Below are positions 1-31,037 of a stretch of 31,037 nt of DNA, in pieces. The stretch is from a virus. Taxonomy: Duplodnaviria; Caudoviricetes. Below the pieces are notes generated by a model. It was not told the origin of the DNA. It ran no database searches and was given only the letters and a program-made list of their open reading frames with translations. The stretch's first letter is position 1, and every line of letters begins with the position of its first letter. The position numbers were made by a program, and so were the translations under genes. The stretch is from IMG/VR virus record IMGVR_UViG_3300020042_008065, positions 1 through 31,037 of that record, one strand, 5' to 3'.

Positions 1-2759
<2,759 letters not shown>

Positions 2760-2768
2760 GTGTAATCC

Positions 2769-3272
2769 TTAAACAGTGAGAGCAGTATAACCTGCTGATC
2801 CTACAGGATTGCCCGGAGTCACATCTGGTTCCCAGGCCTGAACAAATGCCCATCTGTGTGTTTGTGTTGTGGGGAAAGTGTCTGCATTTGACCAGGTAAA
2901 TGCCACAATCACCACAGGAATGTTGATTCTTGCGTCAGGCACAATAGGTCCTGTGTACATGCCTGCAGGCACACGCAGATTTATGGTGCCTGTGCTGGCT
3001 GATTGCACAACAGGTGCATTGTTTCCTGTGAGTTCAACCTTGGCAAAACTGCCTATTACACTACTGTTTGAAAAATTTGGTTGACCTGTGTAGCGGTTGA
3101 ACGCAATCTCATCTACCACCAGAGCCTGATAGTCTGCTGAAAATGTCCAACCTGTGATATTTGTATCAAAATTGTACAGGTACTGTTTCTGATCACTGGG
3201 GAATGCCTGTGCCGCAATGATATCATCTGGACCACCAATGTAGTCACTAAAACTTAAAACGCCGTTTGCCAT
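2769..3272 (-). CDS. Virion/tail-associated protein, possibly fibre attachment (BppU-like), 167 aa
   Basis: Strong SD (AAGGAGGAG), beta-rich sequence, directly upstream of the collagen fibre. Confidence 0.7.
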   Translation of the reverse strand: MANGVLSFSDYIGGPDDIIAAQAFPSDQKQYLYNFDTNITGWTFSADYQALVVDEIAFNRYTGQPNFSNSSVIGSFAKVELTGNNAPVVQSASTGTINLRVPAGMYTGPIVPDARINIPVVIVAFTWSNADTFPTTQTHRWAFVQAWEPDVTPGNPVGSAGYTALTV

Positions 3273-3293
3273 GTTCTCCTCCTTGGGGATGTG

Positions 3294-3327
3294 AACTGGA
3301 CTGTGGCCCAGTTAGTGTTGTTATTTA
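3294..3327 (-). promoter_or_regulatory. TAAATA putative late promoter (3322-3327) with leader hairpin (3294-3313)
   Basis: The minus strand reads TAAATA...AACTGGGC-CACA-GTCCAGTT...AAGGAGGAG-ATG. Confidence 0.55.
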
Positions 3328-3504
3328 TTGATTCACAGGCACAAGACTTTGTGTATCCGGATCGTATTCATAGTCATTTATTATGATTTTGTTAGATTGT
3401 TCACACCAGCCCTGAGCGTCAGCCGGTGGGTCTAACAAAATAATATTTTTGTAGTTTAAACTGGCAATAATCTTGTTGTTGCTGTTGTAGTAATATCTGT
3501 ACAT
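3325..3504 (-). CDS. Small hypothetical protein, 59 aa (MYRYYYNSNNKIIASL...), tail region
   Basis: Hand translation: ATG 3504 to TAA 3325, AAGGA SD at 3511-3515, fills the intergenic gap. Confidence 0.75.
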   Translation of the reverse strand: MYRYYYNSNNKIIASLNYKNIILLDPPADAQGWCEQSNKIIINDYEYDPDTQSLVPVNQ

Positions 3505-3513
3505 GCGGAATCC

Positions 3514-5256
3514 TTAGTATTGAATTGCTGTCTGAATTATGATCACATCGCTGCTGGTGCCCAGGCTAGTGAAATTTGTTAGAAAAATCTTGTTGCCGTC
3601 CACTGTGCTGCCGCCCCTTGTGGTCCAATTCAGACTTAGATCATATGTGGGAATAAGTTGCAGTGCAAGCCAATAAGTTCCTATGCTGGTATCATCAATT
3701 GTGGCTGTGGCAGTGTTGGTTGTCCAGTCCACAGTGCTCTGACTCACCAGTGTGGCAGTGGCCAGGCTTGCGCCAAACAATATGTTGACAAAAAATGCTG
3801 GTTGTGCTGTTATCTCTCCCAGTGTCAAGGTATCAGTTTGATCCTTGTAGTAGTATTCTTCAACCACTGTTGGAAGTTTAATTTCAAAACTCAAACTATT
3901 GAAGGTTTGTGTAAGTGTGGTGCTTTGTGAGATCCAGTTGCTTCTATTTCCTGTGTTGGCAATATCATAGATGCCATAATCAAGAGTTGTTGCACTCATG
4001 GCAGCTAGTTTAGACATCACTGTGGTGTTACTGATAGTGAACACATTCTGCACAAGCACAGGAACATCTGTGATAGTTTTTCCTGTGACTGACTCAAAGG
4101 TAGTGTTGTACTTGTCAAATATACCACCTGCTGCAGAAGCACTGTTCTGAGCAATCAGGTTGTCCAACAATTTCAACAGTGCTGTGAGTGCCAGGGTATT
4201 CAGAATGTTTCCTGACGAATCTAATGCATTGGTTGTGGGTGTGAGTGCATCAGTGGTCTGCACAGGCACAAATCCAATAAAGCTCACCACAGGTGAGAAT
4301 GGTCCGGCTGTGGTTGAATTGATTCCTCGTGTTTTCACATAGTAGTTGGCAGTGGCCACTTGATTGTATTCCAGTGTGACCACATCGCCTGAATCAAAAG
4401 ATCCACCTCCAACAGGTGTCTGACTGCCTACTGAGACAAAGTTTGTGTTGTCAGTGCTGACCCAGAACTCCATGCTTTCCACAATGCCTGCAGGCACCAC
4501 TGTTTCAATCACAATGCCTGGTCTGACATCTGTTGCAAAATTGTAGATCACCGGAGTGATAGGTGCAGAGATTGATCCAATGCCCACAATACCATTTCTA
4601 TCTGTGCGTATAAAACGACCAAGATCAGCTGTGCTGTACACGTTGGCATCATAGGCCAAGGCAGTGATCTCAATCTGTATGCTGCCAGATTCTGTGTCAA
4701 CTTCTCTTAGGCTGATGATTCTGAATGGTTTGGCTGAGAACTGATAGATGTCATTGGTCACTGAGATGATGTCACCGGCATTGAGACTCAGAGTACTGTA
4801 GTCAGATATAAAAGTGATGATCTGGTCAATACGGCTTTGTTTGAGTTCTATTAGACCAATGATTGTGGCCTGCACAGGTTCGTTGCACATTTGCAAAGTC
4901 ATCTGCAGAGTGCTGTCTGGTTCATTGGGATAACGGTCTACTTCAGGAATCTCAATTTCAATAAAGTCTGTGCCATCACTGGTGTCACGCAAGGGAAACT
5001 CAACTCTGACTCTGTTGAACAGATTCTGCAGGCTGGTTCCTGACACCTGAATAGGTCCAATGATGTTGGCATTGGTAAACGACTTCACACTGGAACCTGT
5101 GGTGTTGATAATCACACTCCATAGGCCTGTGTGTATGTCGTAGCTCATGAAAGTGCCGCAGGCATTGCACAGGGTTTCCAGATTGCTCATCACAGCTGCC
5201 TTGGTGTCAAGGATACCGTTTATCTTGTATCGTGCGGGTAATATTGATGTGGTCAT
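3514..5256 (-). CDS. Tail tip / central fibre protein, gpJ-like C-terminal part, 580 aa
   Basis: RYxINGxLDT...NL..L..AC, FNRVRVEFP and GDIISVT...F..K.FRI motifs typical of tip attachment proteins, followed by an FnIII-like segment. Confidence 0.75.
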   Translation of the reverse strand: MTTSILPARYKINGILDTKAAVMSNLETLCNACGTFMSYDIHTGLWSVIINTTGSSVKSFTNANIIGPIQVSGTSLQNLFNRVRVEFPLRDTSDGTDFIEIEIPEVDRYPNEPDSTLQMTLQMCNEPVQATIIGLIELKQSRIDQIITFISDYSTLSLNAGDIISVTNDIYQFSAKPFRIISLREVDTESGSIQIEITALAYDANVYSTADLGRFIRTDRNGIVGIGSISAPITPVIYNFATDVRPGIVIETVVPAGIVESMEFWVSTDNTNFVSVGSQTPVGGGSFDSGDVVTLEYNQVATANYYVKTRGINSTTAGPFSPVVSFIGFVPVQTTDALTPTTNALDSSGNILNTLALTALLKLLDNLIAQNSASAAGGIFDKYNTTFESVTGKTITDVPVLVQNVFTISNTTVMSKLAAMSATTLDYGIYDIANTGNRSNWISQSTTLTQTFNSLSFEIKLPTVVEEYYYKDQTDTLTLGEITAQPAFFVNILFGASLATATLVSQSTVDWTTNTATATIDDTSIGTYWLALQLIPTYDLSLNWTTRGGSTVDGNKIFLTNFTSLGTSSDVIIIQTAIQY

Positions 5257-5265
5257 TGGTGTTCC

Positions 5266-7917
5266 TTAAACTGGAAAATTTTGTGTAAAGCTCAACTGTG
5301 ATGGATAGCCCAGCAAGGGATTGCCACCCAAGGGTACCTGCCGTACACCACCACCAGTGTATTTGAACATGCCAAAGGTGACTTCAGCTGTGTATGCCGG
5401 TGAAACAACCTGAGTACTTGCACTGACAAAAAACAACGGTTTGGTATTCATGGCTGCATGGGCACCAAGTATGGTGCTGTAGGCACTTTCATAACAGCCA
5501 GGCCCTGTGGCAGATGTTTCAACACCCACACCTGGAGTTATGGCTGTGAATACATATTCTGGTGCTGAAAAATTCAAAGTGGCTCCTGGTCTACTTATGG
5601 TCAACACTGTGCTTAGATTCCAATTTGAACTGTTTGGATAATTGTAAAACTGTCTATCCATTCTGATGTTAAGACTCTTGGCTGTGGGCCAGGTTCCTGC
5701 AAATGATCCTCCGCGACCCCAGGACCATACAGTGCTGCTGCCTGCTTTGAGTGCAATGCCAGTTACCCAGAGATACATTGAGCTCCAGTATTCGTAGTTG
5801 CTGTGTGTGCCAAACATATACCAGGGAATCTGCCGCAGACTACCAACAATAACTGATCCTGCAACATAACCTCCCGTGATGTCATCGTACTGCCATCTTG
5901 CAGGTCCTGAAAAGTTATCTACCTGACCACCTGCCACTGCAAATGCTGATGTGGTCATGTTCATGTTGCTGTAGAAAGCAGGGCCCCAGGTGGCAGGATT
6001 CACAGCGGTTCTTGTGGTGAAGTCGCCAGGCACAGGCATGGCCAGAGTGGCATCTCTTGACCTGATCCTGGCCATGTTTGATGTGACATTACTGTTGCTG
6101 CTTGCGGTGGTGAACTGTATGGTGCTTTGTGAGGCTGAGTTGGCTGTGCTTGTGACATCAATCTGATCAGAGGCAACATTTCCATAATACAATGGACTAT
6201 ACGCAGTGATCATGATGTTGCCAGTGGTTTCAACATCACCAATGTGATATGGTGCTCTTAGATTAGCAGTGGTCACTGTGGTGGTATTGTCAAGTGTGTA
6301 GGGATAAAGATCAAATGTACCTGTGCGTTGCTGTCCATATCGTTGTAGATAGCTGGCTGTGATACCTGTGCTGGGCAGTGTCACGGTCCAGGTCAGTCGC
6401 CAATCTTCTGCATTGATAATTTTTGCATTGCTTTGAGTCGCAGCGCCGCCATCGTCCTGGGCTCCTGTGTCTTGATGCAACAACATCACTGTGTTGGTAT
6501 CATTGAGAAAACTCACAGCAGGTTTTGCAAAAGTTCCTGTATAACGCACCGTGTTGCTGAGACGAATCTCATCAAAGTAGCCACGCAGTCCATTGGGCCT
6601 AGTGGTAGTCTCAGAGAAATGACCCATGACCAAGCGAGCAGGTGTGGATACTGGACATGTTATGAGTCCTGCACCAGGCAAAGGAACACTACTATACATC
6701 TGATTCATAACCTGCTGCCCGTTCACGTAGAGTCGCAAGAGATTGTCAGTGGTTCTGGTCACAGCCACATGCATGGGAGTGTTTAGAGAAAATTCTGTGT
6801 ACAACACCTCTGGACCACCGCCTGAACCACGACCTATCAGAGCCAGCACTGTTAGTCCGGTACTGTTGTAAGGACTTAGAGGACCCAGTATTCTCAGCTG
6901 AATCTGATCAGTGATTCCAGGTGTTCCTACTACATTACCACCTCCAGTGATATAATTTTGATAGTAGTTTGCTTCACCATCAGACGTAAACAACACCTGA
7001 CTTATGTTGAGATAACCTTCAAATGTGAACTCTGCAGCACTCACTGTGTTGTTCAAGAGATTCAACACACTAGGTGCTGTGGTATTGAGGTTGTTGAACC
7101 CTGCCATTGAGAATGCACTGTTAAAATAACCTGATGCCAAGGGCAAGTTGTTGGGTTCTGGATTTACTATAATGGGAGTTCGTTGTGCTCCAGACTGTTG
7201 AACCACTAGACTGTTTAGATGTGCATTGATATTGGTTCCGGTTCCGGCCAGGCTCAATCTTGCAACGTTGGCACTGACTGCGGTAAAGGTGTTGGTAGTG
7301 AGTGTGGTGTTGCTAGTGGTAAACAGACGCACTGCATTGAAAGGATCCTGTGTGTCAATGGTAAAAGTGTATGAGTTTGACAAGGGTGCTTCATTGCCAA
7401 TCTGACACACCTGTGTGGAATTCAACACAGTGTTGGCATTGGCAGTGTAGATCACATCATTGGGTGCCGGTATCAACAGAGGTTTTTCAGCAAAGAATAA
7501 GTTGTAAGGAATGCTGTAGGTATAACCAGCACTGTTGGCACTGGCCAGCGTGAGTGTTAGACTCACATTGCCAAAAAAGTTCAAGGGCGGATTAAAGCTG
7601 GCGTCAGATGTGAGCCAGTCTTGTGTGCTGTGTATGTTGCCGGCTGAATAAACACCTGTGACCACATTGCTGGTCACAACAACATTGGGACTTTCAGCTG
7701 CTGTGACAAAAGTTATGTTACCGCTGGCTGCATTGGCCAAGGTATAGGTGGCAGTGATACCTGTGCTGACCAGAATATTGCCCATGGTCTGAATCATGGC
7801 CCAGGAAGGCGGAGTGATAATCAAGGCATCATCTTCAACACCAGACACATACTGAGTATCAACCTGATACACAACATTGGAACTGCTGAAACTGTTGAGA
7901 CTGGCCAGAGTGGTCAT
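5266..7917 (-). CDS. Large virion protein with a ConA/LamG-like lectin domain, 883 aa
   Basis: FTFEG, HVAVTR...LRLYVNG and GYFDEIRLSNTVRYTGTF...F.ND.NT..LLH match the LamG-like pattern seen in phage tail proteins. Confidence 0.75.
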   Translation of the reverse strand: MTTLASLNSFSSSNVVYQVDTQYVSGVEDDALIITPPSWAMIQTMGNILVSTGITATYTLANAASGNITFVTAAESPNVVVTSNVVTGVYSAGNIHSTQDWLTSDASFNPPLNFFGNVSLTLTLASANSAGYTYSIPYNLFFAEKPLLIPAPNDVIYTANANTVLNSTQVCQIGNEAPLSNSYTFTIDTQDPFNAVRLFTTSNTTLTTNTFTAVSANVARLSLAGTGTNINAHLNSLVVQQSGAQRTPIIVNPEPNNLPLASGYFNSAFSMAGFNNLNTTAPSVLNLLNNTVSAAEFTFEGYLNISQVLFTSDGEANYYQNYITGGGNVVGTPGITDQIQLRILGPLSPYNSTGLTVLALIGRGSGGGPEVLYTEFSLNTPMHVAVTRTTDNLLRLYVNGQQVMNQMYSSVPLPGAGLITCPVSTPARLVMGHFSETTTRPNGLRGYFDEIRLSNTVRYTGTFAKPAVSFLNDTNTVMLLHQDTGAQDDGGAATQSNAKIINAEDWRLTWTVTLPSTGITASYLQRYGQQRTGTFDLYPYTLDNTTTVTTANLRAPYHIGDVETTGNIMITAYSPLYYGNVASDQIDVTSTANSASQSTIQFTTASSNSNVTSNMARIRSRDATLAMPVPGDFTTRTAVNPATWGPAFYSNMNMTTSAFAVAGGQVDNFSGPARWQYDDITGGYVAGSVIVGSLRQIPWYMFGTHSNYEYWSSMYLWVTGIALKAGSSTVWSWGRGGSFAGTWPTAKSLNIRMDRQFYNYPNSSNWNLSTVLTISRPGATLNFSAPEYVFTAITPGVGVETSATGPGCYESAYSTILGAHAAMNTKPLFFVSASTQVVSPAYTAEVTFGMFKYTGGGVRQVPLGGNPLLGYPSQLSFTQNFPV

Positions 7918-8345
7918 TACACCGGAACTCCTGTCACAGCCAGCACAAAGTTTCCTGCAGCACTGTTGGTATTGGTCACGGTGGCAGTGAGATTTATATT
8001 TCCTGTGTTGCCTGCAGCAGGGGTCACTGTGGCAAGACTGGCATTCCAGTCCACAACAGTTTTGATACCACGGATCACATACACGCCTGTGCTGGGATTG
8101 GTAATTGTGAGTGGGTTTTGACTCAGAGCACTGTTCACAAAGGTGACCTGTGTGGTTGCATTGCCGGTGCTGTAACTGACCTGCACTCCGTTGCCGGTGA
8201 GAGCGCCCAGAGGTCTTGCTGCGTCCCAGGTACAGATTGGTGCCAGAAAACTTTCAGCCACTGTTCTGGTCAGCACAATAGTTGTGGCAGTGAATGTGAT
8301 ATTGCCTGAACTAAAGGTGTTGAGACTGGCTAGTGTTGATGTCAT
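7917..8345 (-). CDS. Virion protein, 142 aa, paralogous to the N-terminus of the 883-aa protein
   Basis: Overlapping stop/start on both sides; TLASLN(T/S)FSS and GVY...I.(T/S)..DW shared with the next gene. Confidence 0.75.
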   Translation of the reverse strand: MTSTLASLNTFSSGNITFTATTIVLTRTVAESFLAPICTWDAARPLGALTGNGVQVSYSTGNATTQVTFVNSALSQNPLTITNPSTGVYVIRGIKTVVDWNASLATVTPAAGNTGNINLTATVTNTNSAAGNFVLAVTGVPV

Positions 8346-9136
8346 GATGCGTTTATGTCACTAGCAGCAATACCAGCACCATATCGTGTGTTGGTCATGT
8401 AGTCATAGATACAATCACCTGGCAGGCTCATGGAGTTGGTTAGACTGAACTGCATGTTTGGCACTCCACTCACACCTTTGTCTTTGGTGTATGTTATCTT
8501 CACAATGGCAAACACAAGATCTGACATGGTCCAGGTGCTGTCCCAGTTGGGCATGATGCTGTAGGCTGGCAACAGACCAGCATTGGTATAGTATTCTGGC
8601 ACCACAGGTACTGCGCTGCCGTTGGCATAGCAGTAGATCTGCACAAGATTTCGCACACTGATGTCCTGGTTGCCTTCTCTATCAATCATGTAGTCTGCTG
8701 TGATACCATCACTTTGAAAAATCACACGATTGTCATTGAGAAACACATCATTGAACACAAATGCACTGTCAGTTGCGGTGCTGAGTCTGGTGCCTGTTTT
8801 TTCACACAAGGTAATCACATAGTACATGTTGAGCCGGTCACTAGTGAGAAAGGCATCTGTTATCACACCACCAAAAGTGGCTGCACCATACACCACAGGA
8901 ATCTTGTAGTCGCTGGCTGGAGGTACCTGCAGACGCACACCAGGATCCACACGAGCCGTTGGTGGTGGCACTTGATTTTCATTGCTCTTGTTGATGGTAC
9001 TGTTCACACGATTCAGTGTGTAACCCAGCAGTGCTGTCTTGGCAAGATTAGCACCAATGCTGCTGCTGGTGAAAAAATTCACAACACCGCCCAGCAGCGT
9101 TTTACCGGTGTCTACAAGATCATCAAACCAACTCAT
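8342..9136 (-). CDS. Tail tip protein, gpJ-like N-terminal part, 264 aa
   Basis: IPVVYG and PGDCIYDYMTNTRYGAG motifs; follows the hub gene. Confidence 0.7.
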   Translation of the reverse strand: MSWFDDLVDTGKTLLGGVVNFFTSSSIGANLAKTALLGYTLNRVNSTINKSNENQVPPPTARVDPGVRLQVPPASDYKIPVVYGAATFGGVITDAFLTSDRLNMYYVITLCEKTGTRLSTATDSAFVFNDVFLNDNRVIFQSDGITADYMIDREGNQDISVRNLVQIYCYANGSAVPVVPEYYTNAGLLPAYSIMPNWDSTWTMSDLVFAIVKITYTKDKGVSGVPNMQFSLTNSMSLPGDCIYDYMTNTRYGAGIAASDINAS

Positions 9137-9702
9137 GCAGGTGCTCCAAAATTAAAGTTACTGTTGATCAAACTGGGCACACGATTCATTGAATTGTCAC
9201 CCGGATAGAATTTTTGTTGATCAGTGGGATTTGAAAAGCGGCCAGCCAATTTGGTATTGAGCACACCAATAAGACTGCTGCAGGTCAGAATGATTGTGAC
9301 TGTGCTGCTTCTGGTTTCGTTGTCCCAGTCCTCTTGCAAGGCAAAGTTGTTGACCAGGCCCACAAACTTGCCCACTGGCGCTGTGATATCTGCACCTGTG
9401 TTGGGATCAAACAGGCCACGGTATATCTCCACAGGTGAGCCTTTGATCTTGTAGTCCAGCACACTGTCAATGTTGGTGGTGGGAATGCCACTCAGAGTGA
9501 TTGTGAGTTCTTGTTCACTCAGTCTCATTTGACTTTCCGTGCTGCTCACATCCATGAGACTGCCCAGTGCTGCATAACTTTCACTGTTGATGGTGTAGGG
9601 CCGGTAGAAGTCACTAAACCTTAGAACCTGATAGTCTTCCACGTCTATTCTCACAAATAGACTGCTCCATATGGCAGGGTATGCTGAAAGGTCAGTGCTC
9701 AT
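9133..9702 (-). CDS. Baseplate hub / minor tail protein (gpL/DUF2163-like), 189 aa
   Basis: Synteny after the distal tail gene; LTITLSGIP, VEIYRGLFD and QQKFYPGD motifs. Confidence 0.7.
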   Translation of the reverse strand: MSTDLSAYPAIWSSLFVRIDVEDYQVLRFSDFYRPYTINSESYAALGSLMDVSSTESQMRLSEQELTITLSGIPTTNIDSVLDYKIKGSPVEIYRGLFDPNTGADITAPVGKFVGLVNNFALQEDWDNETRSSTVTIILTCSSLIGVLNTKLAGRFSNPTDQQKFYPGDNSMNRVPSLINSNFNFGAPA

Positions 9703-10322
9703 ACCAGGCTTTCATAGAAAACAAATGCACCAGACCAACTGATCTGATCTCTTGAGAATATGGTCCACTGTGGGAAGTCTGTGCAGATCACTGACCAGGT
9801 CACATTGATGCCAACAGGCAAGGCTGTGGCTGAGGCCTGTGTGGCATCAATGATGGGTCTGTGCAAGGTCACTGTGTTGGAGTTGAAGGCCACATTGGCT
9901 GCAACTTTGTAGACTTTGCCTGCTGCGCCCAGCTGTATGTAATCACCTGCTTTGAACTTGAAGCCTGAACTGGTGGTTGGTGAAGTTGTGAGTGTGAGTG
10001 TGGTGCCACCTTGTGTCCAGGTTCCCTCAAATCCTGTGCTGTTCACACTGTTGCCTTGATAGGCAGTGAACCAGGAGTTGTAGCCTGCGTCATTGATCTG
10101 CACTGTGCTCACTGTGGTTCTGTCCAGGGCTTCTGCCAGGGCAATGTTCTGGCGATACTCGCTCCAGGCAGGACCATCTGGTAGTTTCACAGTGAATCGC
10201 CATACCTGTCCACCGCGACTGGTTGAACGCACTGTGCCGTCTCTAGTGATTGTGGTTCCAACCACTTTCTTTGTGTCAAGACTCATGGTCTCAGCACCAT
10301 CAAATATCCATTGGAAGCTCAT
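9699..10322 (-). CDS. Distal tail protein (Dit-like), 207 aa
   Basis: Immediately after the tape measure gene; W.FTV.LP, FKAGDYIQ and C-terminal F.FYE motifs. Confidence 0.7.
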   Translation of the reverse strand: MSFQWIFDGAETMSLDTKKVVGTTITRDGTVRSTSRGGQVWRFTVKLPDGPAWSEYRQNIALAEALDRTTVSTVQINDAGYNSWFTAYQGNSVNSTGFEGTWTQGGTTLTLTTSPTTSSGFKFKAGDYIQLGAAGKVYKVAANVAFNSNTVTLHRPIIDATQASATALPVGINVTWSVICTDFPQWTIFSRDQISWSGAFVFYESLV

Positions 10323-10325
10323 GTG

Positions 10326-12764
10326 TTATCTCCTTTGTGGGATGCCTCTGGCACCTTGTTGGACCACAGCATGAACAAATCCTGGGTCTTGAGCCAGTAG
10401 AGACTGAAAACTTCTTGCGTCTACTGCATTGATATTGTAGGTGATATTGGTTGAGCCACCTAGACCTGACACAGGAGTTATGTTGGCAGGTCCAGAAATC
10501 AATTCAGGACCAGATTCGCCTACCATGCCAAATCGTCCTGCACCAATCTGTCCACCGCCAGCAAAGAAACCATCAAACAGGCTGCTGATTCCTGAACCAA
10601 TTGAGTCAAATATTGATCCAACTGTGCCGGTCACACCAGTGAATATACTACCAATGGTGTCAAAGATACCGCCACCTCCGCCGCCTCCTCCGCCGCCAAT
10701 GCCTCCTCCAGAAGCCATGTTGTTGCTGTTGCCCAGTAGACTACCAATTAGATTGCTGCCACCGCCACCACCACCACCACTGCCTACATCTATCACATAC
10801 ATGGGATTGTTGGCACTAGTGCCCACGCTGGCTGAGCCGCCGCCACCAAACAAGTTGCCAAAGCCAAAGGCTGTGCCCAGGCTGGCCAGGGTCTCACGAA
10901 TCTGACTGCGCAACAGTTCTTCCAGCATGCTGTTTACAAATCCTTGCCATTCAAACTTGCCTGTCTTGGCAAAGTCCACAATGAGATCTTCCAGTCCTGA
11001 AGTAAACTTGGCAAACATGCGTTCTGCTTTGGCAGCAGCATTGGTTGCATTTTCTACATATTCTTTGAAGGCCCGGTTCCAGCCTGTGCTGAATGTTCTT
11101 GAACTGTCATACAGTTTCTTCTGACTTGTGACCAAGCGATCAGTGCCTTGGCGAGCCCGGGCATAGTACTCCTGAATCTCCTGAGTATTCAGGGGTGCAC
11201 CACGACGTGCTTCTTCTGCACGGACAGCAGCACGGGCTGAATCATCTGCGGCTCTCACAATGTCTCTGTATTTTTTCTCTATGTCCAAGAGTCCAACATC
11301 AGCTGTTTCACGCTGTAGGTTCAGCAACTTGTCTTGTAGATCATATTCTGAACGAATGCCAAATAGTCTGCGTTCCTCAAGATTCTGTAGGCGACCAGCA
11401 TTGTCAATGGCCTGACTTACTCTTGCTTGTTCCAGCACAGTGAGTCTTTGAATCTCAGCAATCTGTTGATCATACACAGCACCCAGGCCCAGTTGTTTTT
11501 CTTTTTCGCTGAGTGCTTCTTTGGCTGTTCTAAGTTTGTCAATTTCATCAGCACTGCGTTTGGCCAAGGCTGCTTGTGCTTTTTGTGTGTCTTGATACTG
11601 GCGACTGGTGCCAATCAGTTGTGCATCTAGATTGATCTGGTCCAGAGTCTGAGCATTCACACGACTAAATTCAGTCACCTGTGCCTGAATGCTTTTGACC
11701 TTGTCGTCTATGGCTGATTTGGCATTTCTCTGAGCCTGAGTATTCAGATCAGTTTCTGTTGTGTTTGTGGCTGTGGCAGCAGTGGCAGTGTCTGTGCTGT
11801 CAGACCATAATCCAAAAGCAGCAGCGCCTGCAGCTATAGGTGCAATCACAGCACTCACTATGTCGCGTAACTTGCCTAGAGGACTGTTGATGGTGTTGGC
11901 ACCGTTGCCAATACCTTTGAATATGCTGCCCAGTTTGCCGCCCAGACTTGTGAGCAAACTAAAACCTCTTGCTACCATGCCCAGGGCACCAATCAGTGCT
12001 CTGGCTCCTGTGATTGCAAGAGCAGTGGCTATCACAACTCCCAGCACTCTGAATGCCTGTGTGATACTAGGCATCAGAGTCAACAACTGACTCAGGGCTG
12101 TGATTGCTGGTCCAAAGGCTTCTAGAAAACTCAGTCTCAATTTGTCAGTGCTGGCAGCCCATTGATCATTGAGTTCAGCTGCTCGTGCTATGCTGGCAGC
12201 TGTGGTGCGTGCCTGTTCACCACCGGCAGCCAGGCTGGTGATGAAGTTGGGATCAATGTTGAGACTGCGTCCGGCCTTGCCCAGCAGTTCCATTTGCAGT
12301 GCTGCTTTCTGAGCACTGGGTGGTAACTGGCTGAGTCGTTCCAGAGTTTTGACAAATAATTCTTGTTCACTCAGCGTGTTGATATCTGCAAGACTGATGC
12401 CCAGTTTGCTGAATGCTGATTGTGCAGCAATGCTGCCATCCACTGCTGACTGTATGCTGGCGTAGAATGTGAACAAGGCCTTGCTGGCATTCTCAACACT
12501 ACCGCCTCCGGCTTTGACTGCTGTCTGAAAAGCCAGGATACGGTCACTGGCAATACCTGTGGCATCGCTGATGTCTTGTAGGGCGTCAGCCAGAGCAATT
12601 GCACCACGTGCAAAACCCACACCGCTGCCCAGCAGCACTCCTGTGAGTACTGTTTTGAGACCCAGCATGCGTTTCTGCACACTATCAATACTGGTCTGTA
12701 GTGTGTTTAGACTTTGTAATCCTGTTACGCCAATGTCTACTGTGTATTTTTGTTCACCTGCCAT
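10326..12764 (-). CDS. Tail tape measure protein, 812 aa
   Basis: Long Ala-rich helical ORF; lambda-like C-terminal region (GW..AF.EY..., F.KTGK..W..F..S), FAGGG...GMVGESGPEL and NITYNINAVDA.SF. Confidence 0.92.
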   Translation of the reverse strand: MAGEQKYTVDIGVTGLQSLNTLQTSIDSVQKRMLGLKTVLTGVLLGSGVGFARGAIALADALQDISDATGIASDRILAFQTAVKAGGGSVENASKALFTFYASIQSAVDGSIAAQSAFSKLGISLADINTLSEQELFVKTLERLSQLPPSAQKAALQMELLGKAGRSLNIDPNFITSLAAGGEQARTTAASIARAAELNDQWAASTDKLRLSFLEAFGPAITALSQLLTLMPSITQAFRVLGVVIATALAITGARALIGALGMVARGFSLLTSLGGKLGSIFKGIGNGANTINSPLGKLRDIVSAVIAPIAAGAAAFGLWSDSTDTATAATATNTTETDLNTQAQRNAKSAIDDKVKSIQAQVTEFSRVNAQTLDQINLDAQLIGTSRQYQDTQKAQAALAKRSADEIDKLRTAKEALSEKEKQLGLGAVYDQQIAEIQRLTVLEQARVSQAIDNAGRLQNLEERRLFGIRSEYDLQDKLLNLQRETADVGLLDIEKKYRDIVRAADDSARAAVRAEEARRGAPLNTQEIQEYYARARQGTDRLVTSQKKLYDSSRTFSTGWNRAFKEYVENATNAAAKAERMFAKFTSGLEDLIVDFAKTGKFEWQGFVNSMLEELLRSQIRETLASLGTAFGFGNLFGGGGSASVGTSANNPMYVIDVGSGGGGGGGSNLIGSLLGNSNNMASGGGIGGGGGGGGGGIFDTIGSIFTGVTGTVGSIFDSIGSGISSLFDGFFAGGGQIGAGRFGMVGESGPELISGPANITPVSGLGGSTNITYNINAVDARSFQSLLAQDPGFVHAVVQQGARGIPQRR

Positions 12765-13049
12765 TTAGAGCCTCATTATTTTGTTGATTTCACGGTTGAT
12801 GAATCGTTGAACAGGTGCTGACATACCATCAGGTGCCTGTTTGCTCCAGCCTTGATCCAGCCGCTGAGCATAAGGGTACAGTGCTTCAATGGTGCGTCCA
12901 CGTAGTCTGGTATGGCGGCGTGCGTTGCCTGAGCGAACAGGAGTTTGCTGCACAAATTCTGCATGTGCAGCAGCAGGAAGTGCTCTGAGAGCAGCCTGCA
13001 TTCGTTTGATACTGGGTGTGATAGTATCTGTGACCAATGTAACATTCAT
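12765..13049 (-). CDS. HK97 gp10-like tail completion protein, 94 aa
   Basis: TPVRSGNARR...YPYA.RLD.GWSKQAP.GM..P motif; basic. Confidence 0.7.
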   Translation of the reverse strand: MNVTLVTDTITPSIKRMQAALRALPAAAHAEFVQQTPVRSGNARRHTRLRGRTIEALYPYAQRLDQGWSKQAPDGMSAPVQRFINREINKIMRL

Positions 13050-13315
13050 CTTTTGACCCTTTCAATCATGTCCTGTAGGGTATTTAGTGGTATGTCTGGT
13101 GCTGGCGGAGCCTGACCTTTGCGGCGGGCTTCTGCACGGTCTTGAGTGTATTTGGTGTAACTCAAGGCCACGTCCATCACGAGAAAGTCCAGGGTGTCTG
13201 CTTCTGCAAGCACACGACTGGGCAACAGGTGATATCTTGTGGCCAGGTTATCTAGAACCAGGCAGCGCCTTAGGTCAGGACTATCAGGTTCTAACTGGGC
13301 GTTGATTACTTTCCC
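13046..13315 (-). CDS. Tail assembly chaperone -1 frameshift extension (gpGT-like)
   Basis: Open -1 frame of 90 codons from GGGAAAG (GKVINAQLEPDSPDLRRCLVLDNLATRYHLLPS...ERVKR*), with its stop overlapping the next ATG. Confidence 0.85.
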   Translation of the reverse strand, partial: GKVINAQLEPDSPDLRRCLVLDNLATRYHLLPSRVLAEADTLDFLVMDVALSYTKYTQDRAEARRKGQAPPAPDIPLNTLQDMIERVKR

Positions 13316-13602
13316 AGGCGATCAACCACAAGCGAGATCACACGCATCATGAGTTGAGTTGGCAGAGTAATTGAGTCTGTGAGAATCTGTTTGCCTTCTG
13401 AGTCCAGGATCAATTCACGCACAGCAGAGATCACTGAACTGGTGTTCTTCTGGTCAAGACTGGCCAGTTTCAAGAACACATCCATGGGCTGGCGATCCCA
13501 GGTCCAAAAGGTCAGGGCTTCACCGTACTGTTCAACGATGTCTGCATCGTCAATGGTGACTTCAATCAGAGTGGGTTTTTTTGCAATGTCAGAGAGTTTC
13601 AT
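13306..13602 (-). CDS. Tail assembly chaperone (gpG-like), 98 aa
   Basis: Lies between the tail tube and tape measure genes and ends in the slippery site. Confidence 0.85.
   Translation of the reverse strand: MKLSDIAKKPTLIEVTIDDADIVEQYGEALTFWTWDRQPMDVFLKLASLDQKNTSSVISAVRELILDSEGKQILTDSITLPTQLMMRVISLVVDRLGK
13309..13315 (-). other. Programmed -1 frameshift slippery site GGGAAAG
   Basis: Same heptamer as lambda G/T, placed on the last two codons (GK) of the chaperone ORF. Confidence 0.85.
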
Positions 13603-13780
13603 CTGTGGGTCCTTGAGTTCTTTTTATCATTTCGTTGCACAACACAACAAGAAAGCTGAGTCTACTGTGTACCTTGGAGATGTCCGCGGCAGCACAACGC
13701 AGCTCATTAACGCTTTTGGCAGTTTCAGCCAAGAGGCTTTGTGCCACTTCCAGGTCAGTTTTGGTTTGTAATATATCCAT
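13589..13780 (-). CDS. Hypothetical helical protein, 63 aa
   Basis: Fills the gap between the tail tube and chaperone genes, co-oriented. Confidence 0.65.
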   Translation of the reverse strand: MDILQTKTDLEVAQSLLAETAKSVNELRCAAADISKVHSRLSFLVVLCNEMIKRTQGPTDETL

Positions 13781-13800
13781 AAATCTTTCGTCTGTTGATC

Positions 13801-13835
13801 AACAGGGAACAGGGGCGAACCCTGTTCCTGTTTTT
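13801..13835. terminator. Stable hairpin directly after the major tail gene
   Basis: ggaacaggg/ccctgttcc 9-bp stem with extension. The T-run is on the plus strand, so on the coding strand it may act as an mRNA stabiliser or weak terminator. Confidence 0.6.
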
Positions 13836-14304
13836 AGGCTACTGTGTAGTCGCCAGTCACTGTCAAGGTGATTGGTGAGACCCACACAGGTGAATCAGCA
13901 CTCACTGTGGGTGCCAGGCCTGTGACATAAGCACTACCTGAGATGGTAGGTCCTGTGGCACCGGTTGATGTGTCACCCATGTACAGAGTGAACCCCACCA
14001 GAGGCTTGTTCTTGCTGAGACCAAACACACCAAGGTAGGCAGCACTGCTGGCACTAGCAGCAGAGTTGCCAAAGAATGTGGTTTGTTCAAGCACACAGTT
14101 CATACTGATGTCATTGGTTGCTGTGGTTGCCACCTGCTGTTTAGAGCCGGAGTCAAGTTGTGTCCAGGTGAATACATCGTTGCTATTGTTGATAGTGATG
14201 TCCTGAAGTGCGGGCATTGCCAAGGGTCCTGTGGCAGCTGACGTGGTTAGCGTTAGAGTTGCCTGAACATTGGCCACGCCTGGGGCTGGATAGATATAAG
14301 CCAT
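13834..14304 (-). CDS. Major tail tube protein, 156 aa
   Basis: Synteny; C-terminal SG.AYVTGLAPTVSADSPVWVSPITLTVTGDY; AAAGGA SD. Confidence 0.85.
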   Translation of the reverse strand: MAYIYPAPGVANVQATLTLTTSAATGPLAMPALQDITINNSNDVFTWTQLDSGSKQQVATTATNDISMNCVLEQTTFFGNSAASASSAAYLGVFGLSKNKPLVGFTLYMGDTSTGATGPTISGSAYVTGLAPTVSADSPVWVSPITLTVTGDYTVA

Positions 14305-14316
14305 TGCGATTTTCCT

Positions 14317-14715
14317 TTAGTTTATTTTCGTTTCTGAGAAACGGAACTCAAATTCTGTCAGCATGGTGTCTGCCACAAGAGTTGTAGTAACATCACATTC
14401 ACGACTGACAACGCCAGTTATTTCTGTGGTATTCTTTACATTTCTTACAGCATCCATCACACTATCATAGTTTGAGGGCTTGAGTTTTGCGTCATTTACG
14501 ACATACACCTGAATGGTTGTGACCTTTCTTGCAAAGACCGCAGCATCTAGTGTGTTGAAGAGATTGCTCTCTACAGAATCAGGCTCACTCACATAGAACA
14601 CCTTGAAGTTCTTGTAGTACAATTGCTCGCCGCTGGCGTCCCAGGGCAACTCGCTGCTGACAGCGTAGGTACCCAGGGCAACTGCGGCAATGCCGTCCAA
14701 GATGGCTTGTCTCAT
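14317..14715 (-). CDS. Neck / tail terminator-like protein, 132 aa
   Basis: Position before the tail tube gene, size, ATGA overlap. Confidence 0.6.
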   Translation of the reverse strand: MRQAILDGIAAVALGTYAVSSELPWDASGEQLYYKNFKVFYVSEPDSVESNLFNTLDAAVFARKVTTIQVYVVNDAKLKPSNYDSVMDAVRNVKNTTEITGVVSRECDVTTTLVADTMLTEFEFRFSETKIN

Positions 14716-15230
14716 CTGGTTCTCACCAAGTTTACAACGTAGGGATATTTTTCAGCATCTGTTATGGTTCCATTATTGGTGAAATCATACCAGTCGCCGG
14801 CCACTATCAATTCGTCAAACAGGTCGCGAAACTTTGTGTCGTAGAATCCAATCTTCTGACGCTCTGCTGAATCCTGGTTGCCAAAGTCTGCTACTTTTGC
14901 CAGCAGATACTCTGAAAGAGTGTGATACACACAGAGGTCTGTGAAATCACTTTGGCGTGCCAGGATCAAGAAAGGGTCAAGAGCCGGAACACTGATACTT
15001 TGTCCAGTCACCACATTGGCCATGCTACCTGACTGGCGGATGTAGTAATCCTTCCACCAGTTGCTTGAGCGTAGCATGTCCAGAATGCGTTGAGTTGAAC
15101 GAATCAGTGCTCCTTCCACAACATCTTGAGTCAAGCCTTCATTGGCTGAGAACAGGCGACTGTCCTTGGCCAGAACATCATCGTAATCAGCAAAACTGAA
15201 GAAGGTGGTTCCTTGTGTAATGAAAGCCAT
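14712..15230 (-). CDS. Head-tail adaptor protein, 172 aa
   Basis: Directly after the major capsid gene; FADYDDV...ALIRSTQRI pattern typical of adaptors. Confidence 0.65.
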   Translation of the reverse strand: MAFITQGTTFFSFADYDDVLAKDSRLFSANEGLTQDVVEGALIRSTQRILDMLRSSNWWKDYYIRQSGSMANVVTGQSISVPALDPFLILARQSDFTDLCVYHTLSEYLLAKVADFGNQDSAERQKIGFYDTKFRDLFDELIVAGDWYDFTNNGTITDAEKYPYVVNLVRTR

Positions 15231-15245
15231 GATTGTCGTGTCCTA

Positions 15246-16103
15246 TCAAGGGTTGATGCTGGAGTTGTTGTTCAAGCTACGACCATAGTTGCTTTGCAGC
15301 AAGCCAGTGCCATAATATGCAGAACACACAATGTCATCGCCCAGGAACGCAGCACGACGCTGAGTCTCAATAGAGATGTCGCCAATCAAGCCAAGACCAA
15401 TAGCATCACGCTGGAAAATAGCACCAATGTAGTTGCCGGCTGCGCCAGAGTTGGCCATGTTGCTGGTTTCGTAAACTGGGATACCAGCCAACATACCAAC
15501 AAAGCCTGTTCTCATTGCTTCATTTGCATTTTCACCATAAGCACCTGCTGTGAAAGGTGTGTTGCCTTGAGAAGTCAATGCTGACTTCAAGTCAAAAGCA
15601 ATCTCAGGATGAATCACGCAAACCATTCCGTCTGTAGGAACAGCATCTGCCTTGAGTTTTGCCACTGCTGTGAAGATCTGTGCTGCTGTGATAACAGTTG
15701 TGCCTGCTGTGGGTGCAACAAAGCCACTGAACAATGCTGTCAAGTCAGTGTCAATCTTGCGAGCCACTGCTTCACCAAACAAGCGACCCAGGTCAGCCAC
15801 AACATTTGAGGCTGCACTCACACGGGCCAGGTCAGTAAGCAAGGTGCGGATAGCAACTGGACTTACCACTAACTGTGCTGTGTTGGTTGACACTGCGGTG
15901 TTGGTGACTTCATTACCTTCCGTCACAGCCGCGGCTGTTTGGATTGGGTAGATGGGCACATTGACATTTTTACCTTGACCAGGGGCCAGGGTGTAGTTCT
16001 TTACCAGACCACGCATGATACTGCGTTCTGATGCCACGAACATGGCTTCCTGGATAATCTCTGGTAAGAGATCGTTTAGAGTTGTTGTTGTTGAACCGGC
16101 CAT
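15246..16103 (-). CDS. Major capsid protein (HK97 fold), 285 aa
   Basis: Follows the scaffold gene; V.VP.Y, A..V.EG, A.A.KID.D, VIHP, G.LAGIPVYETSN and IETQR motifs; AAGGAG SD. Confidence 0.92.
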   Translation of the reverse strand: MAGSTTTTLNDLLPEIIQEAMFVASERSIMRGLVKNYTLAPGQGKNVNVPIYPIQTAAAVTEGNEVTNTAVSTNTAQLVVSPVAIRTLLTDLARVSAASNVVADLGRLFGEAVARKIDTDLTALFSGFVAPTAGTTVITAAQIFTAVAKLKADAVPTDGMVCVIHPEIAFDLKSALTSQGNTPFTAGAYGENANEAMRTGFVGMLAGIPVYETSNMANSGAAGNYIGAIFQRDAIGLGLIGDISIETQRRAAFLGDDIVCSAYYGTGLLQSNYGRSLNNNSSINP

Positions 16104-16121
16104 TAGAATTCTCCTTGAATA

Positions 16122-16808
16122 TTAGGCTATACCGTTGGTCTTGCGATATTGTGCATAGACTTTGCGGTCTTCTGGACTTTTCATGTCCAGTTTGGTGATG
16201 TCCACCTTGTGTGGGCTTGCTGCAGATATTGAAGAACGACCTTGTGATGTGGCCGGAGTGGCCTGAACAAAATGAGGATTACTTGTGAGAAAGTCCTGCA
16301 CAAGATTCTCAACACCCCAAGGTTGCCCTTGATCCGTGTAGCGAACTTTGCCTGCACTGTCTAACACTTCTACTTCTCCATCTTGACTCATACGCACCTG
16401 GCTTCTCAACAGACTCTTGACCTGTTCAGGATTGACTGAACGAAGTCTTGCTGCTGTTGTGACCAGAGGCACATCAACTTTGTATTCTTGTATCACGCGG
16501 TCCCGCTTGGCTATCTCAGCATCTTTCTTGGCTGCCATGTCCTGTAGAATTTTTTCAAACTCTCCACGCTTGACCTGCTCTTGTTGTTGTTTCTGTTCCC
16601 AGTCAGACTTGATTGTGCGTAGTTCCTCAATGTCACCTAGTTCTTCATAGGGTTTTGCAACCTTTTTCTGAACAGCGGCTTTCATCTTGGCCATTGCATT
16701 GTCAAATTCTTCTTGAGAATATGTACGCTGTGTGTTGCCTGCGGCTTCCTGACTTGTGTGTGGCAGAGCGTCAGTTGCTCCTGTTGCTGCCAATGATTCT
16801 GAGTTCAT
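16122..16808 (-). CDS. Capsid scaffolding protein, 228 aa
   Basis: TYSQEEFD then coiled coil with GEFEK, FL..NPHF and a basic C-terminus; lies upstream of the capsid gene. Confidence 0.8.
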   Translation of the reverse strand: MNSESLAATGATDALPHTSQEAAGNTQRTYSQEEFDNAMAKMKAAVQKKVAKPYEELGDIEELRTIKSDWEQKQQQEQVKRGEFEKILQDMAAKKDAEIAKRDRVIQEYKVDVPLVTTAARLRSVNPEQVKSLLRSQVRMSQDGEVEVLDSAGKVRYTDQGQPWGVENLVQDFLTSNPHFVQATPATSQGRSSISAASPHKVDITKLDMKSPEDRKVYAQYRKTNGIA

Positions 16809-16834
16809 TGTATCTCTTCCCCTTGTGGTTGATC

Positions 16835-16878
16835 CACGCTCACACCAGGGTGATGCAAGCGTATGGTAATTTTATTTA
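16835..16878 (-). promoter_or_regulatory. TAAATA putative late promoter (16873-16878) with a 12-13 bp leader hairpin (16835-16863)
   Basis: ACGCUUGCAUCA-CCC-UGGUGUGAGCGU pairs fully only on the minus strand (G-U pairs); precedes the scaffold/capsid operon. Confidence 0.6.
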
Positions 16879-16903
16879 CCGTTTGTGCGTGGCCTTGCAG
16901 CCT

Positions 16904-17089
16904 TTACTTGCTGAGTTTGCGAACAAGTCTGGGTCTGTTGGCCCGGATGGCTTGGTCTTCAGCAATGTTTAACGCAACGGCTGTGTCTCTTGCTCGTGTC
17001 TGCGTGGGATATTCACGTTGCAACATCTTGATGTTCTTGTTGATTGAAGTTTCTGTGAAACCTCTAATGACTCGTTTGCTGTCTTTCAT
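16904..17089 (-). CDS. Small basic protein, 61 aa
   Basis: GAGG SD; G....I..NI..L.RE.P.....A.A.AL..A pattern seen in phage head modules. Confidence 0.65.
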   Translation of the reverse strand: MKDSKRVIRGFTETSINKNIKMLQREYPTQTRARDTAVALNIAEDQAIRANRPRLVRKLSK

Positions 17090-17090
17090 T

Positions 17091-17174
17091 TTAGTATCCT
17101 CTTCCAGGTTTGGGTGGTTTGGGTCGCTTCTTGTTCTTTTCAGTCCTGGACCCTCTTGCTGGCAATGCTCTCAT
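17091..17174 (-). CDS. 27-aa Lys/Arg/Pro-rich microprotein (MRALPARGSRTEKNKKRPKPPKPGRGY)
   Basis: Hand translation; AAGGAG SD at 17180-17185, ATGA overlap with the portal stop, ends 1 nt before the next ATG. Confidence 0.7.
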   Translation of the reverse strand: MRALPARGSRTEKNKKRPKPPKPGRGY

Positions 17175-18751
17175 AAGATCTCCTTAGTTGTTGAGGCCAT
17201 TCCTGAATCATAGCCTTCCCACTTGGCACACCAGAACACAGCACGAACAGGTGCATCAAACTTGGTGCAATACAATTCACCAGGCTTGTAGTATTCACAG
17301 TTGCCGCAGTTTTCGCCTGGCGGCACATCAGGGTTGGTGGCCAACTGATACGCGGCTGGCAATGAGTCAGGGATTGCTTCACCATCAGGATATGTTCTAC
17401 CTGTTTGTGGATTTGGATCAATAAACGGCAAGAGATCATCATCTTCACCCAGCAGTTCCAGCAAGTGTTGATCAATTGCTCTGTACACCACAGGATCAGT
17501 TGCGGCTGATTTGGCAGTGACCAGTTGTGCAACTTCACGACCAGTGTCACGAATGTTGAAACTTCCTGGATACTCTATTTCACCGGTCCAGGTCTGACTC
17601 TGATACAGGCTCCACAGCTGCCAGATCTGTTCTTCAGCCAGTTCAAGATTGTCTGCTTTCTCACTCAGTTTGGCGTTGAGCAACTGGAATTCTGTTTCCA
17701 TAGCAATGCCACTCATTGAGGTGGCATCTGTTCCACGCACACTGCCTGTGTTGGCCATGCGGTCAATCATCTTCACACGGTTGTTTACTGATTCGTAGAT
17801 CATGTTGATGGGAGTGGCATCTGCATTCAGCATGTAGGGACGCAAGCCAGGGTCAAGATCAGTGCCCATCATGATTATGGCACCTGCACCTGCACCCACC
17901 TGTGTGTCTGGGGTCACAACCAGACTGGGATGGCCTTCCAGTCTAACTGACTGTTCTACTTCACTCAGTTCATTGTAGATGGCTCGCTGTTGATCAGCAA
18001 TGTCCGTGATGTCACTTATGCCAATACCACGCACCTGACTGCGTTCATTGTAGACCAGGACCACAGGCACACGGCCCAGTTCGTTGATTTCTTCTGCCAC
18101 CAACAGGGCTTCGCGTCTGATGTTGTTGGCTTCATAGGTGCGTATGAAGTCAGGTGTCCATTCACGGATGGTGGTTACTGAGTCATTCACATCTTCAATG
18201 TATTTGAAATACACAATGTCATAACGACCATTGGCACGACGTTCCCAACGCCAGTCAGTGACCACCAGGGGTGTCAGCAGATTAACATAGGGTCTCACAC
18301 CTTGAGCCAGTTGATCTGCCAGAGTTTCTGCAGCCGTACCAGGCTTGGTCATTAGGACCCAGCAGTGTCCAAACACTGAACTCCAGACGCTGACTTCTTT
18401 CATGAACGCATCAAAACTGCGTCCATCCATGTCTGCATCTTCCAGGAAGTCCTGCAACATGGGATCATTTTCAATGGTGCCAAACTGTCTTTTGGGTTGT
18501 TCACGAAACAAGAAACTGATATACACACTGATCACACTGCGGCAGTGATTGTCTAGTGGTGTGCTTCTGCAGCGGGCTTGATATTCAGCACCTGTTTCAT
18601 TGGTGTATTTGACCAGGTAGTTGCCCAGGCGATAGTCATCTCCGCCCACATAACTGTCCAGCAAAAAGATCCAGCGATCTCTATTTCTGCTGAAGTCCAC
18701 ATTGAGGCTGCCTGCATAGTTGTATGCTTCTGTTAGAACGATATTTGCCAT
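17171..18751 (-). CDS. Portal protein with a C-terminal HiPIP-like Cys4 domain, 526 aa
   Basis: Follows TerL; DAD.DG, FGHCWV, LG.VPVV, G.SDI.DIA and SG.A...F..LN..L portal motifs; tail PPGENCGNCEYY...CTKF...V...WCAKW. Confidence 0.9.
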   Translation of the reverse strand: MANIVLTEAYNYAGSLNVDFSRNRDRWIFLLDSYVGGDDYRLGNYLVKYTNETGAEYQARCRSTPLDNHCRSVISVYISFLFREQPKRQFGTIENDPMLQDFLEDADMDGRSFDAFMKEVSVWSSVFGHCWVLMTKPGTAAETLADQLAQGVRPYVNLLTPLVVTDWRWERRANGRYDIVYFKYIEDVNDSVTTIREWTPDFIRTYEANNIRREALLVAEEINELGRVPVVLVYNERSQVRGIGISDITDIADQQRAIYNELSEVEQSVRLEGHPSLVVTPDTQVGAGAGAIIMMGTDLDPGLRPYMLNADATPINMIYESVNNRVKMIDRMANTGSVRGTDATSMSGIAMETEFQLLNAKLSEKADNLELAEEQIWQLWSLYQSQTWTGEIEYPGSFNIRDTGREVAQLVTAKSAATDPVVYRAIDQHLLELLGEDDDLLPFIDPNPQTGRTYPDGEAIPDSLPAAYQLATNPDVPPGENCGNCEYYKPGELYCTKFDAPVRAVFWCAKWEGYDSGMASTTKEIL

Positions 18752-18752
18752 T

Positions 18753-19979
18753 TTAAGTAATCCTATGTCCCCAGCGTTGTGCTGGCAGTGGTTTATATTC
18801 CGTTTTCACGGGCCAGATATATGACACCATGTAGCGTAGTGCATCGCTCATGTGGTCATATCCTGAATCTTTGTCTGGTTGACTGGTGCCCTGTTTGTAG
18901 GCATGTCTTTCCAGAGCTTCTATGGTGTATTTACACTTGGGATCAACAACTAGATGTCTCTTGCCTGCGGCATCACACAGTCGTGAGTTCACAGCATTGA
19001 TGCCATCACGCACCGGGTCGTGACTCATGGGTGCCTTGACCACAAAGCCTGCATTGGTCAAAATGCTGATGTCTGTGGCTCCACCTGCTGAAGTCTTGCG
19101 TTGTCTGGCAGCAGGGTCAGGATACACCCAGATCTTGCTGCGTGGATAGCGTGATTTTATTTCCGCCACCATTTCCTGTGTGTTTGAACTGAACATGCGG
19201 ATCTCATCCACAATGTGTAGCGTATCGTTGTGTCTGACCCCAATGGTGGCACTCATGGGATCAATGTTGAAGTCCATGCCTATATGCACAGCATCTGGTT
19301 GATCAACACGGAGACTCACCACATTCGCACGGTCAAATGCATAGTAGATCCTGCCGGCATATGATTCAAATGTGGCTTCAAACTCCTGACGGAATGTGCG
19401 TTCATCCATTTCAGATCTGGCAGCAGCAATTTCTTCTGGCGTGACTCTACCACCTTCCAGTGTGGTAAACTGCCAACTCGCCCAGGAGTCTGCATGGTCC
19501 AGACTCATGTCAAATATGTCCTTGCTCCAGTTGCCTGTGCCCTTGGGTGTGCCTATGAACAAGGCATGACCCTGTGTGTCACTCAGGGTGGGACGCACCG
19601 CAGTCCAGACTTCTGTGTCCATGTCTGCAAACTCATCAAACACACAAAAATCCACGCTGTATCCCCTCATGCGATCAAATGCATCTGCTGAGCGTATGCC
19701 TATTTCACTGCCATTGCGCAGGTGCAGAGTGAGATCACTTTCGTTGACCTTGGTGACCCAGTTGAGATCAGTGAGACGACCTTTCAACTGTTCCCACACA
19801 ATGCCCTTGCCTTGACCACGTGTGGGTGCAATGAACCAGCAGGTTCTGTCAGGATAACGAGCAAAGCGAGCCAGTTCACGCATGGCCAGAAATGTTTTGC
19901 CAAATCTACGTCCGCAGATGGCCACTCTGAATCTTGAGGTGCTTGAAGCAATCAGTTGTTGTGGCGCACTCAGAGCCAA
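18753..19979 (-). CDS. terL: Terminase large subunit, 408 aa
   Basis: Walker A GRRFGKT, Walker B FCVFDEF, coupling motif IGTP, nuclease GMDFN, YPDPA and DHMSDALRY. Confidence 0.97.
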   Translation of the reverse strand: MALSAPQQLIASSTSRFRVAICGRRFGKTFLAMRELARFARYPDRTCWFIAPTRGQGKGIVWEQLKGRLTDLNWVTKVNESDLTLHLRNGSEIGIRSADAFDRMRGYSVDFCVFDEFADMDTEVWTAVRPTLSDTQGHALFIGTPKGTGNWSKDIFDMSLDHADSWASWQFTTLEGGRVTPEEIAAARSEMDERTFRQEFEATFESYAGRIYYAFDRANVVSLRVDQPDAVHIGMDFNIDPMSATIGVRHNDTLHIVDEIRMFSSNTQEMVAEIKSRYPRSKIWVYPDPAARQRKTSAGGATDISILTNAGFVVKAPMSHDPVRDGINAVNSRLCDAAGKRHLVVDPKCKYTIEALERHAYKQGTSQPDKDSGYDHMSDALRYMVSYIWPVKTEYKPLPAQRWGHRIT

Positions 19980-20453
19980 TTATTCATCCTCCCAGGGCAA
20001 CACTTGTGCTTCCTGGTTTGTGAGTGGTGAGTCACTTTGACCCAGCAGATTCTTGCCTAGAAAAATCAGCATGGTGGGATTGCCACTCATGGCCACTTCT
20101 ATCTGTTTTCTTCTTAGACTTTGCTTTAGTGTCTCGCGACCTTTTACAAGTTCTACGCTGAAGTTGTAGCGAAGTGTGTTGGAGTCAATGCCAAACCAGT
20201 CAGAGATCTCTGTGTCTTTGCAGCCTATGGCAGCAAGTTTGAACACATCTGCAGTGGTAATGGCTTTTTTGTTGCGACCCACAATCTTGCCCTGGGTCTC
20301 AATTGTGATGGGTTTTTCCGGTTTTCCGCCGGTGTGATCGCGATTGTTGATGTGTTCCTGACAGGCCACCAACAGTGTCTGATTGCGTGTTTCAAGATTG
20401 GGTACGTCTTGTGGCGTGTGATCCGGTGACTGATCAGTGTCTACCTCGTTCAT
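19980..20453 (-). CDS. terS: Terminase small subunit, 157 aa
   Basis: Adjacent to TerL; HTH (LAAIGC.DTEISDWFGI) and LRRKQ...A..GN.TMLIFLGKN.LGQSD. Confidence 0.88.
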   Translation of the reverse strand: MNEVDTDQSPDHTPQDVPNLETRNQTLLVACQEHINNRDHTGGKPEKPITIETQGKIVGRNKKAITTADVFKLAAIGCKDTEISDWFGIDSNTLRYNFSVELVKGRETLKQSLRRKQIEVAMSGNPTMLIFLGKNLLGQSDSPLTNQEAQVLPWEDE

Positions 20454-20489
20454 AGGTCAAGTTCCTTTACCAGCGCAGGGCTGTAAGTT

Positions 20490-20495
20490 TACTTA
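20490..20495 (-). promoter_or_regulatory. TAAGTA variant of the late motif upstream of terS
   Basis: One mismatch to TAAATA, in the intergenic gap before the terS SD. Confidence 0.4.
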
Positions 20496-20509
20496 CCTAA
20501 CGGCACAGA

Positions 20510-20764
20510 CTACATGACCTTTAGGGCCACAAAATCCTCAGTGTCAAACATCACATTGAGTTTGTGAGCAAGATTTCGTGTGGTAGCTGCATGTGGGCTG
20601 CCGTTTCTGATGTATTTGGTGCGGTCTATGTGCCGGGAGATTTGTTTGAGTTGGCATGGTCTGCCCTGATAGCACACCACCCACCAGTCTGGTGCCTGTA
20701 CCACTTGTGTGGTGTAAAAGTCTGTGGTGTGATTTTCCAGCAGTATTTCAGGAGCAGGACGCAT
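20510..20764 (-). CDS. Conserved-type phage hypothetical protein, 84 aa, leaderless
   Basis: TAAATA-N5-ATG with no SD; W.V.Y.G.P and NLA.KLN..F.T.DF pattern. Confidence 0.75.
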   Translation of the reverse strand: MRPAPEILLENHTTDFYTTQVVQAPDWWVVCYQGRPCQLKQISRHIDRTKYIRNGSPHAATTRNLAHKLNVMFDTEDFVALKVM

Positions 20765-20772
20765 TGTGTTAT

Positions 20773-21042
20773 TTAATCAGGACCCGGCATATGCACAAGG
20801 TTTCTGATCATCACATACTGCTGCCAGGCGTTCATCACAGCAGGATGCCGCACAGCACGTTCATGTGCCTGAACAATTTGCACAATCTCCTGCCAGTCTC
20901 GCTCAGGCAACTGCACTTCCACACCGCGTGTGTGCTGGATCTCTGGCTCAGCATAGGGCATGACACCTGTGAACCTGCCCTGTGTGTATTCTCTAAACAC
21001 AGCACGGCCTTCACGTATGAGCAAGTTATCTAATAGTGCCAA
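20773..21042 (-). CDS. Hypothetical protein, ~89 aa (start uncertain, TTG)
   Basis: Co-oriented and fills the gap; C-terminal HPAVMNAWQQY helix. Confidence 0.65.
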   Translation of the reverse strand: MALLDNLLIREGRAVFREYTQGRFTGVMPYAEPEIQHTRGVEVQLPERDWQEIVQIVQAHERAVRHPAVMNAWQQYVMIRNLVHMPGPD

Positions 21043-21253
21043 TTACACGGCCTCTGGAGTTGGTGACGGTGAGGGGTCGTGTGCCCACGCCCTGTGTGCT
21101 CGCACTTTCGCCTGGCACCTGATATTGAGTGCCCTGTGCTGTGTGTTCACAGATCAAGGCCTGGTAGCAGGGATTTGCCCAGGGGTTGGCGCAGGCTGTG
21201 AGCATGAGCGTGATCATGATTATCATGATCATTATGACGGTTACGGATTTCAT
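21026..21253 (-). CDS. Small lipoprotein, 75 aa
   Basis: MK, hydrophobic stretch and lipobox LTAC; AAAGGA SD. Confidence 0.7.
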   Translation of the reverse strand: MKSVTVIMIMIIMITLMLTACANPWANPCYQALICEHTAQGTQYQVPGESASTQGVGTRPLTVTNSRGRVIGTIR

Positions 21254-21374
21254 GTGCGGTTTCCTTTTCTACTGCTGAATACACAATGTCCAGTGCCGCA
21301 TCAACTCCATGTGTGTGGATTGTGCGTCTTATGAGACTCTGCATCTGTAGTCTTGTGAACAAGGGTGTGGTCAT
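21147..21374 (-). CDS. Hypothetical protein, 75 aa, 3' end overlapping the lipoprotein gene
   Basis: AGGAG SD and ATGA overlap with the upstream stop. Confidence 0.55.
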   Translation of the reverse strand: MTTPLFTRLQMQSLIRRTIHTHGVDAALDIVYSAVEKETAHEIRNRHNDHDNHDHAHAHSLRQPLGKSLLPGLDL

Positions 21375-21745
21375 ACAGACTCCTGTTCTGAATCATCTGC
21401 CATGATCTGATCCATGGGATCAAAAAAAGCATCCACTGTGTCTGTCAATTCTGGATCTAGTCCTGTGCGCTCAAGCCAGCGGCACCAGATGAGATCACGC
21501 TGGTCCCAACTGAGACTGCGATACTGACTCCAGGGCAAGGGCCAGGCCGGCACTGACTGACCTGTCACAACCGGTGTGCGTGGCCGTGCTGCAGGATAGA
21601 TCAAGGGAATTTTTTGGTATTGATCAGGGTGTGTGTCGCAGCGCAGCAGAATGGTGCTGCGAGAGACTTCATGTGCTTGTGCAGCAAGATCCACTGTGTC
21701 AAACACACCCTGAGCGGTGCGTATTTGGTATTTGGGTCTGGGCAT
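21371..21745 (-). CDS. Putative DNA-binding protein (NUMOD1-like HTH N-terminus), 124 aa
   Basis: G.F.T...AA.AH.VSRSTI..RC motif; GGAGG SD. Confidence 0.6.
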   Translation of the reverse strand: MPRPKYQIRTAQGVFDTVDLAAQAHEVSRSTILLRCDTHPDQYQKIPLIYPAARPRTPVVTGQSVPAWPLPWSQYRSLSWDQRDLIWCRWLERTGLDPELTDTVDAFFDPMDQIMADDSEQESV

Positions 21746-22221
21746 TATGCTGCCTCCTGGACGGAATAAACACCAGGTGCTGCGGCGTCAATGCCAAACT
21801 CCTGTGCTGCTTCTGCTGTGAAAATCAAGCCAGTTGACGGGCCATCGCGTGCAATACTCACACCTTCAGGCAAGTTTAGGAAATAAGGAGCCGCCCCTAC
21901 CCATACAGTATCGCTAGCAATATCAATGGGCTGTGAATAGCACCAGGTAGGCTCACCAAAACTCAACATTGTGCTGATGTGGCGGCTACCATCCCGTAGA
22001 AGTTTTTTACGCAGATTATTTTTGTGTATCTTGTAAACCACAATCACATCACCTTGCTGTTGTGCGTGTTTGATAAAAGTCACACGGCGAGCATATTTGT
22101 CATTGTCACAAAGGAATACTTGATTGGTATAAGTCTTGCCAGACTGTGGCATAATGTATCCTGTTTTTTGGATTGCGTGATGCCCTGCCAATGTGGTTCC
22201 ATGATAGTAATATTTGCTCAT
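21745..22221 (-). CDS. ADP-ribosyltransferase-fold protein, 158 aa
   Basis: YYHGT...I...G.I.P, VFL....A, VVYKI and W.Y..PI follow the strand order of H-clade ART folds. Confidence 0.6.
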   Translation of the reverse strand: MSKYYYHGTTLAGHHAIQKTGYIMPQSGKTYTNQVFLCDNDKYARRVTFIKHAQQQGDVIVVYKIHKNNLRKKLLRDGSRHISTMLSFGEPTWCYSQPIDIASDTVWVGAAPYFLNLPEGVSIARDGPSTGLIFTAEAAQEFGIDAAAPGVYSVQEAA

Positions 22222-22451
22222 GCTGCCTCCAGGATCTGAGTGTCGCCTTCATATACTTCACCTGCTTCAGTCACAGAACGAGTGGCCGGCTCATGGCCTG
22301 TCCAGGTAGCCTCAACCCATTCTTCAACAGAGCCATAGTCAGGATGCTCGCCTGATTTTATCTGTGCCAACATGTCTGGCGAGATCTCAAGATCCCATTC
22401 ATCCCTAAAGTTAGTTTCAAAAACACCAGTTCTGACGTAAGTGATTTTCAT
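22218..22451 (-). CDS. Small acidic early protein, 77 aa
   Basis: GGAG SD; coupled stop/start at both ends. Confidence 0.7.
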   Translation of the reverse strand: MKITYVRTGVFETNFRDEWDLEISPDMLAQIKSGEHPDYGSVEEWVEATWTGHEPATRSVTEAGEVYEGDTQILEAA

Positions 22452-22759
22452 TATGCTGTCTCCAATTCTAATGCCAATTCAAGTTGATCTGTGATGTCAT
22501 GATCATCTTGCTCATAAACAAGTTCACACAGTTGATCGTGCTGTTCCGCAGTGATGTTGCTGTTTTCAAGAAACTCAATCCAGGCGTCATACAAGGCAGA
22601 TCGTGTGTCATCCCAGAGCCAGCCATGTTGTTTGGCCCGGGGATCCATACGGCATCGCACCGCTGCGGGCAGGCTGTAGTAGGCATAAAATTCCAGGAAT
22701 TTCTGCTCTAAATCTGCAGTGATGGGCATGTGATATGTGCCAATGGTAATAGTTTTCAT
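22451..22759 (-). CDS. Small early protein, 102 aa
   Basis: GAGG SD; ATGA coupling. Confidence 0.7.
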   Translation of the reverse strand: MKTITIGTYHMPITADLEQKFLEFYAYYSLPAAVRCRMDPRAKQHGWLWDDTRSALYDAWIEFLENSNITAEQHDQLCELVYEQDDHDITDQLELALELETA

Positions 22760-22921
22760 TCTGCGGCCTCTTCAATCAGTTGATAAGTTTCTGTGGTCAG
22801 TGTGCGTATCAAACGCAGGGCTGTTTTCAATGTGATGTTTTCTCTACCAAACAAATGGCACTCCAGGCCGTTTAATTGACCATAAACTTCCAAACGATAT
22901 GTTTTCATTCTGCGGCCTCTT
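22752..22921 (+). repeat. 21-bp exact direct repeat gttttcattctgcggcctctt (22752-22772, 22901-22921)
   Basis: Read directly; each copy is a gene junction (SD plus ATGA). Confidence 0.9.
22756..22908 (-). CDS. Small early protein, 50 aa (MKTYRLEV...)
   Basis: Start reassigned to ATG 22908 (GAGG SD, ATGA overlap). Confidence 0.65.
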   Translation of the reverse strand: MKTYRLEVYGQLNGLECHLFGRENITLKTALRLIRTLTTETYQLIEEAAE

Positions 22922-23207
22922 TCAACAAATCCATAAAAACAGCATGTTGTTTTGTAGGTATAGCATACCACACAGCAAGATTAGTCATTCCTGGACGACT
23001 ACGATGACTGGTCAATTCTGCTAACATGTGCAACTGATCAAATAACGCCTGCGGCACAGTAAAAATGCTGCCAAGACCGTTGTCTGAATCACCAGCATCA
23101 TCGTAATCCAGTTTGTGGGAAAATTTAGTTCCCAACTCAATACTCACAATGTGATCTGCTGAACTAAAATCACGCTGGCGATTAAAAAGTATTAAAAAGC
23201 CTATCAT
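22905..23207 (-). CDS. Small early protein, 100 aa (MIGFLILF...)
   Basis: GAGGTG SD; ATGA overlap. Confidence 0.7.
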   Translation of the reverse strand: MIGFLILFNRQRDFSSADHIVSIELGTKFSHKLDYDDAGDSDNGLGSIFTVPQALFDQLHMLAELTSHRSRPGMTNLAVWYAIPTKQHAVFMDLLKEAAE

Positions 23208-23461
23208 TCTGTCACCTCTACAAACCAAGACTCAAGAAAGTCCATGTTATAACTTTTCACACTCACGCTGTATTCGTGATCAATAGGGTCTGTAAGGTCA
23301 TTCAAGAACAACATCAAATCGCCTTTGGCAATGTCATCAAACTTGCCCTCTGCTGTAGGATTAGTTGGCACAAACCAAGTCTCACCTGTTTCGTCAACAC
23401 AGGCTAACACTTTTAATACCATTTGGTGATTGCGATCACGATATAGTTTATAGTCTGACAT
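23204..23461 (-). CDS. Small early protein, 85 aa (MSDYKLY...)
   Basis: AAGGAG SD; first gene after promoter P3. Confidence 0.75.
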   Translation of the reverse strand: MSDYKLYRDRNHQMVLKVLACVDETGETWFVPTNPTAEGKFDDIAKGDLMLFLNDLTDPIDHEYSVSVKSYNMDFLESWFVEVTE

Positions 23462-23495
23462 TTGTTGCTCCTTGAAGCGTTGTTGATAAGTTGTT

Positions 23496-23559
23496 AGTAT
23501 AGCACAAGTGCCAATAAGGGTCAAACAGGGGCTCGTGCCCCTGTTGTGTTTTTACAACA
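23496..23559 (-). promoter_or_regulatory. Sigma70 early promoter P3 with hairpin and TGTTG-N8-CAACA palindrome
   Basis: TTGACC (23519-24)-17-TATACT (23496-501); 9-bp hairpin at 23524-23545; palindrome at 23542-23559. Confidence 0.85.
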
Positions 23560-23809
23560 CTCGTTTGTGTGATTCAAACGCCACGCTCTCGCGAATGTGC
23601 TTTTGGTAAGTCTGACGGCACTCTGGCACTTCACGCAAGATGCGTTGGATTCCCGGATGCTGATCAAACTCCTGGCGACTTGGTCCGGACAGCATAAACT
23701 CTGTGATAGTTTTGAGACCTTGTTCAATCAGGCCTTTGCGACTGATGTCGTCAAAATACCACATCCGGTCACCTTGCTTGAGGTAATACAATTCTACCGG
23801 ATTAGACAT
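23552..23809 (-). CDS. Small early protein, 85 aa (MSNPVELYY...)
   Basis: Start reassigned to ATG 23809, which overlaps the upstream gene end. Confidence 0.65.
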   Translation of the reverse strand: MSNPVELYYLKQGDRMWYFDDISRKGLIEQGLKTITEFMLSGPSRQEFDQHPGIQRILREVPECRQTYQKHIRESVAFESHKRVL

Positions 23810-24026
23810 TTTGTGGTGCCCTTTTTGTGAGTTCTGCGGCTTCACGCAGGGTCATGTCAGGGAATGTGTCAGTGAGATACTGACGATACTCAATCAAGGC
23901 GTTGTTGATCCAGGTATCAAATTGATGCCCTTTGTAGTGACTGCGAACATCAGCAACGTCATCAAACCTGCCGTCATGGGCTTTGCGAGTTGCGAACTCG
24001 TGAAACGCGATTGCTTGCTTGGACAT
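23802..24026 (-). CDS. Small early protein, 74 aa (MSKQAIAF...)
   Basis: AGGAG SD; first gene after promoter P2. Confidence 0.75.
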   Translation of the reverse strand: MSKQAIAFHEFATRKAHDGRFDDVADVRSHYKGHQFDTWINNALIEYRQYLTDTFPDMTLREAAELTKRAPQNV

Positions 24027-24085
24027 AGTGTCTCTCCTGTATAAACAACTCATTTTGCGATGTGCTTTTTGCTGTCTATGTGTGT

Positions 24086-24150
24086 ATTATATACGAAATT
24101 GCAATATTGGTCAAATCAGGCACTCTTGTGCCTGTTGTATTTTTACAACA
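24086..24150 (-). promoter_or_regulatory. Sigma70 early promoter P2 with hairpin and TGTTG-N8-CAACA palindrome
   Basis: TTGACC (24109-14)-17-TATAAT (24086-91); 7-bp hairpin at 24117-24134; palindrome at 24133-24150. Confidence 0.9.
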
Positions 24151-24155
24151 ACTTG

Positions 24156-24359
24156 TTAGATCAAGTCTTTGTTGTAGATTGCATTGTAAAGTTCATTGTT
24201 GATTTTAGTCACAGCCAATTCAGTAGCCTCAGACATATTTTCATAGTCTTCATTGCCAATGATATCTAAATGCAGACCAAACACAATCTCTTCAATTGCT
24301 GTAAGTTTAGCCACCAATTGTGCGTGTGTAAGTTCTGTGAGTGCTGTTGCGTTTTGCAT
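24156..24359 (-). CDS. Small early protein, 67 aa (MQNATALT...)
   Basis: AGGA SD; only gene between P1 and P2. Confidence 0.75.
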   Translation of the reverse strand: MQNATALTELTHAQLVAKLTAIEEIVFGLHLDIIGNEDYENMSEATELAVTKINNELYNAIYNKDLI

Positions 24360-24418
24360 AGTGTAGTTCCTGTATAAACAACTCATTTTGCTGTGTGCTT
24401 TTTGCTGTCTATGTGTGT

Positions 24419-24472
24419 ATTATAGCACTAGACGTCTTATTGGTCAAATCACAGTGTTGTTTTTATGCAACA
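24419..24472 (-). promoter_or_regulatory. Sigma70 early promoter P1 with TGTTG-N8-CAACA palindrome
   Basis: TTGACC (24442-47)-17-TATAAT (24419-24); palindrome at 24455-24472. Confidence 0.9.
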
Positions 24473-24623
24473 CAAATTTAAGGTGCAGATCTCGCTGAGA
24501 TCGCTTGTGTTCCAGCGGTCCTAGTAGTGATCCTGGTTGTCTTGCTTTTTGCAGGGATTTTTCCTAGTCTAGCGGTGTCTGCGCACAGGGTTTTAGGCAG
24601 TTTCACAGCAGAAATCATCAGAT

Positions 24624-25178
24624 TCACCGGGTGATAGGCCGTTGCCATATTTGCCTGTTGTTGCGAAACCATCCCATGTGCTCACCTGCCAGGATGAATG
24701 TGTCAAGGTCTGCTTCTGTGTCCCAGCGTCTGCGGAATCCCTGCTGCTGTGCATGATAGGTCCAGAACTCAGGAGCCTGACAGTTGATGTGTCCCACGCC
24801 ACCTTGGCCTGGCTGTGCCGCTGACCAAACAACCCAGCCTCCAGGCTCACAGTTTTGCCACACACTATGAACCACCTGTGCTGACAGACTGTGGTCAATG
24901 TGTTCAGCCACTTCCAGACATATCACAACAGGTGCAGGTGCATGCACCTGCAGCAGATCCTGAGTGTGCACCAAGTCCGGACAAGGCTGTGGTTGTGTAA
25001 CATCATAGCCTTGAGCAGGTACACCTCTTGCACGAAGTTCTTGAACATAAACTCCTGTGCCTGCTCCTAGATCCACCACAGGTCCTGACCAACGCAGGTC
25101 AATCCACTGGGCCAAACGGCGTGCAAAAGGACGCTCTTCCTGATCCATTCGTGCATAATCAAAACTAGTGTTGCTCAT
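24624..25178 (-). CDS. Class I SAM-dependent methyltransferase, 184 aa
   Basis: VVDLGAGTG motif I, ICLEVAEHI and WSAA.PGQGG.GHINCQ; start reassigned to ATG 25178 (GGAGA SD, ATGA overlap). Confidence 0.88.
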   Translation of the reverse strand: MSNTSFDYARMDQEERPFARRLAQWIDLRWSGPVVDLGAGTGVYVQELRARGVPAQGYDVTQPQPCPDLVHTQDLLQVHAPAPVVICLEVAEHIDHSLSAQVVHSVWQNCEPGGWVVWSAAQPGQGGVGHINCQAPEFWTYHAQQQGFRRRWDTEADLDTFILAGEHMGWFRNNRQIWQRPITR

Positions 25179-25552
25179 TTGTTTGGTATCTCCACACCAT
25201 TGATGCTGTTGATCACTTCTCGTATGGTCATGCACAGTCTCCAGGTACGACCTTTGTTGTGACTCTGATCCATGCAGCGTGTGTGACCGCCTGAATCTGT
25301 GTCCCAGGCTTCTCTTGCTGCCCACACAGCTTCACGATTGAATGCTTGAAAATTGCCACGACATTCACGCTCCAGCATTTCCATGGCTTGAATTGTGTCA
25401 CTCCAGAATTCATTGCGTATTTCTGCTGCATTCAGTAGACCTTTCCAGATCATGCGATTGTCTGTTTCAATCGCACGTCCGGTGTCTTGAATTATGCCAT
25501 TCAAGAGATCTGTGATGGCTTCACAGTTTTTTATGCCTGCAACTAGACTCAT
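25175..25552 (-). CDS. Hypothetical protein, 125 aa
   Basis: ATGA-coupled to both neighbours. Confidence 0.7.
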   Translation of the reverse strand: MSLVAGIKNCEAITDLLNGIIQDTGRAIETDNRMIWKGLLNAAEIRNEFWSDTIQAMEMLERECRGNFQAFNREAVWAAREAWDTDSGGHTRCMDQSHNKGRTWRLCMTIREVINSINGVEIPNK

Positions 25553-26634
25553 AACTGCTCCCATCCGGTGCCTGAATACACATCTGTGATGGCAGCAAAC
25601 CAGGCTTCAAACTCTGGTGCCACTGATTCAAGACTGTATCTCATGCCACGCTCACGACAGGCTGAGGGTGATATGGTGTGTGCTGCCAGTATGGCATCAC
25701 GATATTCCCGCAAGGTGTGACACAGGAATCCTGTTTGGTCAGTTTGTATTTCAGCGAACGCACCAAAGTGCGGTGTGATTATGGGTGTGCCTGACAACAA
25801 GGCTTCCACCACAACACCACCAAATGGTTCCAGGTATGTGGTGGCAATGATCAAGGCTCTTGCATTGGCCATGAGCGTTCTTCGTTGTTCAGTGTCTGCA
25901 TAGCCCAGTTCCTCAACCCAGGGCGGTGTGTTGGTGTAGCCAAGATCACTCAAGCGTCCTTGCCCTGCTATTTTGAGGCGGTAGCCTGCGGCTTCACAGG
26001 CCTTGATACAAGTGGTAATGCCTTTGATCTCTGCTACTCTGCCCAGGAACAACACATAGTCTTGTTTGGTTTCCGTGTAGTCAAAGTCATCTGGATCAAA
26101 GTAGTTGGGTATCACCCAGGAATACCAGTTTTGTGGCGCAGCAGTGCCTTCCACAACTGCTCGCACAGCATGACTTTCATAGGCACGCCACTTGGCAAAG
26201 TGTCCTGAGGTGTAGCCAATGCCGGGCTCCACAGCAATCACGCCCAGTGTTTCTGCAAAGCGGGCCACTGACTGATGACCAAATCCCCAGGTGCACAACA
26301 GGAAGTCGCCCTTTTGTGCTCGCCGTTGTATCTCAGGAATCACACGACTGTTGTAGGTCACATTGGCATAGTCAAACACATTGTGCTTGAACTGATGTCT
26401 GCGCCAGTCATGTGAGCCATAGGCCTTTTCAAGCACAGCATTGTCAGTCACAGTGACATGTTCTGAACACACCACATCTGACGCCTCATGACCGTAGTGG
26501 ATCACTGTGTGTCCGCGATCAGTCATCATTTTGGCAAATTTCAACACCTTTTGTGTGTAAGCACAGGCCACATAATCTTTATGGGTTATGGTGTGCGGAA
26601 TGGCCAGCAAGTGGAATCTATATCGTTTTGTCAT
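25549..26634 (-). CDS. Glycosyltransferase, GT-B fold (GT4-like), 361 aa
   Basis: RGH.V, VIPNYFD, LFLGRV...KG and EPFG.V.VEALLSGTP.I (E-X7-E). Confidence 0.92.
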   Translation of the reverse strand: MTKRYRFHLLAIPHTITHKDYVACAYTQKVLKFAKMMTDRGHTVIHYGHEASDVVCSEHVTVTDNAVLEKAYGSHDWRRHQFKHNVFDYANVTYNSRVIPEIQRRAQKGDFLLCTWGFGHQSVARFAETLGVIAVEPGIGYTSGHFAKWRAYESHAVRAVVEGTAAPQNWYSWVIPNYFDPDDFDYTETKQDYVLFLGRVAEIKGITTCIKACEAAGYRLKIAGQGRLSDLGYTNTPPWVEELGYADTEQRRTLMANARALIIATTYLEPFGGVVVEALLSGTPIITPHFGAFAEIQTDQTGFLCHTLREYRDAILAAHTISPSACRERGMRYSLESVAPEFEAWFAAITDVYSGTGWEQL

Positions 26635-26962
26635 TGAGTTTCTTTCTGTCTAGTTTGATCTGTTGTTGTCGCTGATGAAATACCTCACGTGTGACCAGGT
26701 CCACATTGCTTACACTCCAGGGCAGTCGCCAGTTCTTTCTCATCAGCATGATACCGTCTGCTAGGCGACTTCTGCGGTGCCATTGATCTGCCCACACAGC
26801 TTCATACTGAGCAAATGTCAAGGCCCAGGTCTCTCCACGAAAGTGTGCCTGAGCCCGGCTTCTGCTCCAGGCAGTGTGCTGAGCATGACGTACAGGATCT
26901 GGACCTGTTTGCCACACATGCGGTCTTGGTCCACGGGGATAGTTGCCAGTTGTGGTTGTCAT
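26618..26962 (-). CDS. Degenerate HNH-like / nucleic-acid-binding protein, 114 aa, leaderless
   Basis: A..RG..W.LTF......W...W..R...M.R....PW...NV pattern; catalytic residues not evident; TAAATA-N4-ATG. Confidence 0.55.
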   Translation of the reverse strand: MTTTTGNYPRGPRPHVWQTGPDPVRHAQHTAWSRSRAQAHFRGETWALTFAQYEAVWADQWHRRSRLADGIMLMRKNWRLPWSVSNVDLVTREVFHQRQQQIKLDRKKLNDKTI

Positions 26963-27201
26963 GTTGTATTTAGCATATTACGATATCTTGTGTTATTTTG
27001 CAAGGTTTTTGATGCCGCGGGCCTGGCAGTTGTGATCCAGGGTATGTCTATCTCACGCAACACCTTTAATTCATCTTTGCCAAGCCATTTGAACCAGTGA
27101 CCGTGCGGAATACAAAACAGTCCCCAATGAGGTCCTCGCTTTTGTATATCACACGCACAACAGGAGTGATCTAGGGATTTTTTCTTGTGCTTTTTGGTCA
27201 T
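26959..27201 (-). CDS. Small basic Cys/His protein, 80 aa (MTKKHKKK...)
   Basis: AAGGA SD before ATG 27201; H..C.C...H..L.C..H..W.KW is a possible Zn site. Confidence 0.65.
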   Translation of the reverse strand: MTKKHKKKSLDHSCCACDIQKRGPHWGLFCIPHGHWFKWLGKDELKVLREIDIPWITTARPAASKTLQNNTRYRNMLNTT

Positions 27202-27220
27202 GTGCGAGTTCCTTAAGAGA

Positions 27221-28049
27221 TCCACTACAATAGGGTATAGTTGTGTTGTTGTTATTTCTTTTCAAAATTAACTCTAAATCCAGTTCTCTCAAGAACTCTT
27301 GCACTCAAAGAGGTGTGATCTATCTCACTCTCACAACTCCATCCATCATGTTCCAGAAAATGCCGGTTATTGGTTTCACAAAGAAACTCACGAATCTCAT
27401 TGAGAACCTGTCTTTCTAGATCAAAATACACACTCCACTTCTGACGACTTGAAATAGCAAGCATTCGTTCACGATTGTTTTTGTCTTGCTTGCTTCGTCG
27501 TGACATTGTGGGCTTGATGTAATCCCAACAGGTCTTTATGTCTGCTCGTAATTGAGTCATGTACTTGTGCTGTTGTAAGAAACGGATTCGTGCCACATCT
27601 CCTGACAGCAATTTGTAAATCTCAGTTGTGGGGTTCGCACTTAACTTTGCCCCTGCCAGCAAGGCATTGATGATGCGTTTGATAATTTCTGGATCTACAT
27701 CTGCTTGCTGTGCAATTTGTTTGCGGATGCTTTGGCGATCACGCAAGTAATCACGCAGGGCAAATAGATACAGATCCATAGGCCCTTGCTGCCATTTGCT
27801 ATTGTGGACGACTTGTTGTATTTGTTGTGCGTGTTGATGTATCAAGGTCATAGCACAGCATTCAACATCATAGTGATGTTTGTATCCGTTTTGCTCCAGC
27901 ACAGTTTTTTTGTAATTACGTTTGAAGTTCTGTAGCGGATGCCAAAGACGGCTACTTTGATCATTGTAAGCAAAACTGCCTGTGTTGAGTTCTGACTGAT
28001 ACTCTGCTTGAGCAACTTCCACTACAATAGGGTATAGTTGTGTTGTTGT
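27221..28049 (+). repeat. 32-bp exact direct repeat tccactacaatagggtatagttgtgttgttgt (27221-27252, 28018-28049)
   Basis: Read directly; one copy is at the stop codon and one is inside the 362-aa gene. Confidence 0.92.
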
Positions 28050-28340
28050 GTTATTTTTTATCAACCCAATGGATTCGCAAAGATCGTCAACTCCTGTTTG
28101 ATTTAACACATACTCTTTGCACTTGCCTGTGTCTTTGCTCCAGTGACTGTTGGTCTCAATCAGCAGTTGTTGCCGCAGATACCTGCAGAGATCATTTCGC
28201 TGACTACCAAACCACTTGTCAATGTATCTTGTGCTCCACTGTTGTGATTTGGTCGTGCTGATTACTCCTGAAGCAAAGCCAATGGCTCGCCGGATTCGTC
28301 GTTGGACCCTGGGGTCACTAAAGTTGGGTGTGTACGCCAT
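27252..28340 (-). CDS. Minimal family-A polymerase-fold protein (TV-Pol-like putative primase-polymerase/replication protein), 362 aa
   Basis: Ordered motifs RLWHPLQN, YDVECCAMTL (motif A Asp), R..IA.......K...NALLAG (motif B), YF.LER and LEHDG (motif C); no exonuclease domain; basic N-terminal domain. Confidence 0.7.
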   Translation of the reverse strand: MAYTPNFSDPRVQRRIRRAIGFASGVISTTKSQQWSTRYIDKWFGSQRNDLCRYLRQQLLIETNSHWSKDTGKCKEYVLNQTGVDDLCESIGLIKNNTTTQLYPIVVEVAQAEYQSELNTGSFAYNDQSSRLWHPLQNFKRNYKKTVLEQNGYKHHYDVECCAMTLIHQHAQQIQQVVHNSKWQQGPMDLYLFALRDYLRDRQSIRKQIAQQADVDPEIIKRIINALLAGAKLSANPTTEIYKLLSGDVARIRFLQQHKYMTQLRADIKTCWDYIKPTMSRRSKQDKNNRERMLAISSRQKWSVYFDLERQVLNEIREFLCETNNRHFLEHDGWSCESEIDHTSLSARVLERTGFRVNFEKK

Positions 28341-28358
28341 TTGCTGCTCCTATACTGT

Positions 28359-28387
28359 ATTATATAGTATTGTAGTGGAAAAATCAA
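28359..28387 (-). promoter_or_regulatory. Sigma70 promoter of the polymerase-like gene, overlapped by an inverted partial copy of the 32-bp repeat
   Basis: TTGATT (28382-87)-17-TATAAT (28359-64); 28368-28380 tattgtagtggaa is the reverse complement of 28017-28029. Confidence 0.8.
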
Positions 28388-28409
28388 GGTTTAACGGCAA
28401 AATTCAGTC

Positions 28410-28430
28410 AAAAAAAAGCCTGCAGCAGGC
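28410..28430 (-). terminator. Intrinsic terminator
   Basis: GCCTG-CTG-CAGGC followed by T8 on the minus strand. Confidence 0.8.
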
Positions 28431-28551
28431 AGGGTGTTGGAGCAGGACGGGGTGTGTTTTTATAGGAACCAAATATCAGCGTGACATTGTGATTGGACTC
28501 TTCCCGTTGAGTCTGCGTTTAGATCACTTGTGAATGATCCCTTGCTCCAAC
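28410..28551 (-). ncRNA. Candidate structured ncRNA (~140 nt), multibranch
   Basis: Starts 4 nt after TAAATA; 5' GUUGGAGCA pairs with 3' UGCUCCAAC; three internal hairpins, two with minus-strand G-U pairs; ends at the terminator. Confidence 0.7.
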
Positions 28552-28555
28552 TGAG

Positions 28556-28561
28556 TATTTA
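28556..28561 (-). promoter_or_regulatory. TAAATA putative late promoter of the ncRNA
   Basis: Same N4 spacing to the first paired base as to the ATG of the leaderless genes. Confidence 0.6.
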
Positions 28562-28858
28562 GTCATCTGAGAACAACACATCAGGAATTTTTTCACCCAA
28601 TAGGCCTCTCACAGCAGTGATCAACAAGGCTTGACTGATCCAGTAGGGTGTGATACCTTGAGTGATGGCCTGCTGGATCAGTTGGGTGCTGCTGGCCTGT
28701 GTCCAGCTCCTGCACACCTCTGGTGAGTTGTTTTGCATCAGACGTTCAGCACCCTTCAACAAGATCTGCATTTCCAGCACAGTGACCGGTGTCCAACCTG
28801 GCCATCCTAGATCACCAAAGTCCCACCATACCGGACGTGAATCATATTGTGTGTGCAT
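28559..28858 (-). CDS. Hypothetical protein, 99 aa, leaderless
   Basis: TAAATA-AGCC-ATG with no SD. Confidence 0.65.
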   Translation of the reverse strand: MHTQYDSRPVWWDFGDLGWPGWTPVTVLEMQILLKGAERLMQNNSPEVCRSWTQASSTQLIQQAITQGITPYWISQALLITAVRGLLGEKIPDVLFSDD

Positions 28859-28862
28859 GGCT

Positions 28863-28894
28863 TATTTACTTGGCACAATTTGGTTTCGTAAATA
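28863..28894. promoter_or_regulatory. Divergent pair of TAAATA-N4-ATG promoters
   Basis: Minus copy at 28863-28868 before ATG 28858; plus copy at 28889-28894 before ATG 28899. Confidence 0.7.
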
Positions 28895-28898
28895 CCTT

Positions 28899-29264
28899 AT
28901 GGATCGCAAAAAATTTCAACAACTGGTGCAACAACGTGCTCACTGTATCTGGACCAAGGAAGCCAACACACGTGGGCGGCATGACCTGTATCTACAGCCC
29001 AGAGATCCGGGAGATGCCTGTGTGGTCACTGAACTCAAACCCAGTGCAGATCCTTGTGGCACATGCCGTCGTATGAGACCAGATCATGTGAGATTTGATA
29101 TCATCTGGAGTCGCACACTGCAGATGTGGATTTGGAAATGTCAAAGTTGCAGCAGAAGAACCAATCCTGAAACTGGCCTGATAGAAGCCAGGTCCAAACA
29201 ACAACAACATCCAAATTGGCGTCCCAGGGATCCTGTGACAGGTCGCCTGCTGAGTCTAAAATAA
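28899..29264 (+). CDS. Zn-finger protein, 121 aa (MDRKKFQQ...), the only plus-strand gene
   Basis: CGTC...WKCQSC and C-terminal RPRDPVTGRLL; start reassigned to ATG 28899. Confidence 0.7.
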   Translation: MDRKKFQQLVQQRAHCIWTKEANTRGRHDLYLQPRDPGDACVVTELKPSADPCGTCRRMRPDHVRFDIIWSRTLQMWIWKCQSCSRRTNPETGLIEARSKQQQHPNWRPRDPVTGRLLSLK

Positions 29265-29507
29265 AGTCTTGACCAGGAGAAAAGCCACAGCACTGATCAA
29301 CAAACTGATTATGGCTGTTTGTGCGCCATCCCATTTTTTGCTTTGTTTTTCAGTGATCTCCTGCAGGCGGTCACGAATGTCACACACCAGGTGTTCAATC
29401 TTTTCCATGCGATCAGACACCAGTTGGATTTTGTCTTCTAGATACTGATATCTTTGTTGACAAATGCGCACATGAGCTGCAAGATTTTCTGATTCAATGT
29501 CAGTCAT
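29256..29507 (-). CDS. Coiled-coil protein with C-terminal TM helix (XhlA/holin-like), 83 aa
   Basis: H...C..RY..LE heptads followed by the hydrophobic AIISLLISAVAFLLV. Confidence 0.65.
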   Translation of the reverse strand: MTDIESENLAAHVRICQQRYQYLEDKIQLVSDRMEKIEHLVCDIRDRLQEITEKQSKKWDGAQTAIISLLISAVAFLLVKTLF

Positions 29508-29511
29508 GGTA

Positions 29512-29895
29512 TTAGCTCAATGTGATGGTGATGTTGCCAGTGCCAAATACCAGGCTGTCACCAACCTGGATGTTTCTGCCAGAAATGGTGTTGAAGTACA
29601 TGATATTGCCTGCTGTGCTGGCATCCGTGATACCAACTGCTGTGACTGTGGGCCAGTTGTTGCCTGTGCAAGGACCAAAAGTCACTACCGCATTGCTGCT
29701 GGCAATGCCATTGGCTGCAGAAGCAAATGTTGTGACTTGTCTTGCATAGCCGTTGCCTGTGAGTTCTGTTCCTGAAGTGTTGGCTGTGGGTGCTGTGCTG
29801 TACAGGCTGGCATACACACTAGCAGGTGATGTGTATGTGATATTGCCTAGTGTTGCATTGACCAGTTTGTTGGCCAGGTTATAACTTGTTGTCAT
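29512..29895 (-). CDS. Small virion/tail fibre-associated protein, 127 aa
   Basis: LY..AP....GTE..G.GYARQ..TF...SN...TF...W.TVT..GI.DA.TAGN is a widespread phage structural motif. Confidence 0.75.
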   Translation of the reverse strand: MTTSYNLANKLVNATLGNITYTSPASVYASLYSTAPTANTSGTELTGNGYARQVTTFASAANGIASSNAVVTFGPCTGNNWPTVTAVGITDASTAGNIMYFNTISGRNIQVGDSLVFGTGNITITLS

Positions 29896-29898
29896 GAA

Positions 29899-30960
29899 TT
29901 ATCCTTGTGTGTTTGGTATTATGGTACTGCTGTAGGTATCGCCAAATTGTGTAGCATTGCCATCAAAGGTAAAGGGCAAGGTGCGATCGTTGGCACTGGC
30001 AAACACATCCTGACCAGAGTTGGCAATATAATAAGGATCTGCACCAGAGCCGGCCACATAATCAGCAAAAGGAATATTGTAACAGGCTGTGCTGTTGCCC
30101 AGGACCTTGGGTGGTCTATTGGTCAATATACCTGTGTTGGGCAACACAGCAGGATCAAATGCACTGCCAAATGTTCCCCACATCATGCCTATTCTATTTT
30201 TCTGTGTGGAACCTGCTGCTGGAGCACTACTGGTAGTTTGAAATCCGTCACTGGCACTGAGATTGGCAGGTAGTTCGGGTGGTGAGCCTGACTGATATGT
30301 CCAGTCTGTCATGCCTGGGAAACTGGCTGAGAATGACAGGTCCAGTGTCTGTAAATTTACGCCAGTCTGAGTGTCATACAAACAACTTCTTGTGTTGTAT
30401 TGACCAACTGATCCGCCTGTGTAGTTGCTGAAACTGGCAGGTGTGTTGCTGCTGCTGTAGATCAGGGTCATCCATCTTTGATTGTACAATTCCCAGCTGC
30501 CCGGCAAAGCAGTAAAGTTTCTGAATATGCCACTGGCTTGTGATTCCATTCTACTGGTCAGGTAAAGATTGCCGCTGCTGATCTGAGCAAAGCAATTGAT
30601 ACCATTGAAATCTGTGCTGGGATAACTGGCTCCTTGCACAAATTTCACCTGATGGAAAAATCCATAAACTCTGTTGCCACCAGAATTGACCTGACTCACA
30701 TCCCAGTCTAGATAGAATGTGGTGGCAATTGTCCAGCCCTTGTTGTCATTGTACACCGGCAACAGAGCAAGATCAACCAGGCCTGTGGATTCCAGTTCAA
30801 AATTGGGAGTACCATCATCTATGCTGCTGAGAATACTAAAGGCCGGCGACTGTGTGAGTTTGTAATTCAGAGTGCTGACTGAATTCATGGTCACTACAGC
30901 AGTGGGTGAGCCTGAACCCCACCATCCGGCATATTGACTGGCACGACCTAGACCTAGCAT
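29899..30960 (-). CDS. Virion protein, beta-rich, 353 aa
   Basis: S/T/N/G-rich ORF among tail genes; TAATG coupling to the upstream gene. Confidence 0.7.
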   Translation of the reverse strand: MLGLGRASQYAGWWGSGSPTAVVTMNSVSTLNYKLTQSPAFSILSSIDDGTPNFELESTGLVDLALLPVYNDNKGWTIATTFYLDWDVSQVNSGGNRVYGFFHQVKFVQGASYPSTDFNGINCFAQISSGNLYLTSRMESQASGIFRNFTALPGSWELYNQRWMTLIYSSSNTPASFSNYTGGSVGQYNTRSCLYDTQTGVNLQTLDLSFSASFPGMTDWTYQSGSPPELPANLSASDGFQTTSSAPAAGSTQKNRIGMMWGTFGSAFDPAVLPNTGILTNRPPKVLGNSTACYNIPFADYVAGSGADPYYIANSGQDVFASANDRTLPFTFDGNATQFGDTYSSTIIPNTQG

Positions 30961-31037
30961 TACACAAACTCTGGTGAAACAGTAATCAGATACTGTGTGG
31001 CAGCAGTCACACTGTCATAGATGGCAGTGACACTGAG
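30960..31037 (-). CDS. C-terminal fragment of an upstream gene (LSVTAIYDSVTAATQYLITVSPEFV*), probably a fibre
   Basis: Open frame of 26 codons from the window edge to a TAA overlapping the next ATG. Confidence 0.65.
   Translation of the reverse strand, partial: LSVTAIYDSVTAATQYLITVSPEFV

Follow-up and report, generated by a model that had tools for sequence, protein, structure and literature searches.

The window, by which we mean the whole stretch of DNA that was analysed, corresponds to a viral record 31,037 bases long with an estimated completeness of 100%, and the sequencing runs containing it are lake and freshwater metagenomes. The terminase, portal, capsid, tape-measure and tail genes are all located on its minus strand. 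The locus under study holds a gene for a 362-aa polymerase-like protein, two full copies of a 22-bp DNA site, a promoter, a small neighbouring gene and a structured RNA (Table 1). A scan of 44 ORFs of the window revealed neither a helicase nor a primase nor an SSB, as the preliminary description of this DNA had stated. The 14 near-complete relatives likewise gave no helicase, primase, DNA polymerase or SSB when 127 representative ORFs were compared with PHROGs (ORFs of 130–800 aa not shared with the window, shorter ones lying outside the scan); 2 of the 127 were AAA-like. The polymerase gene was present as a single copy in all 26 virus records having it. Methyltransferase and GT4 glycosyltransferase genes are located downstream of the polymerase module (24624–26634, minus strand). 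A 68-bp leader is duplicated at 24024–24091 and 24357–24424 (93% identical), and each copy comprises a strong TTGACC-17-TATAAT promoter followed by a small ORF (76 or 83 aa); these leaders are probable early promoter cassettes.

Table 1. Features of the polymerase locus, in coordinates of the window.
Feature	Position	Strand	Basis or remark
Small His/Cys protein (80 aa)	26959..27201	-	Beside the polymerase gene in 31/73 clusters
Tail 22-bp site, at the stop codon	27217..27238	+	GGG at 27233-27235
Gene for the 362-aa protein: N-terminal domain and minimal PolA-fold (TV-Pol-like) polymerase	27252..28340	-	Motifs, model, fold matches
Polymerase domain, residues 97-362	27255..28052	-	Fold match; invariant R131, D158, R206, K221, H331-D332-G333
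Internal 22-bp site, in the domain linker	28014..28035	+	GGG at 28030-28032; synthesis is predicted to start there and to run toward higher coordinates, opposite to the gene
N-terminal domain, residues 1-92	28065..28340	-	Helix-strand-helix-helix-hairpin-helix order in the full model
Codons 46-49 (SQRN), predicted base-reading turn opening helix 50-59	28194..28205	-	Co-variation with site bases
Sigma70-like promoter TTGATT-17-TATAAT with a 12-bp half-site (28368-28379) in the spacer	28359..28387	-	Half-site is an inverted copy of part of the repeat
Terminator-like hairpin with a T run, separating the RNA from the polymerase promoter	28410..28433	-	
Structured RNA folding as a four-way junction, probably with a 5-bp pseudoknot	28436..28551	-	3' region of the upstream 99-aa gene

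Motifs of family-A polymerases were found in the 362-aa ORF in the order RLWHPLQN, YDVECC, K..NALLAGA and LEHDG, and the full-length model, built from a 115-sequence alignment, had a pLDDT of 93 and contained no exonuclease domain; both points had been read correctly from the sequence beforehand. A comparison of the model with PolA, T7 RNAP and TV-Pol had also been proposed. Residues 97–362 matched family-A polymerases, and the top Foldseek hits among the matches listed were all family-A DNA polymerases. In the VIA structure comparison, Pol nu gave Z 11.7 (rmsd 4.5, 225 aligned), Klenow Z 11.5 and T7 RNAP Z 9.6. Among matches to viral models, a helicase/primase/polymerase of a Qinghai Lake virophage ranked 5 and a Zamilon replication protein ranked 8. 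The modelled protein thus has the fold of a minimal, TV-Pol-type family-A polymerase.

To define the family, 130 loci were pooled from the window, IMG/VR and metagenomes, 114 of which were full-length and fell into 73 clusters at 90% identity. Across the 73 clusters, R131, Q137, D158, R206, K221, G230, E309 and H331-D332-G333 were invariant. The motif A and C aspartates of the palm, whose absence had been named in advance as a refutation of the preliminary reading, were thus retained in 73/73 clusters (D158 on strand 155–159, D332 on hairpin 327–336). R131, also present in 73/73, lies on a beta-hairpin (126–133) that is preceded in the model by helices 99–113 and 115–120. The helix preceding K221 carries the conserved residues R/K202 and R206, and a helical fingers insert is present; position 217 (K221-4) is variable, and Arg is not among its common residues. 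Position D158+5 (A163) is Ala in 68 of the 73 clusters and Cys in 4, and N225 is kept in 63/73. A163 and N225 were equated with E710 and F762 by motif spacing rather than by superposition, which puts A163 at the putative steric-gate (E710) position. Motif C reads HDG, and the third carboxylate is missing. A proofreading nuclease was found neither fused nor linked in the model, the window ORFs or the neighbourhoods.

The family is large: when clustered at 50% identity, it comprises 1742 clusters at a cut-off of E ≤ 1e-3 and 462 at E ≤ 1e-30. It carries no Pfam, PHROG or NCBIfam name. No useful match to the protein emerged from sequence searches of Pfam, PHROGs, NCBIfam, PDB, GenBank phages or plasmids, and a literature search whose coverage left out most subscription journals returned no paper on the family or its site. 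Helicase-fused long forms were absent among the long proteins in a weak search. One bacterial genome bin holds a family member (L131 3965–5095) and a distant 596-aa relative (L180 5539–7329); each gene adjoins a tyrosine-integrase-like gene, named from sequence, and two similar accessory genes. The repeat pair described below was not found at either of these two loci.

A perfect 32-bp direct repeat connects the stop codon of the gene (27221–27252) with its inter-domain linker (28018–28049). Exact matches to its 12-bp part occur three times in the window, namely in the two repeats and, inverted, in the promoter. The protein had been described as having three cognate sites; the gene-internal and stop-codon copies are full sites, but the promoter copy is only a half-site. 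Site positions were numbered on the gene strand, with 0 as the last C of CCC. A near-identical linker–tail pair was found in 46 of the 69 testable clusters, the window counted, and 4 of these pairs are inverted (a score of at least 14 in 39/54 clusters and of at least 26 in 7 of the other 15, with 4 clusters left out for short tails). With shuffled tails, a score of 14 was reached in 0.09% of trials. The co-occurrence of the internal and 3' repeats in homologues, a check suggested earlier, was therefore observed in most testable clusters. Within a locus, identity ranged from 0.7 to 1.0 between −5 and +16 (37 aligned pairs); conservation has a sharp right edge and fades on the left across a G-poor tract (4.7% G). 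Read antisense to the gene, the site consists of a 16-bp upstream part, then GGGTAT and a C-poor tract.

A profile of the site matched at the linker or tail in 63/73 clusters, 37 of which were the training set, and few matches were found elsewhere in the flanks. Many distant members retain the tail copy alone; the tail site is the more widely kept copy and the likely origin. No site was found in 6/73 clusters or in the bacterial member L131, and the CCC is missing from a clade comprising at least 5 clusters. In the opposite direction, a search with a degenerate pattern matched 33 stretches on 20 IMG/VR contigs, and 31 of them have the polymerase gene within 1.5 kb. Of the remaining two, one is truncated by a contig end but has the usual Zn-protein gene following it, and the other does not fit the rule. 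At L188 1501–1523, a site match is followed by a partial second copy, and no polymerase gene lies within 1.5 kb. The preliminary first choice, a putative origin-binding primase/polymerase initiator with cognate DNA sites, is thus strongly supported on comparative grounds by a coupling that runs both ways (46/69 clusters and 31/33 stretches), together with the residue–base code given below.

The two copies of a locus were 0.84 alike, versus 0.71 and 0.68 to the nearest relative, and the left tract was 0.73 alike within a locus versus 0.60 and 0.54. The concerted evolution of the left tract points either to gene conversion or to a product sequence that the copies have in common. Tandem duplications of about 50–80 bp carrying the site were observed in the tails of L020, L028, L032, L055, L058 and L066, with up to three copies in the L055 tail, and tandem site duplications were present in the linkers of L069 and L012. 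The tail site of L041, L044, L121 and L125 is inverted relative to the linker copy, an arrangement that would give divergent priming, and in L026 the second full site is not in the linker but upstream of the gene (−249 from the start). The idea that the direct repeats bound an excisable polymerase cassette was considered and rejected: no joints were detected in 4 contig sets, and there was no strong domain swapping.

The secondary structure of residues 1–92 in the full model points to a winged-helix topology. Modelled alone from a single sequence, the domain was poorly predicted (pLDDT 65), and its fold matches were only to helical repeats (Z ≤ 5.6); profile, atlas and fold searches, the latter run on this poor model, gave it no name. 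When all protein columns were compared with the site allele in 37 loci, residues 48 and 46 ranked top, with the allele scattered on the tree. In 60 loci, the best columns were 46/48 for base +8, 49 for +9 and 48 for +10. R/K46 was found in 8/8 loci with C+8 and in 0/52 of the others, R/K48 in 15/16 loci with G+8 and in 1/44 of the others, and N49 in 38/39 loci with T+9 and in 1/21 of the others. At base +3, W67 occurred solely with T and Y67 solely with G. Pairings of Arg or Lys with guanine and of Asn with adenine are textbook base contacts.

In phylogenetically independent pairs on supported branches, the residue–base rules held in the same direction (median p 0.008, 0.03 and 0.004); the W67–T(+3) rule had too few independent pairs (p 0.25). 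The rules for residues 48 and 49 also stood on a polymerase-only tree. Among these rules, the residue-48 lead alone preceded the view of the 23 held-out loci, and those for residues 46 and 49 were set after both training and held-out loci had been seen. The neighbouring residues 47 and 50 do not follow the site bases; linkage by recombination could account for some part of the code, although these two residues do not track the bases. Two further signals were discarded: the high co-variation of residues 5, 9 and 11 is an artefact of near-invariant columns, and the codon of residue 105 belongs to the internal site. Because the N-terminal domain appears to co-evolve base by base with the site, the protein very probably binds the 22-bp site through this domain, and the code is the strongest evidence that the domain reads it.

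The promoter half-site lacks the GGG part. It was exact in 2/33 loci, a third locus having a comparably placed copy with 2 mismatches, and the copy over the promoter, described earlier as part of the module, is therefore lineage-specific. In the sister phage L133, the same promoter without the half-site drives another gene. A family-wide promoter operator was rejected on the same count of 2/33 exact loci and on 4 extra half-site matches versus 1.7 expected. In the lineage of the window, the half-site is likely an autorepression operator, not a family trait.

The 80-aa protein encoded beside the polymerase likely binds Zn, as judged from its His and Cys residues. Its gene adjoins the polymerase gene in 31/73 clusters, a count made after 7 ORFs of another family were taken out of its cluster, and was found in 7/15 near-complete genomes, each time adjoining the polymerase gene. 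Its product, overlooked in the preliminary description, is a candidate partner of the polymerase, a better one than the RNA, and looks optional in that role. The tail repeat is in frame with this gene (26959–27252, minus strand), so that an inter-repeat deletion would fuse the N-terminal domain to the Zn protein; no such joint was seen in the contig sets, and the frame is not conserved in relatives.

The RNA upstream of the polymerase gene had been placed directly next to it and within the same compact module. It does fold (z −3.8 for 28434–28553 in the window), but a terminator-like hairpin and the promoter lie between the two. A homologue in L133 (1469–1594) takes the same fold (z −3.2) and precedes a different gene. 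An 11-pair stem closes the RNA, an unpaired linker is conserved, and all 33 named pairs are present in both RNAs, with one two-sided change in the pseudoknot, which carries no statistical weight in two sequences. No Rfam match was obtained. Of three covariance models, two were set aside because their structures were incorrect; the two-sequence RNA model, of low sensitivity, matched the window and L133 only among 93 sources (843 kb), so that the RNA was detected at no other polymerase locus when its co-occurrence was checked as proposed. Of 14 pattern matches, 1 was a real homologue, and parts of the RNA were observed on other contigs with different flanks. In 33/58 homologous loci, a gene ends no more than 60 nt upstream of the polymerase gene. 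Since the model matches only the window and a sister phage in which another gene follows, and since 33/58 loci have a gene end so close, the RNA is likely a separate element of the upstream transcription unit, outside the polymerase module, where it may serve as a ribozyme or to stabilise the transcript.

A primase-polymerase function was predicted for TV-Pols in 2008 (Iyer, Abhiman, Aravind; PMC2579912), Sputnik V13 being a founding member (PMC2579912). The protein shares with them a minimal superfamily-A core, the hairpin Arg, two palm Asp, the lack of a nuclease and an occurrence on mobile DNA (PMC2579912); in addition, L131 adjoins a tyrosine integrase, and the 596-aa integrase-linked relative is matched by the family profile (probability 96%). 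In contrast to TV-Pol loci, no D5 helicase, resolvase or integrase was seen at the phage loci studied here, and the N-terminal domain has a beta-hairpin, whereas that of TV-Pols was predicted to be all-helical (PMC2579912). The main text of PMC2579912 holds no cognate site or recognition code. Because the literal RxxxK fails here, we file the protein, which is TV-Pol-like, next to the TV-Pol family and not inside it, on a comparison with that main text, whose supplementary alignment may list such proteins.

By 2020, according to the portions of PMC7581432 covered, CCPol of SCCmec was the sole TV-Pol tested; it needs a partner, MP, and makes DNA. CCPol–MP likewise comprises an A-family polymerase without exonuclease that primes de novo at an origin beside its own operon (passages of PMC7581432 and PMC10061031), and its preference for a purine start opposite C (PMC7581432, same portions) is likened to the GGG start predicted here. 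CCPol differs in that it makes DNA, keeps E710/F762 and needs MP, a predicted OB fold, whereas the gate is Ala in the present family (portions of PMC7581432 and PMC10061031). The CCPol origin is recognised by the Cch2 helicase, as these portions describe it, whereas recognition here maps to the N-terminal domain of the polymerase by co-variation, and no helicase was found. The ColE2/RepA-PFP class C initiators also carry primase and DNA-binding domains in one protein and have no element helicase, and their origin lies at or after the 3' end of the gene, as it appears to do here by conservation and co-variation (PMC5304414, in excerpt). They differ in being plasmid-borne and in having a catalytic primase-PriCT module with an HTH instead of a PolA fold, and a second, linker-borne copy of the site is not described for ColE2 in the excerpt of PMC5304414.

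With T7-type RNA polymerases the protein shares the superfamily fold and the build of its site, in which a binding part precedes a GGG start and the whole covers almost the same positions (T7 promoter −17 to +6, in the part of PMC7668259 covered). In contrast to T7, the genome has two full sites, both antisense in the polymerase's own gene, and none drives phage genes. T7-type enzymes are of about 880 aa, versus 362 aa here, and recognise their promoters by a specificity loop, where the present protein would use a small N-terminal domain.

Because of the T7-like layout of the site, the purine start of CCPol, the lack of replication genes in relatives and the ColE2 parallel, we favour a site-specific primase-initiator that uses host enzymes. 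On balance, the protein is probably a one-protein, origin-specific initiator that works like ColE2 Rep but has a PolA fold. The N-terminal domain would dock at −8 to −10 with its wing near −3, the AT-rich, strand-biased tract beyond the GGG would open, and the palm would start with a purine opposite template C, so that the primer likely begins at the GGG of the site; we infer both the direction of synthesis and the start base from the layout of the site. Since the steric gate is Ala, rNTPs would probably be used, and there is a modest preference for RNA rather than DNA as product. Host polymerase and host replisome loading would then extend the primer, as in ColE2, and in the lineage of the window the promoter half-site would give autorepression. 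That the predicted enzyme alone could carry out promoter-specific de novo RNA synthesis on double-stranded DNA, as a T7-RNAP-like primase of about 40% the size with a three-residue code, is a good deal more doubtful. A ColE2-like origin would not need two sites in the same direction; the second could provide another place for priming, serve in copy control or direct antisense synthesis across the 5' end of the gene. In 12/15 genomes the gene strand shows a positive GC skew, which does not support one-way antisense synthesis. Further points against the favoured reading are the clade lacking the CCC, the clusters in which no site was found, the missing Arg at K221-4 and the different gene at this position in L133, whose contig is only 37% complete.

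Other readings of these data were weighed. The conserved block from −16 to +6 around the GGG, which is near the span of the T7 promoter, the Ala gate, the HDG motif C and the T7 RNAP match would also suit a miniature promoter-specific RNA polymerase whose sites are promoters for antisense RNA over its own gene, with a role in regulation or interference. However, no other site copies lie before any gene of the 31-kb genome, both sites oppose its gene direction, Tyr is missing at K221+8 (by spacing, presumably the place of T7 Y639), and the genomes would be left without a recognisable replication gene; we consider such an enzyme unlikely. A DNA primase-polymerase dependent on the neighbouring Zn protein for priming, as CCPol primes solely with MP, would explain why the two genes adjoin in the clusters and near-complete genomes counted above. 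This proposal is improbable given that the Zn-protein gene was undetected in 8/15 near-complete genomes, that a His/Cys-rich partner differs from a predicted OB fold and that the dNTP-choice residues of CCPol are replaced by A163 and N225.

The module could instead be dispensable for phage replication, as a selfish or exchangeable cassette whose function is to copy itself or to promote recombination among phages. Another gene takes its place in L133, a contig that is only 37% complete; the module occurs with at least 2 different virion modules and beside a tyrosine integrase in the bacterial bin, and both the likeness of copies within a locus and the tandem tail sites would be expected of such an element. 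Against it, deletion or circle joints were absent from the 4 contig sets, in which contigs drop rare forms, the N-terminal and polymerase domains mostly co-evolve, the gene is always single-copy, and its carriers have no other replication gene, so that there is little probability in this account. Very little indeed is left for a retron-like polymerase with the upstream RNA as template or cofactor, which would account for the adjacent RNA and its 11-pair closing stem in the window; at other polymerase loci the low-sensitivity, two-sequence model did not detect the RNA, more than half of the homologous loci leave no room for it, and in L133 it precedes a different gene.

A primase-initiator of the kind favoured here would explain how replication starts in many phages of 26–39 kb without recognisable replication genes, and its PolA fold would be convergent with ColE2. 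For tests of TV-Pols, the family offers a template that is defined, a start base that is predicted and a code with built-in specificity controls. If the more doubtful reading as a T7-RNAP-like, RNA-synthesising primase were true, the protein would be a present-day model for the TV-Pol ancestor from which T7-type polymerases arose; it would also underlie a widespread phage replicon that needs no helicase, and the family would supply naturally orthogonal polymerase–site pairs.

Follow-up and report, generated by a model that had tools for sequence, protein, structure and literature searches.

The window (the whole stretch of 31,037 nucleotides analysed here, a virus record of 31 kb that is rated complete) represents a phage whose sequence makes it very likely that a short, folded RNA is produced in the late phase of infection. 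Most relatives share the design of this RNA, which points to an undescribed mechanism, based on predicted pairing, by which such phages turn genes off. We have considerable confidence that the RNA is real. Our best explanation, over which our own judgement is evenly divided, is that it is a late trans-acting antisense RNA shutting off nearby early genes. The window encodes terminase, portal, scaffold, capsid, tape measure and tail fibre proteins, nearly all on the minus strand; the terminase has two subunits and the portal is SPP1-like. Metagenome runs from freshwater and lakes hold the window (17 DNA runs, with shares of 0.37-0.65, among 24 listed). Relatives were collected through a 362-aa polymerase-like protein and comprise 37 records, fetched whole or in part (six as the first 20 kb only; G019, a near copy of G020, was omitted from the genome set); phages of this group are 28-39 kb long. 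No cultured relatives of the 362-aa protein were found in phage or plasmid collections, nor any of the RNA, and the search for a host returned two genome matches only, one of them a short contig in a bin, and no host.

The RNA sits at the end of the late block, after which a host-type promoter opens the block beginning with the 362-aa gene. The RNA and its parts are:
28410..28551, minus strand: predicted small RNA of about 142 nt, its 5' end placed at the first P1 base by analogy with four apparently leaderless genes and the distance there between box and ATG.
28436..28551, minus strand: P1, closing helix around the multiloop, GUUGGAGCA (28551-28543) with UGCUCCAAC (28444-28436).
28522..28539, minus strand: hairpin 1, from the fold, with two one-sided pairing-preserving changes in the homologue G037.
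28496..28513, minus strand: hairpin 2, with loop AACGGGAA, from the fold and the pairs of G037.
28467..28494, minus strand: hairpin 3, an inner hairpin (28488-28472) with an outer stem AAUCA/UGGUU that we add to the structure first proposed.
28447..28507, minus strand: pseudoknot adjoining P1, ACGGG (28507-28503) with CCCGU (28451-28447).
28410..28430, minus strand: intrinsic terminator, stem 28430-28418 and U8 at 28417-28410.
28556..28561, minus strand: TAAATA box, a putative T4-late-type promoter core, overlapping the stop codon of a 99-aa gene, four bases before P1 and kept in G037.

All the elements of the original prediction, which described a multibranch RNA with a possible pseudoknot, lie on the minus strand where it had placed them, and the minimum-energy and centroid folds both coincide with its structure; P1 is lengthened beyond a bulge by two further G-C pairs (28541-28540 with 28446-28445). 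On the minus strand the fold has a z of -2.29, reached by 3 of 200 shuffles, and on the plus strand, which does not outdo its shuffles, a z of -0.95; the RNA body minus its terminator has a z of -3.4 (60 shuffles). G037 (record L197/L245) is the sole true homologue among 80 fetched matches. A tighter scan revealed no homologue of the window's type beyond it, and gapped pattern scans gave one set of 3 matches with one further RNA of this type (G037 again) and one set of 7 with a single new copy of another type, the rest being chance.

Between the window and G037 the RNA is better conserved than the neighbouring gene, because 105 of 125 columns are identical against 227 of 300 in the gene upstream; the first 62 nt of the RNA contain 3 changes. 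The 28 pairs counted in P1, hairpins 1 and 2 and the pseudoknot are all kept (56 of 56 cells paired), P1 being invariant at 11 of 11, and besides the two one-sided changes in hairpin 1 there is a single pair, in the pseudoknot, with both partners changed, from G-C to A-U. The suggested pairing between loop and junction thus gains one compensatory change, which counts as support for the structure and not as proof, being one event in two sequences, a number with which the covariation shuffle control (228 of 500) cannot discriminate. G037 has a remodelled hairpin 3 and another terminator stem; the U-tract stays.

Comparison of the window with Rfam 15 gave no match at the gathering score, and relaxing the threshold to E 10 added only two human lncRNA models, with 11-15 bits. 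Across 16 related loci the only Rfam match was COG2908, outside the TAAATA-to-terminator unit; this motif (67.7 bits, L029 168-212) lies directly 3' of a unit's terminator. ARAGORN reported no tRNA or tmRNA gene, the longest sense reading frame has 3 codons, a 103-aa frame on the plus strand is not kept in G037, and no conserved gene lies opposite the RNA. In assembled RNA contigs, whose cover of the region is sparse and shallow, a discrete transcript was not seen; two of the three RNA runs (X18 and X20) lack cover of the unit and give no evidence either way, and an RNA contig starting at 28555 is mirrored by a DNA contig ending at 28563.

The surroundings of the RNA consist of:
28559..28858, minus strand: 99-aa gene upstream of the RNA, apparently leaderless from the TAAATA at 28868, with its frame kept in G037 and no family.
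28359..28387, minus strand: candidate sigma-70-type promoter of the 362-aa gene, TTGATT-17-TATAAT, a 10/12 consensus match.
27252..28340, minus strand: 362-aa protein, an N-terminal part of about 100 aa followed by a minimal family-A polymerase fold.

A stand-alone structured RNA with its own promoter box and terminator on the minus strand, as first envisaged, is what the sequence suggests, box and U-tract being kept in G037; it also ends before the sigma-70-type promoter of the polymerase-like gene, as had been stated, with U8 running to 28410 and the promoter occupying 28387-28359. The latter promoter is argued from its position, because consensus matches are equally frequent in shuffles. 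TAAATA occurs nine times in the window, mostly before genes or operons, among them the scaffold/capsid, tape-measure and tail-fibre blocks. Four copies (28868, 28889, 26972 and 20775) stand 4-5 bases before an ATG with no Shine-Dalgarno sequence and apparently head leaderless messages, of which two lie back to back; 28899 is the probable start of the plus-strand gene. In the first 26 genomes no hexamer is more enriched between genes than TAAATA (7.3-fold; 228 intergenic and 176 coding copies). Its excess over base composition is modest in single genomes (0.7-7.2-fold), and in the HTVC041P control low GC makes the count uninformative.

Late promoters of T4 and the cyanophages have the consensus NATAAATA/TATAAATA and require the phage sigma gp55 (PMC2984593, PMC3014915). 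The window's box matches this core and precedes virion genes; late expression of the RNA is nevertheless something we only infer, because no sigma gene was found. Among the ORFs scanned, with general profiles of which none is gp55-specific, there was no match to gp55, gp33 or gp45; Sigma70_r2 was absent from 5 of 5 complete records and found in 10 of 14 controls, and the protein clusters held no conserved sigma candidate. Five phages (the window, G013, G016, G020 and G022) have T4-type late boxes yet no recognisable sigma, helicase, SSB, integrase or lysin gene, and dependence of this group on a helper phage is possible. Late promoters in phages without a sigma gene raise the question of who transcribes them.

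The most conserved single-stranded part of the RNA, AUAUUUGGUUCCUAUA, was missed by the original prediction; it is invariant in G037 and complementary to a ribosome-binding site plus start codon, so that a link with the polymerase is more likely to run through its mRNA than through the protein. The seed and the candidate targets are:
28461..28468, minus strand: exposed anti-Shine-Dalgarno seed UUCCUAUA, invariant in G037, mean unpaired probability 0.83.
28331..28354, minus strand: predicted target, the ribosome-binding site, AUG and first codons of the 362-aa gene, in a duplex of 21-22 bp at -20.3 to -20.8 kcal/mol.
23451..23475, minus strand: second candidate target, the start of an 85-aa gene (23461-23204), -19.8 kcal/mol, 2nd of 30 own starts with a Shine-Dalgarno sequence.

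The predicted target lies 70 nt downstream of the RNA on the same strand. Its duplex would comprise nine pairs over the Shine-Dalgarno region, a two-base bulge and six pairs over the AUG, after which codons 2-3 would pair with the loop of hairpin 3; the anti-start triplet UAU (28475-28473, minus strand), in the 3' strand of hairpin 3, wobbles G-U on the AUG. For the window module the polymerase start ranks 1st of 47 own starts and 9th of 1209, and the starts of the major capsid gene and a 156-aa tail-region gene rank 28th and 29th of 30. G037 has a different downstream gene, whose start fits the same module at -26.9, and the adjacent starts of both phages begin with TATAGGA, a motif found in 12 of 717 Shine-Dalgarno starts. 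With structure included and the terminator omitted, 2 of 250 foreign Shine-Dalgarno-bearing starts outbind the adjacent start for either RNA. Net binding after the folding cost is weak in the window, at -4.7 kcal/mol for the core (3rd of 30) and -6.4 for the whole RNA (5th of 47), and for the whole G037 RNA, which has an extra anti-Shine-Dalgarno motif, 151 of 250 foreign starts do better in a set that includes starts without a Shine-Dalgarno sequence. Shuffling everything but the seed gave an equally good duplex 209 times in 2000; taken by itself, the extension over the AUG is therefore not significant. A contiguous-match scan and a sliding duplex scan of the window revealed no strong own target, and both miss the bulged duplex. 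The polymerase mRNA may itself start inside the seed match.

From these features we propose the following course of events. The RNA would be transcribed from the TAAATA box, of the kind that also heads the virion operons, and so would appear late; P1 and the pseudoknot, supported by the fold and one homologue, would close both ends into a stable scaffold that leaves UUCCUAUA single-stranded. The seed is predicted to bind the Shine-Dalgarno region of the adjacent sigma-70-driven mRNA, with pairing extending into the 3' strand of hairpin 3 and covering the AUG, so that 30S loading would be blocked. The polymerase-like replication protein, and perhaps other early proteins, would then be turned down and the capsid and tail messages spared; relatives would use the same design with re-tuned seeds.

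The relatives contain a family of such units. Non-coding TAAATA-to-terminator units number 36 in 29 of the 37 genomes, window included, at 0 to 4 per genome; seven polymerase-bearing genomes lack one (three of them partly fetched), and the unit of G032 was merged with that of G031. A 5' helix of at least 6 bp is present in 29 of the 36, and the median fold z is -2.0. Units adjoin either a siphovirus-type or another virion module, and 28 of 31 lie no more than 3 kb from the polymerase start. In one sequence cluster of four RNAs, two-sided changes affect 8 of the 48 pairs predicted. No homology is detectable from one cluster to another (a two-sequence covariance model matched no other unit in 61 loci), and what unites the family is a common design. 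Phages G004, G005, G006, G020, G021, G023 and their kin share the polymerase, box and RNA design with the window's group and have a virion gene set unrelated to that group's. L292 and L293 have an identical 100-nt RNA body with unrelated terminator stems, and L093 (G023) holds at 6258-7145 three units within 900 bp, two in direct tandem and each with an anti-start module, with a unit-like stretch just upstream, in effect an sRNA array.

Of 28 units (those of the first 26 genomes, one coding unit dropped), 15 have an anti-start G-N-C-A-U with UCC after it, against 1.6 in shuffles, none of 200 of which reaches 15; the reverse order occurs in 4 (2.8 in shuffles) and the sense order in none. Because the anti-start-then-UCC order is enriched and the sense order absent, the polarity of the motif is that of an antisense strand. 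Frames opened on the opposite strand from the anti-start sites mostly have 2-27 codons (three have 39, 50 and 73), and the shortness of these frames indicates that the sites are not the starts of divergent genes. Anti-Shine-Dalgarno motifs, 28 of 37 of which are predicted to be unpaired, often lie just 3' of the anti-start hairpin. We therefore regard it as probable, though well short of certain, that these RNAs pair with translation starts of some kind; whether the main targets are their own nearby genes we judge to be an even call.

The order and spacing of these motifs also bear on the proposal that the RNA binds a protein, as a decoy for a host translation or RNA-binding protein or as part of a stable RNP, with the anti-Shine-Dalgarno sequence touching protein or 30S and not mRNA. 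The conservation of P1, hairpins 1 and 2 and the pseudoknot, with those 3 changes in the first 62 nt, exceeds what pure antisense would need and speaks for it, but an anti-start and an anti-Shine-Dalgarno motif in antisense order and spacing have no protein-binding rationale, and no sequence is common to the family. The target motif of CsrA is ANGGA, and decoys of the CsrB/RsmY type have several ANGGA loops; the window RNA and G037 have one GGA-containing loop and no ANGGA. We consider this reading very unlikely.

Which starts are matched is less clear across the family. Of 23 modules, 3 were dropped for too few own starts or no neighbour; among the 20 left, the best own target is no farther than 1.5 kb away in 8, against 3.2 expected (P 0.006). 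When targets were swapped between genomes, 9 of 33 modules placed their own in the top tenth, with a Wilcoxon p of 0.15 over 15 clusters and a permutation P of 0.02-0.25, or 0.045-0.32 minus the window's cluster. Family-wide target specificity is thus borderline, and the definitions of module and neighbour and the choices of analysis were set after seeing the window. About two thirds of the modules have no nearby match, and the module of G016 fits best, among its own starts, that of a tail-region gene at a distance of 6 kb. The adjacent targets examined carry -10-like boxes upstream.

A broader action would account for part of this pattern. Copying the 16S tail and initiator anticodon, the RNA might mask numerous strong starts, be they the host's or those of a T4-like phage in the same cell; its match with the neighbour would then be incidental. 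Many modules lack a target of their own, several RNAs carry 2-3 anti-Shine-Dalgarno motifs, and the lack of a sigma gene in these phages would fit dependence on a helper; moreover, the module shared by G031 and G032 exactly matches eight foreign gene starts in IMG/VR, three of them large-phage major capsid genes by reading of their translations. Against such masking, the G031 module ranks its own neighbour first, foreign matches are expected where strong starts are alike, and of the foreign sequences that match the window's seed region exactly, 26 in all, 3 fall at starts of long frames, these scans being uninformative; blastn of two modules against cultured phages gave only matches at E 0.4-5. 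We regard masking of this breadth as rather unlikely.

The position of the units suggests action in cis as well. Most lie directly upstream of the early block and on its strand, and in the window and G037 each RNA matches the very next start, as would suit an insulator at the late/early boundary whose terminator halts late read-through and whose anti-Shine-Dalgarno sequence, in transcripts that escape, folds onto the next start. But every unit has its own promoter box, often following a divergent gene, G023 has three units in a row, and the conserved closed scaffold exceeds the needs of a mask. In addition, G009 forms 23 bp with its own polymerase start 1.5 kb upstream (1st of 1209) and the target gene of G031 is on the other strand; neither could be reached in cis, and both argue for action in trans. 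We find the insulator distinctly improbable and retain the late antisense RNA acting in trans as the better account.

The protein whose mRNA it would pair with is probably a replication primase/polymerase, according to a structure model with pLDDT 92.5. Residues 100-362 of the model match family-A DNA polymerases at Z 11.4-10.1 and T7 RNA polymerase at Z 9.5; the N-terminal 100 residues were barely tested. Sequence comparison with Pfam, PHROGs and solved chains gave nothing useful, and the Atlas gave unnamed clusters and a lead of 0.75 to DNA_pol_A. D158, K221 and H331-D332 are invariant in 69 sequences, as is an alanine at the fifth residue after the motif-A aspartate, a position that we take to be that of the ribonucleotide-excluding glutamate in DNA polymerase I; on this sequence evidence, synthesis of RNA primers seems plausible.

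Among known proteins the TV-Pol/CcPol primase-polymerases have a minimal family-A palm and fingers and reside in mobile elements (PMC2579912, PMC10061031). The 362-aa protein resembles them in its minimal family-A fold and catalytic aspartates and in having a homologue in a mobile element (L272), and differs in that no D5 helicase or SSB partner was recognised in these phages, the likeness being one of fold. The modelled protein fits a replication primase of the TV-Pol kind, which would make a late shut-off sensible, and it may in addition have a promoter-reading role. In L272 (5600-12800, record titled Duganella) the element around the homologue bears an integrase and defence-like genes, read as TIR-like and ATPase genes; TAAATA occurs 7 times on one strand and never on the other in 12.9 kb, once 40 nt before the homologue.

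The original prediction had instead tied the RNA to the polymerase itself, as partner, template or primer, or to DNA packaging as a pRNA-like molecule. The nearness of 28 of 31 units to the polymerase gene and the fold of its product favour such a tie, but the linkage is explained by the early-block position, the RNA sequence is conserved neither with the protein nor with the portal family, and seven polymerase-bearing genomes (three partly fetched) have no unit. A primer is further contradicted by the RNA ends, which are paired or U-tailed and leave none free. The polymerase connection loses its footing in G037, where another gene lies downstream of the same RNA, and in the contigs of runs X19 and X9, which diverge from the window at 28379, just behind the RNA; both roles are at odds with units that are unrelated in sequence among polymerase-sharing phages, stand beside two virion modules and vary from 0 to 4 per genome. 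The phi29-type pRNA is tied to one portal/ATPase family and has a conserved fold and loop-loop multimer contacts; a two-subunit terminase, an SPP1-like portal, two unrelated virion modules and no Rfam match rule against it here. We therefore consider a polymerase-bound or packaging RNA extremely improbable.

The trans-acting antisense RNA that we prefer has partial counterparts among phage RNAs. In sequence it has the marks of trans-acting antisense sRNAs, namely its own promoter, an intrinsic terminator and no reading frame, together with a predicted exposed seed. The P22 sar and the lambda OOP and aQ RNAs pair with phage mRNA, block its translation or destabilise it, and time the cycle (PMC12197685), and the window RNA is like them in the predicted translation-blocking pairing of a phage RNA with a phage mRNA. 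Whereas they are described as antisense to their targets, the window RNA is encoded apart from its target on the same strand, and its pairing would be imperfect (G-U pairs, bulges), its expression of late type and its target a replication gene. A cis-encoded antisense RNA of the sar/OOP/aQ type was rejected, with no conserved gene opposite and the predicted target downstream on the same strand. The trans-encoded, Hfq-dependent PreS, VpdS and 24B_1 of temperate phages target host genes, host sRNAs or an antirepressor (PMC12197685); they too have their own promoter, an intrinsic terminator with a U-tail and short imperfect pairing, whereas the closed multiloop with pseudoknot of the window RNA has no counterpart in what the same partial source describes for them.

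T4 also combines late promoters with RNA structure. Intramolecular masks in its e, soc, 49 and I-TevI transcripts act in cis and keep late genes off early (PMC3014915); the likeness lies in a T4-type late promoter beside an RNA structure that hides a ribosome-binding site, and the difference in that the window RNA would work in trans and silence early genes in the late phase. According to this 2010 review, T4 had yielded no characterised small regulatory RNA that acts in trans (PMC3014915). In overall shape the window RNA recalls another group, in being a short multi-stem RNA closed by a 5'-3' helix, and differs from it in having no Rfam match. That group is formed by the C4 RNAs of P1 and P7 and the CI RNA of P4, multi-stem phage RNAs that act in trans on phage transcripts, control immunity and are cut by RNase P. 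The literature searched, which did not extend to subscription journals and supplements (with possible motif tables), holds neither this RNA class nor this lifestyle.

Two more far-reaching readings would connect the late boxes with the RNA. In the first, late transcription is borrowed from a co-infecting T4-like phage and the RNA is a helper-triggered switch-off of the phage's own replication gene, some members hitting starts of the helper or host. In the second, TAAATA is read by the minimal polymerase, and the RNA made in this way silences the mRNA of that polymerase, giving a feedback loop of two parts. That one or the other is right we think unlikely; if so, the RNAs would form a re-programmable guide-like class central to an undescribed phage lifestyle. 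To our knowledge, few phage sRNAs have a known target. A closed scaffold combined with an exchangeable anti-start module would give a widespread group of lake phages a simple timer, open to testing, for the early-to-late switch, and would offer a silencing scaffold of natural origin that needs little protein. Both target and seed are specified to the base, which permits a direct reporter test.

The window contains repeated sequences as well. A direct repeat with core TACCCTATTGT occupies 28018-28059, inside the polymerase gene, and 27221-27262, just past its stop, 797 bp apart; the pair recurs at a spacing of 760-850 bp in 10 other genomes, and an inverted look-alike (28361-28380) overlaps the promoter of the polymerase gene. 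Origin, nick or recombination sites are possible roles for these repeats. At 24026-24053 and 24359-24386, two near-identical upstream regions (ACACATAGACAGCAAAAAGCAC...) precede two small genes and are probably duplicated early promoters.
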